A stretch of 64,000 bases of DNA from an uncultured Gemmatimonadales bacterium (GCA_963798085.1 CAWCRS010000007.1:160001-224000), one strand, 5' to 3'; positions 1 through 64,000 are shown, counted from the stretch's first letter. Numbers and translations are program-made. The notes: a model not told the origin generated them from the letters alone.

Positions 1-1004
1 GAGCACTGGAAGGCAATGTCGAGGGCCAGCTCCATGCCCCGCTCGCGCACACGTTCCTGGAACCAGCGGAAGTCATCGATGGTGCCCAGCTGCGGGTGCA
101 AGGCTTTGTGGCCGCCATCCACGCCGCCAATGGCCCACGGGCTGCCCGGGTCAGCGGGCCCCGCTATCAGCGTGTTATTGGGGCCCTTGCGGTGCGCGAG
201 GCCGATCGGATGTATGGGCGGCAGGTACACCACATCGAAGCCCAGCCCGGCTACGTAGTCCAGCCGTGATTCGCAGTCGCGGAACGTGCCGTGCACACCG
301 GTCGGGCCGCAGGAGCGCGGAAAGAATTCGTACCACGCGCCGAAGCGCGCGCGCTCGCGATCCACGAGCACGATCAGTTCGCGCTGGTAGCGCGTCACGA
401 AGCGCGGCTCGGCATACTGCAGCACCAGCTGCTCGAGCGCATCATCGAGTGCCGTCTGGCGGCGAATGGCGAGGTCGACGTCGCTGTTCAGGAGTGCGAC
501 GTTGTAGCGGCGGAGCGTGCGTGCATCCTCACCGGCGGCGCGCGCCCCGGCGGCCGCGACCATGTCGGCGCCGATCAGGAGAGCCACGGCAATGTCCGCC
601 CTGTCCACGCGCTTCTTCAGATCCAGGCGCCAGGTCAGGAAAGGATCCACCCATGCTTCCAGCGTATAGCGGTGGCGGCCCAGGGCCGGCACGCGGAACG
701 AGCCTCGCCAGCGGTCATTGACCAGTGCGGTCATGCGCACGCGCGTCCATTCCGTTTCCTGCGCGTGCCGGTGCAGCAGTGTGCAGACGATGGCGTCGTG
801 GCCATCGACGAAGACGTCGGCCTCGACCGTGACGCTTTCCCCAACCGTGCGTTTGATGGGAAAGCGACCCGCTTCGATCTCGGGCGTCACACCCTCAATG
901 ACCACACGGCAGCGGCCCTCGTCGGGCAGCGGTCGCAGTCCGTCGCGCGCTTCGCGAACCAGTGTGCGCGTGCGCTCCCGGGTGGGCTCGACGGCCCGCG
1001 CCAT
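1..1004 (-). CDS. glgE: Alpha-1,4-glucan:maltose-1-phosphate maltosyltransferase GlgE (runs off the window start)
   Basis: Manual minus-strand translation from ATG 1004, which overlaps the glgB stop: RVVIEGVTPEIEAGRFPIKRTVGE...ARFGAWYEFFPRS...GFDVVYLPPIHPIG...GSPWAIG...LALDIAFQCS. Not in the ORF track. Confidence 0.93.
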   Translation of the reverse strand, partial: MARAVEPTRERTRTLVREARDGLRPLPDEGRCRVVIEGVTPEIEAGRFPIKRTVGESVTVEADVFVDGHDAIVCTLLHRHAQETEWTRVRMTALVNDRWRGSFRVPALGRHRYTLEAWVDPFLTWRLDLKKRVDRADIAVALLIGADMVAAAGARAAGEDARTLRRYNVALLNSDVDLAIRRQTALDDALEQLVLQYAEPRFVTRYQRELIVLVDRERARFGAWYEFFPRSCGPTGVHGTFRDCESRLDYVAGLGFDVVYLPPIHPIGLAHRKGPNNTLIAGPADPGSPWAIGGVDGGHKALHPQLGTIDDFRWFQERVRERGMELALDIAFQC

Positions 1005-2953
1005 CACTTCTCTCCCGGTCGGAAAAGCACCACCGCCAGCGGCGGCAGTGTCAGTGTCAGTGACTGGAACTGGCCGTGCGCGGGCACCGGCACCGCGTCG
1101 ACGCCCCCGAGATTGCCCTGGCCGCTGCCACCATAGAGCGGAGCATCGGAATTCAGCAGCTCGCGCCAGTGGCCGTCCTGCGGCACGCCCACGCGATAAT
1201 TGTGGCGCGGGACGGGCGTGAAATTGCAGACGACGAGCACCGTGTCATCCGCAGCGTGCCCCCGACGCAGGAAGGCGAGGACGCTCTTTTCGGAGTCATT
1301 CACGTCCAGCCACTGAAAACCATCATTGCTGAAATCGCGCTGATAGAGCGCCGGCTGGGCGCGGTAGAGGGCGTTCAGGTCGCGCAGCCAGCGCAGCGCC
1401 TGCGCGTGCGGCTGCTGCTCCAGCAGGTGCCAGTCCAGGCTCTGCTCGTGGTTCCATTCGTTCCACTGCCCGAATTCGCCGCCCATGAACAGCAGCTTCT
1501 TGCCCGGGTGCGTCCACATGTAGCCGAAGAGCAGACGCAGGTTGGCGAAGCGCTGCCAGTCATCGCCGGGCATGCGTCGCAGCAGTGAGCCTTTGCCGTA
1601 GACCACCTCATCGTGGGACAGAGGTAACACGAAGTTTTCGTGGAAGGCGTACCAGATGCTGAAGGTCAGCTGGGCATGGTGAAAGCGACGATGCACGGGA
1701 TCGCGTGACAGGTAGGCCAGCGTGTCGTGCATCCAGCCCATGTTCCACTTCATGCCGAAGCCCAGCCCGCCCAGATACGTGGGGCGCGACACCATGGGCC
1801 AGGCGGTGGATTCCTCGGCAATGATCTGCGTGCCGGGGAACGCGGTGTAGCAGGCCTCGTTGAGCGAGCGCAGGAAGCCGACGGCCTCGAGGTTCTCCTT
1901 GCCGCCGTACTCGTTGGGGATCCATTCGCCGGCCTTGCGCCCGTAATCGAGATAGAGCATGGACGCGACGGCATCGACGCGCAAACCATCCGCGTGATAC
2001 CGGTCCAGCCAGAAGAGCGCGCTGCTGGTCAGGAAGGAGCGCACCTCGTGGCGGCCATAGTTGAAGAGGTGCGACTTCCACTCGGGATGAAAGCCCAGGC
2101 GTTTGTCACTGTGCTCGTAGAGCCAGGAGCCGTCGAAGAACGCGAGACCGTGCTCATCGGACGGGAAATGGCTGGGCACCCAGTCGAGGATCACGCCAAT
2201 GCCATGGCGGTGCAGCTGATCGACGAGGAACATGAAATCCTGTGGCGAGCCGTAGCGGCTGCTGGGTGCGAAGTAGCCTACCGTCTGATAGCCCCAGGAG
2301 CCGTAGAAGGGGTGCTCCATGACGGGCATCAGCTCGACGTGTGTGAAGCCATTCTCGAGAACGTATTCGGGAAGCTGGCGGGCCAGCTCACGGTAGGTCA
2401 GAGGCCGATTGCCCTGCTCCGGGACGCGCCGCCAGGACCCCAGGTGGACTTCGTAGATGGAACACGGCGCATCGAGCGCATTGTGGGTGCGGCGCTTCGT
2501 CATCCATTCGTCGTCGCCCCACGTGTAGGACAGATCCCAGACCACCGAGGCCGTGCGTGGCGGCACTTCCCAGCGGAACGCGAACGGATCGCCCTTGTCT
2601 ACCTGAAACCCGCGATGCTTCGATTTGAGGTGATACTTGTAGGCAGTGCCCGGCTCGAGATTCTCCACGAACGATTCCCAGATACCGGAGCCGTCCGCAC
2701 GCGGCTCCATGGGATGGGCCGTGCCGTCCCAGTCGTTGAAGTCACCAATGACCGCGGCGTGCTCGGCATCGGGCGCCCAGACCGTGAATTGCACACCCCG
2801 AACACCCTGAACACCGCGGTTATCTGATGCAAGGAGGTGGGCACCGAGTTTGTCGAACAACCGGAAGTGGCTGCCTTCTCTGAAGAGATAGACGTCGTGG
2901 TCGGTGAGGAGACTGGCGTCGTCGTGGACAGTGTGCTGGGTTCCCCGATTCAT
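1004..2953 (-). CDS. glgB: 1,4-alpha-glucan branching enzyme
   Basis: GH13 motifs GFTHVELMPVMEHPFYGSWGYQ, DWVPSHF, DGLRVDAVASMLYLDY, IAEEST, LSHDEVV. Confidence 0.97.
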   Translation of the reverse strand: MNRGTQHTVHDDASLLTDHDVYLFREGSHFRLFDKLGAHLLASDNRGVQGVRGVQFTVWAPDAEHAAVIGDFNDWDGTAHPMEPRADGSGIWESFVENLEPGTAYKYHLKSKHRGFQVDKGDPFAFRWEVPPRTASVVWDLSYTWGDDEWMTKRRTHNALDAPCSIYEVHLGSWRRVPEQGNRPLTYRELARQLPEYVLENGFTHVELMPVMEHPFYGSWGYQTVGYFAPSSRYGSPQDFMFLVDQLHRHGIGVILDWVPSHFPSDEHGLAFFDGSWLYEHSDKRLGFHPEWKSHLFNYGRHEVRSFLTSSALFWLDRYHADGLRVDAVASMLYLDYGRKAGEWIPNEYGGKENLEAVGFLRSLNEACYTAFPGTQIIAEESTAWPMVSRPTYLGGLGFGMKWNMGWMHDTLAYLSRDPVHRRFHHAQLTFSIWYAFHENFVLPLSHDEVVYGKGSLLRRMPGDDWQRFANLRLLFGYMWTHPGKKLLFMGGEFGQWNEWNHEQSLDWHLLEQQPHAQALRWLRDLNALYRAQPALYQRDFSNDGFQWLDVNDSEKSVLAFLRRGHAADDTVLVVCNFTPVPRHNYRVGVPQDGHWRELLNSDAPLYGGSGQGNLGGVDAVPVPAHGQFQSLTLTLPPLAVVLFRPGEK

Positions 2954-3177
2954 TTCCTCCGTCTGTGGTCAGCCCGACTCACGCCCGCCGCAGCGAGCGC
3001 ACGCCGGGTAGGAATGCGCTCGGACCTATTCGCAAACTGCCCCAATCGGGTGAATTTCGCAACCCCCCGCGGCCTTCGTTCGCCCGGTCCCGGACCGCTT
3101 GCAGAGGGGGGCGCACAGTGATTAATTCGTCGTCTGACAACTCCCCCGGGCACGCCACCGCTCCCCCAGGAGGCTCC

Positions 3178-5518
3178 GTGTTCCGCAATGCTGCGCTCAG
3201 CGTGTGCCTCGGTCTCGCTCTGACATCCGCTGCACGCGCCCAGACTCCCGATTACAGCCGTGCCGAACGTTTTCTCAGCTGGAACACCAGCACCCTGATT
3301 TCCGGCGACCAGGTCGCGCCGCGCTGGATGTTCGGCGGCAATCGCTTCTGGTATCGCAACAAGACCGGATCCGGCTACGAATTCGTGCTGGTCGATCCGG
3401 TACGCAACACGAAAGGACCGCTCTTCGACCAGCTATCGGCTGGCCGCCGCAATGAGCATGGCGAACGACACGTCGTATCTGCCGGACAAGCTGCCCTTCA
3501 GCTCGTTCGACTTCCAGAAGAACGAGACCGCGATCGCGTTCCGCGTGGGGAAGAAGCGCTTCGAGTGCAGCATCCAGGTCTACACCTGCGCCGTGGGTGA
3601 CACGACGTATGACACGGGGCCCTACGTACTGTCGCCGGATTCCGCGTGGGAAGTTTTCTCGGAGGGCTACAACCTGTACCTGCGGCCGCGCGGCGGCGGC
3701 AAGGATTCGGTCCGTCTCACGACCGATGGCGAAGAATATTTCGCGTACGGCATTGGCATGCCACAGCCGCAGACACTGCTCCGCAACCCGCACCCGCACC
3801 AACGTCCCAGCGTGGTGTGGTCGCCGGACTCGAAGAAGATCGTGGTCACACGCACGGATGAGCGACACGTCCTGCACATGCACTACATCTCGTACACTTC
3901 CACGCGGCCACGCCATTTCGAGAAGCCGTACGCGTTGCCCGGCGACTCCATCGTGGCCGTGCCCAGCCTGCACCTGCTCGACCTCACGCAGACGCTGGCC
4001 GCGCTCAAGGCGGACGGTGCGGCCGTACCGCCGCCGGCGAATATGCGCGTCGAGCTGCAGCCCGCGCCCTTCCGCCTGGGCATGAACACATCCGTCCGTG
4101 GATTCGCTGTGGAGCTCGAATTCCGACAGGATCTACGTCACCACGTACACGCGCGGCGCGAAGAAGCTGCTGCTCACGGAGATCGACGCGCACACCGGCG
4201 CGCAGCGCATTCTCGCGGGTGACAGCTCGAAGACCAACGTGATCGGCCAGGAGTACATCGAGCAGAAGAGCTGGTACGTCTCCCGCGACGGCAAGGACGT
4301 GATCTGGTGGTCGGAGCGCGATGGCTGGGCCCACCTCTGGCTCTATGATGGCAATGGCAGCGTGAAGAACGAGATCACGTCCGGCGCCTGGCCCACCGGC
4401 GAGATCGGCACGTGGACGAAGTGAAACGGCAGATCTGGTTCATCGGCCGCGGGCGCGAGCCAGGGTCGCAACATCTACTACGGCTACCTGTACCGGATCA
4501 ACTTCGACGGCACCGGGCTGACGCTGCTCACGCCCGAGGACGGAGACCACGCCATCACGTTCTCGCCCAGCGGCCAGTTCTTCGTGGACAGTACTCGCGC
4601 ATCGAGACGCCGCCCGTGACCGTGCTGCGCCGCGCGCTCGATGGCAGCGTCGTGCGCGAGCTGGAGAAGGCCGACATTTCCCGCCTCGTCGAGATCGGCT
4701 GGAAGCCGGCGCAGGTGTTCTCGGCCAAGGCCCGCGACGGGCTAACAGACATTTACGGCGTCATGTACCTGCCGCCCAACATGGACTCGACGAAGAAGTA
4801 CCCGGTCATCGAGAACATCTACCCGGGCCCGTTCGTGGGCAGCGTGGGCTCATGGTCGTTCAAGTCGGGCGGCGAGCCGTTCGCACTGGCGCAGCTGGGC
4901 TTCGTCGTGGTGCAGATCGATCACATGGGCACGCGCTACCGGTCCAAGGCCTTCCACGACAATTACTACGGCAACATGGCCGACAACGGCATCCCCGACC
5001 ACATTGTCGCCATCAAGCAGCTGGCCTCGCGCTACCCGTTCATCGACATCGACCGCGTCGGCATCTACGGCCATTCGGGCGGCGGCTTCGCATCGACGGA
5101 TGCGATCCTGCGCTATCCGGACTTCTACAAGGTGGCCGTGTCCGGCTCGGGCAATCACGACAACGCGACCTACGGCGATTACTGGGGTGAGACCTACCAG
5201 GGCCTGATGACGAAGGACCCGAAGACCGGCAAGACGAACTACGAGAGTCAGGCCAACCGCCTGGTCGCCGGCAACCTGCAGGGCCACCTGCTGCTCATGA
5301 CCGGCGATGTGGATGACAACGTGCACCCGGCCATGACGATCCAGGTGATCGATGCGCTGATCAAGGCGAACAAGGATTTCGATTTCATCCTGGCGCCCGA
5401 CCGCGGCCATGGTCTGGATGAGCCGTATTTCATCCGCCGCCGCTGGGACTACTTCGTACGTTATCTCATGGGCGCGGAGCCGCCCCACCAGTACGAGATC
5501 AAGCGACCGGGCGGCTGA
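3178..5518 (+). CDS. S9 family dipeptidyl peptidase IV-like protein (several frameshifts)
   Basis: AGGAGG RBS then GTG 3178 and a signal peptide. DPPIV_N propeller pieces lie across ORFs 2965, 3452, 4098 and 4412. Catalytic motifs GHSGGG, GDVDDNVH and GHG. Frameshifts near 3435, 4095, 4410, 4465 and 4590. Confidence 0.88.
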
Positions 5519-5535
5519 ACGGGGCGGGGCCGGCG

Positions 5536-5567
5536 TCCCGGCCGGTGCAGCACCGGGCCGGCCGGGA
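5536..5567. terminator. GC-rich hairpin after the peptidase gene, possible terminator
   Basis: TCCCGGCCGG (5536-5545) is the reverse complement of CCGGCCGGGA (5558-5567). No U-tract follows. Confidence 0.3.
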
Positions 5568-5628
5568 TGATCGCGGCCATAACCGTGCGTTAGGGACAGG
5601 CGCGGCCACCACCGGGGCGAGGAGGATC

Positions 5629-6033
5629 ATGGCACGCAACATCGGAGCGCTGCTGGCGGGTCTGCTGCTGAGCGCCGTGGTCGTCTTCTGCGTCGAAGCG
5701 CTGGACGTCCGCCTGTTCCCGCTGCCGCCGGGCATCGACCCGCACGATCCGGAAGCTCTGCGCACAGTGATGGCGCAGATGCCCGTGGCCGCGAAGCTCC
5801 TGTTGCTGGCGGGCTGGATGCTGGCGAGTCTGCTGGGCGGCTGGCTGGCCGCGAAGCTGGCGCGCAGCGCCCGGCGCAGCCACGCCATGGTGGTGGGCGG
5901 GTTCCTCCTGCTGGGCGCGATCGTCAACATGATCTCCATCCCGCATCCGCTCTGGTTCTGGGTGGCCGCGCTGCTGTTCCTGCTGCCGGCCGCATGGCTG
6001 GGCGGCGGGCTGGCGGGCGCAGCCCGTCCATGA
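5629..6033 (+). CDS. Small membrane protein with about 4 TM helices
   Basis: GAGGAGG RBS, hydrophobic segments, IPHPLWF near the C-terminus. Confidence 0.75.
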   Translation: MARNIGALLAGLLLSAVVVFCVEALDVRLFPLPPGIDPHDPEALRTVMAQMPVAAKLLLLAGWMLASLLGGWLAAKLARSARRSHAMVVGGFLLLGAIVNMISIPHPLWFWVAALLFLLPAAWLGGGLAGAARP

Positions 6034-6074
6034 ACGGGTCCGCTCGAATACCGTGTTAGACCGGTGAACAGGGC

Positions 6075-7358
6075 TTGAGCAACCGCATCCGCATCTTCCT
6101 GAGCCACAGTTCCGGCAACAACGCGCTGACGGCGGGGGTCGCTGCCATTCTCGGCAGGCAGCGCCAGGCGGACGGCATCACACCCGCGTACGACGTGCTC
6201 GTCGACAAGGAGCGCCTGGAAACAGGCCGGCCATGGCCGAAGCAGCTGCACGCGTGGCTGGCACAGTGTCATGCCGGGCTGGTGCTGCTCACCGAAGAGG
6301 CCGTGAAATCGGCATGGGTGCTCAAGGAGTCGACGATCCTGCAATGGCGGCTGGATCGCGACCCGGCGTTCCGGCTCTTCATCGTGCGTTTCGCGGAAGC
6401 CACGGATGCGCTGCTCGAGCAGTACCGCTTCGCGCCGCTGGAGCTGCGTCGCATCCACAGCATCAAGGTAACGGAAGCGGGCGCCGCAGGCCGGCCGGCG
6501 AGCTGGTCGGACATCGAGACGCGCATCACGAACGAACTGGGCAAACAGCTGGTTGGGGTCCGTACGTATGCGACACCCTTCGATCAGCTCGTCGATGACC
6601 TGGGCAAGTGGCTGGGCAATGCCAGCGACAGCGCGCTCCAGGAAGTGGCGGAGCGCGTACGCGCCGAGCCGCCCGCCTGGGACGCGCAGCGCGACGAGCG
6701 CGAGCAGTATCTGGAAGAGATCGCGCGCCGCATCCTGAGCGAGAACCTGGGTGGTTTTGCGGGCGTGCATGACCTGATCGGTGTGCTGGGCCGCTCTCTC
6801 GACAAGGGGCCGCTGCAGGATGTCCTCGACATTGTGGCGCCGCACTGGGTGGATGGCGTGGCCGCATCCCGCCTGCGTGTGATCAGCAATGCGCCCCGCC
6901 CCATCACGGCGGCGCTGAACGGCGAGGCGGTGCAGCAGTACACGGCCCGCATGTACGTGATGCGCGCGCATTTCATGGGTATCGACTTCGTGCTGCCGGA
7001 GGTGGCCGGGGGCGATGCCGGCGAAGGCCCCGAATACATCTCGAGCCAGATCTGCCGCTGGTTCCGCGACCGCAACATCCTGCTGGGCTCCGACACCGCG
7101 ATACGCAAGGCGCTGCAGACCTGGCCGGCGACCGTGTACGTGGTGCTGCCGGATCCCATCGATAACGCCGCATTACAGCAGCTCAAGTCGTGGTACGAGA
7201 AGGTGACGTTCATTTTTCCGACCGGCGAGACCATGCAGACAGACCCTTCGCTGGAGGATGTCGAGTGTCTGGAGCCGGCGGTGGATGTCACCGTCGAGAC
7301 GGAACAGCAGGGCAGCTTCAATGCAGCCGTCGCATTCATCGCCAACAAGAAACGGTGA
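6075..7358 (+). CDS. TIR-domain protein with a C-terminal inactive STAND/VMAP-like domain
   Basis: N-terminal IFLSHSS...VLVDKERLETGRPW...GLVLLTEEAVKSAWVLKE is a TIR_2 pattern with the WxxxE glutamate. The C-terminal alpha/beta region has P-loop-like strand order but no Walker A. Confidence 0.8.
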   Translation: MSNRIRIFLSHSSGNNALTAGVAAILGRQRQADGITPAYDVLVDKERLETGRPWPKQLHAWLAQCHAGLVLLTEEAVKSAWVLKESTILQWRLDRDPAFRLFIVRFAEATDALLEQYRFAPLELRRIHSIKVTEAGAAGRPASWSDIETRITNELGKQLVGVRTYATPFDQLVDDLGKWLGNASDSALQEVAERVRAEPPAWDAQRDEREQYLEEIARRILSENLGGFAGVHDLIGVLGRSLDKGPLQDVLDIVAPHWVDGVAASRLRVISNAPRPITAALNGEAVQQYTARMYVMRAHFMGIDFVLPEVAGGDAGEGPEYISSQICRWFRDRNILLGSDTAIRKALQTWPATVYVVLPDPIDNAALQQLKSWYEKVTFIFPTGETMQTDPSLEDVECLEPAVDVTVETEQQGSFNAAVAFIANKKR

Positions 7359-7393
7359 ACCGCAGGCCGCGCGCGCGGTCGACAGGAGACAGG

Positions 7394-8396
7394 ATGGAAT
7401 TCGAGCCCGTACACTTCAATCCGTTGCAGCGGCAGGGCGGCAGGCAGCTGGATGACGGGACCGTGGCTTTCCGCGCCAGCGACGAGCCCGGCGACATCTA
7501 CCTGTACGCGCCGCGCGTCATCCTGGCGCTGAATGTGGCCCTCGCCACAGGCCGGCCACTCCTCATCTATGGCGAGCCCGGATCAGGCAAGACGACGCTG
7601 GCCTGGAACGCATCCCGGGTGCTGGGCTGGCGCTACTACAAACGCATGATTACTTCGCGCACGCAGGCGTCCGATCTGCTCTGGACGTTCGATGCGCTCA
7701 GCCGCCTGAATGATGCCACCGCCGGCGAACTGCGGTCGCGGGAACAGTACGTCGAGCCCGGTACGCTCTGGTGGGCCTTTCACCCGGAGACTGCCGAGCA
7801 CCGCGGTACGCGCGCGCCGCTGGCGCCGGCCGACCGGGCGCAGAACCCCTGGCAGGGTGAGGCGTCGGAGCAGGCGGTGGTGCTGATCGACGAGATCGAC
7901 AAGGCCGACCCCAATGTCCCCAACGATCTGCTGGAAGCGTTCGACATCCGCGCCTTCACCGTGAGCGAGACGCGGGACCGGGTGAGCGCGCCCCGCGATC
8001 GCTCCGTGCTGATGATCCTGACCAGCAATAGCGAGCGCGAGCTGCCGCCCGCGTTCCTGCGCCGCTGCGTGGCGCTGACCCTGTCGATTCCGGAGGATAC
8101 GGAAAAGGAGAAACTGCAGGAGAACTGGTTCGTGCAGATCGCCAACCAGCGCCGTGGCGACGCCGATCAGGCGCTGCACCGTGATGTGGCACGCGAGAAT
8201 GGTCCGCCTGCGCACGGCCGCCCGCAGCCTGGGCAGTCGCCCGCCGGGCACGGGCGAGTACCTCGATGCGCTGGCCGCGTGCAGCGGCCTGGGTGTGGGC
8301 ACGGACACGGAAGCCTGGCAGGAGATCCTGACCAGCGTGCTGTGGAAGAAGGAATCGGCACCGGCGCTGCGGCCGGAAACACCGGGCCAGGCGTAG
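7394..8396 (+). CDS. MoxR family AAA+ ATPase (one frameshift near 8190)
   Basis: NVALATGRPLLIYGEPGSGKT, VVLIDEIDKAD, PNDLL, ILTSNSERELPPAFLRRC. The C-terminal lid RPPGTGEYLDAL continues in ORF 8154..8396. Confidence 0.92.
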
Positions 8397-8399
8397 CGC

Positions 8400-9413
8400 G
8401 TGTCGGGCGACGAGGCGCGCACGCAGCGCCGGGCCATCTCGCTGGGCGACGCGATCCGTGCTAATGCGTCGTTAAGGCCGCGCGACAGGGAAGCGCACGC
8501 CGCCATCACGGAGATGCTCGGGCTGGAACAGGAAGCGCTCGAGCCGGTGCAGCCGAGTGAAGGCGTCTGGAAGGCGTCCAGCGCACAGCAGCCGGGCATG
8601 ATCTCACCGGCACCTCTGCCGGCGCAGCCGGCCGCGCCCGTGTCGCGTCCCCTGCCGGCGGACAGCCCGCCCGCCGCGGTGCCCTTCACACTGCGCAAGA
8701 TCGATCGCCCGACATCACCCATGAGTGCCCCCGCATGGCTGAGCGTTCCCGGACCCACGCTGGCGCCGGCCTCGGCGTCGGACGCTTCGCCTGAGCCGCC
8801 GCCGCTCTTCGGGCCGCCCCGCGGGCGCGCCATTCTCTCCACCGCTGTCGCCACGACCGTGGACGAAGGCGAAGTCGACATCCAGCCGATCCTCGACTGG
8901 ATAACACGCGGTCAGCCGGTGCGCGCACTGCCTCGCCGGCCCAGCCTCACGCTGCGCCGCGGCGTACAGCTGCTGCTCAATGTGGGCGCCGGCATGACGC
9001 CGTACCAGCGCGATCGCGAACAGCTGCGGCGAGGGCTCGATGACATCCTGGCCGACGATCAGCTCACGCAATACGAATTCGTCGGCTGTCCGACGCGCGG
9101 CATGGGCAGGGGCGTGCGCGCCGGCTGGAAGCCATGGCAGCCGCCGGCGCCCGGAACACCCGTCGTCGCCGTAACGGATCTCGGACTGGGCGGACCGCCC
9201 CTCGATCGCGACCGCGCGGATGCCGAGGAGTGGCTCGAATTCGCTCGCCTCGTGCACGGCCGCGGCCACATGCTGATGTGCCTCGTGCCCTACGAAGCAC
9301 GGCGCTGGCCGCCCGTGCTGGCGCGCAGCATAACCCTGATCCACTGGAGCGAACGCACGACCGTCGGCTCCGTACGGCGAGCGCTGCGCGAGGCGAGGTC
9401 ACGACTGCGATGA
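8400..9413 (+). CDS. vWA-like protein of a MoxR ternary system, degenerate MIDAS
   Basis: Pro-rich linker, then GEVDI...LPRRP...GVQLLLNVGAGMTPY (MIDAS position) and PVVAVTDLG. Starts 3 nt after the MoxR stop. Confidence 0.75.
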   Translation: MSGDEARTQRRAISLGDAIRANASLRPRDREAHAAITEMLGLEQEALEPVQPSEGVWKASSAQQPGMISPAPLPAQPAAPVSRPLPADSPPAAVPFTLRKIDRPTSPMSAPAWLSVPGPTLAPASASDASPEPPPLFGPPRGRAILSTAVATTVDEGEVDIQPILDWITRGQPVRALPRRPSLTLRRGVQLLLNVGAGMTPYQRDREQLRRGLDDILADDQLTQYEFVGCPTRGMGRGVRAGWKPWQPPAPGTPVVAVTDLGLGGPPLDRDRADAEEWLEFARLVHGRGHMLMCLVPYEARRWPPVLARSITLIHWSERTTVGSVRRALREARSRLR

Positions 9414-12400
9414 CGGCACAGGAGCGCGCCGCCAGCCGGTTCCGTGCGTTCAGCGTGCAGCGGCCGCAGGCTGCGCAGCTGGCGCGCCTGCTCTCGCTCG
9501 CCGTGCGTGCCGAATCGCATTCTCATACGACGACTCCGCCTCGAGCTGCCGCCGCACGCAGACGTCAGCGCCGAAGCTGATCTCTGGTTCAGTCCTCTTG
9601 TCGAGTCGCGCGGACCGGACCTCATCGTGCTGGAGCGCAACGTGGCCGCAATGCTGCGTGAGACGCTGGCCGGCGACGGGCTGCTCGAGCCGGTCATGCG
9701 CATCACGCGCGAAGCGCATCAACACGCGCCCGAGGCGATTCGACTGGAAGAGAAGGTCAACGGACTGGCGCTGTTGAACCGCGCCGCCGCACTGGACGAA
9801 ATCGACGAAGCGCTGCGCGCAGCGATCCGCGCCATGCGCGTGGACAATGAGCGCGGCCGCGAGATCGCCCGCTGGATCACGCGCGCCGGGCCTCGCCTGC
9901 ACCCCATCGTGCAGCAGTGCCCGAGCTGCATGACCCTGCTGCTGGGCGCCTCCGTGCTGCTGGGCCGGCGCACGGTCGAGCCAATGCCGCAGAGCAGCGT
10001 GCCGCTGCGCGATCTGGGCTGGATCCTGCCCGCTGCCGCGCTCGAGGCGCGTACCGAACTCGCGGTTTCCCGCGTGACGGGCGGCCTGCTCTTCTCAGCG
10101 CCCATCAGCGGTGCGATCACGATTGGTCTGCCGCAGACCAATCCGCTGCTCCTCGAGGTTGCGTGGGAATCCGCTGGTTCATCACTGCGCACCCTGCTCG
10201 AGCCCACGCCCGGTCACATGCTGCCGCTCCCCGCCGATGCGCTCGAATGTGCGCATCACGACGCTGGCAGGCGACGAGTACTCGCTGGCACTGACGGCGC
10301 CGATCGCTGCCGCGTCGCAGACGCAGACCCCGGCGCCGGAACCGGCCGCGGAGGCCGGAGAACGCAGGACCGCGTGGGTCGATGCCGGCGAGTACGCGGA
10401 AATCGCCGCCGCGTGCGTCCGCATTCACTCGTACGATGCGGACGGCTCCTGGGCTACGGGTTTCGTGCTGGCGTCGGGCGTGCTGGTCACGTCGCGCCCG
10501 CCGTTCCGCGACGCCCGCGAGCTGCGCGTCGAGTCGCGCGCACCGGAGCAGAAGGCCGACGTGCTCAATGGGACGACCGAAGAACCTGTGCTGGTCCTGA
10601 GGGCCGCCAACGCTAACGACCTGTCAGAAAGCGCGGTCCGCGTTGACAATCCGCCGTTCCGGGTGGCTGGTGGTACGCGACTCGGCGTCTCGGGTGTGTC
10701 GCAACAGGCGGGATCCCTGCGGCCGGAGGACATCGAGGCTGTGATCATGGGTTTCGACGGCGACCAGCTGCGGGCCATGCGCGGCCTGGCCACCATCGAA
10801 ACGCCGGACTCTCGCCGCTTCGAGGTGCGCATCGAATCGGACGAGGCGGTGCCTTCGTCGTTCGTGGGCGGGCCCGTGATCATGGAGGGCCGCGTGTGCG
10901 GCATCGTCCTCAGCGCCCAGGGCGCACCCGTGCCGGAAAGCGGGCAGGCCTCGACCCGCGCGTGGATCATCACGGCGGCCAGCGGCACGGTCATCGACGA
11001 GACGGTACGTGCGGCTGCGTCGTCGCCTGCGGCCGCCGGGGAAGGAGCCGAAACGGCGTCCGGGACCGGCGCGGGTGCCCGGGAGCAGGCGCAGCCACAG
11101 ACGGCAGGCGCCGCACCAGCCGATAATGAGGTGTTACCACCGGAACTCCGGCAGCTGCCCGACTGGGTGGCGGGCGCCTGCGTGGAGCTGCACGGGCTGG
11201 GCGACAACATTACGCCCGTGGCGGGCTTCTTCGTGGACGAGCGCCACGTGGTCACCGCCGCGCAGGCGATCCGCGGGATCCCCATCCTCAATGTGCGACA
11301 GGGTTCGCGGGCGCAGCAGGCGAGGGTGCTGGCGGCGACGGCAGACAGCGCGCTCCGCCTGCTGGAGCTGATCGACGATGCATCAGGACGCGCACAGCCC
11401 TTCGACACACACACCGGCTACGTCAGCGTGGCCCGACTCGCGACCAGCCTCACGGAGCAGCGCGGTAACACCCTGCTCGTCCCCTCCGATGCCACCATCG
11501 TGGCGCGCACCACCGATGGGTTCCAGGTACTGCACGGCAGGGTGCGCACTACGGACTCGCGGCCTTCAGCCTTCGAGGTGCGGGCGGAGGAACACTGGCT
11601 GCCCGCCAGCTGGCTGGGGGCGCTGGTCCTCATCCGGGGCGAGACGGCGGGCGTCGTAACCGGCATTGATAATCCGGTGTTGGGCGACGCCCAGCTGCAG
11701 GTCACCGGATTTCCCGTGATCCGGCAGGCCCTCGAGCGGGTCGATCGGGTGGCCCGGCAGCAGACCGGCGACACTGCGGAGGTGCAACAGCGCGTAGCCG
11801 AGCGGGCATGGTCGAGCGGTGCGCACGGGTATCGCTTTGCGCGCGTGCTGGTGGTGGGTGATGCCGGCAGCGGTCGAGGCACGCTCATGCGTGCCCTCGC
11901 AGCCAGTCGCGAGCCGGTCGCCAGCGACCTGCGGCGCACGATCTGGTGGGAGGAGGAGCCCCGCGTCGCCCCCGAGCTGCACGCGGGTGTCGTGCTCTAC
12001 AAGGCGCTCACTGATGACTGGTGGCCCATCGCGTTCGACCTTGAGCAGAGTGCGCTGATCATGGTGCTGGCCAATGTACACGGTGCGTCCGGACGTGCGC
12101 AGAGCTGGGCCGGTCGACTGCGCGCGGCCGCGCCGGTGCACTGCCCGATCCTTTTCGTGGGCAGTCGTGCGGACACGCTCGACGATGATGCGAAGAGCAT
12201 GTCGATCGAGCTGGAAGGCCTGGCCCGCTCCGACACCGCGACGTGGCCCGAGCCGCCTCGCCTCGAGCCCACTTCCACGATCGTCAGTGCGGAGCGCGCC
12301 ATCAACATTGATCGCCTGCGTACGATGATCCTGCGCAACATCGACTGGGCGCGACAGGTGGAGGTACAGTCGGAGGCGTTTGCACGCGCCCGCAACCAGA

Positions 12401-13122
12401 CCGGCGACATCATCCGGCGTGCGGGCGGCGCGGCCGCCAAGGAGTCGCGGCCCGGCTCCGCCAGCGGGCAGCAGAGCATCCTGCGTGGCAGCCCGCTGCG
12501 ATTCGGCTGGTACGACCAGCTGGCGCCGCTGCTCGGCGAACGCCGCCTGCGCGACGGTACGCTCGTGATCGATGATCCCGCGCGTTTCGAAGACGAAGTC
12601 CTCGCGATCATGCAGGCCGTTCGCGACAACACGCTCGGTGCTCCCGCGGCGCGACTCGCAGAGCTGGAGCGTACCGCGACCTGGGCCGTCGACATTGCCG
12701 GCGAACTGCAACGCATTGGCGAAGGGCGCCTCATCGATACCGATGCAGGTCGCGTCATTGTGGTGCCGCGCTGGCTCAAGGGCGGCACGTTACCGCGTGA
12801 CCTGGCGGAACCGGCGCCGCTGCTGATGTCGCGCCGCCTGCAGGGAGCTACGCGCGATGTGTGTTCGCTGCTGGCAGCCCGGTTCGCATATACGTCGGCA
12901 GTGAAGCTTGTCGGTGTGGGTTGCGACACGGAGGGGCGAGGCCGGCTGAACGCCAGCATCGGCGGCGCCACGCTGCAGCTCGATCTGCGCCAGGACGAGC
13001 GATGGAGCGATCTCGAGGTGCGCGCGGCCCGCGAGAGTCTACCGGAGAAACGGCTCGAAGCGCCGCTGGCACAGCTGGACCGCTGGTTGAACGAACTGCA
13101 CCTGACCATACCGGTCGCCTGA
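9410..13122 (+). CDS. Multidomain effector or sensor: vWA-associated helical domain, two trypsin-like domains, Roc/Ras-like GTPase domain (frameshifts near 9515 and 10245)
   Basis: ATGA overlap with the vWA gene. LARLLSLAVR...RLRLEL...AEADLWFSPLV; trypsin-like ATGFVL/VLVTS...FVGGPVIMEGRVCGIV and VAGFFV/HVVTAAQ...WLGALVLIRGETAGVV; GTPase-like RVLVVGDAGSGRGTL, LFVGSRAD, IVSAE. Confidence 0.7.
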
Positions 13123-13171
13123 CCGCAGCATGCGTTCCGGATGCCCGCGACGGCATTGTCGCCATGCCGCG

Positions 13172-13894
13172 CTACAGCGGATGAAGCTGCAGCACGCCGT
13201 GGTGCGCGACCGGCGACGCGTCCGCTCCGGCGCCGGCATTTGTCGCACCTGCCGGTTGCGCCAGCAGGTCGGTCACGTCTTCATCCGTGAGCTGCGGGAA
13301 CGACTCGTAGAACTGGCCCACGCCGGGGAACCAGTCCGGCCGCAGCAGGCAGACGACTTCGGCGCCATCGCGGGTCAGCGCATCGCACACGCCGGGCGGG
13401 GCCACGGGGACGCATACCACCACGTGCGCCGCACCCTGCCGGCGCACCGCCGCCACCGCCGCACGCATTGTGGAGCCGGTCGCGATGCCGTCGTCCACAA
13501 TGACGGCCGTACTGCCATTGAGCGACAGCGGCGGCCGCCCTCCGCGGTAGAGTCGCTCGCGACGCTCCATCTCGCGCTGCTCGACGGCGGTCACCCGATC
13601 GAACTTCTCGGCCGGGATGTACAACTCGCTGATGACCTGCCAGTTCAGCATGCGGATGCCGCCACTGGCGATGGCGCCCATGGCCAGTTCCGGCTGTTCC
13701 GGTACGCCCAGCTTGCACACGATCAGGGTGTCGAGCGGGCGCGCCAGCGCACGCGCCACTTCACGACCGATGGGAACACCGCCGCGCGGAAGCGCAAGTA
13801 CCACCAGGTTGGTGCGGTCGCGCAAATGCTCCACGCGCCGCGCCAACTCGCCGCCGGCCTCGGCCCGATCGCGGAAGAGAGGCAAACGCCTCAT
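13172..13894 (-). CDS. Phosphoribosyltransferase family protein
   Basis: FRDRAEAG, VLALPRGGVP, ELAMGAIA, PRPP-binding motif VIVDDGIATGSTM. Confidence 0.9.
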   Translation of the reverse strand: MRRLPLFRDRAEAGGELARRVEHLRDRTNLVVLALPRGGVPIGREVARALARPLDTLIVCKLGVPEQPELAMGAIASGGIRMLNWQVISELYIPAEKFDRVTAVEQREMERRERLYRGGRPPLSLNGSTAVIVDDGIATGSTMRAAVAAVRRQGAAHVVVCVPVAPPGVCDALTRDGAEVVCLLRPDWFPGVGQFYESFPQLTDEDVTDLLAQPAGATNAGAGADASPVAHHGVLQLHPL

Positions 13895-14062
13895 CGGGAT
13901 CCTTCCCATCCCTGAAACCGACAGGGCACAACCACCTGACGCCGCCACACGCCCGCAACGCACTGCGCCCGCAGGACAAGGGCAGCGTGGTTTGCTGGGC
14001 GAAGCAGTAAGGGCGGGCGTGCCAGTCAGGACTTCAGAACACGTGCGAAAGCGAGCCGTCGC

Positions 14063-14335
14063 TCAGGCGACGCAGAGCTGCTCGTCTTCCTGTGGCGTTA
14101 CCTGGATGAACCGCGCCCAGTCCGCATCCAGCACGACTGTCCGGCCACCGGGCGTTTCCAGCAGCACGATCGCCCGCGAATTCTGACGGCAGTGCATGGT
14201 CGATCCTTCTTCGAGACCTATGCCGTAACACAGGTCCTTTAGTGAGCCGAAGAGGATCCGCTCGATGCGGATGGTCTCGTCAGGGTGGACCTCGGCGAGA
14301 CTGCGAAGGGACGATGCTGCCTGCGCGCCGAACAT
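14063..14335 (-). CDS. FeoA-like SH3 domain protein
   Basis: GGAG RBS. SLAEVHPDETIRIERI...LCYGIGLEEGS...VVLDADWARFIQV fits the FeoA pattern. Confidence 0.55.
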   Translation of the reverse strand: MFGAQAASSLRSLAEVHPDETIRIERILFGSLKDLCYGIGLEEGSTMHCRQNSRAIVLLETPGGRTVVLDADWARFIQVTPQEDEQLCVA

Positions 14336-14614
14336 GGCTGCTCCGACGTTGGACATGAACCGGGGAAGTCCGCGGAAGGCGTTGCCAGCGCCCCGCCGGT
14401 CCCGAACAATGACTCCGGCGCCAGTGTCGGACAGTAGGGATTCCTCCCCATCGACCGCCGGGAATTCACCGCCAAACAGGATGTTTTTCACCTACGTTCC
14501 CGGGTTTCCTGCAAAACGCGCTGTTTGGCGGTCGTTTTCGGCGCAAGCGATGCGATGACCTGCCCGGTCCCCGGCCCGCAGGCGCAGGTTCGCCGGATGC
14601 GGCCGGCGGCTGCT

Positions 14615-16588
14615 TCAGGGCCGCCGCTGAACCAGCAGCACGGCCCGCGCGCTGGCCGCGGGATCGTCACGGGTGAAGGCCGCGACCTGCAGGCGCTTGT
14701 CCAGCAGAGCCTCGCGATCGCTCGCGGCCAGTATGAGGGAGCCGGTGGCGTGCAGCTCGCCGCCGTGCGAGAGGCGGGCGATCACGGGTCCCACCGTCTC
14801 GCCCGGGGCCACGCGGAACAGGGCCACGGCCCGCACGCGGTCGGCCTCGAGGCCGGTGATGGTGAAGTCCCATGCCAGTCGGGCGTGCAGCGGGTCGAAC
14901 GTGAATTTCGCCTCCAGCGCAGCCGGCGGCTGTCCTGGCAGCGTGTTAGTGCCGGTGCGCGCGCTCAGCGTGATGGGCGGCGGAGCATGCCCGTCGACGA
15001 GCGCCGGCGTGGTCGCGGGCGGCCGGCGATGGTGCGTCGCCTGTTCGAAGGCATAGGCCAGGGCCACCAGGTGCGCGTCACTGAAGGGCCGGCCCAGCAG
15101 CTCAATGCCCACGGGCAGGCCGTTGCCGTTGAAGCCGGCCGGCGCAGTCAGGGCGGGGAACCCGGTCTGCGCGCTGAGTGCGCACGTGCTTCCGTTCTGC
15201 GGCTCATTGAGCAGCGCCGGCTCGCGGCGCATTGTCGGGTACACCAGGGCGTCCAGCTGCTGTGCATCCAGCGCTGCCATCACGGTCCGCTGCAGCGCGG
15301 CGCGCTGCGCGAGAGCCGCGCGATAGGCATCGGTTTCGCGCGCCGCCGCGGCGTTGCGCCGGCGCAGCCGTTCCTCCAGCGACGCGTGGTACAGGCCGGC
15401 GCGCAGGATGTCATCGAGCGAGTGCACGAATGCGGCCGGCGAGTGCGCCAGGTAATCGGCCAGGTCGAACTTGAACTCGTGGTCGATCACGCCCGAGCCC
15501 TGCAGCAGGGAATCGAGGCCGGCAATCTGCACGCTCACGACCTCCGCGCCCTGCTTCTGCATCTCATCGATCGCGGCGCGCACGACGCGCTGCATGGGCT
15601 GATCGTCCGGAGTATCGCCGAACAGCGGTTCGAGCACACCCAGGCGTGCGCCGCGCAAGGCATCGGCACGCAGCGAATCGGCGAAGTGCGGCATTGTCCG
15701 CTGCTGCACCGCCCGCGTGGCGCTGTCCTGCGCATCATAGCCCACCGTCACGTCCAGACCGATGGCCAGGTCCGTCACCGTGCGCGCCAGCGGTCCGGCG
15801 ACATCCTGCGTGTGCGAGAGCGGCACCACGCCCGCCACGCTGGACAGGCCCTTCGTCGGACGCAGTCCGAACAGGCTGTTCTGGGAAGCGGGGATGCGGA
15901 TCGAGCCGCAGGTGTCCGTGCCGTACCCCAGCGCCGCGAAGCTGGCCGCCACCGCGGCCGCCGTGCCACCGCTGGAACCGCCGGGATTGCGCGCGGGGTC
16001 GTACGGGTTGCGTGTCTGACCCCCCAGCGAACTGATGGTCGTGATGCCGGAAGCCAGCTCGTGCAGATTCGTCTTGCCCAGGATGATGGCGCCGGCTTCC
16101 TTCAGCCGCCGCACCTGGAACGCGTCGGCGATGGCGATGTTGCCGGCCAGTGCGACCGAGCCCGCGGTGGTAGGCGCGCCCTGCAGGTCGAAGTTGTCCT
16201 TGATGACGACGGGTACGCCGTGCAGCGGCCCGTGCAGCCGGCCCGCCGTGCGCTCCCGGTCCAGGTACGCGGCTTCCGTGCGCGCGCCCGGGTTGATCCA
16301 GAGCAGGGCATTGAGTGCAGGCCCCGCCGTGTCGTACGCCGCCATGCGTGCCAGGTAGGCGTCGACGAGCTGCGCCGAAGTGACGCGCCCGTTCGCCAGT
16401 GCCTCGAGAATGGCGGGAATGCCGGCCTCGGTCACCTCGAATGCTGTTGCGGCGCTGCGGGCTGCGGCCGGTTGCGTCTGAGCCCGCACACCAGCCGGCG
16501 CCAGCCCCAAACTCAGTGTTATCAATCTGGCCAGCATCCCCGCCAGCGCGGGCCGCGGGGTGCGGCAGGAAGCAGCGTCGTGGATCAT
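14615..16588 (-). CDS. Secreted amidase-signature protein with a probable C-terminal CHRD domain
   Basis: GPLHGVPVVIKDN, GKTNLHE, PGGSSGGTAAAVAA, GTDTCGSIRIPAS, and a C-terminal extension of about 120 aa. Confidence 0.9.
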   Translation of the reverse strand: MIHDAASCRTPRPALAGMLARLITLSLGLAPAGVRAQTQPAAARSAATAFEVTEAGIPAILEALANGRVTSAQLVDAYLARMAAYDTAGPALNALLWINPGARTEAAYLDRERTAGRLHGPLHGVPVVIKDNFDLQGAPTTAGSVALAGNIAIADAFQVRRLKEAGAIILGKTNLHELASGITTISSLGGQTRNPYDPARNPGGSSGGTAAAVAASFAALGYGTDTCGSIRIPASQNSLFGLRPTKGLSSVAGVVPLSHTQDVAGPLARTVTDLAIGLDVTVGYDAQDSATRAVQQRTMPHFADSLRADALRGARLGVLEPLFGDTPDDQPMQRVVRAAIDEMQKQGAEVVSVQIAGLDSLLQGSGVIDHEFKFDLADYLAHSPAAFVHSLDDILRAGLYHASLEERLRRRNAAAARETDAYRAALAQRAALQRTVMAALDAQQLDALVYPTMRREPALLNEPQNGSTCALSAQTGFPALTAPAGFNGNGLPVGIELLGRPFSDAHLVALAYAFEQATHHRRPPATTPALVDGHAPPPITLSARTGTNTLPGQPPAALEAKFTFDPLHARLAWDFTITGLEADRVRAVALFRVAPGETVGPVIARLSHGGELHATGSLILAASDREALLDKRLQVAAFTRDDPAASARAVLLVQRRP

Positions 16589-16776
16589 GGTACGGTGACT
16601 CCCCGGACGTGGGACAGCCGCGCCGAGGCCCGGCGCGGGGAGCATAATCGCGGGTTCTGTTCCCTGGTGCGAGTGCGACCGCGCGGTCCGGCTTCCGCGC
16701 GCTGCCTCGTGGACGGGTCATGGTGCGGCGCCCGGGAAGGTGCTTGCGCCGGGACGCAGACAGCGTCGCGTCCGCC

Positions 16777-17808
16777 TCAGCGGTGCGTAACGACGAGTTG
16801 CGTGTACGCCACCCCGTCGGGCGTGTTGTTGGCGGGGACGTAGCCGGCGACCTTGCGGGCGGCGATGTCAATGATGGCGATGCGGTCCTGGGCGGAGAGC
16901 GAGAGGAACGCGTAGCGTCCGTCGGGGCTCAGGATGATGCCTTGCGGACCGCCGCCGGTCAGGCTCAGACGGGCCAGCTCCCGGCGGCTGGCGCGGTCCA
17001 CGAAGCGCAGTTCCTCGCGTCGCGCGTCCGGTAACAGCACGGTTCGCAGGTCGGGCGTGAAGCGGATGCGATAGGGAAAGCCGAAGCTGTCCTGTGCCGT
17101 GGTGACGGTGCCGGTGCGCGGGTCGAGCACGCTCACCTTGCCTTCCGTGTTGCTGCCCACCCAGACCTCGCTGCCGTCCGGCGTCACGTTGATCGCTTCG
17201 GGTTGCGCCGGGACCGGAAAGCTCTTCACGAACCGGCCAGCGGGAAGGTCCAGTTCCGACACCGTATTGCTGCGGATGTTGCCCGTGTAGATGCGCGTGT
17301 GATCCCGGACCAGCGCCAGCATGTGCGAGGTGTTCTGCTCGGTGGGAATGACTCGCCGCACTTCACCCGCCTGCACGTTCACCACGAGCACGTTGCCCGT
17401 CACCTCCGATGTCACTAACACGAGACTGTCAGCGGCCAGGAAGGTGATGCCGTGCGGCCGCAGATACTGGCCGAGATCGATCGTGCGCACCACACGCAGA
17501 CCCGGCACGTCGATCACCGTCAGCGTGTGACCGCCCTGCTGTGCACCGTAGTCCGACACCACGGCCACGCGGCCATCATCGGAAACCGCGACCTCGTGCG
17601 GACCGTTGCCCGTGGGCAGCGCCGCCAGCACGCGGCCTGTCGCGAGGTCCACGATGCTGGCCGTTGATGGCGCCTTGTTCGTGATGATCAGCGTGCCCGT
17701 GACGCCCGGCACCTGCGCGCCCGCTGTGCACGGCAGCAATACGGCCAGCACGATGAGTCGCACCATCCAGCGGGTGCAGGCGACGATGTTCGTCCGGCAT
17801 CGGTTCAT
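16777..17808 (-). CDS. YncE/YVTN beta-propeller protein, secreted
   Basis: Signal peptide and repeated PHEVAVS / PHGITF / PEAINVTPDG / PQGIILSPDG blades. Confidence 0.85.
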   Translation of the reverse strand: MNRCRTNIVACTRWMVRLIVLAVLLPCTAGAQVPGVTGTLIITNKAPSTASIVDLATGRVLAALPTGNGPHEVAVSDDGRVAVVSDYGAQQGGHTLTVIDVPGLRVVRTIDLGQYLRPHGITFLAADSLVLVTSEVTGNVLVVNVQAGEVRRVIPTEQNTSHMLALVRDHTRIYTGNIRSNTVSELDLPAGRFVKSFPVPAQPEAINVTPDGSEVWVGSNTEGKVSVLDPRTGTVTTAQDSFGFPYRIRFTPDLRTVLLPDARREELRFVDRASRRELARLSLTGGGPQGIILSPDGRYAFLSLSAQDRIAIIDIAARKVAGYVPANNTPDGVAYTQLVVTHR

Positions 17809-18008
17809 GATGTCTGGCTCCCTGGCTGGTATGCGTCCCGGCCCTGCTGCATGGTGTCGCGCCGGCCGCCCGATCGCAATGCCATGCGATCCCGCGCCGG
17901 TCACGCTTGATCCCGGTACCGCCACGCCTCGAAGATGGCACGCGGCGAAACCTGCGGAACCGACTCGCCGTATTGCCGGTCAATTCCAGCACAGCCGGAG
18001 ATCGCTCG

Positions 18009-20465
18009 ATGGACCGCCTGCTCCAGGACATCCGCTACGGCGCCAAGCTGCTTCTCAAGGACCGCTCGTTCACCGTTGCCGCACTGCTCACGCTCACGCT
18101 CTGCATTGGCGCCAACAGCGCGATCTTCAGTGTGATGCACTCGGTGCTGCTCAAGCCGTTGCCATTCCCGGAGTCGCAGAGCCTGGTGAGCCTCTACAAT
18201 GCCTATCCCAAGGCGGGCATACCGCGGGCTTCCAACGGTGTGCCGGACTACTACGACCGCCTGGGGTTGAAGAACGTCTTCGACAATCTGGCGCTGTACC
18301 AGTCGAACGGCGTGACGATCGGGGAGCAGGGCTCTCCGGAGCGCGTCGCGGCACTGCGCGTCACACCCGGCTTCTTCCAGCTGCTGCACGTTGCGGCACA
18401 GGCCGGCCGCACCTTTGCCGAGTCCGATGGCGAAGTGGGAAGTGACAAGGTGGCTGTGATCAGCTGGAGTCTCTGGCAGCAGACGCTGGCGGGCAGGCCG
18501 GATGCCGTGGGCGAGGATATTCGCGTCAACGGCACGCCCTATCGCATCATCGGCATCATGCCGCGCGGTTTCCTGTTCGAGGATCGCGACACCCGCCTCT
18601 GGACACCCCTCGCGTTCACCGCCCGGGACCGTTCCAACGAGCGACGACACAGCAACTCCTACAGCATGATCGGCCGGTTGCATGCCGGCGTCCCGGTCGC
18701 GCAGGCGCAGCAGCAGATCGATGCGCTGAATGTGCGCAACCTGGAAATCATGCCCGAGCTCAAACAGCTCATTATCAATGCCGGCTTCCACACCGTCGTG
18801 ATGGACTACCGGAATGATCTCACCCACGATGTCGCCGGCACGCTGGTACTGCTTCAGACGGGCGTGCTGCTGGTGCTGCTCATCGGCTGCGTCAACATCG
18901 CCAACCTGATGCTGGTGCGTTCGACCGTGCGTGCGCGCGAGCTGGCCACGCGCGCCGCACTGGGCGCCAGCATGCCCCGCCTGGCAAGGCAGCTGTTGAC
19001 GGAAAGTGTTCTGCTGTCCTTCACGGGCGGCGTGCTGGGTCTGGTCGCCGGCTGGTTCGGCATGCGGCTGCTCAACATGCTGGGCGCGGACCAGCTGCCC
19101 CGCAGCGCCGAGATCACCATGGACTGGCAGGTCATCCTGGCCACCTGCGGCCTCGCCGTGCTGGCCGGATTGCTGTTCGGCACCATTCCGGCCGCCCGCC
19201 TGTTCCGTCAGAACCTCAGCTCGGTATTCCGCCAGGCGGGTCGCACCGGCACGTCGGGCCGCGGTGCACTCGCCGCGCGCAGCACGCTCGTGGTCGTGCA
19301 AGTGTCCGTCGCCTTCGCGCTGCTCATCGGCGCGGGCCTCATGATCTCCAGCTTCGCGCGCCGGCTGGCCGTCGATCCGGGCTTTCGCAGGGATGGTGTG
19401 CTCACCGCCGCCCTGGCCCTGCCGGTGACACGCTATCCCGATGGCCCGGCACGCGCCGCCTTCGTGAAGCAGGCGCTGGAGAGCATTCGCGCCATCCCCG
19501 GCGTCCGCTCCGCCGGCGCGACCAGTGCGATTCCCTTCGGCGACGACTTCAACTCCAGCGTGATCACGCCCGAAGGCTACGTCATGAAGCCCGGCGAATC
19601 ACCCATTTCGCCCTACCATACTGCCATAACACCCGGTTATTTCGAGACCATGGGCATCCAGCTCGTGCGCGGTCGCACCTTCAATGATGGCGATGATCAG
19701 AAGACACTGAAGGTCGCGCTCATCGATGAATGGCTGGCGAGTCACTTCTGGCCGGGCCAGGACCCCATCGGCAAGCGCATGTTCCAGGGCGTGTATGGCT
19801 TGCAGCCCGAGGACTCGATCGAATTCCAGACCATTGTCGGCATCGTGCGTGACGTGCGCGTCGCCAACCTCGCCGGCGACGAGACCAAGGGGCACAACTA
19901 CGTGCCCATGACGCAGGAGCCTGCCGGCAACCTCTTCGTGGTTGTGCATACCGCCGGCCCACCTGCCGCCGTGCTGCCTGCCATGCGCACCGCCGTGGGC
20001 CGCCTCGATCCCGACATGCCCGTCTACAACGTGCGCACCATGGGCGAACGCGTGACGCGCTCGCTGCTCGAGGACCGCGCCCGCATGGTCCTGCTCGGCC
20101 TCTTCGGCGCCGTCGCACTGTTCCTGGCCGCGACCGGCATCTACGGCGTGCTCGCCTACTCCGTGACCCTGCGCACGAAGGAGTTCGGCATCCGCCTGGC
20201 GCTGGGCAGCAATCTGCCCGATCTGTTCCGCATCGTCCTGGTGCAGGGCGTCCGACTGCTCGCCTTCGGCCTCGCCATCGGCCTGACCGCCAGTTTCCTG
20301 CTGACCCGACTCGTACAGAGCATGCTCTTCGGCGTGCGCCCGCACGATCCGCTCGTCTTTGCCGGCGTGTCTCTGCTGCTCGGCCTCGTCGCCCTGCTCG
20401 CCTGCGCCCTGCCCGCCCGCCGCGCCACTCTCGTCAACCCCGGCCGGGCGCTGACACTCGACTGA
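18009..20465 (+). CDS. ABC transporter permease, duplicated MacB/FtsX (ADOP) family
   Basis: MDRLLQDIRYGAKLL...LTLCIGANSAIFS, LIGCVNIANLML, EFGIRLALG, LPARRA. Confidence 0.93.
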   Translation: MDRLLQDIRYGAKLLLKDRSFTVAALLTLTLCIGANSAIFSVMHSVLLKPLPFPESQSLVSLYNAYPKAGIPRASNGVPDYYDRLGLKNVFDNLALYQSNGVTIGEQGSPERVAALRVTPGFFQLLHVAAQAGRTFAESDGEVGSDKVAVISWSLWQQTLAGRPDAVGEDIRVNGTPYRIIGIMPRGFLFEDRDTRLWTPLAFTARDRSNERRHSNSYSMIGRLHAGVPVAQAQQQIDALNVRNLEIMPELKQLIINAGFHTVVMDYRNDLTHDVAGTLVLLQTGVLLVLLIGCVNIANLMLVRSTVRARELATRAALGASMPRLARQLLTESVLLSFTGGVLGLVAGWFGMRLLNMLGADQLPRSAEITMDWQVILATCGLAVLAGLLFGTIPAARLFRQNLSSVFRQAGRTGTSGRGALAARSTLVVVQVSVAFALLIGAGLMISSFARRLAVDPGFRRDGVLTAALALPVTRYPDGPARAAFVKQALESIRAIPGVRSAGATSAIPFGDDFNSSVITPEGYVMKPGESPISPYHTAITPGYFETMGIQLVRGRTFNDGDDQKTLKVALIDEWLASHFWPGQDPIGKRMFQGVYGLQPEDSIEFQTIVGIVRDVRVANLAGDETKGHNYVPMTQEPAGNLFVVVHTAGPPAAVLPAMRTAVGRLDPDMPVYNVRTMGERVTRSLLEDRARMVLLGLFGAVALFLAATGIYGVLAYSVTLRTKEFGIRLALGSNLPDLFRIVLVQGVRLLAFGLAIGLTASFLLTRLVQSMLFGVRPHDPLVFAGVSLLLGLVALLACALPARRATLVNPGRALTLD

Positions 20466-20492
20466 CCTCCTCACCGGCTTCGCGGCCAAGGG

Positions 20493-22985
20493 CTAGTCGG
20501 TGCGCATGGCGACGAGGGGGTCGACGCGGGCGGCGCGGCGGGCGGGCAGCCAGCTGGCCAGCAGGCTGACGCCGGCTAACACGCTGATGGCGATGGCATA
20601 GGTGAGCGGGTTCGTTGGCTGGACGCCGAACAGCAGGCTGCGCATCAGGCCGGTCAGTGCCAGCGCGCCAATGGTGCCGGCGCCTGCGCCCAGCAGCACC
20701 ATGCGCAGGGAATTACCGATCACCAGCGCCGCCACCTGGCGAGGGCGCGCGCCCAGCGCCACACGCACGCCCAGCTCGCGCGTGCGTCGCGTCACGATCC
20801 AGGAGATCACGCCGTACAGGCCGATGGCGGCGAGCAGCAGCGCCAGGAATGCGGCCAGGCCGAGCAGTGTCATGGTGAAGGAAAGGCGACCCATCGAGTG
20901 GTCGACAATGCTGCTCATGGTCCCGGCATTGCTCAGCGGGATCGCCGGATCCACATCGGCCACCGCCTTGCGCACGGCACTGAACACGGAGGCGGGATCC
21001 GCGAGCGAGGTGCGCACTGCCAGCGACACCACGCGCGCCGACCAGGGCTGCTTGTTGCCAGGAATGCAGGCAATCGGATAGTAGGCCACGATCGCCGGCG
21101 GCTCCTCCAGCGAGCTGCTGTACACGTCGCCCACAACGCCCACCACTGTATAGAACGGCGGGTTAGTCCAGCCGTTCGGTGCGATGCGTTTGCCCACTGC
21201 ATCCTCGCCCGGCCAGAAACGATCCGCAAACGACTTGCTCACCACCACCGCACCCGCTTCCGGCTGGTCGTTGTCGGCGCGTGTGAATGTGCGACCACTC
21301 AGCAGCGGAATGCCCAGCGCCTCGAAATAGCCCGGCGTCGTCGGTTCCTGTCCCGCGCACGTCGTGTTGCCCGCATTGCGCAGGCGCTCGTACACGGCGG
21401 CATTGGCGAAGCCCTGCACCGTGCAGCCGAACGCTTCCGTGAAGGGCAGCTCCTCCGACGCGCCGGCCCGCGTGACGCCCGGGATCGCTTCAATGCGCTC
21501 GAGCACATTCGCGTAGAAGCGCCAGGCGTCCGAGGCCTGCGGGTAGCGGCTCTCGGGCAGGTACACCTGCATGGTGAGCACGCCACGCGCGTCAACGCCC
21601 GGGTTCACCGAGCGCAGCCGCTGATAACTCGCGACCAGCAGACCTGCGCCGATCACCAGCACGAGCGCCAGCGCCACCTGCAGCGCCACCAGTCCATCGC
21701 GCAGGCGCTGCCGCTCGCGCCCTGTCGTCACGCGACCACTGTCGCCGATCGCGCCCGCCGCCATATCGCGCCGGTGGTGCAGGATGGGGAACAGCGCGAG
21801 CACGAGCGCGACCAGCAGCGAGATACCCAGCGCGAAGAGTACGGAACCCGAACCCACTCGCAGCTCCGCCAGGCGGGGCAGCGAATCGGGCGCCAGCGAG
21901 ACCAGCGCATCGACGCCCCACCAGCCCAGCGCCAGCGAGACGACGCAGCCCGCCAGCACCATGGCCAGGCTCTCCGCCAGGAACTGCCGCGCGATGACCA
22001 GACGGCCCGCGCCCAGCGCGCTGCGCACAGCCAGCTCACGCCGCCGCGTCTCGACGCGTACCAGAAACAGGTTGGCGACGTTCAGGCAGGCAATCACCAG
22101 AATCAGTGCCACACTGCCGAACAGAATCCACAGATTGCGCGCGGCAGCGCCCACCGTGTACTGCTTCAGCGGATAGACTTTCGTGCTCAGCCGGTAGCGC
22201 TCGAGGAAATTCCGGCTGTAGCCCTCGGGAAACGCATCGCCTAACTGCGCTGTCAGGCGGTTCATCTCCTGCTGTGCCTGCTCGACCGTGAAGCCCGGCG
22301 CCAGTCTCGCCAGTGTGGGAATGATGTGGCTGAAGGGCCCGCCGTTCTCCTCCAGCACGAAGGGCTGCCACAGGTCCGGCTCGCTCGCCAGCCCGCCGCC
22401 CGGATCCTCCGGCAGATACGTGCCCCTCGCCATTACGCCGACGATCTCGACCGGCCGCTCGTTGAGGGAGAGAGTGCGACCGACGACCGACCGGTCGCCG
22501 CCGAAGCTGCGTCGCCAGAACCCTTCCGACAGCACCACGACCTGCGCGGCGCCCACCGCATCATCCGCATCCGCGATCAGACGGCCCAGCAGCGGACGCG
22601 CGCCCAGCATGCGCAACACGCTCCCGCTCGCCAGCGCCGTGCGCACGCGCTGCGCGCCATCCGGCGTCGCCACATTGGCGCCGCCCGCGCGAAAGGCGCC
22701 CACTGCATCCAGTGTCTTCGTGCTGGCGCTGAAATAGCGCTGCTCCGAAGGCGAGAGCTGCCACTCTTCGCCGGCACCCACGCCCGGCACCGGACTCTTC
22801 AGCCGCACCAGCCGGCCCGACTCCGGGTAAGGCAGCGGATCCAGCACCACGCGCTGCAGCAGGGTGAAGATCGCGGTGGTCGCGCCAATGCCCAGGGCAA
22901 ACACCGTGATAGCTATGACACTGAACCCGGGCGCGCGCCGCAGCGTGCGCACGGCCTGAAGGAAATCCCGCCCGAATTCGCTCAT
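20493..22985 (-). CDS. ABC transporter permease, ADOP family
   Basis: RTLRRAPGFS...ALGIGATTAIF, IACLNVANLFL, ELGVRVALGA, LPARRAARVDPLVAMRTD. Confidence 0.93.
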   Translation of the reverse strand: MSEFGRDFLQAVRTLRRAPGFSVIAITVFALGIGATTAIFTLLQRVVLDPLPYPESGRLVRLKSPVPGVGAGEEWQLSPSEQRYFSASTKTLDAVGAFRAGGANVATPDGAQRVRTALASGSVLRMLGARPLLGRLIADADDAVGAAQVVVLSEGFWRRSFGGDRSVVGRTLSLNERPVEIVGVMARGTYLPEDPGGGLASEPDLWQPFVLEENGGPFSHIIPTLARLAPGFTVEQAQQEMNRLTAQLGDAFPEGYSRNFLERYRLSTKVYPLKQYTVGAAARNLWILFGSVALILVIACLNVANLFLVRVETRRRELAVRSALGAGRLVIARQFLAESLAMVLAGCVVSLALGWWGVDALVSLAPDSLPRLAELRVGSGSVLFALGISLLVALVLALFPILHHRRDMAAGAIGDSGRVTTGRERQRLRDGLVALQVALALVLVIGAGLLVASYQRLRSVNPGVDARGVLTMQVYLPESRYPQASDAWRFYANVLERIEAIPGVTRAGASEELPFTEAFGCTVQGFANAAVYERLRNAGNTTCAGQEPTTPGYFEALGIPLLSGRTFTRADNDQPEAGAVVVSKSFADRFWPGEDAVGKRIAPNGWTNPPFYTVVGVVGDVYSSSLEEPPAIVAYYPIACIPGNKQPWSARVVSLAVRTSLADPASVFSAVRKAVADVDPAIPLSNAGTMSSIVDHSMGRLSFTMTLLGLAAFLALLLAAIGLYGVISWIVTRRTRELGVRVALGARPRQVAALVIGNSLRMVLLGAGAGTIGALALTGLMRSLLFGVQPTNPLTYAIAISVLAGVSLLASWLPARRAARVDPLVAMRTD

Positions 22986-23166
22986 GATCACAGCCGTGGT
23001 TGGGGTTCGGTCGGCAGCGCTTCTGTCCCGGGAAAAGACAAACGGCGTGCCACCCGCACGCCGTTTGTAACTCATGACAGCCCAGCAGGTTGGACTAGCG
23101 CTCCCGGATCACGGACCGGGCTGGCCTGCTCTGCCGTGGCATGCGCCGTCCCAATTCCGGGAGCGG

Positions 23167-24153
23167 TCAGAGCCCGTCGTACGCGTCCTGGATGCGCTTG
23201 CGCATGGCGGCATCCGGCATGCGCCCGTGGGCGGCGCCCAGATTGTCCGTCAGGTGCTCCAGCTTGGTGGTGCCGGGAATCGCGCAGGTCACCGCCGGAT
23301 GGGAAACCACCCACTTCAGGAAGATCTGCGGCCACGAGGTGCAGTCGATTTCCTTCGCCCAGTCCGGAACCGGTTTGCCGCTGGACTTCTGGAACACGCT
23401 CTCGCGGCCGAACGGCAGGTTGATGAGCACACCCATGCCGCGCTCGGCCGCCAGCGGCAGGATCTGCTCCTCGGCATTGCGGTTGTTGATCGAGTAGTCG
23501 ACCTGGATGAAGTCCAGCTTCTCCGCCTTCATGAGCTGCAGGAGCGTGTCGTACTGGCGGTCGCTGGATGTGGTAACACCGTGATAGCGGATCTTCCCGG
23601 CCGTCTTCCACTCGCGCAGCATGGGCAGCAGTGTTTCTGTTCCGCCCAGATTCCACACCTGCATCAGGTCGATGACCTTGGTGTGCAGCCGCTCCATCGA
23701 CTGCGCCAGGGAATCAATGCCGCGCTGCGGATCCGGCGCGGCCGCCGCCTGTCCGCCGCGGCCCCGGCCGCCGCCCAGTGAGACCTTGGTGGCAAGGAAG
23801 AACCTGCTGCGCAGGCCCTGATCGTTGATCGCGTCGCCCAGCGCCTCTTCCGACTTGCCGTACGACGGCGCCGTGTCCACGACCTTGCCGCCCAGCTCGG
23901 GCATCTCGCGCAGCAGATCGCACAGCTGATCGTGCGGCGTGTCGCCCCAGCTCTGCGCCGTGCCCAGACCAATGACCGGCAGCGGCTCGCCCGACGACGG
24001 AATCGGCCTGGTCACGAGCGGCAGCTGCAGCACGCGCGTCAGCCGCGACAGTTCCTCGCCGCGCAGCGGCAGGCGCCCCAGCACCAGGCCGGCGCCGGCG
24101 GCAAGGCCGAGACGCAGTGCGTCGCGCCGGGAGGGTTCGTGCGCATGGCTCAT
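23167..24153 (-). CDS. Aldo/keto reductase with a Tat signal
   Basis: SRRDAL Tat motif, IGLGT, VDTAPSYG, FLATK, IDLMQVWN, AIPGTTK. Confidence 0.92.
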   Translation of the reverse strand: MSHAHEPSRRDALRLGLAAGAGLVLGRLPLRGEELSRLTRVLQLPLVTRPIPSSGEPLPVIGLGTAQSWGDTPHDQLCDLLREMPELGGKVVDTAPSYGKSEEALGDAINDQGLRSRFFLATKVSLGGGRGRGGQAAAAPDPQRGIDSLAQSMERLHTKVIDLMQVWNLGGTETLLPMLREWKTAGKIRYHGVTTSSDRQYDTLLQLMKAEKLDFIQVDYSINNRNAEEQILPLAAERGMGVLINLPFGRESVFQKSSGKPVPDWAKEIDCTSWPQIFLKWVVSHPAVTCAIPGTTKLEHLTDNLGAAHGRMPDAAMRKRIQDAYDGL

Positions 24154-24181
24154 GTCTCGTCCTCCGTGGATCGATGCGTGG

Positions 24182-25342
24182 TCAGCTCCTCAGCGACAGC
24201 ACGTTGAGCGTCACCAGCTCGAGGTAGCTCTTGTACCCGCCATTGTGGAATTCGCGGGCGAAGTCCGTGAAATGCTCGAGCAGCTGCGTCGAGGAGTAGC
24301 CCGGCACATTCTGCGGATGGAAACCGCGGAAATAGCTGCGTATGATAACACTCCTGTCATCAAACGGCAGCGCGCTCACGGTCGCCGCAAACGTCTGAAA
24401 GCCGGACTGCTGGAACAGGTACTGCTCGACGTTCGACGTGTAGAACGCGGAAATGTGCAGGCCCCGGCGCGCCACTTCCTGGCCGATCGCCGCCAGTGCG
24501 TGCGGGCCGGAGAGGTCGCCCACCACGGGCACGACCAGATTGCGCGTCTCCAGGTCCTTGATGAACTGGAAGCTCGCCTCCGAGGCGAGATAGTTGCGCC
24601 GCTTGCCCTCGAGATCGGTCTCCAGAATCAGCTGCCGCCAGCTGGGGAAGGAGTTGAACCGCCCGCGATTCGAGTAGCGCGTGTCCAGTCCCCACTCCGC
24701 GAACGTCGTGTGGATGGTGTGGATCGTGGCCAGGTCCTCCGCCGACAGTGTGTAGCCGAAGCGGGTGGCGCTCGCCGTCACCCGTGCGGCCGCTTCGTCG
24801 AACGACTTCTGATCCGACTGCGTGGAATCGACGTACGCGATGATGCGCGTGACATCCGCCGTGTCCCAGCTCGCCAGATCCGGCGGCGTCCGCTTGCCCA
24901 GGAACAGGCAGAGATACTCGAGCCGGTTGCGCGCATTCTCGAAAAGCGCCTTGAACAGGAAATGCTGCAGCATGTTGTCGCGCCGGATGTCGATGATGAA
25001 CACGATCTCCGGCCGCACCGCGGCGATGTACGAGAAATTCTGGTCCGGTCCCACGCCCACGTACGCGCCGCCCGCCACGCCTGTCTCCTTCATCTTGCGC
25101 AGCACGTGCAGGTACGACGTCTCGTTGGACACCAGGTTGTCGCTGGGAAAGAAGCCGCCCGGCTCGGACAGCCGGTCGATCAGTCCGGCGAACTCGGCGG
25201 AGGCGATCGACGGTGTGGCCGGTGGCGCCACCATCGCCGCCGCGACGCGGGCCGGTGGCGCCTCGTGATGCGCTGCGCATGCGAAGCTCAGGATGGCGAG
25301 CGTCAGCGCGCGGAACAGGGGAGACCTGCGGATCATCCGCAC
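24182..25342 (-). CDS. Conserved hypothetical lipoprotein, methyltransferase-like fold possible
   Basis: Lipobox-like SFAC; SEPGGFFPSDNLVSNE, GAYVGVGPDQNFSYI, FYTSNVEQYL. Confidence 0.7.
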   Translation of the reverse strand: MRMIRRSPLFRALTLAILSFACAAHHEAPPARVAAAMVAPPATPSIASAEFAGLIDRLSEPGGFFPSDNLVSNETSYLHVLRKMKETGVAGGAYVGVGPDQNFSYIAAVRPEIVFIIDIRRDNMLQHFLFKALFENARNRLEYLCLFLGKRTPPDLASWDTADVTRIIAYVDSTQSDQKSFDEAAARVTASATRFGYTLSAEDLATIHTIHTTFAEWGLDTRYSNRGRFNSFPSWRQLILETDLEGKRRNYLASEASFQFIKDLETRNLVVPVVGDLSGPHALAAIGQEVARRGLHISAFYTSNVEQYLFQQSGFQTFAATVSALPFDDRSVIIRSYFRGFHPQNVPGYSSTQLLEHFTDFAREFHNGGYKSYLELVTLNVLSLRS

Positions 25343-25543
25343 CTCAGCGGCGAGAGCACGCCGAAGGATCGCGCCACCCGGCGGGCGGCGTCAAGCGAGG
25401 TGGGACGGCGCCCGCCCGGCGGTGGCTCACACCCGCCGGCACTGCCGCGCCCCGCGACCGTTCAACGGATCGCAGGCGACCGGCGCGCCTCGGCCCGCGG
25501 GCCGCTGCGCCCGGTCGCTGCCCGACCGCCGGCAACACGCGTG

Positions 25544-25645
25544 CTATCGCAACGCGGGCAGCGCCGCCCGCGCGCGCTCCGGCTGACCCTCGATCTCGAG
25601 CCAGCGTGGCGATCCGGGCGCGTGACCCGGCAACGTGAAGCGCAT
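25544..25645 (-). CDS. Putative 33-aa small protein
   Basis: GAGGGAGG RBS just upstream of ATG; MRFTLPGHAPGSPRWLEIEGQPERARAALPALR. Confidence 0.3.
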   Translation of the reverse strand: MRFTLPGHAPGSPRWLEIEGQPERARAALPALR

Positions 25646-25740
25646 GCAGCCTCCCTCGTTCGTGCCTTCGCTCTCCCCGCGACCTTCGCCGCCAGAGGAG
25701 CAGGCATCGCCTGCCACGAACTGTGCTGTGACGGGTCGCC

Positions 25741-25757
25741 TGCAACTGGGTTGCCGG
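25741..25757 (-). promoter_or_regulatory. Putative sigma-54 promoter
   Basis: Minus strand CCGGCAACCCAGTTGCA has GG-N10-GC spacing with TTGCA at -12, in an intergenic region. Confidence 0.4.
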
Positions 25758-25926
25758 CCCTGCCTGCGCCCTCGAGCCAGCCGCCCGCGAAGCGCATGGC
25801 CCCAACCCGCTGCCACTTCTGCATTGTCGCGGCAACGCGTATTGTGTGCGCGGCGTCGGGCGTCTGCGGACGCACGCCACCAGCCACAACACGCTGTTAC
25901 CGGGACTGCGCACGACGGGAAGTGGC

Positions 25927-26550
25927 ATGTCGCTCACGCACGGGGATGGACGCACACGCTGCCGCTGGGCCGGCAGTGATCCGCTGTACCTCGAGTATCA
26001 CGACCACGAATGGGGCTCGCCTTCACGCGATGACCGGCACCTGCTCGAGATGCTCGTGCTGGAAGGCGCGCAGGCCGGCCTCTCCTGGATCACCATCCTG
26101 CGCAAACGCGAGAACTATCGCCGGGCCTTCGACAACTTCGAGCCCGCGAAACTCGCGAAATACGATGAGCGCCGCATCGGGAAACTGCTGGCGGATACCG
26201 GAATCGTGCGCAACCGCATGAAGATCGACGCCGCCATTGGCAATGCGCGCGCGTTCCGCGATGTGGTGCAGGAGTACGGCAGCTTCCATGCGTACGTGTG
26301 GGACTTCGTGAACGGCCAGCCCATTGTGAACCGCTGGCAGCAGCACGAGCACCTGCCCGCGCAGACGCCTGAATCGGAAGCCATGAGCAAGGCGCTCAGG
26401 CAGCGCGGCTTCCGTTTTGTCGGCCCCACCATCTGCTATTCGTTCATGCAGGCGGTGGGCATGGTGAACGATCACGTCGTCGACTGCTTCCGCTGGGCCG
26501 AGCTGGGTGGGCAGAGCGGGAAGCGCCCTCGCACACGGGCGCGCAGCTGA
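25927..26550 (+). CDS. tag: DNA-3-methyladenine glycosylase I
   Basis: RCRWA...YHDHEWG, LEGAQAGLSWITIL, IVRNRMKI, GFRFVGPTICYSFMQAVGMVNDH. Confidence 0.96.
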   Translation: MSLTHGDGRTRCRWAGSDPLYLEYHDHEWGSPSRDDRHLLEMLVLEGAQAGLSWITILRKRENYRRAFDNFEPAKLAKYDERRIGKLLADTGIVRNRMKIDAAIGNARAFRDVVQEYGSFHAYVWDFVNGQPIVNRWQQHEHLPAQTPESEAMSKALRQRGFRFVGPTICYSFMQAVGMVNDHVVDCFRWAELGGQSGKRPRTRARS

Positions 26551-27639
26551 ATGCCGCGCAGAGCACGCGGTGCCGCTCTCGCACTCTGCATCACGGCGCT
26601 GTCCGCGTGCAGCGAGCAGGCGACGACGCACGCCGCACCTGCCCTCGCGGCCTCGCCCGGTCAGGCGGCGAGCGCGGGCGAGGATTCTGCGCGCATGCTC
26701 GAGCAAACGGCACTCACGGCCTGCGCGCAGACCTCCGCTACGGTCGCGCGCGCCGGGCTCGCCACACTGGACAGTGCGCTCCGGCTGCGGCCCGCGGATG
26801 CGCAGACACTGCTGGCGCGCGTGCAATGCTGGAGCGGGTACACCGACCATTTCGCTGCACCGGCGCCCGGCGTCGCCACGGCGCTCGCGCAGGCACAGCA
26901 GGCCGTCAGGATCGCGCCCGGCCTGGCTGCTGCGTACAGCACGCTCGGTCTCGTCCAGTTCCGCTACCTGCGCGCTGTGACGGATGCCGAAGCATCGTTC
27001 GCGCAGGCCATCCGACTCGATTCCGCCAATGCCGGCGCGCATGCCATGTTATCGGACGTGTTGGCGGAGACTGGCCGCACGCCTGAGGCGCTCGAGGAAG
27101 CGCAGCGCGCGCTCACGCTGGATCCCGCATCGGAACCCGACGCGACGCGCGTTGCCCTGCTGCTCGCCGGACTTGGTCGCACGGTCGAGTCGCTCGCCCA
27201 CGTGCAACGCGTGCTCGACGCCGACCCGGCCAGCAACGCCGGCAGTCTGGGCCTCGCCAGCATCCTGCTCGCCAACGGTCGCGCAGGCACCGCATTGCGG
27301 GTGCTGCAACGCGCCCGCCAGCTCGGCAATGCAGGTCTCGACACCGATGAGCTGATCGTGCGCACGCTCGCGCGCATGGGTCGCACGGGCGAAGCGCGCG
27401 CCGTGCTGGACGCCTGGCTGGCGCGCAGCGGCAGCGAGTACCTGCGCCCCGATCTGATAGCGGCAATGTTCGCAACGCTCGAGGAGAGCGACTCCGCGCT
27501 GGCGTGGCTGAACCGTGCGCAACGCGATGACACACGCGGCCTGGTCGAGCTGCGCAGCGGCCGCTTCGCCACGCTCGACCCGGATCCCGACTACCAGCAG
27601 CTGCTCGCCCGCGCCCGACCCGACCTGGGCAGCCGCTGA
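26551..27639 (+). CDS. TPR-repeat lipoprotein
   Basis: Lipobox LSAC, TPR helices (AEASFAQAIRLD, EALEEAQRALTLDP); abuts the tag stop codon. Confidence 0.75.
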   Translation: MPRRARGAALALCITALSACSEQATTHAAPALAASPGQAASAGEDSARMLEQTALTACAQTSATVARAGLATLDSALRLRPADAQTLLARVQCWSGYTDHFAAPAPGVATALAQAQQAVRIAPGLAAAYSTLGLVQFRYLRAVTDAEASFAQAIRLDSANAGAHAMLSDVLAETGRTPEALEEAQRALTLDPASEPDATRVALLLAGLGRTVESLAHVQRVLDADPASNAGSLGLASILLANGRAGTALRVLQRARQLGNAGLDTDELIVRTLARMGRTGEARAVLDAWLARSGSEYLRPDLIAAMFATLEESDSALAWLNRAQRDDTRGLVELRSGRFATLDPDPDYQQLLARARPDLGSR

Positions 27640-27749
27640 CACGCCCGGCCCCTGCGGAAACGCCTGCCACCGTTGCGCACTCGCTCCACTGACCGCCGCG
27701 CGATACCTTGCTGCGGCGCGACTTTCACTGCTTTCAGGCGACGACGATC

Positions 27750-29902
27750 ATGCACACCACCGCACGCAACGTCCTGCTGGCCGTTTCATTCCTGTCGCTC
27801 GCGGCGCCGCTCGGCGCGCAGAGCATTCGCGGCTTTCCTGACGCCATGCTGGCCGCGCAACGGCAGCGCGAGCAGAGCGCGAAAGCGGTGCCCAATGCCG
27901 ACACGCTGCGCGCGCGCCTGCTGCTGCTTTCCGAGGACCCGCACCACGCGGGCAGTGCCAATTCCCGCCATGTCGCCGATCTCATACTCGCGCGCTTCCA
28001 GTCGTTCGGGCTGGATGCGAAGCTCGAGCGCTTCGAAGCGCTCATGCCCACGCCCACACTGCGCGCCGTCGAGCTGATCGCGCCCGAACACTACACAGCG
28101 AGGCTCGCCGAGCCGCCGATCCCCGAAGACAAGGATTCGAACGACGCCGGACAGCTGCCCACGTACAACGCGTACTCACCCGACGGTGACGTGACGGGCG
28201 ATGTCGTCTACGTCAATTACGGCACGCCCGAGGACTACCACATCCTCGACAGCCTGGACATCAGCGTGCGCGGGCGCATTGTGCTGGCGCGCTACGGCCG
28301 CTCCTGGCGAGGCATCAAGCCGAAGGTGGCGGCAGAGCATGGCGCCATCGCCTGCATCATCTATTCGGATCCGCGCGATGACGGATTCTGGACCAATGAC
28401 GTCTATCCGAAGGGGCCCATGCGCAACGAGCAGGGCGTGCAGCGCGGCAGCGTCATGGATATGCCGCGTTATCCTGGCGATCCGCTGTCGCCCGGCTGGG
28501 CGTCGGAGGACGGGTGCGCGCAAACTCGCCATGAGCGAGGTCACCACGATCTCGCCCATTCCCGTGCTGCCGCTCTCCTATGGTGATGCGCTGCCCATCC
28601 TGCGCGACCTCGCGGGACCCGTCGTGCCCGACCCCATGAAGGGCGCGCTGGCCACCACCTATCATTTCGGTCCCGGACCCGCGCGCGTGCACGTCGCGCT
28701 GAAGTTCGACTGGCAGACGCGGCCGCTGTGGGACGTGATTGTCCGCATTCCCGGGCACGCGCTGGCCCGACCAGTGGGTCGTCTTCGGCAATCACCACAA
28801 TGCCTGGGTCAACGGTGCGGAGGATCCGCTCTCCGGCATGGTCGCGCTCGAGGAAATGGGCGCTCGCTGGCTACACTGCTCAAGACCGGCTGGCGCCCGG
28901 AACGCACCATCGTGCTGGCGGCGTGGGACGGCGAAGAGTGGGGACTGCTCGGCTCCACCGAGTGGGCCGAGAAACATGCCGATGAACTGCAGCAGAAAGC
29001 CGTCGCCTACATCAACAGTGACACCAACAACCGCGGCTGGTTGAGTGCGATCGGGCTCGCATTCGCTCGAGGAATTCGTGCGCGAGATTGCGCGCGACGT
29101 CCGGATCCGGAGAGCGGCAGCAGCGTGCTCGATGCCTGGCTCGCGCACCAGCGCGCGAGTCGCAGGTCCCGATCGCGACACGACTGGGCGATCGGCGCCC
29201 TCGGTTCCGGCTCCGATTACACGGCCTTCATTGACCACCTCGGCCTGGCCTCGCTCAGTCTCTCCTATGGCGGCGATGCCAATGCGGGCATCTATCATTC
29301 GATCTACGACTCGTTCTACCACTACACGCATTCATGGACACCACGTTCATGTACGGCGTGACGCAGTCGCAGTACGACGACCACCGCCGCGCTGCGTCTC
29401 GCCACGCGCCCGTGCTGCCGTTCGAGTTCCAGGCGGTAGCGCGGACCTATGGCAGGTACGTGGACGAGATCGAGAAGGGGCGAAGGCGAAAGCCGCCACC
29501 CACGCGCTCGACCTGAGCGCCGTGCGCGCGGCCGTGGCCAGGGTGCAGGCGGCGGCGGACCACTGGGATGCGGCCAGCATCCGCATCGCCAGCTTTACTG
29601 ATGCGCAGGTGAAGAAGAACGCGCAGCCGCTGGCCGATATTAACCACCTGTTATACAGCACCGAGCGCCTGCTCACGGACACGGCCGGCCTGCCCCAGCG
29701 CGACTGGTTCCGGCACCTGATCTATGCGCCCGGCTTCTACACGGGCTACGGCGTGAAGACCATGCCCGGCATCCGCGAGGCCGTCGAGGATGTGCCCGAC
29801 CTCACCGTGGCCCAGGCACAGGCCGCGCGCGTGGCTGCCGCGCTCGAGCATTACGCTGCGCAGATCGAGCAGGCAGCGCAGGCGCTGAACGCATTGCAGT
29901 AG
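27750..29902 (+). CDS. M28 glutamate carboxypeptidase II / transferrin-receptor-like peptidase (several frameshifts)
   Basis: PHHAGS, PA domain VVYVNYG...RGIKPK, VQRGSV, WDGEEWGLLGSTEW, GSGSDY, YHSIYD, TfR dimerisation tail WFRHLIYAPG. Spread over five ORFs. Confidence 0.9.
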
Positions 29903-30075
29903 GGATGCGGGGAGTCAGCAACAATTTGCCCCGATGGTGATCAGCGCTCTGAGACAACTCGAGCGACTTTCTGGCGACGACAGTACATAATTGCGCGCCA
30001 GCCTGGGAGTGAGTCGAGGTGATGCCAATTTCTTAACAACGAGTGGCACGACGGAGGACCATGGAAAAAATGCGG

Positions 30076-31065
30076 TTAGATGGGCTCGCTGGGCGCAAAC
30101 ATGCCGCTGTAGCCATCGGCTTTTTTCGTCAATGCCGAGCGGAACACCTGGACCAATCCCAGCGCACGACGTTCCCGTGCACCGACGAATGCCAACTTCG
30201 GGTAGCGAACGATGCACGCTGCAACCTTCGCGTCAACAGGTTGATCCCACAGTGCCCAAGTAAACGTCCCGGCTTTGCGTCGCCCTTCGCAGGCAGTTGT
30301 CTCAAGTTCACCCGCGCCCCCAGCCACGGGAAAGAAGACGAGGCCACGGAAGGCCAGCCACTCGGCAGCAGTGTGGTAGGCGGATTTGTGGTTGGCGTAG
30401 AGGGCGCCCGGAGCATCGGCTCCAACATCCCAGTCAAGCGTACGCGAACCCTCGGGATTGGCTGCGCTCACCTCGAGTTCCAGCCTGATGCCCTCTAGCG
30501 TTAGCTGCGACCGAACCTCCTCGACCTGTTCCAGGAAGTGCGCGTTGCGGCTCGTGAAGTCAAAGAACGTAGGTTTCGTCACGCGATCGAGCGCAGCAGT
30601 GGCGTCGAATGGCAGGCCATTTGCCAACAGGACATTGGCGTTCAATACCTTCTTGGGGTCTGCCGGCTCGCTGGCTAGCTCGTACGTCAGCGCCGCTGCG
30701 TAAGCAAGCACCTCATAGTCCTGCCGTCGCAACTCCTCCTTCAGCCATTGCCGAAGCACGGCGATCGGGGCGCTGAGCGCACCGACCAGCTTGATGCCTT
30801 TCTTCTCGAGTTTCGGATACCGGAAGCACAGGAGTGGCGACCGGGCCCACCGAAGGGCGTCGTCATACACGATCCTCGATAATTCGTCGAAGGTGACGAT
30901 TCCGTTCAGGACCGGATTCCATCGGTTCTCGAAACGCCAAGAGAGACGTGGCTGCTCGTGGGCACCTGGCGCGTCGCTCACGACGGTCAACAAACCAAGC
31001 GCGGCCAGGTAACCCAGCGGCGTTGAACCGTCGAGGCCGGTGACTGTCAGTGTGCGGTCATTCAT
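30076..31065 (-). CDS. cas8g2: Type I-G large subunit Cas8g2 (Csb3)
   Basis: MNDRTLTVTGLDGSTPLGYLAALGLL...PRLSW, EWLAFRGLVFFPV, FTWALW; about 329 aa, overlapping the end of cas3. Confidence 0.8.
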   Translation of the reverse strand: MNDRTLTVTGLDGSTPLGYLAALGLLTVVSDAPGAHEQPRLSWRFENRWNPVLNGIVTFDELSRIVYDDALRWARSPLLCFRYPKLEKKGIKLVGALSAPIAVLRQWLKEELRRQDYEVLAYAAALTYELASEPADPKKVLNANVLLANGLPFDATAALDRVTKPTFFDFTSRNAHFLEQVEEVRSQLTLEGIRLELEVSAANPEGSRTLDWDVGADAPGALYANHKSAYHTAAEWLAFRGLVFFPVAGGAGELETTACEGRRKAGTFTWALWDQPVDAKVAACIVRYPKLAFVGARERRALGLVQVFRSALTKKADGYSGMFAPSEPI

Positions 31066-34000
31066 CGGTCTCCTCGTCCTCGCTGGCGCAATGATCAGCC
31101 AGACGGAGGATTGCTTCCATCCAAGCCAAACGCCACCAACCGTGGCGTCGGGTAAGTCGCCAGAATCGCTCGGCTGTTCCGGATCCCATGCGCACCAGAC
31201 CGTGTGCGGTGGAGCCCTGCAGGTCAATACCGTCGAATGCGTAATTGACGGCAAGCGCGACATCATCCAGCGCAAGTGGAGGGAATGGCCGGCAGTAGCC
31301 GTGATGTGATGCAATCAGAATGCAGCACGAGATCCAGGTCGCGGACTCGATCTCTCACGGCGGGTGCGGCACTCGCGAGCGCCGTGGAGAGGAGTTCGTG
31401 ACGGGCCATCATCGGGTACCCGGATTGCTCACGAGCGCGCTTTCGGCCCGCAGAATCACCGGAAGGCATCCCGGACTTGGCCAGCGGGCCGCGGGCCATG
31501 GCAAGTGCCAGTTCGTCAGCCTCATGCAGCAGCAACTGAAAGCGCGGATCGATCTTTCCCACATCATGCATTGCCGCGGCGATCGCCACGTCACGAACGG
31601 TGTCTTCATCAAGGCCGAGGTTTCGCGCGAAAGACTCGGCGTACGCCCGAACATCTGTCAGGTGACGGTCCAGCGCGACCGCCTTGCCGGACGCAGTACC
31701 GACGTCGCCGTCGGTTACGGATTCCAGCCCGCAGAGCTGGCTTTCCCACAATGGCTGCCTGAGAACGCGCAGCGCGACATTCGGCACATGCCCGAGCGCC
31801 ACGCTTGCGCGCCAGGTCGGCTGGGAAATGCCAGGCGCACATCGGATGGGGATTCGCACGATGCGTCGACGTGCCCGCATTGTTGCACCTAACGCGATCC
31901 TTGCCCAATCGGGGATTTTCTGAGTGAGCAACTCGCTGGCCCAGTCGTCGTACGCAGCACGCTCGAGTTCGCGTTGCGACGCTTCAGGATCGATCTCGAT
32001 TCGCGGCCCACGGCGGCCCGAGTTCCACGTCACGACCACACGCTCATCCCAACGCACCGTCGCGCGTCCGCAATGGAGGAGTTGCGCCTCATCGCCGCGA
32101 TCCGGCACTACCGACCTTGCCGTCGGGTCCCAATTCTCGCGACTGACACCACCGTACTCGGCAGGCACCACAAGCGTTGCGCCAGGGGTTAGTTGTGTGG
32201 GTCGCGTGACTACTGTTGCGCGCTCATTCTTCCACAACACGGCAGGGGCAATCGCGTCCCCGCGCTCTTCGCCGCTCTCACCAGCCACTTCTTGGACGCC
32301 TTCCACATCCGCGACGGCAGTGACTGCAGTCGGTTCCGTAGCGCCTGTTGAGCGGGCACGCAACCACGCACGCACCGCACCGATCGGGATGGACATGGCT
32401 TCGAGGGGGCTCGGAGGACAAGCTGTCAGGATGTCCGTGATGGTGTGCTCGACATCGTCGAGGGTGTCGGCCACGAGCCAACTGCCTTCAATGTCCGCCC
32501 GCCATACAATCTGCACATCCGCAGTCCTACGGGCGGGCCCGTGCAAAAAGCTGGCGATGTCAGGTTCCACTTCCGGAGTCGGCGACGTCTCCGACCACAA
32601 GTCAATATAGGTTGGCAGCAGAACGGGGGCGGAAACGCGGGGCGACAGGAGCGTCAGGAGACGGTCACAAGGGATCGTGCGAAGCTGTTCTGTCACCGCC
32701 TCCGTTCCCATGTCGATCTGGCCTGATGCTCCGGCTGCCTCCGTCAACCAATGCCACGTGCGTGCTAAGGCGTGGCCATATACCGCATCCTCCGCTGCAT
32801 TCTCCCCATCGTCGATCTGCCCGGAGCCAACAACGATGACCACGCGCGCGGCCCGAAACGAACCGATCCGATCAAGGCGACCGATCCGCTGACGGATTGC
32901 ATCGAGGCTTGCGCATTCAGTCACCATCACGTCGAAATCAAAATCCGCTCCCACTTCGATCGCCTGCGTCGAGACGATCAGGTGTTTCCCCACGTCGCCG
33001 CGAGGGGTGCCGACCTGAATAAGCGGCTCGATCTTGCGCAGCAGATCTCTACGATCGAGAGGACGCATCCGGCCCGTAATGAGGTGCACTTTCCAGTCAA
33101 TGAAACGCTCGGCATCCTCCGCGATTCGGCGTGCCGTGTCCACGCGATTGACGATGATCGCCATGCGACGTGCATTGCTGACCTCTTCAAGGAGCTTCCG
33201 GGCCTCGCGGACGCAGGCTCCGGCCAGCCGTTCCCGAGCCTTCGATTCGTTTTTCGGCGTCTCCACCAGGCGCAGTGTCGCTGGTTTCGTGGCTCCGAGT
33301 CGCGGGGCGAGAGTGGCGTCGTTGCGATCGGCACGATCCAGGGAGAATATCGTGCCTTCCGCCGATCCGGGCGTCGCCGACATCGAGACACATGCGAAAC
33401 GCCTTGCACCCTGGGCTTCGTCGCGTAGCGAGGTTGCGAGTGTATCAACCGCAAGGAGCGTCTCGTGGAACGCGCGTGAAAGATGTACCTCATCGAGCAG
33501 GTAAAGGACATCCTCGCCGAGCAGACCGGCGTGCACGGGCCGCATTGAATCGGAGACCCGTACCCGCGGAACAGCAGGCGGGAACCAACCTGATCGACGG
33601 TGGACACGAGGATCCAGGGTCGGTCCGGACGCTGGGCCCAGTCAGTGTCGCGCGGCATGCCTCCCCGCAGGAGCAATGCCCCCAGCGGCGGACCAGCAGT
33701 CCCATGACACAGCGCGAGCAGTTGTTGCGCCACGCTCGCGAGTACGCCATCGCGTGCGTCGGCAAGCGCTGATACGATCCTGCTGGCGCGCGCGTACGCC
33801 TGATCGACAACGATTCGTCGATCAATGACAAACACTGTGCGCAATGGTGCGCGACGCACACTAGGCGGGTGCCAGGCTTCCAGCGCGAGCGCGAACACCG
33901 CGACCTCGAGGACGGATGTCTTCCTCGATGCCGTTGGCAGGTCCAGTGTTGCTGGCCAACCCTCGCGCACGACCTGCTCTAGGAGACGCTGCTGCCAGGG

Positions 34001-34071
34001 GAAGGGCGCATGGTCGTTAATGGCTCGGAAGAAGGCCGCGAAGTGCGAGGGCGGTCGGGCATTGCATTCAT
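31058..34071 (-). CDS. cas3: Type I-G Cas3: helicase with C-terminal HD nuclease (about 3 frameshifts)
   Basis: PFPWQQRL, LPTASRKT, VIDRRIVVDQ, STVDQVGSRLLFRGYG, LLDEVH, STQAIEVGAD, QRIGRLDR, HL...MHDVGK, RHE, HHG, LRLAD. Shifts near 34055, 33550 and 31315. Confidence 0.93.
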
Positions 34072-35732
34072 GCGAACGTCCGTGTAACGGGCCTTAACAG
34101 CCCCACTCCCTGATACCTGCCAGCTCCCACCAGCAGAGGCCCTTCCACCGCCTCCTCGAAAAGCAGTTCCGCATGGACGCACACGCGGCGCAGTGCATCT
34201 TCCTTTCGCGGAAAGGGTGCGAACGCCCAAGCTCCGGGTGCTCCTGGAAACACCGACCGATCGTATGTCTGGACCTGGGCAGGACGCGGCAGACCGATTC
34301 GCTCGCATGCACGCGCAATGATATCCTGCGCCGCCGCAGCCGCGGTTTCGGCAACACGAGGATCTCTCGCATTGAGATTCCCCGGGTTCCTGTCGAGTGC
34401 AATCGGTGTTACCGTTGCCCAATGTCGGCCCGGGCCGCACCACGAACCCGGCTGAAGCGTCGAGCGGTCCTCGACGGCTCGCACCCGCTCGAGCCACAGC
34501 ACACCGCTCCTTTCCAACCGCAAAGGAAGCGCTTCCCCGCTTTCCTGCTCCCACACCCCAATTGCTCGCAGCAGCGCATGGTGCTCGTCTGATATGAATG
34601 CACGGGGCAGTACGATCGCAATGCCAAGCACGCTCCCAGAAGAATGTTCATGCACGACGTCGGCAAGAGGCACCCATGCAGCATGCGAACGCTCAAGCGG
34701 TTTTCCATCCGGCGTGTGGCCTGTGATCAAGGCAGGCGGTGGGTCATCCGCATACCGCATCAATGTGCGACGCAGTGCCCGAGCGATATCCGGCGCACGT
34801 GTCAGACGCAACTCCGTCCGTCCGTGATTGGCAGGCACAACGCGAAAGACGATCCATTTGGACCCAAAAACGGATCGCGGCGACGCCGTGGGCTGCCTGC
34901 GGACGAAGCTACCGTACCGCTGATATGCGCACGGCAGTATACGCGGTTCGACCGCGGCATGATTCCGAAATGCAGCTGCAAGACGCTCGCGCTGGCCTTT
35001 CGCCACTGTGCGCAGCACTAGGTCACCCTCCTCGGCAGGTACCCAGCGTGTGCGCGTGTCCGTGTCATCAGGAGGGCCGTCCACCAACGCGCACGCGACC
35101 ATGCTGCTGGAGTGGCCCAGCCGGTGCACACGCGACAGCACCAGGGCAAGCGCGGCGCGGACGTCTGCCGCCGGACTGGCCTCCGGCCAAACGAACGAGA
35201 CGGATGCGGACGCAGGTCTCACCGAAGGGAACCAGCGTGGCTGTCGGGTGCGGCGCGACGGAAGCAACCTTGCTGCGGCCTCGACGGCGCTGGCATCGCC
35301 GGTCTCTGTGTATGCGGCGTCCCGTTCGAACGCTTTCCGGTATCTGTTCTCGTTAGTCGTCAACTGCTTGCTGGCCGCGCGGATACTCCGGGTGTCGCCC
35401 TCCAACCGTGCGGCAGCCACCAGCTCTCGCGCACACTCGAGTTCAACGAATGCATCGTGCGTACGGGAAAGCAGGCTGCGGCCAATGTCCGGCACGTAGA
35501 ATGGCGGAACCGCGCGCGCGGCGGCCCTCGCCGCGAGGACCTCAGGGTTTCCTGCATCGCTCAACCAGTCCAGAGCCCGCGCGACACTGTCGCCAAGTTC
35601 ATCCTCCGCCCACAGAGCTACCAGGGTGGAATACAGTCTGGCCGGATGCGGGGGCCATTCTGCCTTCCGCCGGTCATTGAAGCTGGAGGCGACATAGCGC
35701 CCGGTCAGAAGCTCGACGTCAATTCTCATCAT
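34068..35732 (-). CDS. csb2: Type I-G Csb2 (Cas5-Cas6 fusion)
   Basis: EWPPHPARLYSTLVA, LGHSSS, WATVTPIALDR, C-terminal glycine loop GPLLVGAGRYQGVGL. Confidence 0.93.
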   Translation of the reverse strand: MMRIDVELLTGRYVASSFNDRRKAEWPPHPARLYSTLVALWAEDELGDSVARALDWLSDAGNPEVLAARAAARAVPPFYVPDIGRSLLSRTHDAFVELECARELVAAARLEGDTRSIRAASKQLTTNENRYRKAFERDAAYTETGDASAVEAAARLLPSRRTRQPRWFPSVRPASASVSFVWPEASPAADVRAALALVLSRVHRLGHSSSMVACALVDGPPDDTDTRTRWVPAEEGDLVLRTVAKGQRERLAAAFRNHAAVEPRILPCAYQRYGSFVRRQPTASPRSVFGSKWIVFRVVPANHGRTELRLTRAPDIARALRRTLMRYADDPPPALITGHTPDGKPLERSHAAWVPLADVVHEHSSGSVLGIAIVLPRAFISDEHHALLRAIGVWEQESGEALPLRLERSGVLWLERVRAVEDRSTLQPGSWCGPGRHWATVTPIALDRNPGNLNARDPRVAETAAAAAQDIIARACERIGLPRPAQVQTYDRSVFPGAPGAWAFAPFPRKEDALRRVCVHAELLFEEAVEGPLLVGAGRYQGVGLLRPVTRTFA

Positions 35733-37054
35733 TGCCGGCATCCGTATCGGCGGCGACGGAAAGCTCGCGGCTTCGTCGGATCAGCGCGACCAGCTTCGGC
35801 ATGGGCTTCAGGTCGATCGGTTCTGTAGTCCAACCCATGTGCACACGTTCGGCCTCGTGTGTCGCGTGTAGCACTAGTTCGCGGGCCGCGCCCAAGCCCA
35901 AGGTGTAGGTTACGGGCGCCGATCCGTCCGCTGAGACCAGCTCAAGAATCGGTGGCCGCACCGGTCGCAATGCACAGCGAGAGCGCAGGTCATAGCCGTC
36001 GCGCTGGGAGTAGGACACCGCTGCCAAGGCGAGCGCCGCCAGTGCCGTGCGCGCTGCCATTTCCGCCTCCGACCGTTTGCCGTCCAGGAATGTGCCGCTG
36101 GTGGCCTGCTGGAAGCGCAGCCGGCGGAGGGCAGGAAGGGACAGGACGACTGTCTGTTCCGCGTAGTCGATAGTCACGCCTCCCGCGAGGAAATCGATAT
36201 TCGGTTTGACGTTACCGTGGTTGATCACCGCAGGTGTCCCAGCCTTCTCACCGCCTCGTTTGAGCGGCACTGGCTTGCCCTTCTCCCTGCGTGCCCGCTC
36301 CGGATCCAGCGTCCAGTCTTCCGACGCATCTAGCGCCTCATAGATCATTGTTTTCTCAATACCGGTCGGGTCAATTCGACTTGCCGTCCGCGCACCGAGT
36401 TCGGCACCCACACCCACGATCTCGCTGACCAACGCACGCTGGAACTTGGACCCCAAACCTCCCTTCGGGCCGGTGGAGTCCCACATGCCGAACACTAGTG
36501 CGGTCGGACACATATCATACAATGCGACCGCATTCGCCATCGAATGCTTCCGTGAAACGTCGGCCCATCTCCGACGCGCGAAAGGGCACGCCGTCAAGCA
36601 GGCTGTCCCTGAGGATGCCGTCAGCCAGCCGGTGCGGCACCTCCAGCACTGACAGGTAACCGTCGCCGCCCAGACTGCTGAGGTCCAGGGCCGGATCCTC
36701 ATGACGCTCGCCCGTGAAATCCACACGCACGAGAGGAATCGGCAGCTCACCGGCCTCCCACGCATTCCGAAGCGCCTCTTCCATGCGATTCGCCTGCGAC
36801 GCAGCCGAGTCCAAGAGCACGCACAAACGCGACACACCGTCGACGCGGCGCCACTCCACAGCGTATTTCGTCTGACGCCCAACGACGGCCGACTGACCCT
36901 CCATTGGCTCAGGAATTCGCACTGTGTCGCCAAACGTCGGCGGGAAGATCTTGTCACCGGGACCACCGACAGGTTCGAGTCTGGTTATTGAGCGGAGGGC
37001 TACCGCGCCGCCTGCGACGGCGGACTTCAACACGTCATGGGTCAGCTCGGACAT
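35719..37054 (-). CDS. csb1: Type I-G Cas7 (Csb1), one frameshift near 36540
   Basis: LEPVGGPGDKIFPPTF, VLLDSAASQANRMEEAL, PHRLADGILRDS, PTALVFGMWDS, SRIDP, LSLPALRRLRF, YDLRSRC. Confidence 0.93.
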
Positions 37055-37427
37055 CGTCGTCGCCTTTCCAATGTGAAGTGATTCGCACAGCATCCGAGAC
37101 AGCTCCAATGTGCTAACAGGGTCTGACACCGCTCCGCACATCGCGCTGCAAGGCTCTGAAGAAGTACAGAAAGCATCCCGACAAGTGTGCTGGGTGTTCC
37201 GTCTGCATCTGGCTGGTTGGTCGCCCAAGCCCCGAAGCGGTGGCCGCATTGAGCAGAAGATCGAACACCTCTCCAGGCGCAGCGCGACCTCCACTATGCC
37301 GCCGAGGCGACTCGCGATCCCGGCCAGGCTGTTAGCCGGCATCGTATTGATCGATTCGTCCGGCAGGATCAGGCCGATTCCCGCGCGGACGAAGTTTGAG
37401 CGGGATCCGCCTTGCTCTGCGCGTCGT

Positions 37428-37808
37428 TCAGCCGTCCAGGGCCTCCTCCACGCCCATTATCCAGACGGCCTCGTCTCGCATGATTCGCAGCCTGCGCGCG
37501 CTATGCTCGAGCGACGCGCGCCACTCGCGCTCGGAATAGAGCAGCAGGTCGACCGGGACCGGGATCCCGCGTGTGTCCCACTCTCTCGCGCGCTCGCCGA
37601 TCGGTGGCAGTTCACCCCGGACGACCACGATCAGGTCGAGGTCGCTGCCCGGACCCCAGTCGCCGTGCGCATAGGAGCCGGTGTAGCCGATCGCCATGAT
37701 GTCAGGATGCTCGCGCTGCGCGCGCTCCGCCCAGCCACGCGCCGCCTCGTGCACGGACGCAGCGTCAGGCCAGGTGTGGACGAACGAATTCGATGATCTG
37801 TCGGGCAT
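37428..37808 (-). CDS. Minimal nucleotidyltransferase (MNT), putative antitoxin
   Basis: GSYAHGDWGPGSDLDLIVVV (GS-x10-DxD) and VDLLLY. Confidence 0.88.
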   Translation of the reverse strand: MPDRSSNSFVHTWPDAASVHEAARGWAERAQREHPDIMAIGYTGSYAHGDWGPGSDLDLIVVVRGELPPIGERAREWDTRGIPVPVDLLLYSEREWRASLEHSARRLRIMRDEAVWIMGVEEALDG

Positions 37809-38154
37809 GACCAACCGCCTGTTCGCTCTGCAGCGGGCCGAAGTGCTCGAACGACGGCCCCTCCGTATACCCATTCGGGTAGCGCGCGGGGATGTAGTAG
37901 TTGTCGAGAACCCTGGCCGCCTCAAGGAGACGAGCAGGTGCGTGGGTCGTGGCCGGCAAGGCGTCCAGCAGCCGCGCGACCACGTGACCCCAGGCTTCCT
38001 GGCGGTGGTGCAGGTGGAGCGATTTCACGGCCTTCTCCGCCGCTTGATGTGCGGCGAAGCACGACCAGTCGTGTCGGCCTGCACGCCGCGAATCCTCCGC
38101 CTGCTCGAGATCGTGCTCCGCCTGGCGAAACCAGTCGCTGGATCGGTTCGGCAC
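37765..38154 (-). CDS. HEPN domain protein
   Basis: WFRQAEHDLEQA...WSCFAAHQAAEKAVK...GH...LDNYYIPARYPN; overlaps the MNT start. Confidence 0.9.
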   Translation of the reverse strand: MPNRSSDWFRQAEHDLEQAEDSRRAGRHDWSCFAAHQAAEKAVKSLHLHHRQEAWGHVVARLLDALPATTHAPARLLEAARVLDNYYIPARYPNGYTEGPSFEHFGPLQSEQAVGHARQIIEFVRPHLA

Positions 38155-38401
38155 CTCGCGAAACTCCGGAGCAGTCAGAAACGGGCGACATCCGCCGCCT
38201 CGTTTTCGAAGTATGACGATCGGGGCTTGCACTGTCCAATCGCGGATCCGGCACGGACCGGATCGTCCCGGCGTCGGCGGCGTCCAGAAGCACTGTTAGC
38301 TGGGCGGTTCGCCACGGACCGCTCAACGAGCGCCGCGTAACTGCCGACGCTTGCGTGCAGGACTCTCGATCAGAAGTCCAACTCCCGGAACGCGATTCGC
38401 C

Positions 38402-40141
38402 ATGCGCAGCGACCCCGATACGCCTCCGCCCGGAGAGGCCGACAACGCGGACGATAGCCTTCTGCCCGTCCGCATGCTGAACGAGTTCGTCTACTGCCCA
38501 AGGCTCTTCCATCTCATGCACGTCGAGCAGCAGTGGGCGGACAACGTGTACACAGCCGAAGGCCAGGAGGTGCACCGTCGGGTGGATCGCTTCGGCGATA
38601 TTCTGCCGGAAGCCGCCTCGCCGGCGGAGCCGGAAGGGGACGGCGAAGGCGACGCTCCTCCTGAAATCAGCCGGTCCGTCACGCTCTCCAGCGAACGCCT
38701 CGGGATCGTCGCCAAACTCGATCTGGTCTCGACGGCCGGGGACGAGGCGGTTCCTGTCGACACGAAGCGCGGCCGGGTGCCGCGCAACCCGGAGCGCAGC
38801 TGGGAGCCGGAGCGAGTGCAGCTCATGGCCCAGGGGCTGCTCCTGCGCGAGCACAGCTTCCGCTGCGATCACGGTGTCCTCTACTTCGCCGGGTCCCGCA
38901 CGCGAGTCACGATACCCTTCACCGCCGAGCTCGAGGCGCGCACCCTCCACTACATCGCCGAGGCGGGTCGGGCGGCCGAGCGCATGACCCTGCCCGATCC
39001 GCTCGAGGACAGTCCGAAATGCAACGGTTGTTCGCTCAACGGGATCTGCCTTCCCGACGAGACCCTGGCGCTACGGGATGTGCCCGCTGACCCCGTCACG
39101 TCGGCGACGGGAGTGCGCCGCCTCTACCCGCCCCGGGAAGAGGCCCTTCCACTGTACGTGCAGGAGCAGGGCGCGACCGTGGGCAAGGATGGCCAGCGCG
39201 TCGCGGTCCGGAAGGACGGCGAAGTGCTCGCTCATGTGCGCTTCAAGGACATCGATCAGCTCGTTCTGTGCGGAGGCGTGAGTGTGACGTCAGCCGCGAT
39301 CCATGCGCTCTGCGAAGCGGGCATTCCCATTGTCCACCTCTCCCGCGGGCACTGGTTCTATGGAATCACGAGCGGCTTCGGTCTGCGCAACGCATTCAAT
39401 CGAGCGGCACAGTTCCAGTCTGCGGCCGACGCCGGACGCGTGCTCGGTTTTGCGCGCGCGGTCGTGCGCGCGAAGGGCATGAACCAGCGCACGATGATCC
39501 TGCGCAATGCGCGACCGCGTCCGATTCCGGGTGGACGCGAAATGGTCGCGTTGCTGCGCAAAGTCCCCCACGTCCGCAATGTCGATGAACTGCTCGGCCT
39601 CGAGGGTGCGCTCGGCGCGATCTACTTCCGGCATTTCGACGCCATGCTGCGCCCGCGTGAATCGGATTTCGAGTTCGATTTCTCGGGCCGCAACCGTCGG
39701 CCGCCGCGCGACCCGGTGAATGCGCTGCTCTCGTTCACCTATGCCATGCTGGCGCGGGAATGCACGGTCGCGGTGGCGGCGACGGGGCTCGACCCATGGT
39801 GGGGTCTCTACCACCGGCCCCGTCACGGGCGTCCAGCGCTCGCGCTGGATCTCATGGAAGAGTTTCGCCCGCTCGTCGCCGACAGTGCTGTCATCACCGC
39901 GATCAACACGGGCATGGTCGGCGGCAGCGACTTCGTCAGGAATCGTCAGGCCTGCGTCCTCAATGCGGGTGGCCGCAAGGCCATGATCCGGGCGTACGAG
40001 GCGCGACTCGAGCAACTCGTCACGCATCCGGTGTTCGGCTACCGGTGCTCCTGGCGCACGGTCGTCCGGGTGCAGGCGAAGCTGCTCGCCCGCTGGCTTC
40101 GCGGCAATGTCCCCACGTACCGCGGCATGACGACGCGCTGA
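38402..40141 (+). CDS. cas4/cas1: Cas4-Cas1 fusion
   Basis: Cas4: NEFVYCPR, KLDL, VDTKRG, CNGCSLNGICLP. Cas1: LLGLEG, RNRRPPRDPVNALLSFTY, LALDLMEEFRP. Confidence 0.96.
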   Translation: MRSDPDTPPPGEADNADDSLLPVRMLNEFVYCPRLFHLMHVEQQWADNVYTAEGQEVHRRVDRFGDILPEAASPAEPEGDGEGDAPPEISRSVTLSSERLGIVAKLDLVSTAGDEAVPVDTKRGRVPRNPERSWEPERVQLMAQGLLLREHSFRCDHGVLYFAGSRTRVTIPFTAELEARTLHYIAEAGRAAERMTLPDPLEDSPKCNGCSLNGICLPDETLALRDVPADPVTSATGVRRLYPPREEALPLYVQEQGATVGKDGQRVAVRKDGEVLAHVRFKDIDQLVLCGGVSVTSAAIHALCEAGIPIVHLSRGHWFYGITSGFGLRNAFNRAAQFQSAADAGRVLGFARAVVRAKGMNQRTMILRNARPRPIPGGREMVALLRKVPHVRNVDELLGLEGALGAIYFRHFDAMLRPRESDFEFDFSGRNRRPPRDPVNALLSFTYAMLARECTVAVAATGLDPWWGLYHRPRHGRPALALDLMEEFRPLVADSAVITAINTGMVGGSDFVRNRQACVLNAGGRKAMIRAYEARLEQLVTHPVFGYRCSWRTVVRVQAKLLARWLRGNVPTYRGMTTR

Positions 40142-40143
40142 TC

Positions 40144-40434
40144 ATGGATCGCCGTCACTACGTCATCACCTACGACATCTCCGACGACCGTCGCCGGACC
40201 AATGTCCATCGGACCCTGCTCGGCTTTGGCGACTGGGCTCAGTACAGCGTATTCTTCTGTGAACTCAACGAACGCGAACTTGTCACGCTTCGCGCGCGCC
40301 TGCGCGCGTGCATTCACGCAGTCGAGGATCAGGTCCTGATCGTGGACCTTGGCCGTGCCGTTCACCCGTTGCAGACAGGCCTCGAGTGCCTGGGTCGTGG
40401 CTACGACCCGCCTGTGCGGACGTTCGTCGTCTGA
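40144..40434 (+). CDS. cas2: Cas2
   Basis: MDRRHYVITYDISDDRRR...GDWAQYSVFFC...DQVLIVDLG. Confidence 0.96.
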   Translation: MDRRHYVITYDISDDRRRTNVHRTLLGFGDWAQYSVFFCELNERELVTLRARLRACIHAVEDQVLIVDLGRAVHPLQTGLECLGRGYDPPVRTFVV

Positions 40435-40618
40435 CGGATGGGTCTTTCGAGCGGAGGGGGTAATGCGCAGATTGCCGGGAGCCGGTCGAAGCTGTTTGAA
40501 AATCAGGGTCTTGGGTGAGTCTACAGGCCTTCCCATGCTCGTGCGACCCCGTCCGGTTGGTTGCCCGCTCGATTCCGGTTCGCTAACTTTCGTGTTCGCA
40601 GCGAGTTCCAGGACGGCC
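40435..40618 (+). promoter_or_regulatory. CRISPR leader
   Basis: Non-coding stretch between cas2 and the first repeat, with AT-rich patches and an inverted pair TCGAGCGG (40447-40454) / CCGCTCGA (40565-40572). Confidence 0.8.
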
Positions 40619-43305
40619 ATTTCCGCGCTCACACGAGCGCGGCCCCATTGAAGCACGATGCGATCACGCACCATCGAGCGCTCAGTCTCACCGGATTTCC
40701 GCGCTCACACGAGCGCGGCCCCATTGAAGCGCACCGACGTCTGCCGTCCGCGAGCTCGCCGTCCGGCACGAATTTCCGCGCTCACACGAGCGCGGCCCCA
40801 TTGAAGCGTGCCCTAGGCTTGCACGTCCGGGTGTACGTGACGCCCAAATTTCCGCGCTCACACGAGCGCGGCCCCATTGAAGCGAGCCGACGATCGGCTC
40901 GGCACCGATCGCGAGCGCGTCCGACGCGACTCGATTTCCGCGCTCACACGAGCGCGGCCCCATTGAAGCGCGAGTGCCGCGTCACGATGGCCGCGAGTCG
41001 TCGATCCGATTTCCGCGCTCACACGAGCGCGGCCCCATTGAAGCGCGAGCGCGACCAGCGACATGCCGCCGGCGCTCCGCAATTTCCGCGCTCACACGAG
41101 CGCGGCCCCATTGAAGCCGACACCGCAGTCAGCGCCATGAGCTCGACGCCGATCGGCGATTTCCGCGCTCACACGAGCGCGGCCCCATTGAAGCTCGGTG
41201 CAGCGATCGCGACCATCGACGCAGCGGTCGCAATTTCCGCGCTCACACGAGCGCGGCCCCATTGAAGCCAGGTCACGCTATCGCACCGTCATCGCGCAAC
41301 GTGCTCGTCGATTTCCGCGCTCACACGAGCGCGGCCCCATTGAAGCGACGCGATCGCGCATGCGATCACGTCGACCGGCAGTCAGCATTTCCGCGCTCAC
41401 ACGAGCGCGGCCCCATTGAAGCGCGTGACGCGGTCCGAGCAGGCGCGACAGGTCCGCGCGATTTCCGCGCTCACACGAGCGCGGCCCCATTGAAGCGTGC
41501 GAGCCGCGCGTGGTCCGCCGAGGAAGTCGTACGCGATTTCCGCGCTCACACGAGCGCGGCCCCATTGAAGCATCGTAGCTACCCGGCGACAGCGCACAGG
41601 AGCGCACGACATTTCCGCGCTCACACGAGCGCGGCCCCATTGAAGCGAGCTCGATGACGCGCCATGGCATCATCAACGCTGCGCTCGATTTCCGCGCTCA
41701 CACGAGCGCGGCCCCATTGAAGCGCTCGGAGCGCGAGTCCTCGGCGATCGGCCGTCGAATTTCCGCGCTCACACGAGCGCGGCCCCATTGAAGCGTGCGG
41801 CCGGGGCTCGACAGCCGTCACGAGGCGCGTGGATTTCCGCGCTCACACGAGCGCGGCCCCATTGAAGCGTACGCGCTTCGACCGCGATCGCGTACGCCTG
41901 CTGCCAGCATTTCCGCGCTCACACGAGCGCGGCCCCATTGAAGCCTGCAGACGCACATGCGTGCATGCCAGCATCCGCGCAGGAATTTCCGCGCTCACAC
42001 GAGCGCGGCCCCATTGAAGCCAGTCGACACGCGATGGCCGATTCCGATACGCGACGATTTCCGCGCTCACACGAGCGCGGCCCCATTGAAGCGCATGGCC
42101 GAGCGTGAGCTGCGAGTCGCAGAATGTCCTCACTTTCCGCGCTCACTACGAGCGCGGCCCCATTGAAGCCCGCTGACAGGACAGGTGCTCAACCATGCGA
42201 TCGAGTCCGATTTCCGCGCTCACACGAGCGCGGCCCCATTGAAGCGTCACATCGAACGCGCATGACGGTCACGCGGGGCTGATTTCCGCGCTCACACGAG
42301 CGCGGCCCCATTGAAGCCATGTGACACATCGACGTGTCACGCGGACTCGGCCGGCATTTCCGCGCTCGACACGAGCGCGGCCCCATTGAAGCGGTAGACC
42401 AGCGCTCAGCCGACGTCATGCGCAGCTGGACGCGTTATTTCCGCGCTCACACGAGCGCGGCCCCATTGAAGCGGGAGCTTCGACTGGTCCGTGCGAATCC
42501 GCCGGCGCTAGCATTTCCGCGCTCACACGAGCGCGGCCCCATTGAAGCCTGGCAGGCTGGTCCGTGAGGCGGTCGACTGCTGCACCATTTCCGCGCTCAC
42601 ACGAGCGCGGCCCCATTGAAGCGGACTTCGCCTGGATCGACTGCGCACGAGGTCCGGGTACCATTTCCGCGCTCGCACGAGCGCGGCCCCATTGAAGCGA
42701 GCGTCCAGTCCGGTGCCGCGCCGAGCATGGCGATCAGCATTTCCGCGCTCACACGAGCGCGGCCCCATTGAAGCCGACGCACGGTCCGACTGCATGACGG
42801 CCGCGCGTCGCTGGCCATTTCCGCGCTCACACGAGCGCGGCCCCATTGAAGCGAGCGTCGGGCGGGTGCTGCGCCAGCTGGGCGACAGCATTTCCGCGCT
42901 CACACGAGCGCGGCCCCATTGAAGCCGGAACGGCAGGACGTCCGGAGTCGACGTCATGCCGGCCGATTTCCGCGCTCACACGAGCGCGGCCCCATTGAAG
43001 CTCGACGCGAGATTGCGGCCGCGTGCCACGACGCATGGCGGCAATTTCCGCGCTCACACGAGCGCGGCCCCATTGAAGCCGGACGGCCCTGCGCGACTGG
43101 CCGGGCCGTCGCCGTCATTTCCGCGCTCACACGAGCGCGGCCCCATTGAAGCACGAACGCGCAATGCCGCACGCCGACGCGCAGAGCCGGCTCATTTCCG
43201 CGCTCACACGAGCGCGGCCCCATTGAAGCACGCAATCGCCCATGGCGTCGTATGGACGGCCGTATCGGCATTTCCGCGCTCACACGAGCGCGGCCCCATT
43301 GAAGC
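40619..43305 (+). CRISPR. CRISPR array, leader-proximal segment (36 repeats)
   Basis: 36-bp repeat ATTTCCGCGCTCACACGAGCGCGGCCCCATTGAAGC with hairpin CCGCGCTC/GAGCGCGG and a type I-G-like ATTGAAGC end; spacers 35-50 nt. Confidence 0.99.
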
Positions 43306-43405
43306 GCGACGCCGGTGTTCACGCGCCGACATCCATTGTCAACACCGGTCGAAAATCTGACACTTTCCAACGGTTGAAAATCTGACACTCCGTTGGTGTT
43401 TGATG

Positions 43406-44248
43406 TCAGTCCATATCGACCTCCTGGGGCCGTAAGGAACGGCGCTGCCGGCGGCGAGGCGCCTCATCGTCTGGGGGCTCGGGCTGTTTCCAGAGGTGGC
43501 TGTGGTTGCGAACGCGGTAGCTGTTGCCGCGGATGTTGACGATATGGCAGTGGTGAAGGAGGCGGTCGATCAGAGCCGCGGCCATGACCTCGTCGCCGAA
43601 GATGTCGCCCCACTCTTCGAAGGACTTGTTGGACGTGAGCACCGTGGAAGCGTGCTCGTAGCGCCGGCTCATCAACTGGAAGAAGAGCATGGCGCCGGTG
43701 CGGGAGATGGGCAGGTAGCCGATCTCGTCGACGACGAGCAGCGAGGGGTGGGTGAGCACCTTGAGTCGCTGATGGAAGCGGCTGGCGGCCTGCGCTTCCT
43801 CGAGCGAGGTGATGAGGTCTGCCAGGGTGCCGTAGTAGACGCGCCGGCCGCTCTGCGCGGCCGAGATGGCCAGAGCAATGGCCAAATGCGTCTTGCCGAC
43901 GCCCGGTGGACCGAGGAACACCACGTTTTCCTTCCGGTCGATGAAGCTCAGCTCGTGCAGACTCTCGATCTGCTCGCGGCGAATCGAGGGCTGGAAGGTG
44001 AAGTCGAAGTCGCCGAGTGTTTTCACGGCCGGCAGTCGGCTGGAACGCATGGCAGCCTGGAGGCGGCGGTTATTGCGCAGTGTGATCTGCGCCCCGAGGA
44101 GGCTTTCAATGGCCTCACCGGCGGTGAGCTGCGCGCTGTCCACGCGCTGCAGAATCGGATCGAGCTCTTCGAGAGCACCTGGCATCTTCAGGTCGGCGAG
44201 CATGGTGCGGATGCGGTCGCGTCGGGTGGGCGCCGGCGTCTTGCTCAT
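43406..44248 (-). CDS. istB: IS21 helper ATPase IstB
   Basis: KTLGDFDFTFQP, GPPGVGKTHLA, LLVVDEIGY, TSNKSFEEWG, IDRLLHH, GNSYR. Confidence 0.97.
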   Translation of the reverse strand: MSKTPAPTRRDRIRTMLADLKMPGALEELDPILQRVDSAQLTAGEAIESLLGAQITLRNNRRLQAAMRSSRLPAVKTLGDFDFTFQPSIRREQIESLHELSFIDRKENVVFLGPPGVGKTHLAIALAISAAQSGRRVYYGTLADLITSLEEAQAASRFHQRLKVLTHPSLLVVDEIGYLPISRTGAMLFFQLMSRRYEHASTVLTSNKSFEEWGDIFGDEVMAAALIDRLLHHCHIVNIRGNSYRVRNHSHLWKQPEPPDDEAPRRRQRRSLRPQEVDMD

Positions 44249-45272
44249 GATACGCCTCCCGCGATGGCCGCATAGCTGGCCAGTGGGCGGCGCTCCACAG
44301 GAACGGAGGGTGTGCGCGAAGTCCGCTTCGAGGGCGCCCCATCGATGGGGAGCACGAGGGACTGATAGGGACGGGTTAGTGGCTGCAGCAGGGCCTTCTC
44401 GTCCCGCTCGAAACGGTCCACGGGCTTCTCGCCCGTGGTAGCGTGGGTGCGGAGATTGGCCACCGTCTGAAGCCACTGCTCGGCCTGGTCATTCAGGTCG
44501 GCGTCCCCGATGGAGACTTGCGACCATAGACGAAGCTGGCGCGCAGGTAACGGATCGGGCGCTCCACCTTGCCCTTGGTCTGTGCGCGGTACGGACGACA
44601 AGCCCGAGCCCGGAAGCTCCAGTGGCTGCAGAAGCGCAGGAACTCGGCGTTTTCAATGAGGCGGCCACCCCCGGGACGCAGGTCGCGCAGGATCACCGAC
44701 CGCATCTGGTCGAAGAGCAGCTCGCGCGGTACGCCACCGAAGAAAGCGAACGCCTGCTCCAGACCGAGCTGCAGTGTATGCATGTCCTGGCGCGGGAAGA
44801 ACCGCAGCCACAGCAGGCGCGAGTAGGCGAGCACCACCAGCAGCGCGTATCGTACGCCCCAGGGAAAGCGGAAGTGTGCGAAGTCGACCTGCCCCTGGTG
44901 CGCAGGCGGTGTTTCGAAGCGGATGATCTCCTTCTCGGGTGGCTGCGGACGGATGCTCCGGACATAGTCACGCAGCTGCGTGACCCCACCTGTGTAGCCG
45001 GCAGCACGGATCTCATGGAAGAGTCGTGCGCCACTGAGGTCCGGGTACTCCGTGAGTCGGGCCGTGAGGATTGCCTTGAATGGATCCAGCTTCGTGGGCA
45101 CTGCGGGTCGGGGACCGTAGCGCACCGCCAACGGATCACGGTCCAGCTCACCCTTTCGAATCATGGAGTAGATCGTCTCCAGTGAGATCCCCAGTCGGCG
45201 GGCGATCTCTGCCTTGGAGAGACCCTGCTCGAGGTAGTGCCTGAGTAACACGCGTCGCTCCATTTCGATCAA
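44245..45272 (-). CDS. istA: IS21 transposase IstA (frameshift near 44515)
   Basis: N-terminal HTH, TKLDPFK, RFETPPAHQGQVDF, FFGGVPRELLFDQM, CRPYRAQTKGKVER; the tail ANLRTHATTGEKP is in another frame. Confidence 0.95.
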
Positions 45273-45416
45273 CGGGCCTCCTCCCTGAAGGAGGCACCAA
45301 CGTGAAGGTTTCGCGGGGAGCAGGCCATCGGCCCACGCCGCCGCACTCGCAGAGCGGCGAGTGTCAGATTTTCGACGGGCGCTTATGTCATATTTTCACA
45401 CCGGTGGCAACACGCC

Positions 45417-48400
45417 ATTTCCGCGCTCACACGGGCGCGGCCCCATTGAAGCCGCACCGGTCAGACATCGCCGTGCCGGGTACCGATTTCCGCGCTCACA
45501 CGAGCGCGGCCCCATTGAAGCCGATGACCGGCTCAGCGACCACCTGCGCCGCTGCCGAGTTCCGATTTCCGCGCTCACACGGGCGCGGCCCCATTGAAGC
45601 ATCGCTTCCCGGACCGCCGTGCCCGTCACCTTGCCGTGAGATTTCCGCGCCCACACGGGCGCGGCCCCATTGAAGCAGACGCGGCGCGTCTCGCGGCTGT
45701 CTGGCCCGTCCGCAATTTCCGCGCTCACACGGGCGCGGCCCCATTGAAGCGCGCGGTCCGGAACGCCATCCGGGCACATTGCCCGCGAGCTGATTTCCGC
45801 GCTCACACGGGCGCGGCCCCATTGAAGCAGTCGTGACCCGGCGGCCATCAACGGCAATCGCTACTGCGGTGCAATTTCCGCGCTCACACGGGCGCGGCCC
45901 CATTGAAGCCGGACTGCACGGTCCGACGAGCCGCGCGCCCGTGATCGTCCATTTCCGCGCTCACACGGGCGCGGCCCCATTGAAGCACGCGCTCGACCGG
46001 CTCCGCTCGGCGCGGTCTGGCACGATCCGGCTGATTTCCGCGCTCACACGGGCGCGGCCCCATTGAAGCCATGGCTGCGCTGCCATTCGCCGCGTGGCGA
46101 GCCCGCACGATTTCCGCGCTCACACGGGCGCGGCCCCATTGAAGCATGCAGCGACCGCACCGATCGGTCGCATGGCGCCGCCATTTCCGCGCTCACACGG
46201 GCGCGGCCCCATTGAAGCCATAGCGGCCGGCCGTTCGGCCCGTTGGCACCAGCAGCATTTCCGCGCTCACACGGGCGCGGCCCCATTGAAGCGAGGCATG
46301 ACGTTGGCGTACCGTCGCTGCGCGTCTGGCGCATTTCCGCGCTCACACGGGCGCGGCCCCATTGAAGCATCGGCGTCACTACGCCGCGACTGAGATCGCG
46401 CACAGGTCACATTTCCGCGCTCACACGGGCGCGGCCCCATTGAAGCGAGCACGGCCGAGCTCGGTCGTCGAGCAGACTCGCCGACATTTCCGCGCTCACA
46501 CGAGCGCGGCCCCATTGAAGCGCATGGCGATCGATCGCGCCGTCCAGCGCCGCACTGAGCCGCATTTCCGCGCTCACACGAGCGCGGCCCCATTGAAGCG
46601 CGCATGCCGCGCATGCGCACCACACGTCTGTAGCGCGGCTGCCGCTCATTTCCGCGCCCACACGAGCGCGGCCCCATTGAAGCGACGAGCATCTCGGATC
46701 ATGTCCGCTGAGGCCGCATCGCTCATTTCCGCGCTCACACGGGCGCGGCCCCATTGAAGCCGAAGTGCGCGCTCTGCCCGAGTCGACCATCCGCGTCATT
46801 TCCGCGCTCACACGGGCGCGGCCCCATTGAAGCGACAGCGGCTATCGCCGACCTGCACGGAGTCGCATCGCCGACATTTCCGCGCTCACACGGGCGCGGC
46901 CCCATTGAAGCACGGTCGAGCTCGCAGCTGCTTGCGATCGCCGCTCGGTCCATTTCCGCGCTCACACGAGCGCGGCCCCATTGAAGCAGCCTGACGAGTT
47001 CGCGCTGGCGCTATCGCAGCATGCCTGCGATTTCCGCGCTCACACGGGCGCGGCCCCATTGAAGCAGCTAGACAGCGTCGCGAACGTGCTCGACCGAACC
47101 GCGTGACATTTCCGCGCTCACACGAGCGCGGCCCCATTGAAGCTCGCGCCGGCTGCTGGCGCGGCCAGTGCACCTGCCGATGCGATTTCCGCGCTCACAC
47201 GAGCGCGGCCCCATTGAAGCGCATGGCGCGATTCACGTCTCGACGAGCTGCGCGCAAATTTCCGCGCTCACACGAGCGCGGCCCCATTGAAGCGCACGAC
47301 GTGCGTGCCGCGCCGCGCGATGGCGCTCGGCGGCATTTCCGCGCTCACACGGGCGCGGCCCCATTGAAGCGACGGTCGCGTGCGCCGATCACCGCGATCG
47401 CGCACCGATTTCCGCGCTCACACGAGCGCGGCCCCATTGAAGCCGCAGTGACTGAGCAGCTCGACTGCCACCTGCGGCCGATTTCCGCGCTCACACGAGC
47501 GCGGCCCCATTGAAGCGCAGCATCGAGCACTCGCATCGCTGAGCCATGGCGCGATGCTGATTTCCGCGCTCACACGAGCGCGGCCCCATTGAAGCCCGAC
47601 AGACTCAGCCGACACGGCGATGCGCTCGGGCGGCTGATTTCCGCGCTCACACGAGCGCGGCCCCATTGAAGCGAGCGATCTGCCGCCGCCGTCATGAGCG
47701 TTCGCGGCGACATGCTGCATTTCCGCGCTCACACGGGCGCGGCCCCATTGAAGCCGAGCTCGACGTGGGCGCCATCGTTGCAGCGCGGCCGCACTATTTC
47801 CGCGCTCACACGAGCGCGGCCCCATTGAAGCAGTGAGCTGCCGGTATCCGCCCAGTCGGCATACCCGCATCATTTCCGCGCTCACACGAGCGCGGCCCCA
47901 TTGAAGCGCGAGGCTGCGCATGCGCGCCCGAGGACAGGCCATGACATTTCCGCGCTCACACGGGCGCGGCCCCATTGAAGCGCGTCAGCGACGTTCAGCC
48001 TCGCGACCGCAACGCCGATCATTTCCGCGCTCACACGGGCGCGGCCCCATTGAAGCACATGAGTCCGCGGTCGGCCCGTGCGTGACGTCGGCCCGATTTC
48101 CGCGCTCACACGGGCGCGGCCCCATTGAAGCGCGAGCCACGCGGTCGGAACAGGCGGTCGGAGGCTGCCACGTATTTCCGCGCTCACACGAGCGCGGCCC
48201 CATTGAAGCGCTGCATGCTTTCGGTTGCACTGCGCAACGCGGACACTGGCATTTCCGCGCTCACACGAGCGCGGCCCCATTGAAGCACGTGTCGCGCGAC
48301 TTGAACCGCACGAGTTGCCAGCCGATTTCCGCGCTCACACGAGCGCGGCCCCATTGAAGCGTCACGGAATTCGCCGAGCGGCTCTACCACCGGAAGGGCG

Positions 48401-48438
48401 AGATTTCCGCGCTCACACGGGCGCGGCCCCATAGAAGC
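45417..48438 (+). CRISPR. CRISPR array, leader-distal segment (40 repeats)
   Basis: Same repeat with a frequent A18G variant; terminal repeat degenerate (CCCCATAGAAGC); spacers 33-48 nt. Confidence 0.99.
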
Positions 48439-48542
48439 AGGAAAGACTCGCAGTCACGACCGGCTGCGTCTCGGCCCGGGAGGGACTGTGACCTTACGCC
48501 TGTTCGTTGCAATCACCCGAGCGCGCGCCCACGGAAGTCTGA

Positions 48543-49412
48543 TTATCGAGGTGCCACTCGCCCCGAGTCTCCGTACATGACCGGCGTTCGCACGAACGAG
48601 CCGATAAGACTGCGCCATCGTACTGGCCGTGTACGCGCGGCGCCGAAGTCCATGAAACCAAGCGGCCGCAGCTGCTTGCCCACGCCCGTGCCTGTGTCGA
48701 TGCGCAGCAGCACGCCGTTGGGCGCGGACTCGAACACGCCGCTGGTCAGGCCGTAGAGCTGCCCTTCCACGAACGTCAGGCCCCACACGTTGTCGAAGCC
48801 AATGGCCGCTCCGTTGCCCACGGGCGAAGCCATGCCCGTCCCCGGATCCACGGTAACCAGCCGTTCCACATTGCCCGCGCCCACCACCGTGGCGTACAAC
48901 GTACCATCCGGCGCAAACGCAATGTCGCCGCTGGAGAACAGGAACGAGCCGAACTCCCCGATGATCTGCGCCTGGCCCGTGACCGTGTCGATGACGGCCA
49001 GCTCGCCCAGCTGTCGAGCGCCGAACAGCCGGCCAGCTGGATCGAACGCCAGCGCGTTCATGCCTGGATTGTCGAGGGAACCGATACGCGTGGCGCGGGC
49101 CGTCGACGCATCAATGCGGTAGAGATCCTCCTCCGTGATGCCCCAGAGTCCGCCATGGGGCGCGCGCGCGATGTCCGTAAGCTCGAGACTCTCACCTGTC
49201 GCGTTGGTCACGGGCGCAATCATCGAGTCGCTGGCGCCGGCCTGGAGCGGCACGCGATAGAGCACGGACTGCAGACCGCCCACGGCGTACAGCGCGGGCT
49301 GCGACGCGGGCTGGCCCGGCCCCGTGGAATCGCTGCACGCGCTTCCCGCCACAGCGAGCGTGGCGCTCAAGCACAGTGTTATACGCGCTGGCAGGAAAAG
49401 ACTGCTTTGCAT
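48543..49412 (-). CDS. Beta-propeller-like lipoprotein
   Basis: GSAC lipobox then SDSTGP; repeats TDIAR...LWGI, NALAFDPAGRLFG, GDIAFAPDGTLYA, WGLTFVEGQLYG. Confidence 0.75.
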   Translation of the reverse strand: MQSSLFLPARITLCLSATLAVAGSACSDSTGPGQPASQPALYAVGGLQSVLYRVPLQAGASDSMIAPVTNATGESLELTDIARAPHGGLWGITEEDLYRIDASTARATRIGSLDNPGMNALAFDPAGRLFGARQLGELAVIDTVTGQAQIIGEFGSFLFSSGDIAFAPDGTLYATVVGAGNVERLVTVDPGTGMASPVGNGAAIGFDNVWGLTFVEGQLYGLTSGVFESAPNGVLLRIDTGTGVGKQLRPLGFMDFGAARTRPVRWRSLIGSFVRTPVMYGDSGRVAPR

Positions 49413-49556
49413 TGCTGCCCTCGATGCAACACAGGTGTAACGCACCGGAGCCGGGAGCGGCCATCGGCTCCGCGTGCTCCGCCGGCCTGACCCCGTGTCG
49501 GCCGCCGCGCCGTCCAATCCGGCGGTCCTGCACCCGGTTCCGCCGATGAGCTGGAC

Positions 49557-51266
49557 GTGCAGGACATCGGCATCAGGCTGTTGTTCGATCCGCGCGGCGA
49601 TCGCATCGACTTCTTCGATGCCCACTTCGTCCAGCCCATCTCACCGGCGGGCCTCGCGCTCTATCGCTATTCCACGCGCGACACCACCCGCATCGTTCTG
49701 CCCTCCCGCACGATCACGCTGATCGAGGTCGTGCTGCGGCCGCGGCAGAACGACTGGGAAGCGCTCGAGGGCTCGCTCTGGTTCGATCGCGACACCGGCG
49801 TGCTGGCGCGCGCCGCCTACCGGCCGAGCGACGTGTGGAATCACGAGATCCGCGAGCCGCACGATCTCGACAATGTGCCCGGGTTCCTGAAACCAGCCAT
49901 TGGCACGGTCCAGTCGATCGTCGTGGAATACGGTCTGTTCGATCAGCGCTGGTGGCTGCCCAGCCATGTACACGGCGAGGGAGTCCTCGACTGGGGCAAT
50001 GGACTGGTACGCATGCCGATCTCCATCGACTGGACCATGAGCGACCAGGTCCTGAACGAGGCGCCGGACTCGGCCGTGACGCCCGGCGGCAATCTGGCGA
50101 GCGTCGCGCGCTCCGTGCACGGTGACGATAATCGCCGCGAGCACATCGAGTACCTCGCCCCGCGTGGCGTTGACCTGGCGAACACGGCCGTGTTGCCGCC
50201 GCCCCTCAAGCCCGTCGACACGATCGACTTCTCGCAGGAAGAGCTGAGCGCGCTGGTCGGTCGCATCACGCAGGTCGCTGGACCTCCGCCCGCACCACCG
50301 GCGCCTTCGCTTTCGCGTGCGCTGCTCACCACCATGCGCTACGACCGCGTGCGCGGCCTGAGCGCCGGCTACCACGCGACGTTCAACGCCGGCCATTTCC
50401 AGCTGACGCCTGACGTCCGCTTCTCGACCGCTGTGCCCGATCTCTTTGGCAGCTTTGCCATCGCTCGCGGCGAGGTCACGCTGACGGCGTACCATGACCT
50501 CGCCGATGCCAGCGACTGGAACCATGCGGGCGGACTCGGCAACAGTGTGTCTACACTGCTGTTCGGCCATGATGGTGGCGACTCCTACCGAGTCAACGGC
50601 GCCGCGCTGTCGTGGCAGGCGGCGCATGCTGTGCAGACACGCATCGACCTGTTTGCCGAGCAGCAGCGCTCCATCGCGCGGCAGACCAGCATTGCGCTCA
50701 CCACGCTCGGCGGCGGCCACCTGCGCGGCAATCTCGTCGCGGCGGATGTCGCTGTGGCGGGTGTGCGCACCGAATTGCGCGGTCAGCTGGGAGCAGACGC
50801 ACAGCGTACCGTGTTCAACTGGCGCCTTGCCGCTGAAGCCGCTCTGGGCGACGCACGCCATGCTCGCGCTTCCGCTGCGGTGCGCCTGACGCATCCCCTC
50901 GGCGCCACGACGACTGCCGCACTCGAGCTGAGTGGCGGACTCGCCGGCGCCGGCGCACCACCGCAGCGCAATTTCTACCTCGGAGGCGTGGGCACCCTGC
51001 GCGGCGTCAGCGAGAACGCCGTCAGCGGCCCCGAGTACGGGTTGGCGCGCGCGGAGCTGGGTCGCGGATTGCCCGGCATGCGCGCCGTTGTCTTCCTCGA
51101 CGCAGGCTGGGCCGGAGCACGCGGCGCAATGCACACGGCGCGTCCGGTCGCCGGCGCGGGAGCCGGCGCGTCCTTCCTCGATGGATTGTTCCGCGTCGAT
51201 CTCGCGCGCGGCGTGCTGCGCTCCAGCGCCTGGCGCCTCTACTTCTACATCGATGCGCTGCTCTGA
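49557..51266 (+). CDS. Outer-membrane beta-barrel protein (BamA/TamA-like C-terminus), apparently 5'-truncated
   Basis: RYDRVRGL, PPQRNFYLGGVGTLRG, GAGASFLDGLFRVDLARG, terminal YIDALL. No signal peptide; in-frame stop at 49488. Confidence 0.65.
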   Translation: MQDIGIRLLFDPRGDRIDFFDAHFVQPISPAGLALYRYSTRDTTRIVLPSRTITLIEVVLRPRQNDWEALEGSLWFDRDTGVLARAAYRPSDVWNHEIREPHDLDNVPGFLKPAIGTVQSIVVEYGLFDQRWWLPSHVHGEGVLDWGNGLVRMPISIDWTMSDQVLNEAPDSAVTPGGNLASVARSVHGDDNRREHIEYLAPRGVDLANTAVLPPPLKPVDTIDFSQEELSALVGRITQVAGPPPAPPAPSLSRALLTTMRYDRVRGLSAGYHATFNAGHFQLTPDVRFSTAVPDLFGSFAIARGEVTLTAYHDLADASDWNHAGGLGNSVSTLLFGHDGGDSYRVNGAALSWQAAHAVQTRIDLFAEQQRSIARQTSIALTTLGGGHLRGNLVAADVAVAGVRTELRGQLGADAQRTVFNWRLAAEAALGDARHARASAAVRLTHPLGATTTAALELSGGLAGAGAPPQRNFYLGGVGTLRGVSENAVSGPEYGLARAELGRGLPGMRAVVFLDAGWAGARGAMHTARPVAGAGAGASFLDGLFRVDLARGVLRSSAWRLYFYIDALL

Positions 51267-52110
51267 CCGCCAGCGCTGCCGTCCGGCCGCGGCGACATCG
51301 ATCACGCGAGGTACCTTGTTCGGCGAATGGCCTTGGTCGGCCCGGAGCGCGCTAAAGGCACCTGCGGCGAACGGTGAAAGGAAGAAGTAGAGTGTACTCG
51401 CTCTCGCGGCCGGGCCTCATGGCGCCGGTCCGCGCAGCCACGGCCGTGCGACGGTGTCAACGAAGCGGAGCGCTCCATGGTTCAGGTCGAACGTCGAAGC
51501 GCATGGATGTGGTCACTCGGCATCCTCCTGCTGAGCGCTGCGGTCACCGGGCTGAGTGGCAACGCCTCGCCGTTGCACGCGCAGGGCAAGGCTTCGCTCG
51601 AACCGTTCGCTTTTCTCGCCGGAGGCACCTGGGAGGGCACCGGGCGCTGGCCCGACGGCAGTGCAATGCGCGTTCAGGTCCGCTACTTCTGGGGGCCCAC
51701 GCACCGCCTGCTGCACTTCGAGACCTGGGATCTCGAAACGGGTCAGCGCGTTCCTCTCTACGAAGGGCAGATCTTCTTCGACCCGGCGCGCGCGAAGTTC
51801 GTGCAGTGGAACATGAAGCCGACAGGCGAGCTGGATGTCAGCGAATTCGATCGCATCGAGCCCGGCCGCTTCGAGGTGAATGCGCCGCACACGCGCTCCG
51901 TGGTGCGACAGACCGGCCCTGACGAATTCCACTGGGAGCTGCGTGTGCCGCAGGGCGACACATGGCAGCTCATTCTCGACGCGACCTATCGTCGAATGAA
52001 GGGTTCGTCGTCGGAACCGATACACATGTGGCTGGGCGCGGCGATACACCACAATGCGCCACCCGCCTCGAACCTTGCGCGGAGTCGGGCCCGTCAAACC
52101 ATCCGCATCA

Positions 52111-54524
<2,414 letters not shown>

Positions 54525-54544
54525 ATCATCCTCGGCTCTCCGTC

Positions 54545-55849
54545 CTACTGCGCGCCCTCGAGCAGAGCCTTGATCATCGCATCCAGTGAGCGTGTGTTGT
54601 TGATCCAGCGCGCCACCACCACGAGATCGTTCACCGGGTCCACGTAGATCACGTTGTTGCCGTTGCCCAGATGGTAGAACGCCTGCTCGGGCGCACTCGG
54701 CAGGGCCTTGCGCCCCGTGTTCAGAAAGAAGTTGCAGAAGCCGTAACCCGGGTTCACGCCGGGCGTCGTCGCCAGCTTGATCCACGCTTCCGAGAGAATC
54801 TGCTTGTCCGCCCAGCGTCCCCGGTTCAGCGTCAGGTAGCCGAAGCGTGCCATGTCGCGCGCGCTGATCCACATGCCGCCGCCCCAGTGGCCGCCGCCCG
54901 TCACCGACTGCACCAGCTGGCCATCCAGCACGATCCACGAATTGTCGTAGCCGTACCAGCGCCAGGTGTTGGACGCGCCGATCGGATCCATCACGTACTC
55001 GCGCAGCACCTGCGGCAATGGCCGTCGCCACACGGTGAGTGACGCGAGCGCCAGCAGGTTCACGCGCGTGTCATTGTAGGTGTAGACCGTGCCCGGCTCG
55101 GGCCGCACGCGATTCTTCCACTGCTCAATGTCGCCGCGCGGGCGGTCCGCCCAGTCCGGCTTGCCCCACAGCGTGCCCTGCCATTCGCTGGTCTGCCGCA
55201 GCATCATGTCCCACGTGATCTTGCGATTGTGCTCCGACTCGAACGGCTCCAGCACCTCGAACGCATTGAACGCCACACCCGCAGGCGGCGGTGCCGCCGT
55301 ACTGTCATTCGTGTTAGCTCCCATCACGCTCGGCGGTATCGGCACCAGCGACCCATCCCCGCCCGGCGGACCCTTGAGCGCAACGATCGGCGTCATGTAG
55401 TCGCGTACGAGATCCTTCACGTCGCGGATCATCTTGCGATCCCACGCCAGTCCCACAGTCGTCGAGAGGAAGCTCTTGGTGACACTGTGCGTGAGGTCGA
55501 CGCGGTCCGGATCGCCCCATTCCGCCACAATGTACCCGTGCCGCACGATCAGACCGGCAGGCCCGCCCCGCGGCTTGAACGGCCCGATTCCCTCGCCGTG
55601 CGGTTCCCTGCCGAACGAACCGCGCTGCATCTCCAGCTGGTCGCGCGGCGCCGGCGACTCGCTGCGCAGTGCAATGGCGACCGCTGTGTCCACCGCCGCC
55701 GCACGCAATCCTGCCTGCGCAGGCGTCTGCTTCTCCCACGCACCGCGCGGCGGGAAATAGCGCTGCTGCGCAGCCAGCGGCGGCGCGGCGATGGTGAGCG
55801 CGAGCAACGCGGGCGCAAGCCGCGTAGGCAGCGAGACGATCGAAGCCAT
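54545..55849 (-). CDS. Serine hydrolase, beta-lactamase class C / 6-aminohexanoate-dimer hydrolase-like
   Basis: SVTK (SxxK), YTYND, GGGMWISARDMARFG, HLG. Confidence 0.88.
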   Translation of the reverse strand: MASIVSLPTRLAPALLALTIAAPPLAAQQRYFPPRGAWEKQTPAQAGLRAAAVDTAVAIALRSESPAPRDQLEMQRGSFGREPHGEGIGPFKPRGGPAGLIVRHGYIVAEWGDPDRVDLTHSVTKSFLSTTVGLAWDRKMIRDVKDLVRDYMTPIVALKGPPGGDGSLVPIPPSVMGANTNDSTAAPPPAGVAFNAFEVLEPFESEHNRKITWDMMLRQTSEWQGTLWGKPDWADRPRGDIEQWKNRVRPEPGTVYTYNDTRVNLLALASLTVWRRPLPQVLREYVMDPIGASNTWRWYGYDNSWIVLDGQLVQSVTGGGHWGGGMWISARDMARFGYLTLNRGRWADKQILSEAWIKLATTPGVNPGYGFCNFFLNTGRKALPSAPEQAFYHLGNGNNVIYVDPVNDLVVVARWINNTRSLDAMIKALLEGAQ

Positions 55850-56115
55850 GAGATGCTCCCTGTGGAAACGCGGGGTTACAGCCGGCAAACTGCGCACGCG
55901 GTGCACCACGGTGCAAGGTCGGCCCGGTGCTTCACGCGTCGGGCATGCTGCCCGGTCGGCGCCTCCCGCCATCACGAGGGATGCTCCGGCGATGACGCGC
56001 ACTGCAGCCGCACGTTGAGGCAAACGGACCGCGCCTTGACGGATTTGCCTTGCTGCCGGTTCACCACCCATGTTGCCGTGCCCGCCGTCCCGCTCACGCG
56101 AACCGATGCGTACCC

Positions 56116-57504
56116 ATGAGTCAGACGCACAGGAGCGTCCGCATGCCGCACGCGCTCGTGATGATGCTGCTCATCATCATCGCCGCGGTGGCGTTGACGT
56201 GGGTCGTTCCCGCAGGCACGTTCGCGCGCACGAAGGCCGGCCTGGTCCTGCCCGGCACCTACCACACCATCCCGAAGCACTACGCGGCCGCGCTGCTGCG
56301 TCCCATGACCAGCACGGATTCGCTGGCGTATCCCGCCAGCCCGATCGCCATCGTGTCCTCGATCCCCGCGGGCATGATCGATCGCGCTTCGCTCATCTTC
56401 ATGATCCTCTTCATTGGCGGCATGTTCGGCGTGCTCGAGGAAGCGGGCGCGCTTTCCGCCGGCATCGACCGCCTGCTCGCCGCCACGCGCGGCAACATCA
56501 ACGTGCTGGCGCCCGCGCTCATGCTGGTCATCGCCTGCGGCAGCACGTTCCTCGGGCTCATATCCGAGTACCTTGTCATTATCCCGCTCATCGTGCTGCT
56601 CGCCGAGCGCCTCGGCTACGACGCGCTCATTGGCGTCGCCATCGTCACCATTGCCGCGAAGATCGGCTACCTCACGTCGGTCACCAATCCACTGCCGCTC
56701 GTGATCGCGCAACCCATTGTCGGCGTGCCCGTCTTCAGCGGCGCCGGCTTCCGACTGGTGACGTTCGTGGTCTTCCTGCTGCTGGGCATTGCGTTCCTGC
56801 TGCAGCGCACGAAACGATACACGGCACGCGCCTCCAGCGTGGACCTGCCACCCGCATCCCGCCTGTCGCACCGGCACATTGCCATGCTCGCATTGCTGGG
56901 CCTCGCGGTGCTCGTCATGGTCTACGGTGCCCAGCGTCTTTCGTGGGGCAATCCCGAGCTGGCCGCGATGTACGTCGCCGCATCTCTGCTGCTCGCCATC
57001 ATTGCGGGCCTCGAATCACGCCGCGCGGCTCAGGCGTTTCTCCGCGGCATGCAGGGCATGATGCTCGCCGCCGTGCTCGTGGGCCTCGCCTCCGCCGTGG
57101 AGATCGTATTGCGCAACAGCTACGTGCTCGATTCCATCATTGCCGGGCTGTCGCGCGCGGTGGAAGGCCGCCATCCCATCTTCGTCGGACAGCTCATGGT
57201 CGCCATACAGATGATCATCAATGTCTTCATTCCCTCGACATCGGGTCAGGCTGCCGTCACCATGCCCATTCTCGGGCCCATCGGGCAGATCGCCGGCGTG
57301 AGCGGCCAGGTCACCGTGCAGGCCTTCCTCTTCGGCAATGGCCTCACCAACATCATCACACCCACGTCCGGCATGCTGCTGGCCTATCTGGCAACGGGCA
57401 GGGTGGGCTACGGGGAGTGGCTCCGCTTCGTTGCACCGCTCGCCGCATTGCTCGCCGCACTCTGCCTGACGGCCACTGCAGTGGCTGTAATGATCGGTTA
57501 TTGA
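56116..57504 (+). CDS. YfcC/DcuC family transporter
   Basis: LTWVVPAGTF, IGGMFGVL, AQPIVGVPVFSG, IPSTSGQAAVTMPIL, FGNGLTNIITPTSG. Confidence 0.9.
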   Translation: MSQTHRSVRMPHALVMMLLIIIAAVALTWVVPAGTFARTKAGLVLPGTYHTIPKHYAAALLRPMTSTDSLAYPASPIAIVSSIPAGMIDRASLIFMILFIGGMFGVLEEAGALSAGIDRLLAATRGNINVLAPALMLVIACGSTFLGLISEYLVIIPLIVLLAERLGYDALIGVAIVTIAAKIGYLTSVTNPLPLVIAQPIVGVPVFSGAGFRLVTFVVFLLLGIAFLLQRTKRYTARASSVDLPPASRLSHRHIAMLALLGLAVLVMVYGAQRLSWGNPELAAMYVAASLLLAIIAGLESRRAAQAFLRGMQGMMLAAVLVGLASAVEIVLRNSYVLDSIIAGLSRAVEGRHPIFVGQLMVAIQMIINVFIPSTSGQAAVTMPILGPIGQIAGVSGQVTVQAFLFGNGLTNIITPTSGMLLAYLATGRVGYGEWLRFVAPLAALLAALCLTATAVAVMIGY

Positions 57505-57512
57505 AGGCGACG

Positions 57513-58358
57513 ATGCCGCTTCCGCCTCCCTTCACGATCCAGCGTCCGGCTGCGGCCGCGGGCCTGCTCTACGATTCGCCGCACAGTGGTCGCGCGTATC
57601 CTGACCACTTCCCGGCCGGCTCGCCGCCCGACGTGCTGCGCCGCGCGGAGGACGCGTATGTCGACGAGCTGGTTTCGCCCGGCGTGCAGCACGGCGCCAT
57701 CCTGCTGGCCGCGAGGTACGCACGCGCCTTTATCGACCTGAATCGCGCGCCCGACGACATCGACGCCGAGCTGCTGGCCGAGCCCTGGCCCACGCCGCTG
57801 AACCCTACCGAGAAGTCACGGCGAGGCCAGGGGCTGATCCGGCGGTTCGCGGTGCCCGGCTTCCCCGTCCACGCGCGCACCCTCAGTGTGGCCGAAGTGC
57901 AGTGGCGTATAACAGAGATCTATCAGCCCTATCATGACGCGCTGGAGAGCCTGATTGCAGAACTGCGCGGGAACCTGCCGCGCGTGCTGCACGTCGACTG
58001 GCACTCGATGAAATCGCGCGGCAATGCCATGACGCCGGACGGCGCCACACAGCGGAGCAGGGACTTCGTGGTCTCCGATCGCGACGGCGCGAGCGCAGCG
58101 CCTGAGGTCACGGCGCTGGTGCGCGACACACTCCAGTCGCTGGGCTATCGCGTGTCCGTCAATGACCCGTACAAGGGTGGCGCCATCGTGCAGCGTATCG
58201 GGGATCCCGCGCACGGCGTGCACAGCGTGCAGATCGAGATCAACCGCGCGCTCTATCTCGATGAACTGCGGGTGGAGAAGACAGCGGGGTTCGAGCCGTT
58301 GCGTGCCGATGTGCTGCGGCTGACGCAGAGACTCGCGGATTCCGTCACGCGCAGCTGA
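57513..58358 (+). CDS. N-formylglutamate amidohydrolase
   Basis: DSPHSGRAYP, EDAYVDEL, RAFIDLNR, YQPYH, DWHSM, NDPYKGG, QIEINRALY. Confidence 0.93.
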   Translation: MPLPPPFTIQRPAAAAGLLYDSPHSGRAYPDHFPAGSPPDVLRRAEDAYVDELVSPGVQHGAILLAARYARAFIDLNRAPDDIDAELLAEPWPTPLNPTEKSRRGQGLIRRFAVPGFPVHARTLSVAEVQWRITEIYQPYHDALESLIAELRGNLPRVLHVDWHSMKSRGNAMTPDGATQRSRDFVVSDRDGASAAPEVTALVRDTLQSLGYRVSVNDPYKGGAIVQRIGDPAHGVHSVQIEINRALYLDELRVEKTAGFEPLRADVLRLTQRLADSVTRS

Positions 58359-58449
58359 TGCGACCGGCTGCGCGCCGTGCGCCGCCGGTCCCCGTGCCCG
58401 CACCGCACGATCCGACGCTCGCGGTGCAGAGCCGAAGCCGTGTCGTCGC

Positions 58450-61159
58450 CTACAATACGCGCAGTGCGCGCACCGGATCGACGCGCGCCGCCCGCCGCGC
58501 CGGCAGCAGACACGCGAGCAGCGCCACCGCGAGCATGACAACGGCCACGCCACCGAACACACGCGGATCCCGCGGCGACGCCTCGAACAGCAGGGACGCG
58601 ACGCGTGCGCTGACTGCCAGCGCCAGCAGAGAGCCCAGCAGCAAGCCGGCAAGCACCAGCCGCGCGCCTTCGCCCAGCACCATGGCCACCACGTCCGCGC
58701 GCCGCGCACCCAGTGCCATGCGCACACCCAGCTCGTGCAGCCGGCTGGTCACCGAGTAGGCGATCACGCTGTACATCCCGATGGCCGCGATGAGCAGTGC
58801 AAAGCCCGCGAACACGCCGAACATCACTGTACCCAGACGCCACGGCCGCAGCAGCGGATCCACAGACTCCTGCATGGTCGCGATGACCATCGACTCCACC
58901 GACGGATCAATGGGACCGAGCTGGGCACGCAGCGTCGACTCGAAACGCTCCGCCGGCCCGCGCGGGCGCACCACCAGCGCGGGGCCGCCGAAGCCACGCT
59001 CCTGGCCCCGCGGGATGTAGTACTGCATTGCCGGGTCCTCGCGCAGTGCGTTGCGCCGTGCATCCTCCACCACGCCCACAATGCGCGAGCACGGCGCGGG
59101 TGCGTCCTTCTTGTCGCTGATGTAGAGGCACTGTCCCAGCGCATCGGCCTGCGGCCAGAGCGTGCTCGCCATCACCTGACTCACGATCGCGACCGGCTCG
59201 CTGCCCTGCCGGTCCGCCGCCGTGAACAGCCGGCCGCGCAGGAGATGCGTCCCCACGGCCTCGAAGTAGCCGTCGGAGACGGCTGCGATGTAGGGACCGC
59301 CGCCCTTCAGTTCGGGAATCGAGTCGTACCCTGCGACGCGCAGCTCCACACCGAAGGCGTTGCCGAATGGCGTCCCCACTGCCACCGCGGCGGCTTCCAC
59401 GTCGCGCATGGTGCGCGCCCGCTGCAGCGCCTGATCGTACCACGCGATGTTCCTCGCCCTCGCCTGCTGCTGCTGCTCCGGCGTCCGGTTCGGCACCGTC
59501 GGCCAGGTGACGTACGCGATCAGTGCGCGGTCCGCCTCGAAACCGAGGTGCAGGCCCGTCGCGTTCGCCAGACTGCGTGCAAAGAGGCCGGCGCCCACCA
59601 GCAGCACCACGCACAGTGCCGCCTGCAGCACCGTGAGTGCAGACCTTAACCGTGTGTTGCGGCCGCCACCGTCGCGCGCGCCCGAGCGCAGCGACGCGGA
59701 CAGGTCGGGCCGCACGGAGCGCAACGCCGGGAGCAGTGACGTGAGCACTGCGGTTGCCAGAGCTGCAATGGCGGTGAACACCAGCATGCGGCTGGTCCCG
59801 CTGGATGATGTCCAATCCACGTCCGGCAGCAGCCGTGTGCGCACCAGCCACACACCCGCGCGCGCAATCAGCAGCGCCAGCAGGCCGCCCAGCGTGGTGA
59901 GCAGCAGGCCGTGCAGCATGAGCAGCCGCACCAGCCGGCCCCGCCCGATGCCCAGCGCCAGCCGCACGGCCACCTCCTGCCGCCGCCTCGCCATGCGCAC
60001 GAGGTACAGGCTGATCACATTGGCACACGCGATCAACAGCACGATCAGCGTGACGCCACTCAGCCAGCGCGAGACCGACGCCTCGAGCGGCTCCTTGCCG
60101 CGCCCGTTGTAGCGCAGTTGCGCAAGCCGGATCCGGCCCTCCTTGAAGAACGAGCCCGTGCCCGTATAGGCGCGGTGCAGTGCCTCGGTCGCGTCCGGTT
60201 CCGCCTGCGCCACCCCGATGCCCGGCTTCAGCCGCGCGACCACACGCAGCCATTGCGCGTTCCACGTCGTGGTCCATTGCGCGGTCACGTTCTGGCTGGC
60301 CACCGACATCGGTTCCCAGGCATCGACGCGGCCCAGTTCCGCACCCGTGAAGCCGCGCGGCGCCACACCAACGACCGTGAACATCTGCCCGTTCACGCGC
60401 ACCGCGCGGCCCAGCACGCCCGGGTCCGCCGCGAAGCGACGGGTCCAGAGCCCGTAGCCCAGCACCAGCGTATTAACAGCCTGATAGGGCCGGTCCTCGT
60501 CTTCGTTGAAGAACCGGCCAATGTGCGTGTGCACACCCAGCAGCGGAAAGAAGTCGGACGTCGCTTCGCCCAGCAGGATCTGTTCGCTGCTTGCACCCTC
60601 TCCCAGCGTGCCCCCATCGACCTTGTAGGCGGCCACGCCCGCGAAGGAATGCGTAGCATCGCGGAACGTCGTGTAGCTGATGTAGCCCATTCGAGCTGGT
60701 GGCCGCCGTGGAACCGTCCGGCCGCGTGATCGTCAGGTAGAAGCGTGCCAGATCGCCGTGATCCACCACGTGCTCCGGCCCGCGCAGCAGCATGCGGTCC
60801 AGCACGCGGAACATCGCGGCGTTCACGCCCAGACCCAGGCCCAGCGTCAGCACCACCACCAGCGAAAACGCCGGCTCGCGCAATACCGTGCGCAGCACGT
60901 AGCGCCCGTCCTGTCGCAGCTCATCCAGCCAGATGCGCAGCATGCCCGGTCCTCTTCCTCTCGCCTCGCGCCGCAGCGAGATCCATGTGGTTTCCCGCAG
61001 GCCGAAGCGCCGCTCGGCTTCGGTTCTGGCCTGCACCTCGTTCAACCCGCGCTGGCGCAGCTGCTGCTCGCGCAGCTCGAGGTGCAGACGGATCTCTTCC
61101 TGCAGCTCGAGATCCAGCGCCGAACGACCGCGCCGGCGTTTTCGCCACCACCGCAGCAC
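58450..61159 (-). CDS. ABC transporter permease, ADOP family, with permease-prefix domain (frameshift near 60690)
   Basis: ELQEEIRLHLE...AERRFG, LTLGLGLGVNAAMF, LIACANV, ELGVRMALGA, LPARRAARVDP. Confidence 0.9.
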
Positions 61160-61166
61160 GCGCCGC

Positions 61167-61511
61167 CTACGCCTGCGAAGGCTCGACCGGCGAGCGCAGA
61201 ATGCCCGCCATGGTGTCCGCGAAGCGCAGCAACCGCTCCGTCTCCGCCTCGAGGTGCGCTTCGCCCGCACGCGTCAGCCGGTAGTAGCGCGCCCGCCGGT
61301 GGTTCTCCGTCACACCCCAGCGCCCGGCCACCAGCTTGCGCCGCTCCATGCGGTAGAGCGCGTGGTAGACCGCGGAATCGTCGAATCCCAGCGTGCCCGC
61401 CGAGCGCGTCTCGATCCAGTTCGTCACCTGGAACCCGTGCAGCTGCCCGCCGCTCAGCGCCTTGAGCACGAGCATGTCGAGAGTGCCTTTGACCATGGGC
61501 AGCGCATCCAC
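61167..61511 (-). CDS. PadR family transcriptional regulator
   Basis: KGTLDMLVLKAL...HGF...VYHALYRME...WGVTENHRRARYYRLT; directly upstream of the ADOP permease. Confidence 0.95.
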   Translation of the reverse strand: MDALPMVKGTLDMLVLKALSGGQLHGFQVTNWIETRSAGTLGFDDSAVYHALYRMERRKLVAGRWGVTENHRRARYYRLTRAGEAHLEAETERLLRFADTMAGILRSPVEPSQA

Positions 61512-61699
61512 GCGGCCTCCTGTGCTGAGAGTCTCTATTGAAACCTTCAATACAGCAACCCGCTGCAACTGTCAAGCCCACCACCGTCACTGGCTACCGC
61601 CTCAGCCCACCCCATGCCCTCACCTGCCAGACGCAGCCCGAGTCATCCGCCCGATCCATACTCGCCGCGCTTCGCACGTGTGCGCGCAACCTCCGCATT

Positions 61700-61738
61700 C
61701 GCCATATTGCACACCTGATGCGCCATATTGCACACCTG
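61700..61738. repeat. 18-bp perfect direct repeat with a 21-bp period
   Basis: CGCCATATTGCACACCTG at 61700-61717 and 61721-61738. Confidence 0.9.
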
Positions 61739-61785
61739 CGGGCGTCCGCCGCGGGCGCCGGCAACGTCCTTGCCTCGAGGAGATC

Positions 61786-62940
61786 ATGACAGGCGACGCC
61801 ATCAATCGCAGGGATTTCGTACGTGCCGGGGCCGCCGGGCTGGCCGGTGTGTCCGCCCTCGCCGCGACTGCCTCGCCCGTTCTCGCCGCCCGCGAACAGC
61901 CGCGTTCGCCCGAGCTGCTCCTGCGCCGCACCGTCAAACCGCTGGTCATCGCCGACAAGAGCGGGTACGACTTCAAGAACGGCGGCCCGCGCAACGCCGT
62001 CGAAGAAGCGTACAGCCGCGTCGTCAAGGGCGAAGACGTGCTGGATGCGCTGATCGCCGGCGTCAACATCCCGGAGCTGGATCCGGCAGAGACCGGTATC
62101 GGCTATGGCGCACTGCCCAATGCCGATGGCGTCGTGCAGCTCGATGCCAGTTGCATGCACGGTCCGAAGAAGCGGGCGGGCGGCGTGGCCGCGCTCGAGG
62201 GCGTGCGCACGCCCTCGAAGGTGGCTCGCGCCGTAATGGACTACACGGACCACCACCTGCTGGTCGGGAAGGGCGCACAGGACTTCGCCCGCAACATGGG
62301 TTTCACCATTGAGGCGGATCTCAACACCGACAACTCGCGCAAACTCTGGCTGGAATGGAAACGGCGCACCGATCCCGAGCACTACCTCGATCCCGGCCGG
62401 CGCGCGAGCCGCGGTCTGGAGGTCGGTCTCGAAATGGTGCGTGAGGGGCTGATCCCGGAGGGCAGCTTCTGGGGCACGATCAATTGCGACGCGATCAACC
62501 CGAACGGCGATATCTGCGGCGTCACCACCACCAGCGGGCTGGCCTGGAAGATTCCCGGCCGTGTGGGCGATTCGCCCATTCTCGGCGCTGGCCTCTACGT
62601 CGACAACGATGTCGGCGCCGCCGGCTCCACCGGGCGAGGCGAAGCGAACCTCTACAACCTGTGCTCGTTCATGATCGTCGAGAACATGCGGCGCGGCATG
62701 ACGCCCAGGGACGCCGGCATCGACGCGCTGCGCCGTATCCAGCACAACACCGTCGAGAAGCGGCTGCTCAATGACAAGGGCATGCCCAACTTCAACATCC
62801 GCTTCTTCGCGCTCAACAAGAAGGGCGAGTTCGGCGGCGTCTCCATGTACGCATCCGGCGAAACGCAGTACACGGTGTGCGATGAGAACGGGTCGCGGCT
62901 GCTCACATTCGAGCCCCTGCTCAAGGGCGACCCGACCTGA
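61786..62940 (+). CDS. N(4)-(beta-N-acetylglucosaminyl)-L-asparaginase family Ntn hydrolase with a Tat signal
   Basis: NRRDFV, GYGALPNADGVVQLDASCM, WGTIN, TTTSGLAWKIPGRVGDSPILGAG, STGRGE. Confidence 0.92.
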   Translation: MTGDAINRRDFVRAGAAGLAGVSALAATASPVLAAREQPRSPELLLRRTVKPLVIADKSGYDFKNGGPRNAVEEAYSRVVKGEDVLDALIAGVNIPELDPAETGIGYGALPNADGVVQLDASCMHGPKKRAGGVAALEGVRTPSKVARAVMDYTDHHLLVGKGAQDFARNMGFTIEADLNTDNSRKLWLEWKRRTDPEHYLDPGRRASRGLEVGLEMVREGLIPEGSFWGTINCDAINPNGDICGVTTTSGLAWKIPGRVGDSPILGAGLYVDNDVGAAGSTGRGEANLYNLCSFMIVENMRRGMTPRDAGIDALRRIQHNTVEKRLLNDKGMPNFNIRFFALNKKGEFGGVSMYASGETQYTVCDENGSRLLTFEPLLKGDPT

Positions 62941-63005
62941 AATCCGATGTGTGGTGTTAGCCGCAGAACCAGTGGATTGGAGAGAACGACGCAGAGCGAT
63001 TCGCC

Positions 63006-63407
63006 ATGCCACGGCGCATACTGATCGCTGACGATGACCGCGTGTTTGCCGAACTGAGCGCTGCTCGACTGCGTGCGCGCGGCTTCAGCGTGCTCATGGC
63101 TTTCGATGCACCCACGGCCATGATGACCGCCGTGAAGAACGAGCTCGACCTGATCCTGCTGGATATCCGCATGCCCGGCGGCAGCGGCATCGAGACCCTG
63201 AAGCGACTCAAGGCATCGGCCCGCACCGAGCCCATTCCCGTAGTGGTCGTAACGGCCACGGATGATCCGTCGGCGCGCGACCAGTCGCTGGCTGCGGGCG
63301 CCGTCGGCTTCCTGCACAAGCCCTTGGAAGCGGATCAGTTACACGACGAGGTCTGTCGCGTGCTGGGCGTCGAGCCGGGGCCTGCGCCGCCCCGCACGTA
63401 CCCGTAA
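63006..63407 (+). CDS. Single-domain response regulator
   Basis: ILIADDD, LILLDIRMPGGSG, VVVVTA, FLHKP. Confidence 0.93.
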   Translation: MPRRILIADDDRVFAELSAARLRARGFSVLMAFDAPTAMMTAVKNELDLILLDIRMPGGSGIETLKRLKASARTEPIPVVVVTATDDPSARDQSLAAGAVGFLHKPLEADQLHDEVCRVLGVEPGPAPPRTYP

Positions 63408-63494
63408 CGGTCTTGTAACTGCAGGCCTGTTGCCGTTGCTTCGCTCCCGTGCCGCAAGGACATTCAACGCGTAACCAAGCGAGCTGATGGACGC

Positions 63495-63758
63495 ATGCTA
63501 TCCTGCCTGATGCCCCCGATGACTGAACGCGAACGGACGGGACCTCGCCGCTTCCGGCTATCCTGGCGCTGGAAGGACAGCGGAGTCACGGGTAGCGGCC
63601 CATGGATGCACCGTGGTGATATCGTCGCCGGCTGGATGGAGAGCCTGACACGCCGTTCGGGCGAACGGGTCGAGCACTGGATCGAGATCGAAACCGCGCC
63701 CACCACGGAACGCGCGGACCTGCGTGCCGAAACCCGCGGGCTGGATCGCTTCCACTGA
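63495..63758 (+). CDS. Small hypothetical protein
   Basis: Fills the intergenic gap; Trp-rich, protein-like composition. Confidence 0.4.
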   Translation: MLSCLMPPMTERERTGPRRFRLSWRWKDSGVTGSGPWMHRGDIVAGWMESLTRRSGERVEHWIEIETAPTTERADLRAETRGLDRFH

Positions 63759-63805
63759 CCGCTCCGCGCGCGCCGCAGTTGCCGCAAACACATCATTGGC
63801 AGGCC

Positions 63806-64000
63806 TCAGCCGGCTGCCTGCTTGTTGCCTTCCAGCCAGACGGTGCGCGTGGGATACGCGAAGTCGATGCCTTCCTCCGCAAACTCCCGGAACAGCCGAA
63901 GATTGATCGCCTGCTGCGTGTCCATGTACGCGCTGTAAGCCGCATTGGTGACGAAATACACACTCTCGAAGCGCAACGCCGAATCATCCATGGAAGCGAA
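63806..64000 (-). CDS. MscS family mechanosensitive channel, C-terminal part
   Basis: DSALRFESVYFV...YMDTQQAINL...FAEEGIDFAYPTRTV. Confidence 0.88.
   Translation of the reverse strand, partial: FASMDDSALRFESVYFVTNAAYSAYMDTQQAINLRLFREFAEEGIDFAYPTRTVWLEGNKQAAG

Follow-up and report, generated by a model that had tools for sequence, protein, structure and literature searches.

The window analyzed here, a 64,000-nucleotide stretch from an uncultured Gemmatimonadales bacterium (GCA_963798085.1, CAWCRS010000007.1:160001-224000), contains four plus-strand genes (Table 1) that are separated, in order, by a 35-nt gap, a 3-nt gap, and an ATGA overlap. The tightly coupled operon of the original prediction was recovered with exactly the coordinates and junctions given there, and the predicted TIR, MoxR, vWA, and pseudo-trypsin-GTPase domains hold as well. 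The surroundings are indeed those of a housekeeping region: the neighbors encode an S9 peptidase, a small membrane protein, a phosphoribosyltransferase, and an amidase, and the GC content of the operon is that of the flanking DNA. For genes 3 and 4, searches against Pfam, NCBIfam, and PADLOC gave no significant match. The PADLOC run that had been suggested returned generic TIR and AAA matches; PADLOC has no model for the TERNS3 system to which we assign the locus below.

Table 1. Features of the operon (positions in the window; gene 4 as a whole spans 9410..13122)
Feature	Position	Strand	Remarks
Gene 1, third component, 427 aa	6075..7358	+	TIR, approximately aa 1-163; TERNS3-N, approximately aa 168-271; TERNS3, approximately aa 275-427
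Gene 2, MoxR AAA+ ATPase	7394..8396	+	Walker A, Walker B, and arginine finger intact; +1 frameshift near 8200
Gene 3, stand-alone vWA protein, 337 aa	8400..9413	+	Asn194 at the first metal-site position
Gene 4, N terminus, vWA-L linker domain, ~280 aa	9410..10270	+	Kept in all gene 4 homologs; +1 frameshifts near 9520 and 10245
Gene 4, trypsin-like domain 1	10366..11004	+	Catalytic His and Ser missing
Gene 4, trypsin-like domain 2	11155..11766	+	Catalytic His and Ser missing
Gene 4, Ras-like (AP-GTPase/Roc-like) GTPase fold	11821..12360	+	Eroded P-loop, GDAGSGRG; low-confidence model
Gene 4, C-terminal region	12361..13122	+	Common to L001 and L002; model pLDDT below 50 over much of its length

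The product of gene 1 starts with a TIR domain (Pfam TIR_2, E = 1.6e-8), whose fold is borne out by a structure model of the protein (pLDDT 90.8) that resolves three parts, namely, the TIR domain, six helices, and an alpha/beta domain in which, in the full-protein model, strands alternate with helices. TIR_2 is found at the N terminus of 63/63 family members, and Glu85, within the WVLKE motif, is invariant in all 63 sequences. With this catalytic Glu located in a conserved helix of the TIR fold, the domain is predicted to be an enzymatic TIR. The Thoeris and SAVED models match only the TIR part of gene 1, and these matches are weak. There is no TERNS3 model in the domain libraries or in the alignment archive of PMC8195603, and membership was examined through a listed member, WP_169849771.1 of Corallococcus exiguus (P0145, among ten profile matches looked up), which the source table of that paper gives as TIR+TERNS3-N+TERNS3 followed by MoxR. 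Gene 1 aligns with this protein over its full length (29% identity, aa 1-419, E = 2e-35), the profile of its non-TIR part matches the same protein at positions 6-260 (E = 6.7e-39), and WP_169849771.1 nests, on a long branch, within the gene 1 family in a 28-row tree. Based on the full-length match to a listed member, the tree nesting, and the three-part structure, the locus almost certainly represents a TERNS3-type MoxR-vWA ternary system. The earlier claim of a MoxR-vWA ternary conflict system thus finds support in the homology of gene 1 to a listed TERNS3 protein.

Gene 2 encodes a MoxR-type AAA+ ATPase (Pfam AAA_5, E = 7e-16) with the motifs GEPGSGKTT, LIDEIDKAD, and AFLRRC; its first 270 aa are 53 to 63% identical to those of six intact relatives. 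A strict pattern retrieves the Walker A motif in 34, the Walker B motif in 37, and the arginine finger in 28 of 38 relatives. In the vWA protein encoded by gene 3, the first metal-site residue (aa 194) is Asn, where 27/27 relatives have Asp.

Gene 4 combines a conserved N-terminal vWA-L domain of ~280 aa, present in all its homologs, with a tail that belongs to unrelated families in different loci, as the original prediction of a variable fourth gene had it. The vWA-L profile also matches the separate vWA-L protein of an iSTAND locus in the same genome (E = 3e-10). Among 26 tails scanned, 18 have Pfam matches and 8 have none; the matching families include TIR, DUF4062, CBS-CorC, PLD, PKD-HTH, metallo-beta-lactamase, TPR, GH13, pentapeptide repeats, and EAD2-VMAP. 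Judged by their motifs, these tails often appear to be pseudo-enzymes or dead copies of cellular proteins. Thus, the catalytic His and Ser are in place in none of the 10 aligned copies of the trypsin-like repeat, neither of the two PLD tails has a full HKD motif, and Tyr replaces the third catalytic Asp in the GH13 tail of L041 (related loci are designated here by L numbers). The P-loop of the GTPase domain, whose fold model is of low confidence and was built from three sequences, is degraded in all three of them: it has neither Lys nor Ser/Thr in this copy and is lost in L001 and L002. The C-terminal region that follows may, by its motif, be COR-like. The trypsin-plus-GTPase tail was found again in 2 of 28 relatives, to which the tail is 26 to 34% identical, compared with 57 to 61% for MoxR and 49 to 53% for vWA. 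The tail of the Kutzneria locus (L016) and a VMAP protein encoded in the same genome share 84% identity over 483 aa, which points to a recent capture of that protein. Some tails look like real effectors: the catalytic Glu is kept in all four gene 4 TIR tails that aligned over that site. In this copy of the system, only TIR and MoxR are intact-looking enzymes.

Through the alignment of gene 1 homologs, 25 loci were obtained from genomes and 52 from metagenomes, including three duplicate or near-duplicate pairs. Where there is enough DNA downstream, gene 1 is followed by MoxR in 50/53 loci, vWA in 34/36, and the gene 4 N terminus in 33/35; the exceptions (L012, L024, and L075) each match gene 1 in part only. 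This is the conserved order with a variable fourth gene that the neighborhood survey had been expected to reveal, with tails differing from one locus to another. The vWA and gene 4 proteins are encoded separately in 32 of 33 related loci, usually with an overlap of a few bases, and the remaining locus comes from a frameshift-ridden assembly. Pairwise identities of the four components correlate with Spearman coefficients of 0.78 to 0.82 (26 loci, after dropping duplicate, broken, and short ones), a co-variation that would partly arise from shared ancestry alone. The distribution is patchy: the system is found in 1 of 60 related genomes, and a search of 400 other genomes of the phylum produced two weak partial matches only (E about 5e-4). 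At the same time, the profile of the non-TIR part of gene 1 (E up to 0.001) delineates a family of 1,508 clusters at 50% identity. The related loci come from genomes of uncultured bacteria labeled Acidobacteriota, Gemmatimonadota, and others, and we know of none of these hosts as multicellular. For the operon itself, kinship data point to a host within Gemmatimonadota.

With respect to genomic context, clear conflict-type neighbors (SLATT, caspase, TIR, or STAND) are seen in 6 of 17 related loci, and a patatin is seen in a seventh; SLATT genes adjoin three of the 17. Most related loci, like this one, are also flanked by housekeeping genes, and the flanking genes examined here include neither defense genes nor a signal receptor. 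The suggested enrichment near defense genes is therefore modest across the family and absent at this copy.

The type itself was predicted computationally by Kaur, Iyer, Burroughs, and the Aravind laboratory (Kaur et al., eLife 2021, PMC8195603), and the term "TERNS3" leads to one relevant paper in the literature searched. The published layout consists of a novel alpha+beta third component, mostly fused to TIR, followed by MoxR, vWA, and a separate protein with vWA-L and variable domains (PMC8195603). The operon shares with it the gene order, the TIR+TERNS3-N+TERNS3 protein of ~400 to 450 aa, the separation of vWA from vWA-L plus tail, the variable tails, and the occasional SLATT neighbor. Accordingly, the combination is not an unrecognized one, as had been proposed; a TIR-bearing third component with a split vWA is the described TERNS3 layout (PMC8195603), and the locus is another copy of it. 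The architecture had thus already been characterized computationally, but not experimentally, and the earlier statement that the combination is not recognized from any tested system agrees with the literature searched, in which we found no bench test of it. Indeed, the openly accessible literature searched gave no laboratory test for MoxR-vWA ternary systems of whatever type, nor experiments showing phage protection, NADase activity, or binding for TERNS3; the available part of a 2026 ParA preprint likewise yielded no experiment on ternary systems.

By our own count, the published TERNS3 rows number 79; as available, they include no Gemmatimonadota host and name no GTPase tail, although several rows carry unnamed "??" domains, whereas one has a trypsin (in a trypsin+STAND+TPR combination) and many have SLATT neighbors (PMC8195603). 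The same source describes TERNS3 systems as occurring mainly in multicellular bacteria, as a tendency; among the entries that the 2020 table of PMC7159879 scores as not multicellular are two species of Gemmatimonas and two rows for Acidobacteria. What is new here, then, are the Gemmatimonadota hosts, a family of ~1,500 clusters compared with 79 published rows, and a tail consisting of two triad-less trypsin-like domains and a Ras-like GTPase with an eroded P-loop. Far larger than published, the family is not recognized as a system in Pfam, NCBIfam, or PADLOC.

Two other ternary types, VMAP and iSTAND, are defined in PMC7159879. VMAP systems resemble the operon in the order of third component, MoxR, and vWA, in that TIR can head the third component, and in a variable slot that includes inactive trypsins and AP-GTPases (PMC7159879), but here the variable part is a separate gene. 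The VMAP type was rejected because gene 1 has no VMAP-C match and the N-terminal motifs of VMAP-type MoxR proteins (WxhapG and PsWRxa) were found by pattern search in 0 of 38 relatives. The VMAP-C model (PF20028), which does match true VMAPs, has no match in gene 1 and is not among the best 25 of 30 families listed for the 63 members of the gene 1 family; hhalign comparison of gene 1 with VMAP gives a probability of at most 1.4%. With the iSTAND and iSTAND2 types, the operon shares a TIR-like domain fused to the third component and, with iSTAND2 and some iSTAND loci, the split into vWA and vWA-L (PMC7159879, PMC8195603). The same genome encodes two true iSTAND loci, one of them split, both of which are matched by the iSTAND model PF19995, while gene 1 is not. 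Foldseek searches with the gene 1 model are led by RPP1, a TIR-NB-ARC protein from plants, together with many AAA+ ATPases, and Atlas gives weak iSTAND leads (0.75 to 0.78); in hhalign, the similarity of TERNS3 to iSTAND is not significant (probability 2.6%, E = 0.018, with a shallow iSTAND profile of six sequences). The TERNS3 domain may have a STAND-like NTPase fold that has eroded further, a relationship that would unite TERNS3 with the iSTAND types. SPARTA, TIR-SAVED, and Thoeris are tested TIR NADase defenses, from which the operon differs in having no Argonaute, SAVED, or ThsA partner.

A role of the system in defense is probable. In the mechanism that we favor, vWA-L would anchor the tail to the vWA protein and so recreate an arrangement that is a single fused protein in other ternary systems, and the resting complex would keep TIR-TERNS3 apart. 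The dead protease-like and GTPase-like domains of gene 4 would serve as bait, to be bound by an invader protein directed against proteases or GTPases of the host, whereupon the MoxR ring would spend ATP on remodeling its vWA-bound partner, as it does in known MoxR-vWA pairs (PMC7159879); TIR domains might then cluster and hydrolyze NAD+, stalling or killing the infected cell. A sensor-to-MoxR-to-TIR direction, as in the model of the original prediction, has also been proposed for ternary systems elsewhere (PMC10907252). This direction, from bait tail through MoxR to TIR, could just as well prove wrong as right. It is favored by the intact TIR glutamate and MoxR motifs, the hypervariable and often dead-looking tails, the captured VMAP, and the patchy distribution. 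It is disfavored by the gene 4 TIR tails that retain the catalytic Glu, by the location of this copy among housekeeping genes, and by its vWA with Asn at the first metal-site position; further, SLATT genes next to related loci and in many published rows fit a TIR-made signal better than direct NAD+ depletion.

Signaling in the opposite direction, with TERNS3 sensing the invader, TIR making an ADP-ribose-derived threshold signal, and MoxR-vWA deploying the gene 4 tail as a dominant-negative or sequestering effector, is possible but on the whole unlikely. This is the Aravind-group model (PMC8195603, PMC7159879), and it agrees with the existence of tails with a catalytically complete TIR and with the SLATT neighbors; however, the sensing role would then fall to the conserved part and the effector role to the variable one, and this copy has neither an intact enzyme in its tail nor an adjacent signal receptor. 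PMC7159879 and PMC8195603 disagree with PMC10907252 on the role of the variable tail, as sensor or as effector, and the lineage offers a clean test case for this question: a tail with no intact enzyme, no receptor nearby, and the same core joined to different tails in close relatives. It is improbable that the system is instead a non-defense machine, in which homologous dead domains would let MoxR-vWA assemble or regulate protease, GTPase, or metabolic complexes of the host, with TIR as a scaffold or metabolic sensor. While the characterized MoxR-vWA pairs are assembly chaperones (PMC7159879) and the flanks are mostly housekeeping, the turnover of tails among unrelated domain families, the capture of a protein from another conflict system, the patchy distribution, and the invariance of the TIR glutamate all argue against it.

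Extending the bait mechanism to the whole type is more speculative, and we regard it as rather doubtful. TERNS3 systems would then be integrated-decoy receptors, common among soil bacteria for which multicellularity is not known, whose swappable vWA-L cassette captures copies of host proteases, GTPases, glycogen enzymes, and even the VMAP of another conflict system, which decay into bait, and whose MoxR wires phage attack to a fixed TIR NADase, with TERNS3 itself perhaps an eroded STAND-like fold.

Finally, genes 2 and 4 as assembled are disrupted at three points (near 8200, 9520, and 10245), each a +1 change of frame. In six intact relatives, the reading frame continues unbroken past the first two, and L001, L036, and L040 are contiguous across the third. 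Public contigs from one soil sample closely match short parts of the operon; among the pieces listed, none spans a break. Assembly error most likely explains all three frameshifts, given the intact frames of the relatives and the frame breaks that the same assembly also has in rpoB and rpoC. A decaying copy of an otherwise functional family, with real frameshifts and a lost vWA metal ligand, is very improbable: there are three breaks in 7 kb, and Asn194 replaces the otherwise uniform Asp, yet the broken rpoB and rpoC are essential genes, secA, alaS, and gyrA of the same assembly are whole, and the operon retains coding frames free of in-frame stops along with intact TIR and MoxR motifs.

The tail of gene 4, the last gene of the TERNS3-type operon, varies among the related loci. 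In Kutzneria sp. (L016), it consists of EAD2, VMAP-M0, and VMAP-C domains and is 84% identical to a VMAP protein encoded elsewhere in the same genome (L087). This is the capture of the third component of one ternary system by another ternary system. At L041, the tail is formed by a CBM48-GH13 branching enzyme-like module, in which the third catalytic Asp is replaced by Tyr. Four loci (L019, L021, L023, and L072) make up a separate subclade with a short gene 4, which closes with the initial portion of a metallo-beta-lactamase-like fold whose metal motif is incomplete. At two of these loci (L019 and L023), this gene is directly followed by a further one.

Three related operons adjoin a membrane protein gene with the SLATT-SLATT architecture, and the same neighbors are found in many of the published TERNS3 rows (PMC8195603). 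Genes for a caspase, a TIR protein, and an nSTAND1-WD40 protein lie downstream of L008.

The genome carrying the window operon (G000) encodes two more MoxR-vWA ternary systems. The second one (L083) combines DUF4062 (TIR-like)-iSTAND and MoxR proteins with a 1,362-aa protein that has no match in Pfam and looks like a fused vWA-type protein whose long tail is hydrophobic. The third one (L084) consists of DUF4062-iSTAND, MoxR, VWA_CoxE, and a separate vWA-L-protein kinase-TIR gene; thus, the split layout occurs twice in G000.

Coordinates of the features discussed
Feature	Location	Strand
S9 peptidase gene	window 3121-5518	+
Asn codon, gene 3	window 8979-8981	
Small ORF	window 14063-14491	-
SLATT-SLATT gene	L009:9057-9983	
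SLATT-SLATT gene	L011:15590-16591	
SLATT-SLATT gene	L016:8937-9833	
Gene 4 with VMAP tail	L016:13189-15525	
Gene 4 with GH13 tail	L041:6176-8992	
Second ternary system (L083)	G000:C1:202521-208927	-
Third ternary system (L084)	G000:C5:247841-253614	+

Indels are frequent in the G000 assembly, as the S9 peptidase gene is seemingly split over several frames and both rpoB and rpoC (contig C5) are frameshifted too. In comparison with its relatives, only the window copy of gene 3 has Asn where the vWA domain otherwise carries its first metal-site Asp; this represents either a real change or a sequencing error. The small ORF, which adjoins a phosphoribosyltransferase gene, shows a weak match to FeoA (E value of 0.028).
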